Shown: positions 1 through 24,000 of the stretch, in pieces
Numbering within the stretch: position 1 is the stretch's first letter
Layout of the letters: every line of letters begins with the position of its first letter
Assembly: GCA_964344085.1 (NCBI GenBank)
Contig: CAYFMA010000024.1
Coordinates: 16,896 to 40,895 of the forward strand
Source of the DNA: an uncultured Mycobacterium sp.
Lineage (GTDB): Bacteria > Actinomycetota > Actinomycetes > Mycobacteriales > Mycobacteriaceae
Length of the DNA stretch: 24,000 nt
Reading direction: 5' to 3'
Notes under the pieces: generated by a model
What the model was told of the DNA's origin: nothing
The model's input: only the letters and a program-made list of their open reading frames with translations
Databases searched by the model: none
Position numbers and translations under genes: made by a program

Positions 1-303
1 GACGTCCTGGAGATCCATGAGTCGGATGCCGAGACGCGTGGCATCGCCGACGGTTCCTGGGTCACCTTGGCGAGCAGGGTGGGCTCGACGGTGATGCGCG
101 CGGCGATCTCGGAGCGGGTGCCGCCGGGCGTGGTCTACACCACCTTCCACTTCCCGTTGAGCGGAGCGAACGTCGTCACCACCGAGTACTCGGACTGGGC
201 GACGAACTGCCCGGAGTACAAGGTGACCGCGGTCGAGGTCAGTCCCCGCAGCCGCGGCCCCATCGACTTGGACGAGACCGCCGAATGCAGATCGACACTC
301 TGA
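1..303 (+). CDS. Formate dehydrogenase / molybdopterin oxidoreductase catalytic (alpha) subunit, C-terminal fragment (5' end lies outside the window)
   Basis: Frame 1 is open from nt 1 to TGA at 301-303. The translation DVLEIHESDAETRGIADGSWVTL...VVYTTFHFP...NCPEYKVTAVEV looks like the C-terminal molybdopterin-dinucleotide-binding barrel of MoCo oxidoreductases. An FdsD-like gene overlaps its 3' end. Confidence 0.8.
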   Translation, partial: DVLEIHESDAETRGIADGSWVTLASRVGSTVMRAAISERVPPGVVYTTFHFPLSGANVVTTEYSDWATNCPEYKVTAVEVSPRSRGPIDLDETAECRSTL

Positions 304-491
304 TCCGGATGGGCGGGGAGATCGCCCGCAACAACGCCGCGCTGCCCCACGATCAGGCCGTCGACCGTATCGCCGGTCACCTCAAATCGTTCTGGACGGT
401 GGCGATGATCAGTCAGCTCGAGCAGTACGCCCGGATCGATCCCGGCGCATTGGATCCGCTGCTACTCGAGGCGCTGCGATCGGCGAACTGA
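285..491 (+). CDS. fdsD: Formate dehydrogenase delta subunit (FdsD-like), 68 aa
   Basis: MQIDTLIRMGGEIA...IAGHLKSFW... follows the FdsD family pattern (hLIrMaNqIa ... ia.Hl..FW). It overlaps the FDH alpha gene by 19 nt. Size is typical for the family (about 70 aa). Confidence 0.75.
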   Translation: MQIDTLIRMGGEIARNNAALPHDQAVDRIAGHLKSFWTVAMISQLEQYARIDPGALDPLLLEALRSAN

Positions 492-509
492 TCGCCCGGG
501 GGAGGGCTG

Positions 510-911
510 TCACCTCTGGACGAGGGTGTGCCCGTCGGCCGTCCACCCGTTGAGCCCGTCGGCCAGTTCGTAGATGTGGGTGATGCCCGCCCCCTGCATC
601 TGGGCCACCGCCATCTTCGACCGGTGGCCGCTGCGGCAGTAGACGGCGTAGGTGGCCTTCGGGTCCAGCCGCGCGATGCGCTCGATGAAGTCCGGCTGCT
701 GCACCGGGATGTTCACCGCACCGGCGATGTGGCCGTCGGCGAACTCGGCAGGCGTCCGGACGTCGATGATCTGAACCCCCGGCTGCTCGACCACCTTCGC
801 GAACTCGGCCACCCCGACCCGGCCGGCCGCACCGGCCTGGGCGGCCTGCGTCGTCGTCGAGCACCCGGTGAGCAGGGCGGTCAAGGCGAGAACGGCAAGC
901 AGGAGTTTCAT
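510..911 (-). CDS. Rhodanese-domain sulfurtransferase lipoprotein
   Basis: Signal peptide with lipobox LLTGC. Rhodanese active-site loop CRSGHRS. The ATG overlaps the upstream WS/DGAT stop codon (TGATG). Confidence 0.85.
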   Translation of the reverse strand: MKLLLAVLALTALLTGCSTTTQAAQAGAAGRVGVAEFAKVVEQPGVQIIDVRTPAEFADGHIAGAVNIPVQQPDFIERIARLDPKATYAVYCRSGHRSKMAVAQMQGAGITHIYELADGLNGWTADGHTLVQR

Positions 912-2437
912 CAGCTCAGCGGGTCCTTCGTGATCACCTCGGGTCCAATGACTTCGTGGAAACCGTAGCGCAGGCTCTCCATCAGCTGCTCACGGTCACC
1001 GACCGCCGCGTCGTCGCTGCTGACTCCCACGCTGGCGGTACCGCAGTAGGTCAGCATCGTGACGTTGATGGCCGCACCGATGGTGCCGACCAACGGGTAC
1101 ATCCGCTCGACCTTCGCTCCGGCCAGCCACACCGGCACCGGGATACCCGGCACGTTCGACGCCGTCAGGTCCGACGTCTGCGCGGCCGCCGACACCTTGT
1201 CCGGCGGCAGGAAACGGCTCAGCTCGGCGAGATAGTCGGCCAGTTTCAGCGCCGGCTCGGCGCGCCAGCTGCGAACGGTCTCGGCAGCGGTGGCCAGGAT
1301 GTTGTCGACATCGTTGCTCACCGGGATCTCGAAGCGTGCGATGGTCACCGCATTGGTCTGCTCGGCCGAGGTGCGCAACGAGATCGGCATGTTCATCCGC
1401 AGCGCGTCGATCGGATGGCCCATCGCCTCGTGATAGTGGTTGAGCCCCACGCTGATCGCCGCGAGGAACAGATCGTTGACCGTGCGGTCGCGCTTCTTCG
1501 AGGCCGCCTTGTACAGATCGAAGTCCAGCTCGATGGTGTCGAAGTGGTAGTTGATGCTGCGGCCCTGCATGATCGGCGACATCGGCCCGCCGGGAACCTT
1601 GGTGAACTTGATCAGCGACTCGACGTTCTCGCGCACCGAACCGATTGCGCCCAGCGGGTCCTTGATGATCGACATCGCCAGCGGCCCGATGCCTTTGATG
1701 ACATCCTCGGCGGTGCGCATCGCCAGCCCCACGTTGTTGCGGACCACAGCCTGCAGGAAGCCCTTGGTGTCCAGCACCACCGGTTCGGGGGCATCGGGCA
1801 TCGGGCCCAGATCGGCGCCCTCCTCGGCGAAGTCCAGCACCGCCAGTGCGATCTGCACCGCGCCCTGCCCGTCGGCGATCGCATGGTGCAGCTTCTGGAT
1901 CACCACCGAACGGCCGTCGGGCAGATCCTCCAGCAGCGTCACCTGCCACAGCGGACGATCCTTGTCGAAGTCGGCCATACTCGCGCGCCGCGCCACCGCG
2001 AGCACGTCGTCCCACGTCGAACCCTTGTGCATGCTGAACCGGCGCATGTGGAAGGACAGATCGAAGTTCGGGTCGACGACCACCCGCGGGGTCTGCAGGT
2101 CGAGCGGCCCCTCGACCACCTTGGAGCGCAGCACCGGGGCGAGTCGGGTGGCCCGCTCGTAGCGATCGCAGAGCCTCTCCCAGTCCGGGCTCTTCTCCAG
2201 CACCAGCACGCCGAGGATGGTCGAGCGCATGACCGGATCGTCGGTTGCCATCCGCCAGGTCGCGAAGTCCCAGCCGCCGAGGCGGCGGGCCTGGGTGATG
2301 GTGTCCTCACCGCGCAGCACCTTCGGCGCCTTCTTCGGGGCGGCCTTGGCGGCGGCCTTCTTCGCCGGCGCCTTCTTGGCGGCGGCTTTCTTGGCCGGCG
2401 CCTTCTTGGCCGCCTTCTTCGCGGGGGTGTCAGCCAC
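911..2437 (-). CDS. Wax ester synthase / diacylglycerol O-acyltransferase (WS/DGAT, Tgs-like) with an N-terminal Lys/Ala-rich tail
   Basis: Catalytic HHxxxDG motif (HHAIADGQG) and a typical WS/DGAT length. GTG start at 2437 is preceded by the strong SD GAGGAGGA (2441-2448 on the + strand, read in reverse complement). Confidence 0.9.
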   Translation of the reverse strand: MADTPAKKAAKKAPAKKAAAKKAPAKKAAAKAAPKKAPKVLRGEDTITQARRLGGWDFATWRMATDDPVMRSTILGVLVLEKSPDWERLCDRYERATRLAPVLRSKVVEGPLDLQTPRVVVDPNFDLSFHMRRFSMHKGSTWDDVLAVARRASMADFDKDRPLWQVTLLEDLPDGRSVVIQKLHHAIADGQGAVQIALAVLDFAEEGADLGPMPDAPEPVVLDTKGFLQAVVRNNVGLAMRTAEDVIKGIGPLAMSIIKDPLGAIGSVRENVESLIKFTKVPGGPMSPIMQGRSINYHFDTIELDFDLYKAASKKRDRTVNDLFLAAISVGLNHYHEAMGHPIDALRMNMPISLRTSAEQTNAVTIARFEIPVSNDVDNILATAAETVRSWRAEPALKLADYLAELSRFLPPDKVSAAAQTSDLTASNVPGIPVPVWLAGAKVERMYPLVGTIGAAINVTMLTYCGTASVGVSSDDAAVGDREQLMESLRYGFHEVIGPEVITKDPLS

Positions 2438-2515
2438 GGTTCCTCCTCATTCCCCCGATCGGGGACTCCCTAGAGACTAAGGGGCCGCTCCGGGGGCCAC
2501 GGTAGGTTCACTGCG

Positions 2516-3487
2516 ATGAACCTCGGCGCACAGACCATCGACTGGCTCTACAACGTCCAACTGCAGGTGGACGACGAATGGGCGGTCCGCACGCCGACCG
2601 GTTTCACCTGGTGGGCCGACCAGAACGCCCAGACCATCGAGGTCATCGGCGAGGACACCGGTCCCGACGGACAGCCCGGCTTCACCATCGCGGTGCGCAC
2701 CGAGCTGCTGACCGATCTGGACCTCACCGACGAGGTGCTCAAGGACCTCAACGACGGACCGATGCGCTGCGCGGCGATGGACGGACCCGTCTACGACGAG
2801 GCGACCCGAACTCTGAGCCTGTGCTCGCTGGTGCGGGTGCACGGCGAGATCGCGTCCTGGATGCGGATCCTGATCTCCAGCGCCGCGGTGCTGCAGATCG
2901 CCGAGGCGCGCACCCTCGGCCCGGTCTTCGCCGAACAGTTCGACGCCAAGCCGGCCTTGAGTGGACACCCCACCAACGGCCTGCGGCCGGAGCCCGACGA
3001 TATGTGCTTCACCGCGGGCATGTTCCTCGAGCAGGGCAAGCAGCCGTGCGCCTGGCAGGCCGAGGAATTCGAGGAGTCGGTCAAGCAGTACATGTCGGCG
3101 CCGCCGGCGGTGCGCTCCTCGCACGCCGGACTCGGCGCCACCGTCGAGTTCCCGTTCGGTGAGCGCACCTCACTGTGCGTACTCACCGGCGAGCAGGTCC
3201 ACCCGATCTACGGCAACGGCCTGCTGATCGTGCAGCGCTTCCCACTCGCAGCCGACAGCCCGGCTCTCGGTGTGCGGATGTCACTGGACCTCAACGCCGC
3301 CGACCTCACCCGCCAGGTCGCCGGCTACGGGTTCGGCAGTTACGCCTATGTCGACGACATGGTCTGCTTCACCGGGTTCATCCCCAACGCGCTGCGCCAG
3401 CCCGGGCTGCTGGCCAGCATCTACTTCTCCTGCGCCACTCGCGCGCACTCGATGGCGATCCGCCTGATGAACGCCCCCTGGAACTAG
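2516..3487 (+). CDS. Conserved hypothetical protein (323 aa), no motif recognised
   Basis: Long ORF with GC3-rich codon usage. ATG at 2516 lies 7 nt after a TAGGTT box. The next gene follows after 9 nt, suggesting an operon with the ThrE-family gene. Confidence 0.75.
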   Translation: MNLGAQTIDWLYNVQLQVDDEWAVRTPTGFTWWADQNAQTIEVIGEDTGPDGQPGFTIAVRTELLTDLDLTDEVLKDLNDGPMRCAAMDGPVYDEATRTLSLCSLVRVHGEIASWMRILISSAAVLQIAEARTLGPVFAEQFDAKPALSGHPTNGLRPEPDDMCFTAGMFLEQGKQPCAWQAEEFEESVKQYMSAPPAVRSSHAGLGATVEFPFGERTSLCVLTGEQVHPIYGNGLLIVQRFPLAADSPALGVRMSLDLNAADLTRQVAGYGFGSYAYVDDMVCFTGFIPNALRQPGLLASIYFSCATRAHSMAIRLMNAPWN

Positions 3488-3496
3488 CATCGCGGC

Positions 3497-4780
3497 ATGT
3501 CCTGGATCAGCGACAAGCTGCGTAAGCCGGTGCCGCCGGCGCTGGCGCCGCCGGGCAGCTACGACCCGGCCGATGTGGCCGACATGCTGCGCGAGATCGG
3601 CGTCGCCATGGTGGAGACCTCCCAGCCCGTCCAGGTGGTCGAGCAGCGTCTGCTGCAGATCGGCGCCCGCTACACCACCGAGACCGTGCAGGCGGCCGTG
3701 CTGCCCACCATGCTGCTGATCCAGATCGGCACCTCCGCCTATCAGATGGAGACCTCCGTCCAGAGCTCCGGGCAGATGAACATGGCGGGCAAGACCGACG
3801 AGATCCTCAACCTGGCCGCCGCCGGCGCGATCACCCCGAAGGATGCCGTCGAGGCGGTGCGTGCCGCCCGGAATCTGCCACCGCGGTTCGGGCCGTGGAC
3901 CACCACGCTGGGCTACGCGTTGACCTCGGTCGGCTTCGGCATGGTGATCGACCCGTCCTGGAAGGGTCTGCTGGCGCATCTGTTCCTCGGTCTGGTTGTC
4001 GGCCTCATCGTGCAGATCGCCCGGCCGTATCCGAACATGGCGCCGATCCTGCCCACCTTCGCGGCGGTCGTCGTCACCCTGCTGGCCACCTGGTTCGTCG
4101 CCGACGTCGCCGAGAGCGGACTGTTGCGGGTGATCACCCCGGCGCTGATCGCGACCCTGCCGGGTATGACGCTGGTGATCGGCAGCATCGAATTGGCCGG
4201 CGGCAGAATCATTTCCGGCGCGAGTCGCACGATCTACGGGCTCGCCCAGATGGGTCTGCTGATCTACGGCGTGGTGCTCGGTATCCGCATCGCCGGTGAG
4301 ATCCCGCCGCTGGCGCCGCAGCCGGTTCTGGGGCCGTGGACGGTCTACGCGTCGATCCCGGTGATCGCCGTCGGGCTCTACATCTATCTGTCCGCGCCCA
4401 AGCGCTCGTTCTTCTGGCTGCTGCTGACCATCGCGGTGGCCACCCTGACCCAGACCTTCGCCGGGGAGGCGCTCAACATCGGCCACTCCGGCTTCATCGC
4501 CGCCATGGTGGCGATCCCGTTCGCCGTACTGAGCTCTCAGATCAAGGGCGCCCCACCGGCCACCGTGCTGACCCTGGCCGCGTTCTGGTCACTGGTGCCC
4601 GGGCAGCTGACGTTCATGTCGCTGGGACGGACGGCCGCCGGCGATCTGACGAGCCTGGCCAACCTGAGCGTGGCCGGGGCCGCCATCATCTCGATCGCCC
4701 TCGGTGCGCTGGTGGGCTGGACGATCGTGCGCACGGTGAGCAGGACGCCGCAACGCCCGGTCTCCCCGTCATTGATTTAG
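3497..4780 (+). CDS. Threonine/serine exporter (ThrE) family membrane protein
   Basis: An N-terminal soluble-like region (DVADMLREIGVAMVETSQPV...) is followed by about 10 hydrophobic helices. This two-part architecture is typical of ThrE (DUF1212 + DUF3815) proteins. Confidence 0.7.
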   Translation: MSWISDKLRKPVPPALAPPGSYDPADVADMLREIGVAMVETSQPVQVVEQRLLQIGARYTTETVQAAVLPTMLLIQIGTSAYQMETSVQSSGQMNMAGKTDEILNLAAAGAITPKDAVEAVRAARNLPPRFGPWTTTLGYALTSVGFGMVIDPSWKGLLAHLFLGLVVGLIVQIARPYPNMAPILPTFAAVVVTLLATWFVADVAESGLLRVITPALIATLPGMTLVIGSIELAGGRIISGASRTIYGLAQMGLLIYGVVLGIRIAGEIPPLAPQPVLGPWTVYASIPVIAVGLYIYLSAPKRSFFWLLLTIAVATLTQTFAGEALNIGHSGFIAAMVAIPFAVLSSQIKGAPPATVLTLAAFWSLVPGQLTFMSLGRTAAGDLTSLANLSVAGAAIISIALGALVGWTIVRTVSRTPQRPVSPSLI

Positions 4781-4790
4781 CCGAGCTGAT

Positions 4791-6512
4791 CTAGCCGAAT
4801 TTCTTCTGTCCGGCCACCCAGGTTTCCGAGACCGTGATGGTCTCGATCTTCTCCGGATCGCTGGTGTACGGGTCGGACTCGAGGATGGTGAGATCGGCTT
4901 CCTTGCCGGCCTCCAGTGTGCCGATGGTGTCGGCCAGCCCGATATGGCGGGCGGCGTTGATCGTGACGGCCCTCATCGCCTGATCGATCGTGAGGCACAG
5001 ATCCTTCCCGAGCACCGATCCGTCGACCGAGCAGCGCCGGGTGACGGCGGTCTGCACGATGCGCAGCGGGTTCGGCGGCAGGCCCGCGGCGGGGGCATCG
5101 GAATGCAGCGAGAACTCCATCCCGGCCTGGGCGGCCGCACCGGCCGGCGCCATGAACTCCGCGCGCTGCGCGCCGAAGATCTGATCGCGGTAGGCCGCGC
5201 CGTACAGATAGATGAAGTCCGGGATGAACGTCGGCTCGATGCCGAGGGTCTTCATCCGCTCGATCTGATCGCGGCGGGCCATCGTCGCGTGATCGATGCG
5301 GTTGATGCCGAGTGGGGAGTCCTTGCCGTACACCGCCTCGATGGCGTCGATGGCCTCCTGCACCGCGGCATCGCCCTGGCAGTGGATCATGATCGGCCAG
5401 CCGGCGTCCTTGGCCGACTGGCACAGCGCGGCGAACTCGGTCGGGGTGTAGTTGGCCTTGCCGGTGCTCGTGCTGTTCAGATACGGCTGCGACTGTGCGG
5501 CCATCTCGGCCTGATTGGACCCGTCGGCCCACATCTTCATGCCGTACAGCGACAGCCGGCTGCCCGCGATGTGGCGGGCCTTGTTCGACGGGCCCAGCGC
5601 GGCGAAGGTCTTGCTCGCCTCGGCGGCGTCGGTGCTGAAGCTGGCGGACAGCCGGACGTCGAGAGCGTTGGACAGTTGCGCAAGGCCGTCGATGGCCTGC
5701 GGCCGGATGGTGCCGGGCTCATGCAGGGTGGTGTTGCCCGCCGCCGCCACCTTCTTGGTGTAGGCCATGATCGCCTCGGCCATCGCCTGCGGCGTGCCGG
5801 CCGGGACGGCCGCGCCGATGAAGCGCAGCAGGGCCGGCTGCTCGTAGATGCTGCCGTCGAGCTTGCCGTCGGCCCCTCTGCCGAAATGCCCGCCGCCGGG
5901 CAGGGTTCCGACATCCTCGGCGACGCCGGCCTTCTCGAACGCGCACGCGTTGGCGGCGCCGACGTGGCCGTTGACGTACATGACGAAGATCGGATGTGCG
6001 GTCGATACGGCGTCGAGATCGGCTCCGGTGAGGTCGCCGCCCTGCAGCAGGTTGTCGTAGAAGCCGCAGGCGATCCATTGTCCGGCTTCGGTTTTCGCCG
6101 CGATGCCCTTGAGGTGGACGAGCATCTCGGCCCTGGTGTGGAACTGGGTGTAGCCGACGTCTTTCAGGGCGCCGCCGAGCACGGCAGCCAGGGTGTAGTG
6201 GTGGTGCGGGTCGACCAGGCCCGGCAGCAGGGTGCGGCCGGCCAGGTCGACGATCCGGGTCTTGGGGCCTTTCAGGGCCTGCATGTCATCGGCCGAACCG
6301 GCGCCCAGGATGGTGGAGCCCGCGATGGCCAGCGCCTGGACCGGATCGCCGGCCATGGTGCGGATGGTGCCGCTCTGGAAGATGACGTCGGCGACGGTGG
6401 GCGGGGCCGATGGTCCACCCTGTGGTGCGGAGGCGGCGTGCCGGCGGGCCGGCAGATACAGGCCCTCGGTCAGACGGTCGGCGATGGGGGACGGCTCACA
6501 CCAACGGCACAT
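4791..6512 (-). CDS. Metal-dependent amidohydrolase (Amidohydro_3 / YtcJ-like)
   Basis: HxH metal motif in LLPGLVDPHHHY, and an ADVIFQSGTIRTM... N-terminal beta-sandwich pattern. The track ORF extends to 6719. I moved the start to the ATG at 6512, the most downstream in-frame start before the conserved core, because it avoids overlapping the divergent gene at 6544. Confidence 0.8.
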   Translation of the reverse strand: MCRWCEPSPIADRLTEGLYLPARRHAASAPQGGPSAPPTVADVIFQSGTIRTMAGDPVQALAIAGSTILGAGSADDMQALKGPKTRIVDLAGRTLLPGLVDPHHHYTLAAVLGGALKDVGYTQFHTRAEMLVHLKGIAAKTEAGQWIACGFYDNLLQGGDLTGADLDAVSTAHPIFVMYVNGHVGAANACAFEKAGVAEDVGTLPGGGHFGRGADGKLDGSIYEQPALLRFIGAAVPAGTPQAMAEAIMAYTKKVAAAGNTTLHEPGTIRPQAIDGLAQLSNALDVRLSASFSTDAAEASKTFAALGPSNKARHIAGSRLSLYGMKMWADGSNQAEMAAQSQPYLNSTSTGKANYTPTEFAALCQSAKDAGWPIMIHCQGDAAVQEAIDAIEAVYGKDSPLGINRIDHATMARRDQIERMKTLGIEPTFIPDFIYLYGAAYRDQIFGAQRAEFMAPAGAAAQAGMEFSLHSDAPAAGLPPNPLRIVQTAVTRRCSVDGSVLGKDLCLTIDQAMRAVTINAARHIGLADTIGTLEAGKEADLTILESDPYTSDPEKIETITVSETWVAGQKKFG

Positions 6513-6543
6513 GGCGGCAAGCTTAAGCAAGTAGCTTGATGCG

Positions 6544-7503
6544 ATGCAGACACTCATCGCGGTTCGTTCACCCCTGATCGCCGGTACGGCTCTCGCCGTC
6601 GGCATCGGCGTGCTGCCCGCAGCGCCGCCGGCCCAGATCTCGCTGGCGTCCTTCGACAGCCCGCTGTCGGAACTGATCAGCACCGCGGTGTTGATCAACA
6701 ACGACATCTTCAACGGCACCGACGTGTTCGGTGACTACCAGTGGGAGCCCTATCAGGGTGCATTGCCGGAGTTCATCTACACGGCGTTGCCGATCATCAG
6801 CCAGATGGGCTACAACGGGGCCGCCGACATCGGCGGGACCGTCGACGCGGTGGGCACCTCGGCCTACATCCTCAGTGAGGCGGTCTGGAATCTGCCCGCG
6901 GCGGTGGTGACCGCCACCCAGCAGGCGATCGGCGGTGACATCCCCGGTGCGATCACGACCCTGACCAATGCGACGGTGGTGCCATTGCAAGATGCCGTCT
7001 ATACCACCGTCGATGCACTCAACGTCGTCGTCAACGCGGTGGCCGCGCGCCTCGCGGGCTTCGTCGCGGTGATGCCCGGCATCCTGCAGGGCCTGGTGAC
7101 CACGACCGTCGGTTCGGTGCAGGCGGTGGTCAACGCGGCGGTCACCATCGTCACCCAGACCGTCGGTGCGCTGTCGACGGGAGACATCGAGACCGCGTGG
7201 AACACGGTCGTCGACGGACTGCTCGGGCCGGTCGGGGCGGACGGAGCGGTGACGTCGAGCATCGCCGGCGTCATCGAGAACGTGACGATAGGACCCGGAC
7301 TGGGACCGCTGGGAAACCCGAACGGCTATGCGCTGCCGAGCTTCCGGATGTGGGGCGAGCAGTCGCAACTGCAGATCGCCAATGCCATCGGGGCGTCGTA
7401 TCCGGTACCGGCGGCGGCGATGAAGCGCTCAGCGCACAAGACCGCTGCGAAGGCGACCGCCGCGAAGGCGAGCGTTAGACCAGAAAAACGTCGTCGAGGG
7501 TGA
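6544..7503 (+). CDS. Ala/Val/Thr/Gly-rich hypothetical protein with an N-terminal hydrophobic signal or anchor and a basic Lys/Ala C-terminal tail
   Basis: ATG at 6544 lies 6 nt after a TAGCTT box. N-terminus is SPLIAGTALAVGIGVLPAAPPA. The C-terminal 30 aa are KRSAHKTAAKATAAKASVRPEKRRRG-like. Coding-type GC3 bias. Confidence 0.65.
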   Translation: MQTLIAVRSPLIAGTALAVGIGVLPAAPPAQISLASFDSPLSELISTAVLINNDIFNGTDVFGDYQWEPYQGALPEFIYTALPIISQMGYNGAADIGGTVDAVGTSAYILSEAVWNLPAAVVTATQQAIGGDIPGAITTLTNATVVPLQDAVYTTVDALNVVVNAVAARLAGFVAVMPGILQGLVTTTVGSVQAVVNAAVTIVTQTVGALSTGDIETAWNTVVDGLLGPVGADGAVTSSIAGVIENVTIGPGLGPLGNPNGYALPSFRMWGEQSQLQIANAIGASYPVPAAAMKRSAHKTAAKATAAKASVRPEKRRRG

Positions 7504-8284
7504 CGGTGCGCAGATTGCGCGACTTGATGAGGTCCACCAGCGTTCCGTAGACGTGGGTGACCGGCATGTGGTTGAGGTGGCCGATCACGATCCGCTGAGG
7601 CTGGAAGTACTTGTCGGCCATCTGCTTGATGTAGTCCTCGGTGATCAGCGTCGAGTCCGAGAGCGAGCCGTTCCACAGCGTCGTCGCCGTGTAGCCGAGG
7701 TCGGCGGCGATCTTGCGGACCGTCTCGTTGTGGTTGCCGTACGGCGGGCGATAGAACGGCTTGGCGTCCACGCCGTAGTTGTTGGCCAGGAAGCGGTCGT
7801 TGCGCATCAGCTGGTCGGCGATCTCGGATGAGGAGATCGTCGTCAGGTCCGGATGCGACCAGGTGTGATTGGCCAGCTGGATCTGGCGGGACTCGACCAG
7901 CGGCCGCAGCTGCGCCAGGTTGTCGGTCCACGAGTCGTTGACGCCGTTGACGAAATAGGTCAGCCGGATACCGGTGTCCTTTGCGAACTGGGTGTAGAGC
8001 CGGACCACATCGGAGTTGACGCCGTCGTCGACGGTCAGCGCCATCATGTCGCCCTCGCCGGGCAGGTTGTAGAGGACGCCGTCACCCGGCAGCGGGACGC
8101 GGGCCGAGGCGGGCGGCGGGGGAAGCAGGCCGGTGTCGGCCGGCGACTCGGCGTTGGCAGGAAGGACCGGAACGGACGACTGACGGGGCCTGTCGGTGTC
8201 GATGGTGGCGTGGGCGAGACCGACGCCGGCGACGGTGGCTGCGGCCAATGAGGCCAGGAATCGCCGCCGATCCAGATCAGACAC
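7475..8284 (-). CDS. Tat-exported polysaccharide deacetylase (NodB homology domain, CE4)
   Basis: Twin-arginine signal SDLDRRRFLASLAAATVAGVGLAHA. NodB motifs LTVDDG and HTWSHP. I moved the start from the track's 8500 to the GTG at 8284, directly before the Tat signal and 7 nt after a TAGTCT box. The GTG at 8329 is an alternative start. Confidence 0.8.
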   Translation of the reverse strand: MSDLDRRRFLASLAAATVAGVGLAHATIDTDRPRQSSVPVLPANAESPADTGLLPPPPASARVPLPGDGVLYNLPGEGDMMALTVDDGVNSDVVRLYTQFAKDTGIRLTYFVNGVNDSWTDNLAQLRPLVESRQIQLANHTWSHPDLTTISSSEIADQLMRNDRFLANNYGVDAKPFYRPPYGNHNETVRKIAADLGYTATTLWNGSLSDSTLITEDYIKQMADKYFQPQRIVIGHLNHMPVTHVYGTLVDLIKSRNLRTVTLDDVFLV

Positions 8285-8372
8285 GACGGGCAGACTATCT
8301 GGTCCGGTCGCGGCGACACGCCGATCCACGACGTCGGGCCCGGGATTGTGGCCTTTCCGAGACAAGTCTCTG

Positions 8373-8395
8373 TTTGCCCGCCTCGTAGCGACAAC
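8373..8395. repeat. Exact 23-nt copy (TTTGCCCGCCTCGTAGCGACAAC) of the arm of the 12968-13034 inverted repeat
   Basis: Direct string identity with 12970-12992 and with the reverse complement of 13010-13032. It lies in the divergent intergenic region between the deacetylase and phosphatase genes. Confidence 0.9.
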
Positions 8396-8450
8396 GAAAT
8401 CTGTCGGTACCAGGGGATACGTTTCAGGTGGAGAGAGAAAGGGGGACCCG

Positions 8451-9440
8451 GTGGAGGACGGGACGAAGCAAAAGGGGAACAGGCGGGGTCTGGACATCAT
8501 CGGCGACGTGCACGGGCACGCCGCGAAACTGGAGGAGCGGCTGACGGGGTTGGGCTACGAGCCCGACGGCGCCGGCTACCGGCACCCCGAACGCACGGCG
8601 GTCTTCGTCGGCGATCTGATCGACCGGGGGCCGCAGCAACTGCGCACCCTCGAGATCGCGCGCGCAATGGTCGAGGCCGGCAGTGCCCACATGGTGATGG
8701 GCAATCACGAGTTCAACGCGCTGGCCTTCGCGGCCGGACTGCGTGAGGACAACGAGAAGCACAGGCGCCAGCACGCGGAGTTCCTCGGGCAGCTGACCGC
8801 CGAGCAGCAGACCGAGTATCTGGACTGGTTCTGGACGATCCCGCTGTGGCTGGACCTCGGCGAGGTCCGGGTGGTGCACGCCTGCTGGCATGAGCCCTCG
8901 ATGGCGGTGGTCCGCGACGTCTGCGGCGGCGACCGGCTGGCGCCCGAACACCTGGCGTCGGCCAGTGCCGAGGGCGATCCGCTCTACGAGGCGGTGGAGA
9001 TTCTGCTGAAGGGCCCGGAGATCTGCCTGGCCGACTATGCCCAGCCGCCGTACGTCGACAAGGACGGCAACCGGCGGATCAACGCCCGCACCAAGTGGTG
9101 GCACCGCGGCGCGACGACGTTGCGCGAGCTGGCCGTCCTGGACGGCAACTTCATGACCGAGGACGGCAAGCCGTACCCGCTGCTGCCCGAGATCGAGGTC
9201 GACGAGAGCGACCGATCGGTGGTCTACAACGATGAGGTGCCGGTGATCTACGGCCACTACTGGCGGACCGACCAGCCGGTACACCTGGACGACTGGACCA
9301 CCTTCACCGCCTGCGTGGACTTCAGCGCCGCCAAGGACGACGGAGTGCTGGTGGTCTACCGATACGACGGTGAGCCCACGATCCGGCTGCGCAACTACGT
9401 GCCGCACGGAGCGGACGTGATCGAGCAGAGCGCGAGCTAG
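8451..9440 (+). CDS. PPP-family metallophosphoesterase (PrpE/ApaH-like Ser/Thr phosphatase or diadenosine tetraphosphatase)
   Basis: Motifs GDVHGH, GDLIDRGP and GNHE. I moved the start from the track's 8196 to the GTG at 8451, preceded by the strong SD GAGAGAGAAAGGGGGA (8431-8446). Confidence 0.85.
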   Translation: MEDGTKQKGNRRGLDIIGDVHGHAAKLEERLTGLGYEPDGAGYRHPERTAVFVGDLIDRGPQQLRTLEIARAMVEAGSAHMVMGNHEFNALAFAAGLREDNEKHRRQHAEFLGQLTAEQQTEYLDWFWTIPLWLDLGEVRVVHACWHEPSMAVVRDVCGGDRLAPEHLASASAEGDPLYEAVEILLKGPEICLADYAQPPYVDKDGNRRINARTKWWHRGATTLRELAVLDGNFMTEDGKPYPLLPEIEVDESDRSVVYNDEVPVIYGHYWRTDQPVHLDDWTTFTACVDFSAAKDDGVLVVYRYDGEPTIRLRNYVPHGADVIEQSAS

Positions 9441-10288
9441 GCCGGCGTCAGGCAGGCGATCCCGCTCCACGGCCTCTTGCCGGGGTTGCGGGGGTTGGGC
9501 TGGGGCAGTCGCGCCAGCAGCCGGGTCAGCGGCGGCAGCCGGTTGAACCGGAAGGCCGCCTGCGTCACCGACTCGATCGACGCAACCCTCCAGCCGAGGT
9601 CCTCGAAGAACCCCACCCCATTGGCCGGGGCGAAGGTGAACGGCGCATTCTCGAGCAGTCCGCCGGTGCGGTTGTTCATCGTCATCAGCAGCCCGATGGA
9701 CGGGAAATCCATTGCCCACCAAGCGATCTCCGGGCGGTGAAAGTCGTTCGACAGGCCGATGACGTCGGACTGGTCGAGGTACATCAGCAGTCCCTCGGTG
9801 AGCACGAAGGCCTTCGACGCCCCGGCCAGCGCCTCGTCGAGGAATGCTTTTCGGGCCGCGGCGTCGCTGAGGTCGACGGCGGTACGGGTCAGCCGGCAGC
9901 GCGGCTTCTCATCGGCAAGAAGGTGTTCCTTCTCGGCCAGTAGCGGAGCGAGATCGGCTTCCACCCAGCGTAATTCGGCCGGAAGGTCCAGCCGGTAGGG
10001 CCGGGTGTCCAGTCCGGCGGCGAGGTTGAGCACGCGATCGCAGCCGCGTTTGACCGCATCGGTGATGAGGTCGTCGATCACCTTGGTGCGGGCCACCATC
10101 CACCATCCGTTGCGCATCGCGCGCGGCACGGCGGCTGCGATCGCGCGGCCGCGCGGACCGGCGAGCCGGTCTGCTAGCGGGTCGTCGAACAGCGCGTCGG
10201 GGCGAACGGACTCGTCGGCCCGGTACACCGCGACCCAGCGCGCGGTATCGGAGACGTGCCCGACGGGGCCGGAACCGGCGTCGCTCAA
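9437..10288 (-). CDS. Class I SAM-dependent methyltransferase (leucine carboxyl methyltransferase-like, mycobacterial O-methyltransferase family)
   Basis: N-terminal SDTARWVAVYRADES and LNLAAGLDTRPYRL match the LCM-type family pattern. The only available start is TTG at 10288, which overlaps the K+ channel stop (TTGA). Confidence 0.8.
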   Translation of the reverse strand: MSDAGSGPVGHVSDTARWVAVYRADESVRPDALFDDPLADRLAGPRGRAIAAAVPRAMRNGWWMVARTKVIDDLITDAVKRGCDRVLNLAAGLDTRPYRLDLPAELRWVEADLAPLLAEKEHLLADEKPRCRLTRTAVDLSDAAARKAFLDEALAGASKAFVLTEGLLMYLDQSDVIGLSNDFHRPEIAWWAMDFPSIGLLMTMNNRTGGLLENAPFTFAPANGVGFFEDLGWRVASIESVTQAAFRFNRLPPLTRLLARLPQPNPRNPGKRPWSGIACLTPA

Positions 10289-11016
10289 GAGCCTTGTCCC
10301 TCAGCTTGATTGAGCACCAGACTCTCCAGTCGCATGATCTCGGCCTGCAACTGCTCGATGTGCTCGGCCGTCGCGGCCTCTTTGACGTCTTCTTCGTACG
10401 CCAGTTCCCGCACGATCCAGGTGGCCACCGTGGCGGTGACCACGCCGATCAGGCTGATACCTCCGACCATCAGCAGCGCCGCGATGACCCGGCCGACCGT
10501 GGTGACCGGAACGAAGTCGCCATAGCCGACCGTGCTCAGCGTCGTGATCGCCCACCACAGCGCGTCGCCGAAATCGGTGATGCGTGCACCCGGGGCGTAG
10601 CGCTCGGCCTTGAGCTCAGCCAGCGCGGCCACATAAGCGAGCAGCACCGCGCCGAACACGGTGAAGGCGATCACCCGGCCCCGGATCGCATCGCCGAAGG
10701 CGCGCTGCAGGATTCGCACCAGTGCCACCAGTCGCAGGAAGCGCAACGGCTCCAGGAACGGCAGGGTCACGACCGCCAGATCCAGCGGATGCCGGAAGAA
10801 CCACTGCAGCTTGTCCTCGGCGAGATAGAGCCGCACCAGATAGTCGATGACGAACGGCAGATACAACAGCGTCAGCGACCAGGACACCACCGTCATGGCC
10901 CGTCCGGTCGGCTCACCGAGCACCTCGTAGGTGTAGAGAATCAGGAACACCGCCGCGCAGCCGGCGAGCGCCCACTCGGCCTTGCCCTCCCAGCTCTGAA
11001 GTCGCGTCTCAAACAT
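10285..11016 (-). CDS. Voltage-gated-type (6-TM) potassium channel
   Basis: Selectivity filter TLSTVGYGD. S4-like helix LRFLRLVALVRILQR with Arg at every third position. ATG at 11016 lies 6 nt after a TAGTGT box. Confidence 0.85.
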   Translation of the reverse strand: MFETRLQSWEGKAEWALAGCAAVFLILYTYEVLGEPTGRAMTVVSWSLTLLYLPFVIDYLVRLYLAEDKLQWFFRHPLDLAVVTLPFLEPLRFLRLVALVRILQRAFGDAIRGRVIAFTVFGAVLLAYVAALAELKAERYAPGARITDFGDALWWAITTLSTVGYGDFVPVTTVGRVIAALLMVGGISLIGVVTATVATWIVRELAYEEDVKEAATAEHIEQLQAEIMRLESLVLNQAEGQGS

Positions 11017-11055
11017 CGTCGGACACTATCGCACCTGGCATTTTCGCTGATGAAG

Positions 11056-11064
11056 TGCTATAAT
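11056..11064 (+). promoter_or_regulatory. Extended -10 promoter element TGcTATAAT upstream of the vWA gene
   Basis: A perfect TATAAT (11059-11064) with TG at 11056-11057, in the 174-bp divergent intergenic region. It predicts a 5' UTR of roughly 120 nt. Confidence 0.45.
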
Positions 11065-11190
11065 TGAGAAGTAGGCGGCACCCCGAGTGGGGCCGCACAT
11101 CTGCAGCCGGGGGGCTCCACACAACGCGATCGGTGGCTTCTGCCGCCGTGCTTCGTGATGCCTGTCGCTGCCCAATGAAAGGTGGGGAAA

Positions 11191-11835
11191 ATGACCGATT
11201 CCAACAACACACTGATCGCCGCACTGCTCGATCGCTCGGGCTCGATGAGCGCCTCCAAGCCGGCGACCGAGGACGGCTGGCGCGAGCTCATCGGTGAACA
11301 GCGCGGCGAGCCGGGCCGGTGCGAGGTGACCCTCGCACAGTTCGACACCGAGTACGAGGTGCTTTATCCGCGTACCGATATCGGTTCGGTGCCGGAGTTC
11401 ACCGTCGAACCGCGCGGACGCACCGCGCTGCTCGATGCGACCGGACGGTTCATCACCGAGATCGGTCAACAGCTCGCGGCGCTGCCCGAGGATCAGCGTC
11501 CCGGCACGGTGATCTGTCTGATCATGACCGACGGTCACGAGAACGCCAGTCAGTCCTGGACGTGGGATGCGGTCAAGGCGCTGATCACCCAGCAGCGCGA
11601 CGTCTACGGATGGAATTTCGTCTTCCTCGGCGCCAATATCGACGCCGTCGAGATCGGTGCGCGGATGGGCGTGGGCGCCGAGGACGCACTCACCTTCGCC
11701 GCCGGCTCCTACAACGGCAACCGCGCGGCCTACCGGGTGACCTCGGAGAAGATGAAGGCGGCCCGGTCCGGGCGCCCCATCGGGTTCACCGTGGCGGACC
11801 GTGACGCGGCCATGGACCGCAAGTCCCAGCAGTAG
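11191..11835 (+). CDS. von Willebrand factor A (vWA) domain protein
   Basis: MIDAS motif DRSGSM plus a downstream TDGHEN. ATG at 11191 is preceded by SD GAAAGGTGGGG. The track start at 11182 (GTG) falls inside that SD. Confidence 0.8.
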   Translation: MTDSNNTLIAALLDRSGSMSASKPATEDGWRELIGEQRGEPGRCEVTLAQFDTEYEVLYPRTDIGSVPEFTVEPRGRTALLDATGRFITEIGQQLAALPEDQRPGTVICLIMTDGHENASQSWTWDAVKALITQQRDVYGWNFVFLGANIDAVEIGARMGVGAEDALTFAAGSYNGNRAAYRVTSEKMKAARSGRPIGFTVADRDAAMDRKSQQ

Positions 11836-11879
11836 CCCCTTGTCGGGCCGACGCCGGCGGCGCAGGGCAAAATGGCGGG

Positions 11880-12938
11880 GTGACTCCAAGCCCCGCTGAC
11901 CTGCGCCGCTGGCGCCGTCACCTGGCCAATGAGCGCGCCGAGGCCGCGGTCTACCGCGACCTCGCCCAGCGTCACACCGGCGAGGAACGCGAGATCCTGG
12001 CCGCCATCGCCGCCTCCGAGGAACGTCACCAGCAGCACTGGCTCGATCTGCTGGGCGACCAGGTGGGCGAGCCGGTGCGGGCCGACCTCGGGACCCGCGC
12101 GCTGGCCTTCCTGGCCCGCCATTTCGGCTCGGTGTTCGTGCTCGCTCTGGTGCAGCGGTTCGAGGCGCGCAACGTCTACGAGGACGACGCCGACGCCACC
12201 CCGACGATGGCCGCCGACGAACAGATCCACGAAGAGGTCATCCGGGCGCTGGCCGGCCGCGGCCGCGACCGGCTGTCCGGAACCTTCCGCGCCGCGGTGT
12301 TCGGCGCCAACGACGGGCTCGTCAGCAATCTCGCGCTGATCCTCGGTGTCAGCGCCAGCGGAGTCTCCGGTCACACCATCCTGGTGACCGGCCTGGCCGG
12401 GCTGCTGGCCGGTGCGCTCTCGATGGGCGCGGGGGAGTACGTCTCGGTGAGCTCGCAGCGCGAACTCCTGGCGGCCTCAGCCCCCAGCCCCAATGTGGGT
12501 ACCGCTCTGCTGCAGCTCGACGTCGACGCCAACGAACTCGAATTGGTCTATCGCGCAAGGGGAATGACGGCCGAGGAGGCGGCCCGGCATGCGGCCGAGG
12601 TGCTGCGCAACGAGATCGGGCACGAACCGCCGGGCCACGACGCCGACCGGCATGAGGCGGTCGGAACCGGACTCGGTGCGGCGTTGTCGAGCTTCATGTT
12701 CTTCGCGACCGGTGCGCTGATCCCCGTGTTGCCGTATCTGTTCGGGCTCAGCGGGACCACCGCTGTGGTGGTCGCCGCGGTGCTCGTCGGCATCACCCTG
12801 CTGGGCACCGGCGTGATCGTCGGTCTGCTCTCCGGGGCGCCGCCGCTGCTGCGGGCACTGCGTCAGCTGATGATCGGCTACGGCGCGGCCGGGATCACCT
12901 ATCTGCTGGGTCTGCTGGTCGGCGCGGGCGTCGGCTGA
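11880..12938 (+). CDS. mbfA: MbfA-like membrane-bound ferritin: N-terminal ferritin/erythrin-like domain fused to a VIT1/CCC1 Fe/Mn transporter domain
   Basis: ExxH-type di-iron motif (SEERHQQHW) in the N-terminal part. VIT1 hallmark AAVFGANDGLVSNLALILGV and C-terminal TM helices. Confidence 0.75.
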   Translation: MTPSPADLRRWRRHLANERAEAAVYRDLAQRHTGEEREILAAIAASEERHQQHWLDLLGDQVGEPVRADLGTRALAFLARHFGSVFVLALVQRFEARNVYEDDADATPTMAADEQIHEEVIRALAGRGRDRLSGTFRAAVFGANDGLVSNLALILGVSASGVSGHTILVTGLAGLLAGALSMGAGEYVSVSSQRELLAASAPSPNVGTALLQLDVDANELELVYRARGMTAEEAARHAAEVLRNEIGHEPPGHDADRHEAVGTGLGAALSSFMFFATGALIPVLPYLFGLSGTTAVVVAAVLVGITLLGTGVIVGLLSGAPPLLRALRQLMIGYGAAGITYLLGLLVGAGVG

Positions 12939-12967
12939 GTTTCGGTGCAGGGCTGTAAGCGTGTGAC

Positions 12968-13034
12968 TTTTTGCCCGCCTCGTAGCGACAACGCTCGCGC
13001 GCCGGAGGAGTTGTCGCTACGAGGCGGGCAAAAA
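12968..13034. terminator. Perfect 25-bp inverted repeat (17-nt loop) flanked by T5/A5: putative bidirectional intrinsic terminator or palindromic repeat element
   Basis: TTTTTGCCCGCCTCGTAGCGACAAC (12968-12992) is the exact reverse complement of 13010-13034. It sits between convergent genes ending at 12938 and 13085. Confidence 0.55.
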
Positions 13035-13056
13035 GAGAGTCGGGTGGGCGGCGGGT

Positions 13057-13096
13057 CTAGAGCGCCGGGCCTAGAGCGCCGGGCCTAGAACTGGGC
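13057..13096. repeat. 14-bp tandem repeat CTAGAGCGCCGGGC x2 plus a degenerate third unit that contains the stop codon of the 13085-13396 gene
   Basis: Copies at 13057-13070 and 13071-13084, and CTAGAACTGGGC at 13085-13096. The arm AGAGCGCCGGG (13073-13083) is also complementary to 13097-13107. Confidence 0.8.
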
Positions 13097-13396
13097 CCCG
13101 GCGCTCTGCATCAGTCCGATGCAGGTGCCGATGTTCTGCGGAGTGCAGGGGACACCCCGCACCGTCGGCAACTCGTTGGGGCCGCCGCCGACGATCGGCG
13201 GGCCACTGTTGGGCACGATCGCGCCGGGGATCTGGCCGCTGGGCATCTGACCGCCGCCGCCCTGCCCGGAGACGCACACACCGTCGAAGCTGGTCTGGAC
13301 CGTGCCGTAGGGGCAGGCCTGGGCGGGTGCCGCGGTCGCGCACAGGCCGGCGCCGACCAGTACGGCGCAAGCTCCGGCGCTGAGCAACGACCTCAC
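13085..13396 (-). CDS. Small secreted Gly/Pro-rich protein with four cysteines (103 aa)
   Basis: Signal peptide RSLLSAGACAVLVGAGLCATAAPAQA. The mature part has CPYG, GVCVSG, VPCTP and GTCIG. I moved the start from 13747 to the GTG at 13396, 6 nt after a TACTCT box. The longer ORF overlaps the divergent gene and has a non-protein-like N-terminus. Confidence 0.65.
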   Translation of the reverse strand: MRSLLSAGACAVLVGAGLCATAAPAQACPYGTVQTSFDGVCVSGQGGGGQMPSGQIPGAIVPNSGPPIVGGGPNELPTVRGVPCTPQNIGTCIGLMQSAGAQF

Positions 13397-13522
13397 CGGG
13401 GAAGAGTAACCCGCCGCAGTCTGGAAGGTTGCTGAACGACCTCGTGGGAACCTGCTGTGAATACCGCCGAAATGGCCTCTGAGCGGCGCATTCACCCCCG
13501 AAGGCCACGTACGTTCGCAGCT

Positions 13523-13786
13523 ATGAACGAGACCATGAAACGACTCTTCGTCGCCGGTGTCCTCGCCGGGTTCGCCGTCCTCGGAGTGGGAGTCGGGGCT
13601 TCGGCGACGGCCGCCGCCAGTGACATGAACATCAATGCCACCGGAGGCTCGGGAACAGCCGTCGACAAGGACGGAACCCAGGGCGATATCAAGCCCGCCG
13701 TCCAGGGGGCCCCGGACGACGACAACGACCAGGACGCCTGGCTGCACGGATCCCCGGACTTCACGCCGCAGTACAAGGCCAAATAG
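13523..13786 (+). CDS. Small secreted protein (87 aa, acidic mature region), immediately upstream of the CuMMO genes on the same strand
   Basis: Signal peptide MKRLFVAGVLAGFAVLGVGVGASATAAA. ATG at 13523 lies 7 nt after a TACGTT box. The ATG at 13535 is an alternative start. Confidence 0.6.
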   Translation: MNETMKRLFVAGVLAGFAVLGVGVGASATAAASDMNINATGGSGTAVDKDGTQGDIKPAVQGAPDDDNDQDAWLHGSPDFTPQYKAK

Positions 13787-13793
13787 CCGACTC

Positions 13794-13841
13794 GCCGAAT
13801 ATTCCGATCAGGCCGAATATCTAGACACTTGCAACTGCAAG
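13794..13841 (+). promoter_or_regulatory. Repeat/palindrome cluster upstream of hmoC (possible operator region)
   Basis: Direct repeat GCCGAATAT at 13794-13802 and 13812-13820. Palindrome CTTGCA-AC-TGCAAG at 13828-13841. The region is locally AT-enriched in an otherwise GC-rich window. Confidence 0.3.
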
Positions 13842-13886
13842 GGGTTGAATGTCAAGAACATCTCACTTGATGGAAGGCCTGCAGCT

Positions 13887-14717
13887 ATGACAACCATGGA
13901 CGTCCGGCACGACGCCGCCAAAGCCTCCGGCGCCGCCACCAAGAAGAAGAAGTGGGGCCCGGTCGCCCAGGGCGGGTCACTGTGGACCTGGGCCGTCGCG
14001 ATGGCCCCGATCGTCGCGATCTTCATCGGTTGGCGCACCTACCAGCAGGTTTTCGCCTTCGAGTACGGTCTTGACGCGCACAGCGCCGGGTTCAACAAGT
14101 ACTGGCTGACCCTGGCCCTGGTGAACATGACGGTGCTGCCGGCCATCGCCGGCGCCTGGTACGTCTGGATGTGGTTCTCCGGCCAGAAGCTGAACAAGCA
14201 GCCCAGCCGTGAAGAGGAGAGCCGCCGGATCTGGAACCTGTGGCTGATCATCCTGTCCTTCACCACCGCCGTGTTCGGCGCGGCGAGCTACTGCGCCGAG
14301 CAGGACGCCTCGTGGCACCAGATCGTCACCCGCGACACCGCCTTCACCCCGAGCCACGACGTGCTGTTCTACGGCTCGTTCCCGGTGCTGATCTACCTGG
14401 CCGTCGGCGCCTTCATCTACGCCCGCACCCGGCTGCCGCACCTGTTCGGCGGCAAGATGGTTCCGGTGTCCTTCGCCCTGATCATCGGCGGCACCGTGCT
14501 GCTGCTGTTCCAGGTCGCGATGAACGAGTTCGGCCACTCCTTCTTCCAGGCCGAGGAACTGTTCGCCGCTCCGCTGCACTGGCCGTTCGTGCTGTTCGGT
14601 TACCTGCTCGCCGGAACCTTCGCGGTGTGGTTCGCCACCGTGCCCCGTGTCGCTGAGCTGGCCCGCCAGGAGCGGCAGATGGCTGAGACCCCGGAGCTCG
14701 ACGCCGCGAACGCATGA
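13887..14717 (+). CDS. hmoC: Copper membrane monooxygenase subunit C (AmoC/PmoC family; hydrocarbon monooxygenase HmoC-type)
   Basis: AEQDASWHQIVTRDTAFTPSH gives D140-x3-H144-x12-H157. NEFGHSFFQAEELFAAPLH gives N213-x3-H217-x13-H231. These match the spacing of the two PmoC metal sites. ATG at 13887 is preceded by SD GGAAGG. The track ORF start at 13635 was rejected. Confidence 0.9.
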   Translation: MTTMDVRHDAAKASGAATKKKKWGPVAQGGSLWTWAVAMAPIVAIFIGWRTYQQVFAFEYGLDAHSAGFNKYWLTLALVNMTVLPAIAGAWYVWMWFSGQKLNKQPSREEESRRIWNLWLIILSFTTAVFGAASYCAEQDASWHQIVTRDTAFTPSHDVLFYGSFPVLIYLAVGAFIYARTRLPHLFGGKMVPVSFALIIGGTVLLLFQVAMNEFGHSFFQAEELFAAPLHWPFVLFGYLLAGTFAVWFATVPRVAELARQERQMAETPELDAANA

Positions 14718-15493
14718 CCGCCTCGGAAACCGCGGCACTCGAGGAGGCAGGACCGCCCTCGAAGCCGCTACTGAGTCGACGCTGGGATTTCCTGTTCATC
14801 TTCGCGGCCATGTTTCTGGTCATGGGCGCGTTCCACGTCAACCAGATGCTGTTCTCCGGTGACTGGTCGTTCTGGGCGGACTGGAAGGACCGGGAGTTCT
14901 GGCCACTGGTCACTCCCGCCGTCGGCATGATCGTGGTGGCCGCACTGCAGTACATCACCTGGTCTCTGCTGCGGCTTCCGGTCGGAGCGACCTTCGGTGC
15001 GGTGGTCCTGATGCCTGCCCAGTGGCTGTCGCGATGGGGCAGCTTCTCGGAATGGACGCACATTCCGCTGAACTTCACCTGGCCGGAGACCTTCGTCCTG
15101 GCTGCGGTGATCCTCGACGTCGTGCTGGCGGTCACCCGCAGCTACATCCTCACGTCGATGATCGGCGGCATGCTGTGGGGAGCGGTGTTCTGGTTCTTCA
15201 ACTTCACCGGTCTGTCGCCGTACCTGGCGCCGGTGGACTTCCACGGCACCCTGCTCACCGTCGCCGACACCATCTCCTTCCACGCGGCGCGCACCCAGAC
15301 TCCGGAATACCTGCGCATCATCGAGGAGGGCCACCTCAAGGCACTCGTCAGTGACATCACCATCGTGGTGGCCTTCTTCGCCGGCATGCTGTCGGTGGCG
15401 GCGTACTGGATCGGTCTTCTGATCGGCAAGTACCTCGCGGTCTGGCCGATCGGCAAGTTCTTCAAGCTGCAGACCGATTCGGCCGTCAAGTGA
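14714..15493 (+). CDS. hmoA: Copper membrane monooxygenase subunit A (AmoA/PmoA family; HmoA-type)
   Basis: Hallmark GDWSFWADWKDREFWP and QTPEYLRIIEEG align by eye along the whole length with PmoA. ATGA overlap with hmoC. Confidence 0.9.
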   Translation: MTASETAALEEAGPPSKPLLSRRWDFLFIFAAMFLVMGAFHVNQMLFSGDWSFWADWKDREFWPLVTPAVGMIVVAALQYITWSLLRLPVGATFGAVVLMPAQWLSRWGSFSEWTHIPLNFTWPETFVLAAVILDVVLAVTRSYILTSMIGGMLWGAVFWFFNFTGLSPYLAPVDFHGTLLTVADTISFHAARTQTPEYLRIIEEGHLKALVSDITIVVAFFAGMLSVAAYWIGLLIGKYLAVWPIGKFFKLQTDSAVK

Positions 15494-16704
15494 TTCGCCG
15501 TCTGTTCCCGCTGTTCGCGGTCGTCGGGCTGCTCATGCTGATGGCCCCGCCGCCAATCGCCTCGGCGCACGGAGAGCAGGGGCAACAGGCCTTCGAGCGC
15601 ACCTCCACGGTGCTCTTCTACGACGTCAAGTTCTCCACCACGACCGTCGACATCAATGCGCCGCTGACCATCACCGGCACGGTGCGGGTGATGAACTCCT
15701 GGCCCGACCACACCATCGGCCCGCCGGAACTGGGCTACCTGACCGTCAACGAGCCCGGTCCGGTGCTCTCGGTTCAGGAGCGCTGGATGTCGGGGATGTT
15801 CACCCCGCAGTCGGTCAATCTGACCAAGGGTGGGATCTATCCGTTCAAGCTCGTCCTCAAGGGACGGGTACCGGGCACCTGGCACGTGCACCCGGCACTG
15901 GCCGTCAAGGGCACCGGCACCCTGATGGGACCGGGACAGTGGGTGACGGTCAACGACGCCGGCGGTCCGTTCACCGAACCGCAGCAGCTCTCCGACGGCA
16001 GTGTCGTCGACCTCGCGCACTACGGCCTGAAACGGGTCGCGTGGTGGCACATCATCTCCTTCCTGTTCGGCGCCGGTTACGTCTGGTACTGGTTGCGGCA
16101 GAACTCGTTGAATCGCCTGCTGGTGGTCAACGCGGGTGACGGCGCGACCCTGGTGACCAAACAGGAGCGCCGGGTCAGCGTCCTGTTCGCCATCGGAGCG
16201 CTGGCGCTGGGCATCGGCGGCTTCGTCTACGCCACCGTCTCCGACGGCCCGCACATCCCGTTGCAGGTGGCCCGGGTGACCCCGGTGCCGGAACTGCCCA
16301 ACGCACTGGGCGCCGGGCTGAACACCACCGTGCAGAAGGCAGTCTTCGGCGATAAGACCGGCAAGCTCGACCTGTCGGTGAAGGTCACCAACAACACCGA
16401 TCAGCCGGTGACGTTCGACCATCTGCAGTTCGCCGATTACATCGTCGCCAGCCCCGACGCGGTCGAGCAGGTGCCGGTCGAGCAGCGGGCGACCGTCACG
16501 CCGTCGGGTGCGATCCCGCCGAAGCAGACCCGGGAGATGACCATCAGCCTGGATGCGCGCGCGTTGCGCAGCCAGAACCTGTTGCCGCTCAACGACGCTC
16601 AGATCCGGCTCACCGGTCTGATGTTCTTCCGGGACGCCAAGGGCCAGACCTCGGCCACCGAGATCAACGAACTGACCTCCGGCATCCTGCCGCAGTACGG
16701 ATAA
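15490..16704 (+). CDS. hmoB: Copper membrane monooxygenase subunit B (AmoB/PmoB family; HmoB-type)
   Basis: Signal peptide ends ASA|HGEQ, so the mature N-terminal residue is His27. WHVHP supplies H132/H134. Two internal TM helices separate two beta-rich domains. GTGA overlap with hmoA. Confidence 0.9.
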   Translation: MIRRLFPLFAVVGLLMLMAPPPIASAHGEQGQQAFERTSTVLFYDVKFSTTTVDINAPLTITGTVRVMNSWPDHTIGPPELGYLTVNEPGPVLSVQERWMSGMFTPQSVNLTKGGIYPFKLVLKGRVPGTWHVHPALAVKGTGTLMGPGQWVTVNDAGGPFTEPQQLSDGSVVDLAHYGLKRVAWWHIISFLFGAGYVWYWLRQNSLNRLLVVNAGDGATLVTKQERRVSVLFAIGALALGIGGFVYATVSDGPHIPLQVARVTPVPELPNALGAGLNTTVQKAVFGDKTGKLDLSVKVTNNTDQPVTFDHLQFADYIVASPDAVEQVPVEQRATVTPSGAIPPKQTREMTISLDARALRSQNLLPLNDAQIRLTGLMFFRDAKGQTSATEINELTSGILPQYG

Positions 16705-16709
16705 CGGCC

Positions 16710-16880
16710 ATGACCACCACCATCCTTGCCCACGGCGGTCAGATCACCGGCGATGAGATGGCGCTGATCGGTGGCGGGCTGTTCTTCGCGATGGCCTTCC
16801 CGGCGGTGGCCCTGGTGATCGCCATGCGTCGCGGCCGGCGGCACCAGAACGCGAATCAGACCGATGAGGCGAGTGTGTGA
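16710..16880 (+). CDS. Single-pass membrane micro-protein (56 aa), not in the supplied ORF track
   Basis: ATG lies 5 nt after the hmoB stop. Translation is MTTTILAHGGQITGDEMALIGGGLFFAMAFPAVALVIAMRRGRRHQNANQTDEASV. It has one TM helix followed by RRGRRH (positive-inside rule) and high-GC3 codons. Confidence 0.6.
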   Translation: MTTTILAHGGQITGDEMALIGGGLFFAMAFPAVALVIAMRRGRRHQNANQTDEASV

Positions 16881-16893
16881 AGGGGCGCTGCAG

Positions 16894-17097
16894 ATGAACT
16901 ACACGGTTCTGGCGATGACGCTGGCGATCCTCGTGCTCGCGGTGTTTCTGCCGTTGTCGGCGATCGCCTTCATCATGATCAAGTCCACCTCCTCCAGTGA
17001 CGATTTCAGCCTTGGTGCAGTGAGTCTTCAAGACGAGTTGCATAATTTCCTGGCTGAATTCGAGAGCGGTTCGCATACCGCCGACAACTGGAGATGA
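16894..17097 (+). CDS. Single-pass membrane micro-protein (67 aa) with an acidic C-terminal region
   Basis: ATG at 16894 is preceded by SD AAGGGG (16880-16885). N-terminal TM is MNYTVLAMTLAILVLAVFLPLSAIAFIMI. It ends 1 nt before the next gene. The C-terminal half has unusually low GC3, so the call is tentative. The track start at 16864 is less likely. Confidence 0.45.
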   Translation: MNYTVLAMTLAILVLAVFLPLSAIAFIMIKSTSSSDDFSLGAVSLQDELHNFLAEFESGSHTADNWR

Positions 17098-17098
17098 T

Positions 17099-17539
17099 GT
17101 GTCGATCAAATACGCCGGCGCTGCGGCGTCGGTCGTGGCTCTGGCCGCGCTGACCGCGGGATGCTCGGCCAAGACGGCCACGACCACGGCGTCATCTGCA
17201 TCGCCGGCGGCCTCCAGTGCGGTGTCATCGGTGGCTCCGTCGGCGTCCTCATCGGCTTCGTCGGTCCCCACGCCCGTCGGCCTGACCATCCCGGTCACCA
17301 TCGTCAAGGGTGTGGTCACTCCGGCCAACGGCGAGTACGAGGCCACCGTCGGCGAGCGGATCGAGTTCGACGTCGACAGCGACGCCGCCGACGAACTGCA
17401 TGTGCACGCGGTGCCCGAGCATGAGTTCGCGGTGAAGCCCGGCAGCCAGAGCTTCAGCTTCGTCGTGAAGGTGCCCGGTCAGGTGGTCGTCGAATTGCAC
17501 AGCACCGACAAGACGGTGGCCACACTGACGGTGCGGTGA
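17099..17539 (+). CDS. Lipoprotein with a Ser/Ala/Thr/Pro linker and a C-terminal cupredoxin-like beta-sandwich domain bearing four His (no Cys or Met)
   Basis: Lipobox LTAGC. A long S/A/T/P-rich linker. Domain pattern GERIEFDVDSDAADELHVHAVPEHEFAVKPG...PGQVVVELHS resembles cupredoxin-fold strand patterns. GTG start is preceded by SD GGAG. Confidence 0.8.
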   Translation: MSIKYAGAAASVVALAALTAGCSAKTATTTASSASPAASSAVSSVAPSASSSASSVPTPVGLTIPVTIVKGVVTPANGEYEATVGERIEFDVDSDAADELHVHAVPEHEFAVKPGSQSFSFVVKVPGQVVVELHSTDKTVATLTVR

Positions 17540-18822
17540 CATCCCCCGCGAGCTTCCCCCGGCACGGTCTGGGCGGCAGCGCCGATCTGCCGATCCCGTT
17601 CACCTACACGGTGGTCGCAGCGGCATGGGCGCTGAGCTTCTCGTTCGTCATCCTGATCTTCGCCTGGCGCACACCGCGGCTGCGCGCGGATTCACCGGGG
17701 CTCGCGCTGCCGTCATGGGTCAACGCCTTCGCGTCCTCGCCGGTGACCCGCCGGATACTGGCCGCGCTCGGCCTGGCCTTCACCGCGTGGGTCGCCATGG
17801 CCGGTTTCCTCGGGCCGGCCAAGTCGAGCCAGAACGCACTGCCCGCAACGGTTTACGTGCTGCTGTGGGTCGGGCTGGTGGCGCTGTCGCTGATCTTCGG
17901 ACCGGTGTGGAAACTGATCTCGCCGGTGCGGGCCACCCATCCCGGTCCCGGGCGCAGGACCTATCCGCAGCGGTGGGGTTACTGGCCGGGTGTCATCGGC
18001 CTCTTCGCGTTCGCCTGGATGGAACTGGCCTCGCCGGATCCGGGATCGGTTCGTGCGCTGCTGATCTGGTGCTGCGTCTATCTCGCCGTCACCTCGCTCG
18101 GCGCCGCGGTCTACGGCAGCCGCTGGTGTGAGAGCGGCGATCCGTTCGAGGTCTACAGCACGCTGGTCTCGCACCTGTCGTTCGTGGGCCCGGGCGCACG
18201 TTCGGGGACCTGGGTGCTGCGCAACCCGCTGAACAATCTGCAGCGCGTCGATGTCCGCGCCGGGTCGGTGGCGCTGACCGCAACACTGCTCGGCTCAACG
18301 GCGTTCGACAGTTTCTCGGCACGGCCGGGCTGGCATCGCTGGGTCGACTCGGTCGCGCATTCTCCGGTGCAGGCCACCGGTATCCGCACCATCGGCCTAC
18401 TGGCGATGATCGCACTGGTCGGCGGATCGTTCTGGCTCGCAACCCGAGCGGTACCAGGCCTGCAAGCCGCGCAGCGCCGCGCACTGCCCGGCCTGATGTC
18501 CCCGTCGCTGGTGCCGATCATCGTCGGCTATGTGTTCGCGCACTACATCTCCTATCTGCTGGAGAAGGGTCAGGTGGCGGTCCGGTTGCTGCTCGGCATG
18601 GACCCGGGCGACGTCAACTACTTCCTGTCCAACCACCCCACCCTGCTGGCCACGCTCAAGGTGCTGTTCGTGCTCACCGGGCACGTGCTGGGGGTGATGG
18701 CAGCCCACGACCGCTCCCTGCGGGTACTGCCGGCGCGCCGGCAACTCACCGGGCAGTTGCCGCTGCTGATGGTGATGGTGCTCTTCACCTGCGGCGGCCT
18801 CTTCCTGCTTTTCGCGGGGTAG
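17536..18822 (+). CDS. Polytopic (about 10 TM) integral membrane protein of unknown function
   Basis: GTGA overlap with the preceding lipoprotein gene. N-terminal HGLGGSADLPIP motif, about ten hydrophobic segments, a GDPFEVYS loop, and TM-embedded GHVLGVMAAHD. Confidence 0.85.
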   Translation: MTSPASFPRHGLGGSADLPIPFTYTVVAAAWALSFSFVILIFAWRTPRLRADSPGLALPSWVNAFASSPVTRRILAALGLAFTAWVAMAGFLGPAKSSQNALPATVYVLLWVGLVALSLIFGPVWKLISPVRATHPGPGRRTYPQRWGYWPGVIGLFAFAWMELASPDPGSVRALLIWCCVYLAVTSLGAAVYGSRWCESGDPFEVYSTLVSHLSFVGPGARSGTWVLRNPLNNLQRVDVRAGSVALTATLLGSTAFDSFSARPGWHRWVDSVAHSPVQATGIRTIGLLAMIALVGGSFWLATRAVPGLQAAQRRALPGLMSPSLVPIIVGYVFAHYISYLLEKGQVAVRLLLGMDPGDVNYFLSNHPTLLATLKVLFVLTGHVLGVMAAHDRSLRVLPARRQLTGQLPLLMVMVLFTCGGLFLLFAG

Positions 18823-18831
18823 CGTTGACTG

Positions 18832-19347
18832 ATGCGGGTATCACGGCTTCTCCCGGCGGTCGCGGCGGTGCTGGCCGTGACGCTGGGCGGATGTGCCAGC
18901 GACGCGAAGGGGAGTGGCCCGGAGATGACAGACAGCGGCCTGCCGCCGACCGCGACGGTGGTCTACCACTTCCAGGACTCGTCGGTGCCCCCGCCGTACC
19001 ACCGCAGCTACACCCTGAACTTCGACCGCAATCAGGTGCACATCGTGGTGGACAGCTACGGCGACGTGCTGGCCGACCGGACCGCCCCCATGACCGACGC
19101 GGCCTGGACCACGGTGTCCAGCAATTACGCGTCGATCCGCAATGTCACCGTGCGTCAGCCGCCCGAGGGTTGCGTCGGCGGGACAGGCTTCGCGCTGACG
19201 GTGAACGACGCGGGCGCGACGGTCTTCTCGTTGCAGGCCTCGGTGTGCGGCGGGGTGAACTCGGATGCCTCCCGCCGGGTGCGGGACTGGGTGCAACCGG
19301 TGCGCACGCTGCTGCCCTCGCTGGACGAGATGGCCCCCGGCGGCTAA
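18832..19347 (+). CDS. Lipoprotein of unknown function (171 aa)
   Basis: Signal peptide with lipobox TLGGC. The mature domain has two Cys (EGCVGG, SVCGG). It starts 9 nt after the membrane protein stop. Confidence 0.8.
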   Translation: MRVSRLLPAVAAVLAVTLGGCASDAKGSGPEMTDSGLPPTATVVYHFQDSSVPPPYHRSYTLNFDRNQVHIVVDSYGDVLADRTAPMTDAAWTTVSSNYASIRNVTVRQPPEGCVGGTGFALTVNDAGATVFSLQASVCGGVNSDASRRVRDWVQPVRTLLPSLDEMAPGG

Positions 19348-20108
19348 CCGCGGGGCATCTTCTCCCAGGCGTTGTGGCCGACGAACAGCGCGGCGACGAT
19401 CAGCAGCGCGGCGGTGATCCAGCGTCCGTGCACCTTCATGATCCGCTCGTAGCCATCCTTGATCCGCTCGGTGGATCCGGGCTTGACGACGTCGATGACG
19501 GCCGGCAACACCGCGGGGATCACTGAGATCACCGCGAACACCACGATGCCCAAGACGCGTTCCGGGCGCGAGGTGATCTGCAGGATCTGATGGCCTGCGG
19601 CGATGGCGATGGGGAACACCTTGGGATGCAGCCCGCACATCGCGAAGCCCGCTGTTGCGGCCCGCGCGACGCGATGGCGAGCCGGCAGGTCGGCTCCGGG
19701 CTGCCAGGCCCCGGCGACCTTCGGCAGGTGTTCGCGGACCCAAGTCCTCGTCTTGCCGGGCGTATGGCTCTTCTCCGAAGGATCGGGAATCGGCTTGTGC
19801 CGCATCGCATTGACGGCGCGGGTCAGCCCGATCGCCAGCAACACCGCGGCGATGACGGCACGGACGATGAACCCGGGCCAGCTGTCCGGGTGGACGGCTG
19901 CGGTCTCGTCGGAGCCCGAGGCCCGGGCGATCCACAGGCCGATTCCGGTGGCGAAGGCGATGCCGACGATGCCGCCGGCGCCGTATGCGATGGCGGCCAG
20001 TCGGGGCACCTTCTGGTCACCGGCGACCACCAGTCCCACCACAAGGGTCTCCGGACTGAAGAAGATGGCGAATGCCAGCGAGGCGACGACCGCGAGATGC
20101 TCGCTCAT
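19344..20108 (-). CDS. Integral membrane protein, probably GAP/Sap (sulfolipid-addressing-protein-like) family
   Basis: Six hydrophobic segments with a central charged loop. The N-terminal FSPETLVVGLVV...AYGAGG pattern resembles that family, but the family assignment is weak. It starts 4 nt after the upstream gene's stop. Confidence 0.7.
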   Translation of the reverse strand: MSEHLAVVASLAFAIFFSPETLVVGLVVAGDQKVPRLAAIAYGAGGIVGIAFATGIGLWIARASGSDETAAVHPDSWPGFIVRAVIAAVLLAIGLTRAVNAMRHKPIPDPSEKSHTPGKTRTWVREHLPKVAGAWQPGADLPARHRVARAATAGFAMCGLHPKVFPIAIAAGHQILQITSRPERVLGIVVFAVISVIPAVLPAVIDVVKPGSTERIKDGYERIMKVHGRWITAALLIVAALFVGHNAWEKMPRG

Positions 20109-20112
20109 CGTG

Positions 20113-20625
20113 TCAGTGGGGCAGTGGGGTACAGCTGTGCGGGCCCTGGTCGGCGAAGTGCACCGCGGGCATGCCGTCGACGTAGGTGTACTCGACCGTC
20201 GGGCTCCAGCTGGTGCCGGGCTTGACCCACGGCGGCACCCCCACCGGGTAGGCGACCGTCAGGTCGCGGTAGAACTGCACCCCGTCCGGGCAGCCGGGCG
20301 TGGCCGGTGACTGCGGGTTCCAGGCGTGCACGACGATCGGGTTGCGCAGATGCGGCCCCTGCGCGCAGTCGGGCTGACACTCCACGGAGTTGTCCATGCC
20401 GAAACCGGAGGCGCCGTCGGCACCCCAGGCCGTCCACGCCATCTGCTCCATGACCGAGGTGCCGTCGCAGTTGTACATGACCTCGACCGGCCGCTCGACC
20501 ACCGGCTGGCTGGGGTCGTAGCAACGGCCGATCATGTAGGTCACCGGACCGGCGTCCGCACCGGCCGGCGGCATCCCCGCCGCGCAGGCCACAAGGCCCG
20601 CCATCATCACTGTCGATACCCGCAT
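20113..20625 (-). CDS. Secreted Cys-containing hypothetical protein (170 aa)
   Basis: Signal peptide MRVSTVMMAGLVACAAGMPPAGADA. SD GGAAGGAAAG lies upstream of the ATG at 20625. Coding-type GC3. Confidence 0.75.
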   Translation of the reverse strand: MRVSTVMMAGLVACAAGMPPAGADAGPVTYMIGRCYDPSQPVVERPVEVMYNCDGTSVMEQMAWTAWGADGASGFGMDNSVECQPDCAQGPHLRNPIVVHAWNPQSPATPGCPDGVQFYRDLTVAYPVGVPPWVKPGTSWSPTVEYTYVDGMPAVHFADQGPHSCTPLPH

Positions 20626-20678
20626 GTGGAGTCTTTCCTTCCGCCGCGCCGAATGCTAACGAACATTAATCTCTGGTC

Positions 20679-22106
20679 ATGGTCAGTACCCCCGCCGCAC
20701 GCCGCCACCGGGTGGTCATCATCGGATCCGGGTTCGGCGGCCTCAACGCCGCCAAGGCCCTCAAGCGGGCCGACGTCGACGTCACCCTGGTCGCCAAGAC
20801 CACCAGCCATCTGTTCCAGCCGCTGCTCTACCAGCTGGCCACCGGCATCCTCTCAGCCGGCGATATCGCGCCCACCACCCGTCTCATCCTCAAGAAGAAC
20901 CGGAACTGCAAGGTACTGCTCGGCGATGTCGAGGACATCGACCTGGCCAACGGGACGGTCACCTCGAAGCTGATGTCGATGGAGACCGTACTGCCGTTCG
21001 ACAGCCTGATCGTGGCGGCCGGCGCCCAGCAGAACTACTTCGGCCACGAGGAGTTCGCCACCTTCGCCCCCGGCATGAAGACCATCGACGACGCCCTGGA
21101 GTTGCGCGGCCGGATCCTCGGCGCGTTCGAGGCGGCCGAGGTGACAACCGATCCCGCGGAGCGGGCACGCCGGCTGACGTTCGTCATCGTCGGCGGTGGA
21201 CCGACCGGTGTGGAACTCGCGGGTCAGATCGCCGAACTGGCCCGGCGCACCCTGCCGGGTGCGTTCCGCACCATCGACCCGACCGAGTGCCGGGTGCTGC
21301 TGTTCGACGGGTCACCGTTCGTGCTGTCGCCGATGGGCGAGAAGCTCGGCATGAAGGCCACTCAGCGGCTGGAGAAGATGGGGGTGGAGATCTTCCCCGG
21401 CACCACGGTCACCAACGTGGACTACATGGGGATCACCTACAAGGACAAGCAGACCGGCGTCGAGACCCGCGTCGAGTGCGCCTGCAAGGTGTGGTCGGCC
21501 GGCGTCTCGGCGAGCCCGTTGGGGGAGATGATCGCCGCCCAGTGCGAGGGCACCGAGGTGGACCGGTCCGGACGCGTCGTCGTCGAACCGGATCTCACCG
21601 TCAAGGGGTACCCGAACGTCTTCGTCGTCGGTGACATGGCCGCAGTGCCGGGCGTTCCCGGGGTGGCGCAGGGCGCCATCCAGGGCGCGAAATATGCGGC
21701 GAAGACGATCAAGCGGATGACGCAGGGCACCGACGACCCGGCGGCCCGGGAGCCGTTCAAGTACTGGGACAAGGGCTCGATGGCCACCATCTCGCGCCAC
21801 CATGCGGTGGCCAAGGTCGGCAAGTTCGAGTTCAGCGGCTTCTTCGCCTGGCTCGCCTGGCTTTTCCTGCACCTGCTCTACCTGGTGGGCTTCAAGAACC
21901 GCATCAGCACACTGCTGAGCTGGACGCTGACCTTCACCTCCAACGGCCGCGGTCAGCTGGCCACCACCAGCCAGTGGGTCTACGGCCGGCTGGCCATCGA
22001 CATCGTCGAGAAACAGTTGGAGGAGGCCATCGACGACGCCGAGGAGCGGGCCGACGCCGTCGACGTCTCGCTGGGTGCGGCACTGAGCCGCGAGCATCAG
22101 CGCTAG
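20679..22106 (+). CDS. ndh: Type II NADH dehydrogenase (NDH-2)
   Basis: RVVIIGSGFGGLNAAKAL (first Rossmann GxGxxG), LFQPLLYQLATG, VIVGGGPTGVELAG (second GxGxxG), and a C-terminal amphipathic membrane-anchor region. Confidence 0.9.
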   Translation: MVSTPAARRHRVVIIGSGFGGLNAAKALKRADVDVTLVAKTTSHLFQPLLYQLATGILSAGDIAPTTRLILKKNRNCKVLLGDVEDIDLANGTVTSKLMSMETVLPFDSLIVAAGAQQNYFGHEEFATFAPGMKTIDDALELRGRILGAFEAAEVTTDPAERARRLTFVIVGGGPTGVELAGQIAELARRTLPGAFRTIDPTECRVLLFDGSPFVLSPMGEKLGMKATQRLEKMGVEIFPGTTVTNVDYMGITYKDKQTGVETRVECACKVWSAGVSASPLGEMIAAQCEGTEVDRSGRVVVEPDLTVKGYPNVFVVGDMAAVPGVPGVAQGAIQGAKYAAKTIKRMTQGTDDPAAREPFKYWDKGSMATISRHHAVAKVGKFEFSGFFAWLAWLFLHLLYLVGFKNRISTLLSWTLTFTSNGRGQLATTSQWVYGRLAIDIVEKQLEEAIDDAEERADAVDVSLGAALSREHQR

Positions 22107-22996
22107 CTGTGCTTGGCCTTGTAGGCCATCGAGTAGGACAGCTTGCCCGGGTCGGGTGAGTCCAGCGGCATCGGTAGCGCGTCGAATGCCTTCTGCCCGA
22201 ACGTGTTGAGCTTGCCGAGTTGCTTGGCGGTCAGCCCCTCGATCTTGGTGTCGTCGGGAACGGCGATCATCGCGCGGGCGACGTTACCGAGCAGCGTGTG
22301 GTACGACGCGACGTCGCTCAGGTCGAAGTTCTCCAGCCGCAGCCCGGGATCGGTCTGGGTGCGCAGCCAGTGGCCCCAGTAGAACTCCTGGAACGCCGGG
22401 ATGGTGTCGTCCTGGAAGTAGCTGATGTCGCGCAGGAAGAACATCACTCCGCGGTAGCGGTCGTCGGCGAAGCTGTTCAGGCCGAGGTTCGCCGGTACGG
22501 CCTCGGAAACCGTCAGCTCGCCATGGGCGTCGCGCAGCCAGGTCCAGCCCTGGGATCCCATTTCGTGCCAGAACTCGTGCAGCTCAAGGTTTTTGAGGTT
22601 CGCCACCACCCGAACGCGGATCTGGGCGGACGGCCCGCCGCCGGGCACCTCCCAGAACGAGGTCAGGGTGTGATGGCCGTCGGTGAGGTAGACCCGCCCA
22701 CCCGGACCGATCACCGCGGTTTTCATCCCCGCCGTGGTGTGGGGTGTCTCCGCACCGACCGGCACCGCGCAGCTGAACGAGGAGCGGTCGGCCAGGGTGG
22801 CGTCCGGGTCGACCGACCGCACCGAGCCCTGGCCGTTGGCCGCGCACCACGCGTCGAACACCGGTGTGTGCCGGCCGAGCACGTAGCGGCCGACGCGGAA
22901 GAACACCTCGTCGTAGCCCAGCGAGGGTTGGGTGGGGTGCAGATCGCGCAGCGGGATGTCGATGAGATCGCCGGGAACGGCACCGGCGTGCGTCAT
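22103..22996 (-). CDS. ParB-like nuclease domain (ParBc_2-type) protein
   Basis: LRDLHPTQPSLGYDEV and YLTDGHHT motifs. I moved the start from 23068 to the ATG at 22996, which overlaps the permease stop (ATGA). Confidence 0.7.
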   Translation of the reverse strand: MTHAGAVPGDLIDIPLRDLHPTQPSLGYDEVFFRVGRYVLGRHTPVFDAWCAANGQGSVRSVDPDATLADRSSFSCAVPVGAETPHTTAGMKTAVIGPGGRVYLTDGHHTLTSFWEVPGGGPSAQIRVRVVANLKNLELHEFWHEMGSQGWTWLRDAHGELTVSEAVPANLGLNSFADDRYRGVMFFLRDISYFQDDTIPAFQEFYWGHWLRTQTDPGLRLENFDLSDVASYHTLLGNVARAMIAVPDDTKIEGLTAKQLGKLNTFGQKAFDALPMPLDSPDPGKLSYSMAYKAKHS

Positions 22997-24000
22997 GCCC
23001 GGGTCTTGTGGGTGCGTTCCCGTTTGAGTGTCTGCCCGCGGAAGAAGGCGGGTGCCTTGAGGTTCCACAGGATCATCAGCAGAACGCCGAACATCAGGCT
23101 CGCCACACCGATGATGAAGACGACGCCGACGCCGGCCAGCGATGCGCCGGCACTGTTCTCCGGCTGGGCCATCCGGTAGGCCGCGATGACGCCCGCCGGG
23201 ATGAGGATCAGTGCGGCCAGGCCCGGCAGGATCACCTGTCCGATCGCGGTGCGCCAGGACTCGAATGCGGTGTCCCAGAAGTACATGACACAGGAGATCG
23301 CCACCACCGAGTAGTAGGTGATGATCGCGATGCCCACGCTGTAGACGCAGTCCTCGATGATGCTGTCGGAGAACCAGGTCAGGCTGGAGTAGATGGCCAG
23401 GGTGGTCAACCCGATGAACCAGGTGGCGAATTTCGGAGTCTGAACCACGTCGTCGACCGAGGCGAACCGTTCCGGCAGCGCCTTGTAGGTGGCCATCGAC
23501 AGCGTCGAGCGGACGTTGGACATCAAGGTGGACATGGTGGAGGAGAACGCCGACAGGCCGATGACCACGGAAGCCGCCACCGCGCCGACCGGCCCCACCG
23601 CATGGCGGGCCAACCCGGCGAAGACGTCGTTGATATTGGCCTCGTTGGTCAGGCTCAGTGAACTGGTGGGGTCGATGCCGGCGAAGGCCAGTGCGGCCAC
23701 TCCGATCATCACGTAGATCGTCACCGTGATGAGGATGGCGACCACTCCGCTGCGCCCGGACTGACCGGGGGTGCCGGAGGTCTCCTCGGACATCGACAGT
23801 GCGGCGTCAAAACCCCAGAAGATGAACACCGCCACCAGGAATCCGCCGAGCAGGGCGGCGAAACTGTCGATGGCGAACGGATTGAACCAGTCCCAGGAGA
23901 CCGGCTCGGCGGTCGGGTTGCGGTGATTGCGGATCACGTTGATCGCCAGAATCGCGGCGAACAGGATCAGCCCGCCGTACTGAATGACGGTCAGCAGCAG
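22993..24000 (-). CDS. APC-superfamily amino acid permease, C-terminal part (5' end lies outside the window)
   Basis: The reading frame stays open to nt 24000. Multiple TM helices and FWGFDAALSMSEET, the consensus region typical of APC permeases. Confidence 0.8.
   Translation of the reverse strand: MLLTVIQYGGLILFAAILAINVIRNHRNPTAEPVSWDWFNPFAIDSFAALLGGFLVAVFIFWGFDAALSMSEETSGTPGQSGRSGVVAILITVTIYVMIGVAALAFAGIDPTSSLSLTNEANINDVFAGLARHAVGPVGAVAASVVIGLSAFSSTMSTLMSNVRSTLSMATYKALPERFASVDDVVQTPKFATWFIGLTTLAIYSSLTWFSDSIIEDCVYSVGIAIITYYSVVAISCVMYFWDTAFESWRTAIGQVILPGLAALILIPAGVIAAYRMAQPENSAGASLAGVGVVFIIGVASLMFGVLLMILWNLKAPAFFRGQTLKRERTHKTRA

Follow-up and report, generated by a model that had tools for sequence, protein, structure and literature searches.

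Which member of the copper membrane monooxygenase (CuMMO) superfamily is encoded by the hmoCAB genes of a Mycobacteriaceae organism known from a metagenome contig, and where does the operon end? The window analysed here is a stretch of 24,000 nucleotides of that contig, and within it hmoCAB lies in a chromosomal context. A sequence-only reading had described three coupled genes in the order C-A-B, joined by 4-nt overlaps (ATGA for hmoC/hmoA, GTGA for hmoA/hmoB). Coordinates, strand and overlaps proved exact, and an independent gene caller gives the same three genes on the source contig:

hmoC, 13887..14717, plus strand: CuMMO subunit C, 276 aa (Pfam AmoC, E=2e-55)
hmoA, 14714..15493, plus strand: CuMMO subunit A, 259 aa (Pfam AMO, E=4e-63)
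hmoB, 15490..16704, plus strand: CuMMO subunit B, 404 aa, GTG start (Pfam Monooxygenase_B, E=2e-94)

The three Pfam families were matched far above their curated gathering cut-offs, with 188.2 bits against 26.7 for AmoC (PF04896), 213.9 against 27.5 for AMO (PF02461) and 317.4 against 22.7 for Monooxygenase_B (PF04744). A ribosome-binding-like site, GGAAGG, lies upstream of hmoC. The best PDB matches of HmoC are AmoC and PmoC chains (E down to 8e-45) and those of HmoA are PmoA and AmoA (E about 1e-54); the subunits of the pMMO and AMO structures 7S4H, 4PHZ, 9CL6 and 9LEG are homologous to those of the window (phmmer E 1e-37 to 1e-60). The three Pfam subunits, the C-A-B order and CuB, CuC and CuD ligands that align with solved structures place the locus in the CuMMO superfamily.

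In HmoC, residues D140, H144 and H157 (nt 14304-14357) align with Asp156, His160 and His173 of M. capsulatus Bath PmoC, the CuC ligands, while N213, H217 and H231 (nt 14523-14579) align with Asn227, His231 and His245, the CuD ligands. The correspondence comes from the 8sqw_C alignment, offset to the numbering of 1yew_C, and the identities of the PmoC ligands are those of PMC12576850. The signal peptide of HmoB ends in ...IASA, and His27 is therefore its predicted mature N-terminus (nt 15568); this residue aligns with residue 1 of the mature PmoB and AmoB chains in the PDB, and H132-x-H134 (nt 15883-15891) aligns with positions 133 and 135 of 4PHZ_A, in keeping with a CuB-type site. HmoA carries the hallmark motif as GDWSFWADWKDR at residues 49-60, with the motif residues invariant in a 26-sequence alignment. 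All of these residues had been picked out by the sequence-only reading, and the alignments uphold them. Its claim that every known copper-ligand set is present was slightly overstated: CuB, CuC and CuD are there, but the bis-His CuA site of the Bath type (His48/His72) is absent from HmoB, which has L42 and R66 instead. Since the CuB, CuC and CuD sets are invariant in 80 of the 80 related loci fetched, they are the family norm and not a special or discriminating feature. Moreover, being common to all CuMMO clades, they carry no information on substrate.

Is the enzyme, then, a true pMMO or AMO, and its host a pMMO-type methanotroph or a nitrifier? The full set of CuB, CuC and CuD ligands and the AMO and pMMO chains that head the PDB sequence matches would fit such a reading, and a commentary that states that pMMO-bearing mycobacteria “have not been found” adds that they cannot be excluded (PMC12542659). 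We regard it nonetheless as very improbable. In a neighbor-joining tree of subunit A only (48 sequences, 238 columns, 200 bootstraps), the HmoA of the window groups with those of NBB4, ENV421, ENV482, Rhodococcus WAY2 and Mycobacterium SM1 and Bu41; this clade has a bootstrap support of 100% and contains neither PmoA nor AmoA nor the Nocardioides-type sequences. The NCBIfam equivalog models for pMMO and AMO subunits (TIGR03078-80, NF041557, NF041640, NF041641) were matched, yet below every curated cut-off: 206.8 against 319 and 180.3 against 280.6 for subunit C, 229.7 against 290 (AmoA_BACT) and 204.9 against 318 for subunit A, and 272.7 against 336 and 197.1 against 394.9 (CH4_NH3mon_ox_B) for subunit B. 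Adjoining CuC, HmoC has Ala152, the HMO-type alanine (A151 in NBB4); the corresponding residue is Ser in AMO and Asp in pMMO. An RDTAF motif in HmoC is common to all HMO-like loci. No hao or methanol dehydrogenase gene was found in the window, and the two described methanotrophic mycobacteria are reported to have sMMO only (PMC12542659).

The assignment to an HMO-type enzyme, already made from the letters alone, is thus supported by the HmoA tree, the sub-cut-off equivalog scores, Ala152 and the identity to the NBB4 enzyme (61% for HmoC, 74% for HmoA and 63% for HmoB). The mycobacterial HMO clade has been known since 2011-2012, and the hmoCAB genes described here add to it a further environmental Mycobacteriaceae lineage; their value to surveys of organisms that oxidise short-chain alkanes is modest. 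The description of the HMO-type enzymes as a small actinobacterial clade, on the other hand, is outdated, for relatives occur in 468 stretches of GTDB species representatives from many phyla, in agreement with the wide spread of HMO-like CuMMOs reported in PMC12533140.

By homology to the solved pMMO and AMO, HmoC, HmoA and HmoB would form an (alpha-beta-gamma)3 membrane complex, with mono-copper sites at CuB (His27, His132 and His134 of HmoB) and at CuC (D140/H144/H157) and CuD (N213/H217/H231) of HmoC. O2 activation and substrate hydroxylation would take place at the HmoC copper site or sites, with electrons derived from quinol. In NBB4, HMO catalyses a copper-dependent, allylthiourea-sensitive oxidation of C2-C4 alkanes; mutagenesis showed that it cannot do without its CuC ligands, whereas some activity remains in a CuB mutant (review PMC13058606). 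By analogy with this enzyme, whose CuB, CuC and CuD ligands are identical to those of the window, the substrates are likely to be C2-C4 alkanes and alkenes. The earlier caution that substrate range is unreadable from the sequence holds, and with an identity to NBB4 of only 61-74% the range may differ.

The neighbourhood bears on this point. As had been noted for the immediate surroundings, and now across the whole 24-kb window, there is no alcohol or aldehyde dehydrogenase and no regulator; nor was an acyl-CoA synthetase found adjacent to hmoCAB or an SDIMO near it in the window. In NBB4, ENV421 and ENV482, by contrast, hmoCAB is surrounded by mdo, aldehyde dehydrogenase, an AMP-binding enzyme and AcoR/GAF/SigC regulators. 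With no adjacent dehydrogenase, acyl-CoA synthetase or regulator, growth-linked alkane use is unsupported by the local context. One may therefore consider a functional HMO-clade enzyme that acts on another physiological substrate (alkenes only, oxygenates such as acetone, or other small molecules) or that works cometabolically. This would agree with the missing catabolic genes and the limited identity to NBB4, and unexpected substrates are known among CuMMO homologues: a verrucomicrobial PmoCAB homologue is reported to oxidise acetone (PMC8630023). However, the only mycobacterial HMO to have been characterised belongs to the very clade in which the window is nested, and the pocket-proximal Ala152 is common to the window and NBB4. 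Moreover, as the known sequence is a 50-kb contig, dehydrogenases may be encoded in another part of the genome. We think this alternative unlikely and retain the short-chain alkanes and alkenes as the likely substrates.

Where does the operon end? It had been taken to consist of hmoCAB, but at least four further genes belong with it, and it runs through to 18822. Directly after hmoB come four tightly packed genes:

orf56, 16710..16880, plus strand: 56 aa, a candidate for a supernumerary small subunit (“HmoD-like”); the gene caller also reports it for the source contig
orf77, 16894..17097, plus strand: second small membrane protein, 67 aa from its ATG, recognised by HMM in Mycobacteriaceae-clade loci
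lipo146, 17099..17539, plus strand: lipoprotein with the lipobox AGC at C22, described from its AF2 model and Foldseek
mem428, 17536..18822, plus strand: polytopic membrane protein of 428 aa, from a family that has no name, described from its AF2 model

Every overlap or gap from hmoC to mem428 (13887-18822) is at most 13 nt, and a single transcription unit of these seven genes is most likely, although a scan of the window detected no promoter or terminator consensus, and Rfam and tRNA scans of it gave nothing informative. Homologues of all four accessory genes are also present in NBB4, ENV421 and ENV482. In Mycolicibacterium chubuense NBB4, hmoCAB (MYCCH_RS28770-28760) has the same C-A-B order and is followed directly by two small hypothetical proteins, and a 145-aa/453-aa hypothetical pair is homologous to lipo146 and mem428. 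The NBB4 cluster, however, is borne on plasmid pMYCCH.01, where its neighbours are mdo, genes for an AcoR-like and a GAF regulator, SigC, an AMP-binding enzyme and the soluble monooxygenase smoXYB1C1Z, and 4 kb separate hmoB from the lipoprotein/membrane pair downstream of it. The cluster is at its most compact in the window, with seven contiguous genes and no catabolic or regulatory ones interspersed, and this makes the genes that travel with hmoCAB easy to recognise. The new point of this locus is that the operon extends into four conserved, unnamed genes 3′ of hmoB; hmoCAB itself is largely ordinary.

Could the locus instead be what is left of an island gained by horizontal transfer, decaying and no longer functional? 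The G+C content of 0.65 over 14-17 kb is slightly below the 0.67-0.70 of the flanks, the left flank differs from that of L001, the closest relative, and catabolic partner genes are missing. Yet the seven ORFs are full length with respect to their families and uninterrupted by frameshifts or stop codons, all catalytic ligands are preserved and translational coupling is kept. The GC3 is 0.88-0.93 in hmoCAB, like that of flanking genes, and 0.84-0.93 across the operon except for a lower 0.74 in orf77. All seven genes are syntenic with those of L001, at 60-91% amino-acid identity. A remnant is accordingly extremely improbable. We are confident, short of certainty, that the locus is an intact CuMMO operon of the Mycobacteriaceae HMO clade, with C2-C4 alkanes or alkenes as likely substrates and a transcription unit that reaches through mem428.

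What might the accessory genes contribute? The first, orf56, starts 5 nt past the hmoB stop and encodes a short N-terminal tail with ILAHGG, one transmembrane helix and then RRGRR. Its family was collected with an iterated HMM (14 seeds, E<0.01), used in place of a strict regular expression that missed many variants, over all six-frame ORFs of 82 sequences, namely the 80 scan loci, the NBB4 locus and the window. Each of the 35 matches sits a short way 3′ of xmoB and in the same orientation, with none elsewhere in those independent loci, which span several phyla; 34 of the 35 end no more than about 540 nt after the stop codon of xmoB, and the one in L040 ends 1076 nt after it. Among the 82 sequences, no AOB locus has a member. 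The NBB4 homologue is annotated as a hypothetical protein, and orf56 gave no Pfam (E-value limit up to 10), NCBIfam or PDB sequence match beyond chance level.

Supernumerary single helices have been seen in cryo-EM maps of pMMO and AMO, where they are encoded by small unannotated ORFs, and a widespread role in CuMMOs has been proposed for them (PMC11725843, PMC12804982). In Methylocystis sp. Rockwell the helix is a 23-residue ORF; in N. europaea it is an unannotated 46-residue ORF, equal to the “AmoD” of N. halophila, which has a separate locus tag. Like these helices and the archaeal AmoX/Y/Z, orf56 and orf77 are small, single-helix and previously unnamed proteins, and they could sit beside subunit C in the same way; here they are known by genomic linkage. 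There are differences. Orf56 has no sequence similarity to PDB chains and is encoded directly after xmoB, and the positive-inside rule predicts an N-out orientation, with the conserved A-H-G-G tail on the extracytoplasmic side, opposite to the N-in orientation reported for the AMO helix (PMC12804982). Orf56 may be a supernumerary single-helix subunit of the HMO complex, and with a family that follows xmoB in 35 loci it is a concrete candidate for the supernumerary helix of pMMO/AMO structural work.

The second small protein, orf77, combines a single transmembrane helix with an acidic motif at its C-terminus, LGxVSLxDEL..F..EFExG. A GAAGGGG site precedes its start at 16894; an alternative ATG at 16864 would give 77 aa. 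An HMM search found it only in seven Mycobacteriaceae-clade loci (the window, L001, L003, L004, L005, L011 and NBB4; E 1e-28 to 1e-50), always as the second ORF after hmoB, and it matched no Pfam (E-value limit 10) or NCBIfam family.

In lipo146, a low-complexity linker is followed by a cupredoxin-fold domain at residues 60-146, modelled by AF2 with pLDDT >95. Foldseek matched it to PDB structures at E about 5e-6 to 5e-5 and prob 1.00, namely the CuA domain of ba3 oxidase, Brucella FtrB, the EfeO N-domain, amicyanin and plastocyanin. Searches by sequence gave chance-level matches only in the PDB, chance-level DUFs only in Pfam (limit 10) and no NCBIfam family; even at a Pfam E-value limit of 10, the HMMER speed filters discard most matches with an E-value above about 0.1. 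The domain has a conserved His/Glu cluster (H101-V-H103, E107-H108, E132 and H134). The GTG start of mem428 overlaps the lipo146 stop (GTGA). Its invariant N-terminal tail, H10-G-L-G-G...D17-L-P, precedes the first helix, and its AF2 model is all-helical (pLDDT 87, pTM 0.88), with no significant fold match in the PDB (best E=0.019, TM 0.18-0.26) and no Pfam (E-value limit 10) or NCBIfam match. Of its about 6000 homologues, most are “hypothetical” proteins in Mycobacteriaceae and Rhodococcus.

Among the fetched loci, 18 have a mem428 homologue close to the CuMMO genes, and at least nine have one of lipo146. Both also occur in a separate operon of genomes, with no CuMMO genes there, so the two families are not CuMMO-specific. 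A small protein of that operon is the top orf56-HMM match there, a weak and mainly helix-driven one (E=8e-4, 0.08), and its 610-aa protein gave chance-level matches only in a PDB sequence search. For orf171 and the upstream small ORF, Pfam (E-value limit 10) and NCBIfam returned no family.

One of the closest known counterparts of lipo146 is PmoD/AmoD, a CuA-forming, cupredoxin-like protein that occurs in methanotrophs and nitrifiers. Lipo146 resembles it in its cupredoxin fold, its extracytoplasmic location with a membrane anchor and its place in an extended monooxygenase operon. The pmoD/amoD genes are often found in such operons, and PmoD has the motif Cx7MxH...C and a C-terminal transmembrane helix (PMC6189053). 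The sole Cys of lipo146 is C22 of the lipobox; its mature domain has none, and the PmoD CuA motif is therefore impossible in it. The two invariant Cys and the C-terminal helix are both lacking, the anchor is an N-terminal lipobox and the candidate ligands are His and Glu, unlike in PmoD. Nor is there detectable sequence homology to PmoD, or to Brucella FtrB or EfeO, cupredoxin-like partners of metal permeases. By Pfam and NCBIfam, lipo146 and mem428 are not CopC and CopD, and no pmoD/amoD, copC or copD homologue was detected in the window. In their place the window has small ORFs, a cupredoxin lipoprotein and a membrane protein. We suggest that lipo146 and mem428 may handle copper, and possibly electrons, for HMO on the extracytoplasmic face.

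It is tempting to go further and propose that the 56-aa protein is a fourth subunit of the HMO-type CuMMOs of Actinomycetota, Chloroflexota and relatives, the operon-encoded counterpart of the pMMO/AMO supernumerary helices, and that it would form with lipo146 and mem428 a dedicated assembly or copper-delivery module. This is a tentative proposal, which we consider possible but somewhat short of probable. A full-text literature search returned nothing relevant on a named fourth xmoCAB-linked gene, and a mention in the 2011-2012 HMO papers may still exist. HMO is the only CuMMO for which a 2026 review (PMC13058606) reports both heterologous expression of the whole complex and mutants, and an expression system for it exists in M. 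smegmatis. If the proposal is true, the accessory genes may be relevant to the heterologous expression of CuMMOs, which has been very limited to date, and orf56-type helices together with the cupredoxin/membrane pair could bear on the assembly, copper loading or activity of HMO.

The NDH-2 gene at 20679-22106 was considered as a dedicated supplier of reductant. This idea was dropped as unsupported because the gene is not contiguous with the operon and lies in a conserved chromosomal flank common to the window and L001. The flanks of the window carry housekeeping-type genes, among them VIT1, Sap-like and NDH-2.

Seven tightly packed, co-directional genes most likely make up the hmo operon of the window, which runs past hmoB into four more genes of the + strand with almost no spacing between them:

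Genes of the hmo operon
hmoC, 13887-14717, + strand: copper membrane monooxygenase (CuMMO) subunit C; Pfam AmoC, E=2e-55, nearly full length
hmoA, 14714-15493, + strand: CuMMO subunit A; Pfam AMO, E=4e-63, nearly full length
hmoB, 15490-16704, + strand: CuMMO subunit B; Pfam Monooxygenase_B, E=2e-94, nearly full length
orf56, 16710-16880, + strand: 56-aa helix protein; hmoB stop 5 nt before
orf77, 16894-17097 (alternative start 16864), + strand: second small membrane protein; 13-nt gap from 16894, or 17-nt overlap from 16864
lipo146, 17099-17539, + strand: lipoprotein with a predicted cupredoxin fold; orf77 stop 1 nt before
mem428, 17536-18822, + strand: 428-aa membrane protein; GTGA overlap with lipo146

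The hmoC/hmoA junction, GCATGACC, is an ATGA overlap, and the hmoA/hmoB junction, AAGTGATT, is a GTGA overlap. Independent gene calling of the public source contig returns the identical three hmoCAB genes, and orf56, orf77, lipo146, and mem428 are all called there as well. The GC3 of hmoCAB, 0.88-0.93, is what real genes in 67% G+C sequence should show. The sequence-only reading had placed these three ORFs, with their strand and overlaps, exactly; its named residues, HmoC D140/H144/H157/N213/H217/H231, HmoB H27/H132/H134, and the HmoA motif at residues 49-60 (GDWSFWADWKDR), are likewise found at the nucleotides it gave. Since all three subunits have strong Pfam matches, and since the ligands align to solved chains (AMO and pMMO chains are the top solved-structure matches of HmoC, HmoA, and HmoB, with E from 1e-37 to 1e-60), the CuMMO call holds. 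The hmoCAB finding is therefore genuine and was correctly read.

Alignment with PmoC of M. capsulatus Bath (chain 8sqw_C, which is identical to 1yew_C once the numbering is shifted by 44) puts HmoC D140, H144, and H157 at Asp156, His160, and His173 of the CuC site, and N213, H217, and H231 at Asn227, His231, and His245 of the CuD site, the ligand identities being those of PMC12576850. HmoB H27, preceded by a typical signal peptide ending in IASA, lies opposite residue 1 of the mature PmoB/AmoB chains, and H132/H134 lie opposite positions 133/135 of 4PHZ_A. The Bath-type bis-His CuA site (His48/His72) is missing in the window, which has L42 and R66 instead. Thus, the earlier claim that every known copper-ligand set is present stands for CuB, CuC, and CuD, and is slightly too strong as regards CuA. 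The bis-His site is likewise missing in nearly all other non-nitrifier loci, two of which have the first His alone; nitrifier loci have the second His alone. In 80 related loci drawn from one-genome-per-species GTDB representatives, the nine ligand positions read D-H-H, N-H-H, and H-H-H wherever covered, from Mycobacteriaceae to Nitrosomonas. The ligands are thus the norm of the family and carry no information on the type of CuMMO. More discriminating is HmoC position 152, which is Ala in the window and in all 59 non-nitrifier loci with RDTAF or RDTAL, Ser in Nitrosomonas-type loci, and Asp in the Bath and Methylocystis pMMOs. It is the position of A151 in the characterised hydrocarbon monooxygenase (HMO) of Mycolicibacterium chubuense NBB4, where an A151D mutation reduced butane oxidation more than ethane oxidation (PMC13058606).

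The closest relatives of HmoA, at 92-76% identity, are unnamed metagenome sequences, followed at 74% by NBB4 (annotated "copper-containing alkane monooxygenase alpha subunit") and Rhodococcus sp. WAY2, at 68-62% by other Mycolicibacterium and Mycobacterium, at 59% by a Micromonosporaceae sequence, and at 50% by Smaragdicoccus. A neighbour-joining tree of 48 A subunits (238 columns, 200 bootstraps) places HmoA in a clade with 100% support together with NBB4, ENV421, M. sphagni ENV482, WAY2, Mycobacterium sp. SM1, and the MAG Bu41, its nearest neighbours being two Mycobacteriaceae MAGs at 90-91% identity. The Nocardioides/Lentzea-type sequences, the HMO-like sequences of Chloroflexota, Dormibacterota, Binatia, and Rokubacteria, gammaproteobacterial PmoA, and Nitrosomonas AmoA all fall outside. 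Identity to NBB4 is 61% for subunit C, 74% for A, and 63% for B. The NCBIfam equivalog models for pMMO/AMO do match, each under its curated cut-off, which is consistent with a distinct clade. Tree, identities, and scores all support the HMO-type reading that had been proposed. As judged from these sequence comparisons, we have here a homologue of pMMO/AMO that belongs with the NBB4 enzyme. The latter carries out copper-dependent, allylthiourea-sensitive oxidation of C2-C4 alkanes, an activity that requires the CuC ligands and does not strictly require the CuB site (PMC13058606). It is likely that the window enzyme acts on C2-C4 alkanes or alkenes. From what is known of pMMO, AMO, and HMO, HmoCAB would assemble into a trimeric α3β3γ3 membrane complex, with oxidation in the CuC/CuD region of HmoC and quinol as the reductant.

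The window adds a further member to a clade already represented in many genomes and, taken more widely, in many phyla, and hmoCAB as such will not surprise specialists, HmoA being 74% identical to a characterised enzyme. The methanotrophic mycobacteria on record are reported to rely on sMMO. A 2025 commentary states that pMMO-bearing mycobacteria have not been found (PMC12542659); the window leaves this picture unchanged. In three of the fetched loci (L024, L042, and L060), the MAG labels seem at odds with the tree neighbours of the HMO-like genes: one labelled "Vicinamibacterales" hardly differs from the Nocardioides type, and others are labelled "Enterobacteriaceae" and "Halobacteria", which points to binning errors or recent transfer.

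The conserved genes downstream, chiefly the small helix protein linked to xmoB (the subunit B gene of any CuMMO locus), offer a modest, testable lead on supernumerary components of CuMMOs. All four have homologues, annotated as hypothetical proteins, in ENV421, ENV482, NBB4, and the closest relative of the window locus, a MAG (L001). The orf56 sequence, which begins MTTTILAHGGQITGDEMALIGGGLFFAMAFPAVALVIAMRRGRR, consists of a short acidic tail bearing the conserved motif [ILV]-[LV]-A-H-[GSA]-G, a hydrophobic helix, and a basic stretch, and the positive-inside rule predicts an N-out, C-in topology. Inspection of the fetched loci revealed a similar small ORF directly 3′ of xmoB in Actinomycetota, Chloroflexota, and Dormibacterota. 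An HMM built from 14 examples was run against the stop-to-stop ORFs (minimum 30 aa, all six frames) of ~1.2 Mb of DNA, made up of the window, the NBB4 locus, and the 80 scan loci, 82 sequences in all. At convergence, it had 35 matches with E<0.01, every one of them on the xmoB strand and just downstream of xmoB, with none elsewhere in the 82 sequences and none in the 14 evaluable Nitrosomonas/Burkholderiales loci. The ORF ends within ~540 nt of the xmoB stop in 34 of the 35; in the other (L040), the distance from the located stop is 1076 nt. The positional linkage to xmoB is thus strict. The family is also rare, as orf56 alone, searched against 1.84 billion representative proteins, gave only 16 relatives at E<=1e-3, and searches of Pfam, NCBIfam, and the PDB gave no match.

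Cryo-EM has revealed supernumerary single helices beside PmoC/AmoC that come from small unannotated ORFs and vary in length and orientation, and a widespread role in CuMMOs has been suggested by the authors (PMC11725843, PMC12804982). Gene linkage makes orf56 the obvious candidate for such a helix in HMO-type enzymes, and we propose that orf56, joined in mycobacteria by orf77, may be a supernumerary subunit. Full-text literature searches, whose scope lay outside the original NBB4 and Nocardioides CF8 papers, returned no description of orf56. The orf77 product has a single helix and an acidic LGxVSLxDEL..F..EFExG segment. By HMM search, it is restricted to the seven loci of the Mycobacteriaceae clade, in all of which it is the second ORF after hmoB, and it is the most AT-rich gene (G+C 0.54, GC3 0.74). 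The Nocardioides/Lentzea-type loci (L019-L024, L027, L043, L047, L049, and L053) have a longer post-xmoB ORF of about 95-115 aa, at about 12370-13070 in each, with a conserved SGYRD...LLFSGAYF tail. Their next gene encodes a conserved ~200-aa membrane protein starting MP..FAGDPMRPERR..., which is without counterpart in the window.

The lipo146 product has a lipobox (AGC, C22), a Ser/Ala/Thr-rich linker, and an 87-residue domain. Its AF2 model (pLDDT >95 for residues 60-146) indicates a cupredoxin fold, with Foldseek matches to the ba3 oxidase CuA domain, Brucella FtrB, the EfeO N-terminal domain, amicyanin, and plastocyanin (E ~5e-6 to 5e-5, probability 1.00). Because Cys is absent from the mature domain, neither a type-1 nor a CuA site can form and the protein is not a PmoD, whose motifs are defined in PMC6189053. 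H101, V102, and E132, among other positions, are invariant in 28 homologues, and H103, E107, H108, and H134 are kept in at least 90% of them; a putative His/Glu metal site is plausible. For mem428, the AF2 model (pLDDT 87, pTM 0.88) is all-helical with many transmembrane helices, and searches gave no significant solved-structure match and no Pfam or NCBIfam family. The protein has ~6000 matches, mainly "hypothetical" proteins of Mycobacteriaceae and Rhodococcus, and most of its closest named relatives, at 58-67% identity, belong to strains that have a CuMMO: NBB4, WAY2, M. fluoranthenivorans (plasmid), Ca. M. alkanivorans, and ENV421. In 18 of the fetched loci, a homologue is found close to CuMMO genes. 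Residues 10-19 (window 17563-17592) form an H-G-L-G-G-S-x-D-L-P tail before the first helix, invariant in 39 sequences and similar to the A-H-G-G of orf56 residues 7-10 (window 16728-16739), just before its transmembrane helix. Both His-Gly tails are predicted to be extracytoplasmic, and a common metal-binding or docking role is possible. It is tempting to propose that lipo146 and mem428 would serve in extracytoplasmic copper supply or electron transfer.

Homologues of mem428 also occur in a four-gene operon without an adjoining CuMMO, in M. rhodesiae NBB3 (L084 3595-7293) and Rhodococcus triatomae (L085 3412-7305). There, the first gene encodes a 610-623-aa polytopic membrane protein with no family match and with His motifs such as DVSLHIG, NPAHYF, DDxWHRIFGQD, and GPTHLM; the second, a 56-87-aa single-helix protein with an ILADHS-type tail, which gave E=8e-4 and 0.08 on comparison with the orf56 family; the third, a homologue of the cupredoxin lipoprotein (weak Cupredoxin_1 match, E=0.04); and the fourth, the mem428 homologue. 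Therefore, the lipoprotein/membrane pair, as a family, is not specific to CuMMOs, and the copy in CuMMO clusters appears to be a dedicated paralogue. The four-gene set looks like an uncharacterised, widespread actinobacterial module.

The genes flanking the operon are of housekeeping type: WS/DGAT, ThrE, amidohydrolase, polysaccharide deacetylase, metallophosphoesterase, methyltransferase, K+ channel, VIT1, Sap-like protein, NDH-2, ParB-like nuclease, and amino-acid permease. As had been noted for the adjacent genes, no alcohol or aldehyde dehydrogenase and no transcription regulator is found in the window, nor is an acyl-CoA synthetase. Unlike the window, the clusters of NBB4 (plasmid-borne) and ENV421/ENV482 have an NDMA-dependent methanol dehydrogenase, an aldehyde dehydrogenase, and an AMP-binding enzyme around hmoCAB, as well as AcoR-like/GAF/SigC regulators and a soluble di-iron monooxygenase. 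The right flank (orf171, Sap-like, orf170, NDH-2) is syntenic with L001 and the left is not, so that, in these two related genomes, the seven-gene block shares its right boundary and differs in its left neighbours. L001 has a 434-aa gene (14843-16147, - strand) between its mem428 and orf171 homologues, perhaps a cytochrome P450 at a guess from the N-terminal PPGP-type sequence, and, judged by eye, an Mce-type operon in place of VIT1. NDH-2 (20679-22106, + strand; Pyr_redox_2 and NDH2_C domains) lies 1.9 kb 3′ of the operon. It is plausible as a quinol supplier for a CuMMO; its closeness is probably coincidental, since the gene is part of the L001-syntenic flank (88% identity).

Directly upstream of the block, 11880-12938 (+ strand) encodes a 352-aa protein with a VIT1 iron/manganese transporter domain (E=3e-54) and a weak N-terminal rubrerythrin/ferritin-like match (E=0.009). 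Just upstream of hmoC, 13457-13786 (+ strand; 13523-13786 in the gene caller) would encode a small, secreted-looking, Asp-rich protein with a signal peptide. The MAG locus L002 has a 68% identical counterpart in front of its hmoC, none was found in L001, and the protein has no family match; its coding strand is uncertain because an overlapping ORF on the opposite strand (13085-13747) is also partly conserved. The G+C of hmoCAB (window 14000-17000) is 0.648-0.653 and that of the kilobases on either side 0.67-0.70, a difference that is at best a faint sign of ancient transfer. The window lies on the 50-kb contig NODE_122 of ENA metagenome assembly ERZ9869192, and its DNA is also found in a Logan assembly of ERR2345104.

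Follow-up and report, generated by a model that had tools for sequence, protein, structure and literature searches.

Two conserved micro-protein genes downstream of xmoB as candidate partners of actinobacterial CuMMOs

The window analysed here, a stretch of 24,000 nucleotides from an uncultured Mycobacterium sp., carries a CuMMO operon in which xmoB is directly followed by two short genes, ORF1 and ORF2, each predicted to encode a single-pass membrane protein. On comparative grounds, both are real coding genes, closely spaced with xmoCAB on the same strand, and they make plausible candidates, strong but unproven, for extra subunits or assembly helpers of the enzyme.

CuMMOs oxidise methane, ammonia and short alkanes; the isolated enzymes lose activity, and the composition of the active form is still debated. 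Since 2023, extra small subunits have been described for the AMO of archaea and for pMMO and AMO of bacteria (PMC10030591; PMC11725843; preprint 10.64898/2026.08.31.748207). Recombinant expression of a CuMMO has succeeded essentially only with the mycobacterial HMO (review PMC13058606). ORF1 and ORF2 provide two operon-encoded subunit candidates in the one genetically tractable CuMMO lineage, with the ORF1 type and its invariant histidine occurring in all Actinomycetota operons sampled. M. smegmatis and strain NBB4 lend themselves to deletion, His-to-Ala mutation and co-purification, so that the need for small partners is directly testable. The two families, whose members currently appear as 'hypothetical protein' or are missing in gene tables, also provide new annotation markers.

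Locus layout and coding evidence

The three core genes lie on the plus strand: xmoC (hmoC, CuMMO subunit C) at 13887 to 14717, xmoA (hmoA, subunit A) at 14714 to 15493, and xmoB (hmoB, subunit B) at 15490 to 16704. They are recognised by the Pfam models AmoC (E=4.8e-55), AMO (E=4.3e-63) and Monooxygenase_B (E=1.9e-94), respectively. The start of xmoC is that of the gene call on the source contig (276 aa, contig L001), and the mechanical ORF extends back to 13635. Read by eye, the xmoC translation has the spacings D-x3-H-x12-H and N-x3-H-x13-H, which we take to approximate the CuC and CuD ligand patterns, and xmoB contains IASA/HGEQ and WHVHP, presumably the CuB ligands. The xmoB product is 63% identical to that of M. 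chubuense NBB4 and 53% identical to that of Mycobacterium sp. SM1. From the translations, HmoB shows two hydrophobic stretches and HmoC its full length, and no part of the actinobacterial core seems to be missing.

A gap of 394 nt separates xmoB from the following gene, and ORF1 and ORF2 occupy it. ORF1 (16710 to 16880, plus strand, 56 aa) starts with an ATG 5 nt after the xmoB stop at 16704; its translation is MTTTILAHGGQITGDEMALIGGGLFFAMAFPAVALVIAMRRGRRHQNANQTDEASV, with the stop codon at 16878-16880. Thirteen nucleotides further on, ORF2 (16894 to 17097, plus strand, 67 aa) starts with an ATG at 16894; it reads MNYTV...DDFSLGAVSLQDELHNFLAEFESGSHTADNWR, has its stop codon at 17095-17097, and ends 1 nt before the GTG of the next gene at 17099. 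A Shine-Dalgarno-like AAGGGG, read from the sequence at 16880 to 16885 on the plus strand, lies 8 nt before the ORF2 ATG and shares its first base with the end of the ORF1 stop codon. In relatives the two ORFs overlap by 4 nt, versus the 13-nt gap of the window. The sequence-only reading had described this arrangement, namely a 56-aa ORF 5 nt past hmoB, a 67-aa ORF 13 nt downstream with its AAGGGG, an end 1 nt short of the next gene, and a gap of 394 filled by the pair, and our coordinates agree with it throughout. The mechanical ORF list gives ORF2 as a 77-aa version from 16864, but the 67-aa start is the correct one, because 15 of 16 homologues start at MNYTV.

The window has 67% GC and is full of spurious ORFs, and in such DNA the size of an ORF like ORF1 or ORF2 carries no significance by itself. 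These two stand above chance because they are conserved, as seen in their homologues, in the bias of substitutions between codon positions and in their fixed place in the operon. For ORF1 we aligned 16 homologues with 61-86% identity and matching starts, and for ORF2 also 16, with 67-85% identity; length is conserved in both sets. Differences from the window fall on codon positions 1, 2 and 3 in numbers of 132, 90 and 219 for ORF1, and of 63, 45 and 113 for ORF2. Pairwise dN/dS is mostly about 0.2-0.5, with a median of 0.26 in the ORF1 core and a range of 0.16-0.48 in ORF2. GC3 peaks in the correct frame for both, at 0.84 in ORF1.

In ORF2, GC3 drops from 0.94 in the 5' half to 0.53 in the 3' half, confirming an oddity that the first reading had pointed out. 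The drop is shared only in part by close relatives, is absent in locus L031, and is harmless.

Two families and their linkage to CuMMO operons

By its sequence, ORF1 falls into a family without a name, whose members share an [L/F]AHxG motif at the N-terminus, a single TM helix and a basic tail. We define this LAHGG family by [L/F/M]AHxG, one TM helix no more than about 20 residues further on, basic residues behind the helix, and a gene position directly after xmoB. In ORF1 these are LAHGG at residues 6-10, a TM helix at about residues 18-39 and RRGRRH at residues 40-45, in a gene on the same strand as xmoB and 5 nt behind it. The single hydrophobic stretch, the basic cluster and the His8 noted earlier are thus all found in the translation. 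The full N-terminal motif, LAHGGQITGDE (residues 6-16; 16725 to 16757, plus strand), is delimited by alignments and by the motif scan and is non-helical in the AF2 model. Among 16 diverse aligned sequences covering all Actinomycetota versions, H8 and G10 are invariant, and the Mycobacteriales type also keeps D15 and E16 without exception; the Micromonosporaceae versions have a second His (AH[AS]G[DE]FHP). The TM helix (16761 to 16826, plus strand) is placed by a Kyte-Doolittle peak of 2.29, by AF2 and by invariant columns, and contains the conserved small residues G22, G23, A27 and P31. The AF2 model has a coil at residues 1-13 and a helix at 14-53, with pLDDT >90 in mid-helix. By the positive-inside rule, the basic cluster (16827 to 16844, plus strand) is on the cytoplasmic side: in the eight lineages checked, without exception, no K/R precedes the TM helix and 2-5 follow it. 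The tail is variable, acidic and of low model confidence. The family is narrow: 24 clusters were retrieved at E<=0.001 among 1.84 billion representatives, of which 20 are small proteins with the same motif.

The position of the histidine bears on what ORF1 might do with metal. In histidine-brace proteins (the CuB site of PmoB, CopC, LPMO), the mature chain begins with the His. ORF1 has no in-frame start further upstream and only 7 residues before His8; in other actinobacterial versions the peptide before the His has 4-18 residues, no K/R and inconsistent residues at -3 and -1. Such a peptide is too short for a Sec signal and offers no consistent signal-peptidase site, and a mature N-terminal His is therefore not predicted; we do not place ORF1 among histidine-brace proteins. 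One His with its carboxylates is a weak copper site when taken alone.

The second family is defined by a TM helix with a conserved Pro, followed by an LG-x-VSL-x-DE motif, in a gene directly after an ORF1-type gene, and alignments and profile matches place ORF2 in it. The ORF2 profile matches distant homologues in ENV421, NBB4, SM1 and Bu41 at E = 1.6e-8 to 2.5e-13, WAY2 at 4.8e-16 and PH-06 at 6.7e-7. The TM helix of ORF2 (about residues 4-29; 16903 to 16980, plus strand), supported by hydropathy, AF2 and the alignment, has P20 and A25 invariant. A second helix (residues 42-59; 17017 to 17070, plus strand), indicated by AF2, invariant residues and hydrophobic moment, belongs to the conserved motif LG-x-VSL-x-DE-h-xx-F-h-xx-h-E-x-G, in which L40, G41, L45, E48, F52, E57 and G59 are invariant. 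The AF2 model accordingly consists of helices at 3-34 and 42-59, and the hydrophobic moment of the second exceeds that of shuffled sequences in three of five lineages (P<0.05). Hydropathy and translation bear out the TM helix and acidic tail ascribed to this ORF beforehand.

The link between the first family and CuMMO is tight. An ORF1-type gene lies directly after xmoB, 0-80 nt from its stop, in all 15 testable Actinomycetota genome CuMMO loci, and one is also found on the plasmids of NBB4, WAY2 and PH-06; in loci other than the window the offset is -3 to +95 nt. In the HMO system of M. chubuense NBB4 the two proteins are WP_014805759.1 (ORF1 type) and WP_041783847.1 (ORF2 type). The 15 genome loci span Mycobacteriaceae, Nocardiaceae, Smaragdicoccus, Micromonosporaceae, Propionibacteriales, Egibacteraceae and unclassified Actinomycetota. 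When 282,383 nt were scanned in six frames for [LFMIV]AH.G plus a TM helix, 21 of 22 sequences gave one match each, always after xmoB, and none was found elsewhere; the exception, L020, carries the variant AMHMGALHG. In each of the 12 distinct Mycobacteriales-type loci checked (9 once near-copies are set aside), ORF1 is followed by ORF2. It is restricted to operons of the Mycobacterium/Rhodococcus type and absent from most actinobacterial lineages outside Mycobacteriales, and is therefore not essential to the enzyme class. A search of related operons for conserved position, length and TM pattern, as suggested by the sequence-only reading, recovered the ORF1 family directly after xmoB and, in Mycobacteriales-type loci, the ORF2 family behind it. 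That reading had treated the two ORFs as one kind, and this stands only in part: both are single-pass and tied to xmoB, but the ORF1 type occurs across the sampled Actinomycetota with its invariant His, whereas ORF2 is clade-specific.

The genes further downstream vary between clades: a lipoprotein and an 8-TM protein in the clade of the window, an AMP-binding protein in NBB4, ENV421, SM1 and WAY2, a DUF4242 protein in PH-06, and a 4-TM protein in L021 and L022. Both ORFs therefore travel with xmoCAB. In the window clade, the lipoprotein contains HVHAVPEHEF, and the 8-TM protein has an N-terminus, (Q/R/A)HGLGGS-DLPIP, similar to the ORF1 motif; together they give hints of a metal-handling module. 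As a single outside example, and so of little weight, a proteobacterial operon in amoA-amoB-amoC order on a Methylomagnum plasmid, an order which we take to be pxmABC-like, has gaps of only 15 and 40 nt and no small ORF.

Known CuMMO accessory proteins and a soil x-type protein

Neither Pfam nor NCBIfam has a family for ORF1, for ORF2, for their homologues in NBB4 or for the two x-type proteins scanned (see below); the only matches, to DUF5693 and DHFR_1, are chance ones below cut-off. In the literature on hmoD-, bmoD- or xmoD-like genes we found nothing relevant beyond a remark on a gene 'x' in Binatota (PMC8262859). The ORF1 and ORF2 profiles, searched with hmmsearch (E<=10) against PDB chains of at least 20 residues, gave only chance matches (PsaM, FXYD6, PD-L2, parvalbumin). 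The set searched included the XmoB chains of 9CL5, 9CL6 and 9LEG, and contained no actinobacterial HMO/BMO structure. PMC11725843 and preprint 10.64898/2026.08.31.748207 link these three entries to extra helices or to AmoD/AmoE. The proposal that the two ORFs are the actinobacterial equivalent of the unassigned pMMO helix consequently finds no support at the sequence level; since the profiles match no PDB chain, the likeness is one of functional analogy only. For the archaeal extra subunits, the PDB and Pfam searches likewise gave no match, and the likeness is judged from their published descriptions.

As an analogy it is nevertheless instructive. Supernumerary TM helices have been seen in native membranes, for pMMO as a 23-residue protein of Methylocystis sp. 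Rockwell and for AMO as a 46-residue unannotated ORF of N. europaea, and were proposed to matter for activity or array formation (Tucci & Rosenzweig 2024, PMC11725843). Like ORF1 and ORF2, these are very small single-TM proteins, unannotated or hypothetical, that accompany a CuMMO (same study). They were imaged in membranes according to that study, however, whereas ORF1 and ORF2 are known here from their genes; and ORF1 has a conserved His motif predicted to lie outside the membrane. Both of our ORFs are encoded in the operon, directly after xmoB. In archaeal AMO, AmoX, AmoY and AmoZ (AmoD/F/G) and AmoE were proposed and then observed as extra subunits (Hodgskiss 2023, PMC10030591; preprint 10.64898/2026.08.31.748207), the first three being reported as unique to ammonia-oxidising archaea (PMC10030591). 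AmoX/Y/Z resemble ORF1 and ORF2 in being small, conserved membrane proteins (1-3 TM helices) whose genes are in synteny with amo. The role described for the archaeal subunits, however, is to make up for helices that archaeal AmoB and AmoC lack, while the actinobacterial core looks complete.

PmoD, AmoD and AmoE are a further point of comparison: they adjoin CuMMO operons, have a one-helix membrane anchor as our ORFs do, and are linked to copper (PMC10030591). AmoD and AmoE are also named as parts of a bacterial AMO structure (preprint 10.64898/2026.08.31.748207). We rejected ORF1 and ORF2 as members of this type, given the lack of any cupredoxin-like domain or Pfam/NCBIfam match and ectodomains that are too short. 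PmoD combines a signal peptide with a folded, cupredoxin-like domain in the periplasm and a C-terminal anchor, whereas ORF1 has about 13-18 coil residues outside the membrane and ORF2 about 3 before its TM helix. Outside CuMMOs, CydX of cytochrome bd and KdpF of KdpFABC offer a parallel, as single-TM peptides of 30-60 aa that are encoded in the operon beside the genes of catalytic subunits and stabilise the complex; enzymes and sequences are unrelated, and here too the likeness is by analogy only.

A possible relative of ORF1 comes from soil. Binatota CuMMO operons of the CAxB and CAxxB types contain a hypothetical gene 'x' (Murphy et al. 2021, PMC8262859), and in 80 soil-metagenome operons we found a small gene between xmoA and xmoB encoding AxA/HGG[IM]AGPDE and a TM helix. 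Like ORF1, the x-type product is a small single-TM protein of an xmo operon with AHGG-x4-DE, a TM helix and a basic tail (AHGGIAGPDEL versus AHGGQITGDEM in ORF1). In contrast to ORF1, which lies after xmoB and has neither a Sec signal peptide nor an AxA site before its His, the x-type protein (HGG[IM]AGPDELGPP) has a canonical signal peptide whose AxA site stands right before the His, with Ala at -1 in 62 of 62 sequences and at -3 in 59. Its His is thus predicted to become the N-terminal residue of the mature protein, which would begin with HGGIAGPDELGPP. Aligned by hhalign, the ORF1 family and the x-type reach P = 0.0028-0.0039 with a probability of 8-11%, but an HMM built from 62 x-type sequences scores ORF1 at E of about 2-9, within noise; because it fails to retrieve ORF1, homology is only suggestive. 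We consider it doubtful, though worth stating, that ORF1 and x-type form one ancient family and act as a fourth, copper-binding subunit in the hydrocarbon-type CuMMOs of actinobacteria and in related ones from soil. In this view the x-type would have a true N-terminal His after cleavage and the outer His/carboxylate motif would complete or load the XmoB/XmoC copper site and be required for activity. Should this hold, the minimal functional unit of such CuMMOs would not be xmoCAB, and equivalent small partners may be the ingredient missing in failed heterologous expression of pMMO and AMO.

Candidate roles and alternative readings

A dedicated subunit or assembly factor would be expected to track CuMMO in the way that ORF1 and ORF2 appear to. 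The original idea of a stabilising subunit or assembly factor holds to this extent, that these are single-pass micro-protein genes whose presence follows the enzyme, not the variable downstream genes, and thus plausible candidates. Beyond this, that the two proteins physically bind the enzyme, or touch metal at all, is our inference. On balance we lean, with somewhat better than even confidence, towards ORF1 and ORF2 serving the actinobacterial CuMMO, most likely as stoichiometric supernumerary subunits packed on its transmembrane core.

The two genes appear to be co-transcribed and translationally coupled with xmoCAB, given the gaps of 5, 13 and 1 nt, the 4-nt overlaps in relatives and an interval free of any convincing terminator or Rfam element. 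Their products are predicted to insert N-out/C-in, a topology that derives solely from the positive-inside rule, weakly so for ORF2 with its 1-3 K/R residues, and that would therefore put the invariant His of ORF1 outside the cell membrane. The non-helical N-terminal segment of ORF1 would then lie on the outer face, on the side of the HmoB soluble domains and copper sites, where LAHGGxhTxDE, with its invariant His followed by acidic residues, may contact a copper site or help to load it, and the Gly/Ala/Pro-rich TM helix may dock on HmoC or HmoB. ORF2 would add a second TM helix and, on the cytoplasmic side, a conserved acidic amphipathic helix, which might rest flat on the membrane or offer a docking site to a partner in the cytoplasm.

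The linkage within the operon is just as compatible with a factor that acts transiently in assembly or metal delivery. The two ORFs could be dedicated biogenesis factors that do not remain in the mature complex, ORF1 as a membrane-anchored copper hand-over peptide, working through His and Asp/Glu at the outer face, and ORF2 as a helper of insertion or assembly, a possibility that we hold to be less likely but take seriously. The conserved His8, D15 and E16 of ORF1, the second His of the Micromonosporaceae versions, the HVHAVPEHEF lipoprotein of the window clade with its 8-TM neighbour of ORF1-like N-terminus, and the description of PmoD/AmoD in copper homeostasis (PMC10030591) would all suit such a function. 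However, G23, A27 and P31 of ORF1, spaced four apart, and the invariant P20 and A25 of ORF2 suggest stable helix packing; the soil x-type gene sits between xmoA and xmoB, within the block of structural genes; and tight translational coupling suggests production in near-subunit amounts.

ORF1 and ORF2 might also act near the enzyme rather than in it, in membrane organisation or arrays, in regulation or sensing, or in protection from reactive products. Array formation by supernumerary helices has been suggested (PMC11725843), the ORF1 tail, variable, acidic and poorly modelled, would be cytoplasmic, and ORF2 might recruit a partner through its cytoplasmic helix. We regard this as unlikely: neither protein has a DNA-binding or signalling domain, the family is found only adjoining xmoB, and conservation in ORF1 is highest in the extracytoplasmic motif, not in the tail.

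The remaining reading, of spurious ORFs or of leader peptides or uORFs of downstream genes within an intergenic spacer, could appeal to the frequency of chance ORFs of such size in 67% GC DNA and to the GC3 of only 0.53 in the 3' half of ORF2, but is effectively refuted by the comparative data and is highly improbable, with protein conservation persisting to about 25-45% identity across families, dN/dS <1 and third-position bias, conserved start and stop positions, ORFs that remain while downstream genes change, synonymous divergence that is not reduced in the 3' half of ORF2, and an interval with no convincing terminator, no Rfam match and nothing meaningful from a promoter scan.

Two further candidates overlapping the interval were examined. 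An overlapping element hidden in the 3' half of ORF2 was rejected, since synonymous divergence there equals or exceeds that of the 5' half and L031 lacks the low GC3. An antisense ORF of 200 aa at 16744-17346 is a shadow ORF, with a GC3 of 0.63 and boundaries that shift between loci.

Operon layout and coding status of ORF1 and ORF2

The operon consists of xmoC (13887-14717), xmoA (14714-15493) and xmoB (15490-16704), each recognized by Pfam and NCBIfam, followed by ORF1 (16710-16880; 56 aa, with His8, a single hydrophobic stretch and RRGRRH) and ORF2 (16894-17097; 67 aa, with an acidic tail), all on the + strand. The sequence AAGGGG is found 8 nt upstream of the ORF2 start, the GTG of the next gene lies at 17099, one base after ORF2, and the interval from 16705 to 17098 measures 394 nt. 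The positions, sizes and features of the two ORFs had been proposed in the sequence-only reading, and all were confirmed from sequence and translation. The window is itself part of ENA contig ERZ9869192 NODE_122. The six-frame ORF of xmoC runs 84 codons upstream of the gene-caller start (13635-13886; 360 aa versus 276 aa); the shorter start is favoured, because in the long form the match to Pfam AmoC only sets in at residue 119.

ORF size alone is uninformative here, because 67% GC DNA yields many spurious ORFs in the six-frame list. An antisense ORF of 200 aa across the ORF1/ORF2 region was rejected as spurious (GC3 of 0.63, boundaries shifting among relatives). Judged by their sequence conservation, ORF1 and ORF2 are real genes. 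Each has 16 homologous clusters in a collection of 5.8 billion proteins (identity 61 to 86% for ORF1, 67 to 85% for ORF2); none of these clusters has a functional name or a Pfam domain, and where a source name is given, in a few cases, it is 'hypothetical protein'. Lengths are conserved for both ORFs, and ORF2 homologues keep the start at MNYTV. Codon alignments gave 132, 90 and 219 differences from the window at codon positions 1, 2 and 3 for ORF1 (nine loci), and 63, 45 and 113 for ORF2 (six loci). Pairwise dN/dS is mostly 0.2 to 0.5, with a median of 0.26 (range 0.10 to 0.64) in the ORF1 core, residues 1 to 45. GC3 of ORF1 is 0.84, and the frame-specific GC3 profile shifts from the xmoB frame to that of ORF1 and then of ORF2 at the correct places. 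Scanning the interval 16705-17098 revealed neither an Rfam family nor a convincing terminator.

The low GC3 of the ORF2 3' half, against which the sequence-only reading had warned, is genuine: 0.94 in the first half versus 0.53 in the second. The last 34 codons (16996-17097) have a GC content of 0.50 in a window of 67% GC, although they encode a highly conserved peptide. In this part, GACGAGTTGCATAATTTCCTGGCTGA is common to four of the six aligned loci (the window and comparison loci L002, L027 and L029), and the low GC3 is partly seen in close relatives (0.57 to 0.77) and not in locus L031 (0.87). A hidden second constraint is ruled out by synonymous divergence, which is not reduced in this half, and lineage-specific codon choice is the only explanation that we can offer.

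Linkage to xmoCAB across Actinomycetota

Using a profile built from 16 XmoB sequences, we fetched 16 genome loci across Actinomycetota, one of which (L009) ends within xmoB and is untestable. A small single-TM ORF is present 0 to 80 nt downstream of the xmoB stop in all 15 others. The sequence-only reading had suggested looking for an ORF conserved at this position in related operons: ORF1-type genes are there in every testable locus, and ORF2 profile matches are limited to Mycobacterium/Rhodococcus-type loci. We also scanned all six frames of 22 sequences (282,383 nt in total) for the motif [LFMIV]AH.G with a hydrophobic 17-mer after it. Exactly one match was obtained in each of 21 sequences, always on the + strand directly after xmoB, and none at any other position; the 22nd (L020, Propionibacteriales) shows a variant form there, AMHMGALHG. 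These sequences cover Mycobacteriaceae (including ENV421, M. sphagni ENV482, Bu41 and Mycobacterium sp. SM1), Smaragdicoccus, Nocardiaceae, Micromonosporaceae, Propionibacteriales, Egibacteraceae and unclassified Actinomycetota. Plasmid operons of M. chubuense NBB4 (pMYCCH.01), Rhodococcus sp. WAY2 and M. dioxanotrophicus PH-06 also contain an ORF1-type gene, annotated 'hypothetical protein'; in NBB4 it encodes WP_014805759.1 (71 aa), and the ORF2-type protein is WP_041783847.1 (114 aa). When 1.84 billion representative proteins were searched with a profile, only 24 clusters were retrieved at E<=0.001, 20 of them small proteins (49 to 134 aa) that combine a TM helix with LAHGG[QKER]-h-[TSG]-x-DE-h-A, so that the ORF1 family is, as sampled here, small and specialised.

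Wherever ORF2 occurs it follows ORF1, often with a 4-nt overlap of the two genes, and outside the window clade N- and C-terminal extensions bring it to 108 to 115 aa. The WAY2 plasmid pRWAY02 has a clear 108-aa homologue (L025, 6581-6907) with a GTG start and a 4-nt overlap with the ORF1 stop; the PLSDB gene table does not list this homologue. The order xmoC-xmoA-xmoB-ORF1-ORF2-lipoprotein-8TM protein is kept in six related metagenome lineages. Further downstream, genes vary by clade: the window clade has the lipoprotein and 8-TM protein; NBB4, ENV421, SM1 and WAY2 have an AMP-binding protein; and PH-06 has a DUF4242 protein. ORF2 itself is replaced after the ORF1-type gene by a protein of about four TM helices (183 to 199 aa) in an Egibacteraceae MAG (L021, 4793-5344) and an unclassified Actinomycetota MAG (L022, 7704-8303). 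Because the downstream genes vary in this way, the micro-proteins belong with xmoCAB rather than with them.

Predicted topology and possible role of the micro-proteins

Only H8 and G10 of ORF1 are invariant over 16 diverse actinobacterial sequences, A7 and the post-helix Arg being nearly so; within the Mycobacteriales type, L6, A7, H8, G9, G10, T13, D15, E16, G22, G23, A27, P31, R40, R41 and R44 are invariant. AlphaFold2 models a coil (residues 1 to 13) and a single helix (14 to 53). Since K/R residues are absent before the helix and number two to five after it (8/8 lineages checked), the positive-inside rule predicts an N-out/C-in orientation, so that the His motif would face outside, the side of the XmoB soluble domains in pMMO structures. 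The small-residue spacing (G23, A27, P31) suggests a helix-packing face. For ORF2, the model comprises two helices (3 to 34 and 42 to 59) joined by a short linker, the second of them moderately amphipathic (P<0.05 versus shuffles in 3/5 lineages). P20, A25, L40, G41, L45, E48, F52, E57 and G59 are invariant in ten sequences with identity down to 28%, and the charge pattern weakly indicates N-out/C-in.

XmoB contains an ASA/HGE site and HVH, and XmoC the spacings D-x3-H-x12-H and N-x3-H-x13-H, which by visual inspection fit the CuB, CuC and CuD ligand patterns. From its sequence the CuMMO core looks complete, so the micro-proteins would be additions and not substitutes for missing helices. Small additional subunits are an established theme among CuMMOs. 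Archaeal AMO has AmoX, AmoY and AmoZ (PMC10030591); pMMO of Methylocystis sp. Rockwell has a 23-residue protein, and AMO of N. europaea a 46-residue one from an unannotated ORF (PMC11725843); AmoD and AmoE are named as parts of a bacterial AMO structure, besides further archaeal subunits (preprint 10.64898/2026.08.31.748207). ORF1 and ORF2, put forward in the sequence-only reading as candidate extra CuMMO subunits, fit this theme in function, and that interpretation is partly supported; profile searches of PDB chains and scans of Pfam and NCBIfam gave no sequence similarity. Unlike PmoD, neither has a folded domain of the PmoD kind. The literature searched contains no description of either, though a passing mention in primary HMO or betaproteobacterial CuMMO papers is possible.

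We lean towards the view that ORF1 and ORF2 serve the enzyme as dedicated accessory components, most probably as extra subunits in stoichiometric amounts. The helix of ORF1 would pack against the transmembrane core, and the motif of His and acidic residues on its outer side would contact, or help to load, a copper site. ORF2 would contribute a further helix, specific to its clade, and an amphipathic one in the cytoplasm. Operon linkage is equally compatible with a transient role in assembly or copper delivery, which we regard as rather unlikely, and with a peripheral role near the enzyme, which seems more doubtful still. That the two ORFs are non-coding is effectively excluded by the analysis. 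Every Actinomycetota CuMMO operon sampled has an ORF1-type micro-protein, whose histidine is invariant, and both ORFs are operon-encoded in the sole CuMMO lineage with easy genetics.

The x-type protein and the neighbouring genes

Distant XmoB relatives (33 to 36% identity) led to non-actinobacterial soil-metagenome CuMMO operons in the order xmoC-xmoA-x-xmoB, in which the x-type gene lies between xmoA and xmoB (L033, 3645-3902; L035, 3680-3919; L034, about 3670-3990, not called; and L036 to L115). It encodes 79 to 85 aa, in which a signal peptide ending in AxA precedes HGG[IM]AGPDELGPP; a TM helix and then a tail of basic residues come after this motif. 'CAxB' operons were noted in Binatota by Murphy et al. 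without analysis of x (PMC8262859). A metagenome scan gave 130 relatives, of which 80 loci were kept; xmoA is directly upstream in 79, the remaining contig being too short to test, and xmoB directly downstream wherever the contig extends. Among 62 unique sequences, Ala occupies -1 in 62 and -3 in 59, and H1, G2, G3, A5, G6, P7 and D8 are invariant. If the predicted AxA site is cleaved, the mature protein would begin with His; in PmoB, too, the mature subunit starts with a copper-binding His, His33. One of 81 loci (L117, 3001-4734; P0130, 577 aa) has x-type and XmoB in one continuous ORF with the internal XmoB signal peptide retained, which may be a true fusion, or reflect a lost stop codon or sequencing error.

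ORF1 strikingly resembles the x-type protein (AHGGQITGDEM versus AHGGIAGPDEL, the same architecture, both in an xmo operon) but lacks a signal peptide. Statistically the likeness is not secure: comparison by hhalign gave P of about 0.003 and a probability of about 10%, and an HMM of the 62 x-type sequences did not retrieve ORF1 above noise; a shared origin is possible.

The 8-TM protein (17536-18822; 428 aa, about eight TM helices) is restricted to the window clade, being also found in L002, L008, L027, L029 and L031, and matches nothing in Pfam or the PDB. Ahead of TM1, its N-terminus holds a conserved (Q/R/A)HGLGGS[AT]DLPIPF (VLAHGLGGS in L031), which echoes the LAHGG of ORF1. Predicted lipoproteins flank its gene (17099-17539, 146 aa; 18832-19347, 171 aa), neither with a Pfam family or PDB relative. 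In the former, a lipobox (LTAGC) and a linker rich in Ser and Ala are followed by a small domain with HVHAVPEHEF, which might bind metal. Just 5' of xmoC, a conserved secreted protein of 84 to 90 aa (13523-13786, + strand, GC3 0.83; homologues at L002 6563-6835, L027 2652-2924 and L029 2558-2812) has a signal peptide followed by DMNINATGG[SA]GT.VDKDGTQG...DNDQDAWLH...PQ[YF]KAK. An SfLAP-family membrane protein (19344-20108, - strand) and a type-2 NADH dehydrogenase-like gene (Pyr_redox_2, NDH2_C; 20679-22106, + strand) lie near the CuMMO cluster, likewise in L002 and L029, and in relatives a P450 is also inserted beside the cluster.

Follow-up and report, generated by a model that had tools for sequence, protein, structure and literature searches.

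A lipoprotein–membrane protein gene pair linked to an actinobacterial copper membrane monooxygenase is a candidate copper-supply module

Introduction

We know of no established route by which copper membrane monooxygenases (CuMMOs: pMMO, AMO, and HMO) acquire their copper, and low heterologous CuMMO activity is often blamed on this gap. Here, we ask whether the genes that follow hmoCAB in an uncultured Mycobacterium sp. could encode such a supply. The DNA analyzed (hereafter the window) is a 24,000-nucleotide stretch of contig CAYFMA010000024.1. A preliminary description of the window, made from the sequence alone, had proposed that a lipoprotein, a polytopic membrane protein, and a second lipoprotein (LipoA, Memb, and LipoB, respectively) form a nonhomologous accessory system specific to the actinobacterial enzyme, for example for metal capture and membrane transfer.

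Gene order downstream of hmoCAB

The CuMMO genes, which are the context of the module and lie outside the finding itself, occupy positions 13635..16704; they are on the + strand, as are s56, s77, LipoA, Memb, and LipoB after them. hmoC lies in an ORF from 13635 with a likely start near 13848, followed by hmoA (14714-15493) and hmoB (15490-16704). Pfam matches were recovered to AmoC (4.8e-55), AMO (4.3e-63), and Monooxygenase_B (1.9e-94), and AmoC/PmoC chains in the PDB were matched at 1e-37 to 1e-44.

A 1-nt gap separates the stop of a 77-aa ORF (17097) from the GTG start of LipoA (17099); the sequence GTGA (17536-17539) holds both the stop of LipoA and the start of Memb, and a 9-nt gap lies between the Memb stop (18822) and the ATG start of LipoB (18832). 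A convergent gene ends at 19344. This layout is as originally reported, as is the lack of a terminator before the convergent gene: scanning 13000-20700 returned four weak sites, compared with 2.7 +/- 1.7 in shuffled sequence; each of the four is within an ORF, and no terminators were found between genes. LipoA and Memb are probably translationally coupled. Because each has many conserved homologs, LipoA, Memb, and LipoB are taken to be real genes. All three returned zero matches in Pfam, NCBIfam, and PDB sequences, including CopC, CopD, and PmoD-type families, in keeping with the earlier impression that none carries the motifs of those proteins; distant homologs likewise had no match in these searches.

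LipoB (18832..19347) is a 171-aa lipoprotein with the lipobox TLGGC (residues 17-21; Cys at least 90% conserved) and the motif F.DSSVPPPYHRSY. Residues C114 and C139 are invariant in the homolog alignment, consistent with the disulfide pair previously suggested. The 9-nt gap and the lack of a terminator between Memb and LipoB in the window are in line with the three-protein, CuMMO-specific system first proposed, yet this reading is highly improbable. LipoB is missing from NBB4 and from 79 of the 80 genome loci surveyed; beside other CuMMO loci it occurs only at locus L006, where three minus-strand genes separate it from Memb. Its homologs instead hold a P450-LipoB-SfLAP-NDH2 synteny with neither CuMMO nor Memb, and the family of the LipoA-Memb pair is itself widespread without CuMMO. 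LipoB therefore falls outside the module, as an unrelated neighbor: a resident chromosomal gene at the right border of the island.

Small membrane proteins between hmoB and LipoA

Two small ORFs overlooked in the preliminary description are the genes of the window most tightly tied to hmoCAB, and belong with it (16710-17097). The first, s56 (16710..16880), encodes 56 aa with a single transmembrane (TM) segment and the motif ILAHGGQITGDEMALIGGG; it has no match in Pfam or NCBIfam. Homologous sequences lie directly 3' of hmoB in NBB4, M. dioxanotrophicus, M. antarcticum, Ca. M. alkanivorans, ENV421, and Rhodococcus ZPP, and a tblastn match places one there in L006 as well. The second, s77 (16864..17097; 77-aa ORF), has its likelier start at ATG 16894 and encodes a small single-TM protein with a conserved C-terminal motif, SLQDELHNFLAEFE. 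Its homologs follow those of s56 in NBB4 (114 aa), M. dioxanotrophicus (115 aa), and L006 (tblastn 37-75% for L004-L006), and at the s77 position L219-L221 have another small ORF, 104-108 aa long, a match by position alone. s56 is a CuMMO-specific small membrane protein, perhaps an extra subunit or assembly factor, and s77 is a second CuMMO-linked small protein.

Homology of s56 to small proteins encoded in the housekeeping module was considered and found unsupported (hhalign probability 16-26%). A match was obtained, at 89%, between the 67-aa and "LAHAGHW" families (hhalign).

LipoA is a predicted noncanonical cupredoxin

LipoA (17099..17539; 146 aa) has a signal sequence extending through the lipobox LTAGC (residues 18-22) to Cys22 (17162-17164), an invariant residue, and is a lipoprotein. 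A Ser/Ala/Thr-rich linker lies between Cys22 and residue 60. Residues 60-146 (17276-17536) are modeled by AF2 as a nine-strand beta domain with pLDDT above 95, a Greek-key beta-sandwich of the cupredoxin type. Foldseek returned 266 PDB matches to this domain at E<=0.001, the top 50 all being cupredoxin folds with probability 1.0; matched cupredoxins include CuA domains, FtrB (8vuk; TM 0.63 normalized to target), the EfeO Cup domain (7wgu), and plastocyanin. The lipobox Cys22 is the sole Cys, Met and Cys are absent from the loop region of the domain, and the His, Cys, His, and Met ligands of type-1 blue copper and CuA sites were not found in LipoA. The confident model thus identifies LipoA as a noncanonical cupredoxin without type-1 ligands, and bears out the cupredoxin-like C-terminal domain with four His (the conserved H101, H103, H108, and H134) in place of the type-1 Cys and Met that had been read from the translation.

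In the alignment of LipoA homologs, S94 and H101 are invariant, and conservation reaches at least 90% at D95, D98, H103, H108, and H134; H134 is not conserved in distant homologs, a point that we count against a copper function. The acidic/His cluster S94-D-A-A-D-E-L-H101-V-H103 (17378..17407) recurs as SDVADEVHVHGYD and SDQPLVLHLHGYD in distant actinobacterial and Variovorax homologs, and is a candidate nonclassical metal site. Since it is a cupredoxin lacking type-1 ligands, LipoA can be likened to the Cup-II proteins FtrB and EfeO, which bind Cu2+ (PMC11966278). The His-His-Cys (HHC) ligands are absent from FtrB too, which relies on Asp/His plus Glu residues (PMC11966278); in Cup-II cupredoxins, Asp/His ligate Cu2+ and Glu ligates Fe2+. 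The FtrB ligands, together with the Foldseek matches to FtrB and EfeO, would also suit an iron-uptake system in which LipoA is a Cup-II ferroxidase-like cupredoxin and Memb a nonhomologous stand-in for the FTR1/EfeU Fe permease. We regard this as unlikely, in part because Memb has no REXXE motif anywhere in its 428 residues, read directly, and no match to the FTR1 family (PF03239; two REXXE motifs) in Pfam.

Memb belongs to an uncharacterized membrane protein family

Memb (17536..18822; 428 aa) is modeled by AF2 with 10 long helices (pLDDT 86, pTM 0.88), and its K+R distribution (13 inside versus 4 outside) indicates an N-out topology. No fold match was found in the PDB (best Foldseek E 0.036, TM below 0.25). 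Across 47 homologs, nine of the 12 positions in the N-terminal extracytoplasmic motif H10-GLGGSADLPIP-21 (17563..17598) are invariant (H10, G11, G13, G14, S15, D17, L18, P19, and P21), with L12 and I20 at least 90% conserved, and H383 and H391, on the same helix, are invariant as well. The approximately 10 TM segments, N-terminal motif, and two His in one helix that were first noticed by eye are thereby upheld. The TM8-TM9 region (18541..18711) holds invariant H336-Y337, E343, Q346, H383, and H391-D392; these residues, with E163, D258, and M414 elsewhere, form a candidate ion path. Among 33 distant sequences (29-50% identity), four His, together with Glu, Asp, and Met, are invariant family-wide.

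The N-terminal His is likewise invariant across the wide alignment. In the distant homologs P0375, P0414, P0421, and P0404 it directly follows the AxA site of a signal peptide (AxA followed by HG). In a histidine brace, the mature protein begins with His, whose imidazole chelates Cu together with the amino terminus. In the Memb of the window, the His is residue 10, preceded by nine residues and no signal peptide; a true N-terminal histidine brace is therefore not assured.

The four invariant His could also ligate a cofactor, and the cupredoxin fold of LipoA would suit an electron carrier. A quinol-oxidizing Memb and a cupredoxin-like LipoA might then feed electrons to CuMMO or, in other mycobacteria, to a 610-aa membrane protein; at the genome loci the pair always adjoins one of these membrane "clients", and we know of no settled physiological reductant for CuMMOs. 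Such electron delivery nevertheless seems rather unlikely, as LipoA has no Cys and Met for a type-1 or CuA redox center, the spacing of H383 and H391 on their shared helix is 8 residues as compared with 13-14 in bis-haem b proteins, and the partner genes found elsewhere encode copper chaperones (Sco, CtaG, PCu(A)C, and CopC) and not redox enzymes.

Distribution and linkage to CuMMO

The Memb family includes at least 4,122 representative clusters (E<=1e-3), with at least 563 species matches, and spans Actinobacteria, Proteobacteria, and haloarchaea. CuMMO is absent from 79 of 80 genome loci; in 76 of the 80, the pair comes after the 610-aa membrane protein and no CuMMO genes lie in the vicinity. 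The proposed specificity to the actinobacterial enzyme does not survive this distribution. Among the 80 genome loci, every one with sequence upstream of Memb has a LipoA-like gene immediately before it. So do 38 of 47 distant metagenome loci, collected by a degenerate DNA pattern, where the two genes mostly overlap by 4 nt.

The nine actinobacterial CuMMO loci in the analysis (the window, L006, NBB4, WAY2, ZPP, M. antarcticum, Ca. M. alkanivorans, ENV421, and M. dioxanotrophicus) all have the pair no more than 10 kb from hmoCAB. At these loci, co-occurrence with CuMMO holds for the pair, but not for LipoB, and not in the reverse direction, the family being widespread in genomes that lack CuMMO. 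Eight of the nine linked copies fall, with four further copies from outside the loci examined, in one clade with 100% bootstrap support. The remaining copy, from M. dioxanotrophicus, is a separate deep lineage (34% identity), and on that basis is an independent recruitment.

Because several of the CuMMO loci are plasmid-borne or have IS elements as neighbors, co-mobilization could account for part of the linkage; additionally, one copy of the pair is cargo of a Tn7-like element. Alternatively, the linkage would have no functional meaning, the pair being a general-purpose envelope or transport module with some other substrate, carried along on a mobile hmo island, or having the unrelated activity implied by the UniRef name "Fenitrothion hydrolase" that many family members carry. 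We consider this quite unlikely. Linkage is kept although the pair may be directly downstream of hmoCAB, downstream after three genes, divergent, or upstream, and a second deep lineage was recruited independently in M. dioxanotrophicus. The hydrolase label was traced to gene lists alone and was rejected as a propagated name without support.

Gene neighborhoods of the family

Genes for copper proteins recur beside the family in unrelated lineages. Examples are an operon of CopC, a 152-aa protein, and Memb beside an ArsR regulator; a Sco gene 25 nt upstream; and the order LipoA-Memb-small ORF-CtaG. In Sulfitobacter, a PCu(A)C gene is divergent; haloarchaea have P-type ATPases near Memb-family genes; the M. 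gallinarum pair is part of a metal island that also encodes a multicopper oxidase; and a galactose-oxidase-like protein is encoded near the pair in Pseudonocardia. Because Sco, PCu(A)C, and CtaG genes are repeatedly adjacent, we suggest that the Memb family shares with them a pathway for metallating membrane cuproenzymes; these are neighbors, not homologs, and LipoA and Memb match none of them.

Other contexts point toward iron. Memb adjoins genes for DyP (EfeB-like) and PF10634 P19-type "Fe2+ transport" proteins in Haladaptatus and Haloarcula, and the family adjoins sufBD in one soil lineage; some probability must therefore be kept for iron uptake. An iron-sulfur link based on sufBD/LytB enrichment was rejected: sufBD is convergent at L206, where orientation was checked, and the enrichment apparently stems from one repeated soil lineage. 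Most of the contexts that are informative point specifically to copper (CopC, Sco, CtaG, PCu(A)C, multicopper oxidase, and CuMMO), and CuMMOs such as pMMO and AMO themselves require copper, not iron. In NBB4, ENV421, and M. dioxanotrophicus, the gene directly before the pair encodes a SigC-type ECF sigma factor (PMC8784404); in M. tuberculosis, SigC acts against copper starvation (PMC7924339).

Comparison with characterized systems

CopC/CopD and YcnI/YcnJ, of proteobacterial pmo/amo operons and Bacillus, likewise combine an extracytoplasmic metal-binder with a polytopic, His-rich membrane protein, adjoin CuMMO operons, and have an N-terminal His motif facing outside. One Memb homolog even occupies the usual copD place after a CopC-domain gene, with one small gene between. 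No sequence homology was detected, however: LipoA and Memb match neither CopC (PF04234) nor CopD (PF05425) in Pfam even at E<=1, LipoA also has no NCBIfam match at that threshold, and distant Memb members are unmatched in Pfam. LipoA is a predicted cupredoxin as opposed to the CopC beta-barrel, and Memb has 10 TM helices as opposed to eight.

FtrB/FtrC and EfeO/EfeU, which pair a Cup-II cupredoxin with an FTR1 permease, resemble the pair in lacking HHC ligands, in their Asp/Glu/His cluster, and in the adjacent gene for a membrane permease. LipoA has a cupredoxin fold and lacks HHC, but has no sequence-level match to Cup-II proteins, and its partner is not FTR1-like; in actinobacteria there is no P19/FtrA or FtrD partner, and contexts there are copper-related, not iron-related.

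PmoD/AmoD/AmoE proteins are also small, cupredoxin-like, extracytoplasmic, and encoded downstream of xmoCAB. PmoD is anchored by a C-terminal TM helix. It has a CuA-like Cys/Met/His site with the motif Cx7MxH, and the PmoD/AmoD/AmoE group is specific to CuMMO organisms (PMC6189053). LipoA has neither the Cx7MxH...C motif nor a C-terminal TM anchor; it is instead N-terminally lipidated, with its sole Cys as lipid anchor, and its family is widespread outside CuMMO organisms.

Proposed function

We propose, with confidence about evenly divided, that LipoA-Memb is a CuMMO-dedicated paralog of a very widespread, uncharacterized two-gene module, acting in copper capture and membrane transfer for CuMMO in analogy to CopC/CopD. 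The lipid-anchored cupredoxin domain of LipoA would bind copper at the outward-facing side of the membrane via its Cys-free Asp/Glu/His cluster (SDxxDExHxH...E) and pass it to the extracytoplasmic His motif of Memb (HGxGGxxDLPIP), which would conduct it along the invariant E163, D258, H336, H383, M414, and H391-D392. Copper might then either cross the membrane, as has been proposed for CopD and YcnJ, or pass laterally to cuproenzymes of the membrane; where the pair belongs to an hmo cluster, it would supply HmoCAB. Copper as the metal, the direction of transfer, and HmoCAB as the client are what we infer, the observations being the LipoA fold, Memb topology and conservation, gene coupling, CuMMO tracking, and copper neighborhoods. 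Of the metal capture and transfer first envisaged, this retains the general idea, given that the pair tracks CuMMO and recurs in copper contexts; the enzyme-specific trio does not stand. Against a copper function, we count the lack of detectable homology of the pair to any characterized copper protein, and a 610-aa partner without known function in 76 of 80 genome loci.

That 610-aa protein has two D-x3-H-x13/14-H motifs resembling the PmoC CuC/CuD sites. As a PmoC homolog it was rejected: PDB hmmsearch did not return PmoC, and hhalign against a six-sequence AmoC/PmoC alignment gave 0.2% probability, leaving a likeness at the motif level only. A broader and more doubtful version of our proposal would make the Memb family copper transporters or insertases of a new fold class, polytopic membrane proteins with an N-terminal His motif that, with a Cys-free cupredoxin, metallate membrane cuproenzymes; the CuMMO clade would then be the copper-loading route of actinobacterial CuMMOs, and the housekeeping clade would serve the PmoC-like 610-aa protein. 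If so, most fast-growing mycobacteria, Rhodococcus, and Nocardia would carry a cryptic PmoC-like copper enzyme.

The pair, co-evolving with hmoCAB, and s56/s77, which consistently come after hmoB, offer a concrete, testable copper-supply candidate for the actinobacterial enzymes. The family comprises thousands of sequences without annotation across three phyla, and characterization of a single member would annotate many genomes.

Gene arrangement and the boundary of the hmo island

The CuMMO genes hmoC, hmoA, and hmoB lie on the forward strand of the window (Pfam matches to AmoC, 5e-55; AMO, 4e-63; Monooxygenase_B, 2e-94) and are followed 3' of hmoB by five ORFs on the same strand: s56 (16710–16880) and s77 (16864/16894–17097), which encode small single-TM proteins; LipoA (17099–17539); the 428-aa, 10-TM protein Memb (17536–18822); and the 171-aa LipoB (18832–19347), with an SfLAP-family gene (19344–20108) convergent to it. 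None of the five matched Pfam, NCBIfam, or PDB sequences. The preliminary description proposed LipoA, Memb, and LipoB as an accessory system specific to the actinobacterial enzyme. Its reading of the junctions (a 1-nt gap, a GTGA overlap, and a 9-nt gap) and of two lipoproteins is correct, with canonical lipoboxes in both LipoA and LipoB; likewise, a consensus scan found no terminator between the genes; its four weak hits are all intragenic, and shuffled sequence gave 2.7 ± 1.7. Some 70 codons of the hmoC ORF (13635–13847) lie 5' of the part that aligns with AmoC/PmoC, and the true start is probably near 13848 (MTTMDVRH...); an ORF for a 109-aa secreted protein (13457–13786) overlaps this extension. 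Just 5' of the hmo cluster is a VIT1/CCC1-family (iron/manganese transporter) gene (11880–12938; Pfam VIT1, 3e-54) whose product carries about 135 extra residues at its N terminus.

Locus comparisons place LipoB outside the module. Of the 80 best genome loci, 79 lack LipoB, as does M. chubuense NBB4. In L006, which is closely related to the window and has CuMMO, three opposite-strand genes, a P450 and a toxin–antitoxin-like pair (HTH protein and nucleotidyltransferase-like gene), stand between Memb and LipoB; the order LipoB-SfLAP-p170 (p170, a 170-aa secreted protein) is kept there. LipoB homologs elsewhere occur in a P450-LipoB-SfLAP-NDH2 synteny with neither CuMMO nor Memb present, and the window shares the same genes 3' of LipoB. 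This distribution and synteny therefore place the end of the hmo island at 18822, the 9-nt gap being the junction; the island appears to have been inserted just 5' of LipoB. The chromosomal synteny LipoB-SfLAP-(170-aa secreted protein)-NDH2 is conserved in the window (18832–22106), L006 (11266–15200), and L222. The Cys pair described in LipoB is real and invariant among homologs, and is irrelevant to CuMMO.

Distribution of the LipoA-Memb pair and its linkage to CuMMO

The proposed restriction to actinobacterial CuMMO is contradicted by the breadth of the Memb family, which has at least 5,999 word-indexed matches, 4,122 clusters at 50% identity (E ≤ 1e-3), and members in at least 563 GTDB species representatives; those in Rhizobium, Sulfitobacter, Variovorax, and many haloarchaea are without exception annotated as "hypothetical." CuMMO is found in only one (L006) of the 80 best genome loci of the family. 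In 76 of these 80, the pair follows a ~610-aa multi-TM protein and a ~67-aa single-TM protein, neither of which received a family assignment (the former has no match in Pfam or NCBIfam), often with pncA downstream. The ~610-aa protein, which precedes the housekeeping pair in M. boenickei (L001 5535–7367) and 75 other genome loci, has two motifs without variation, D92-x3-H96-x14-H111 and D170-x3-H174-x13-H188, with a spacing similar to that of the CuC (D-x3-H-x12-H) and CuD (N-x3-H-x13-H) sites of PmoC, though profile comparisons with PmoC gave no support (hhalign probability 0.2%).

Among 125 loci from soil and other metagenomes, recovered with a degenerate motif pattern, 119 contain a Memb homolog; of the 47 loci whose upstream sequence suffices, 38 have a LipoA-like gene immediately 5' in the same orientation, mostly with a 4-nt overlap. 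Often found immediately 3' of Memb homologs, and often overlapping the stop codon, is a 40–60-aa single-TM ORF, M..LAHAGHW...TM...RERRR (L086 6326–6499; L089 8318–8473; also L095, L136, L142, L150, L154, L160, L161, L165, L174, L180, L189, L197, L199, and L207). These ORFs are probably homologous to the mycobacterial 67-aa ORF 5' of LipoA (hhalign probability between the families, 89%). The recurrent layouts in genomes and metagenomes therefore define a conserved unit: a cupredoxin-like protein and Memb, usually accompanied by a small TM protein that bears His.

The family is widespread without CuMMO, but the pair lies within 10 kb of CuMMO in all nine actinobacterial CuMMO loci examined; these take in every actinobacterial plasmid of PLSDB that encodes an HmoB homolog (four). 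The order is hmoCAB-s56-s77-LipoA-Memb in the window, L006, and M. antarcticum; elsewhere the pair comes after an AMP ligase, MimR, and an ECF sigma factor (NBB4 and ENV421) or an IS element and AMP ligase (Ca. M. alkanivorans), is divergent beyond mdo-moxR-VWA (Rhodococcus WAY2 and ZPP), or lies 5' of hmoCAB with sigC on one side and an anti-sigma gene on the other (M. dioxanotrophicus). A neighbor-joining tree groups the eight CuMMO-linked copies other than that of M. dioxanotrophicus in one clade (bootstrap 100), together with four copies of unexamined context, separate from the clade of housekeeping copies associated with the ~610-aa protein (bootstrap 100). With only 34% identity, the copy of M. 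dioxanotrophicus joins the tree at a much deeper node, indicating independent recruitment. That linkage is kept while position relative to hmoCAB shifts argues for function rather than simple hitch-hiking.

The most CuMMO-specific genes in the cluster are s56 and s77, whose homologs directly follow hmoB in the sequence-compared actinobacterial CuMMO loci, even in M. dioxanotrophicus, where hmoCAB separates them from the pair. The small protein s56, with the motif (I/Y)LAHGGQ(M/I/L)T(G/S)DE(I/M)A (in short, ILAHGGQxTGDExA), was found in seven loci and L006; s77 (SLQ/HEEL..F) was found in NBB4, M. dioxanotrophicus, and L006, and ORFs of similar size occupy its position in L219–L221. The respective regions are 16710–17097 in the window, L004 (NBB4) 3145–3701, L217 (M. 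dioxanotrophicus) 13634–14274, L219 8988–9570, L220 5440–6053, L221 5167–5705, and L218 (ZPP) 15277–15534. Both are candidates for extra CuMMO subunits or assembly factors.

Predicted structures and metal specificity

The LipoA model (30 homologs) exceeds pLDDT 95 across residues 60–146, and Foldseek identifies this domain as a cupredoxin (probability 1.0), with matches to the ba3 CuA domain, Brucella FtrB (8vuk), the EfeO Cup domain (7wgu), laccases, and plastocyanin; as previously described, neither Cys nor Met ligands are present. What is conserved is S94-D-x-x-D-E-x-H101-x-H103 together with E132, and this motif recurs in homologs from distant actinobacteria and Variovorax. LipoA is thus similar to FtrB and other "Cup-II" cupredoxins, in which Asp/His bind Cu2+ although His-His-Cys is missing (PMC11966278). 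His-rich lipoproteins are encoded 5' of the pair in other lineages (L217 6329–7390; L089 6062–6991), one with HEHDGAGHQH and H.HP motifs and the other with four HHDEGG repeats fused to a LipoA-like domain; such motifs are consistent with extracytoplasmic metal capture.

Memb is modeled as ten long helices (pLDDT 86, pTM 0.88; 47 homologs), N-out by the positive-inside rule (K+R 13 inside, 4 outside), and Foldseek found nothing of similar structure in the PDB (best E 0.036, TM <0.25). H10, E163, D258, H336, H383, H391, and M414 are invariant across 33 sequences at only 29–50% identity. Distant members carry the N-terminal His immediately after the AxA site of a signal peptide, so that processing would leave it as the first residue of the mature protein, as in a histidine-brace copper site; Memb of the window has nine residues before this His and no signal peptide. 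One homolog (P0414; L087 520–2790) is fused to a C-terminal BNR/sortilin-Vps10/Ycf48-like beta-propeller, and a BNR-like lipoprotein (L086 6745–7221) is encoded near another, which suggests an additional extracytoplasmic partner domain. Many homologs bear the UniRef name "Fenitrothion hydrolase," which for a 10-TM protein looks like a propagated misannotation, and a mycobacterial-type Memb (51% identity) in a MAG labeled Bifidobacterium breve (L085) suggests bin contamination.

Copper handling by the pair is, in our estimate, an even proposition, and independent neighborhoods mostly point to this metal. These include a CopC-152aa-Memb-MFS operon next to an ArsR gene; Sco 25 nt 5'; a single-strand LipoA-Memb-small ORF-Caa3_CtaG arrangement; a divergent PCu(A)C in Sulfitobacter; heavy-metal P-type ATPases in Haloferax and Haloarcula; an M. 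gallinarum metal island with a multicopper oxidase; and a galactose-oxidase-like protein in Pseudonocardia (neighbor census: Sco, three; CtaG, cation-efflux, and ArsR, two each). Some neighborhoods favor iron instead: P19-type Fe2+ transport and DyP genes adjoin haloarchaeal Memb members, and sufBD adjoins one soil lineage, convergent where orientation was checked. Iron handling, by comparison, seems unlikely. That the cupredoxin-fold protein and Memb act as a redox partner is similarly doubtful.

With respect to copper, a SigC-type ECF sigma factor lies directly 5' of the pair in three hmo loci (L004 6677–7384; ENV421, L221 8758–9354; and M. dioxanotrophicus, with a zf-HC2 anti-sigma gene directly 3' of the pair; L217 5487–6125 and 9411–10157). 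In M. tuberculosis, SigC acts against a shortage of copper (PMC7924339), and its position here suggests that copper starvation controls the pair. A review of NBB4 places the neighboring SigC-like factor in the smo cluster and shows the pair as unlabeled "other genes" (PMC8784404); we found no paper discussing these genes, and papers on CuMMO evolution and PmoD (PMC6189053) are silent on them. In role, context, and outward-facing His, the pair is closest in proposed function to CopC/CopD and YcnI/YcnJ, and it recalls FtrB/FtrC and EfeO/EfeU, which join a Cys-free cupredoxin to a permease; on the features compared, profiles and motifs, membership in each of these four systems fails. We class the pair as a putative extracytoplasmic metal binder and membrane partner that would serve a cuproenzyme, made of unannotated families.
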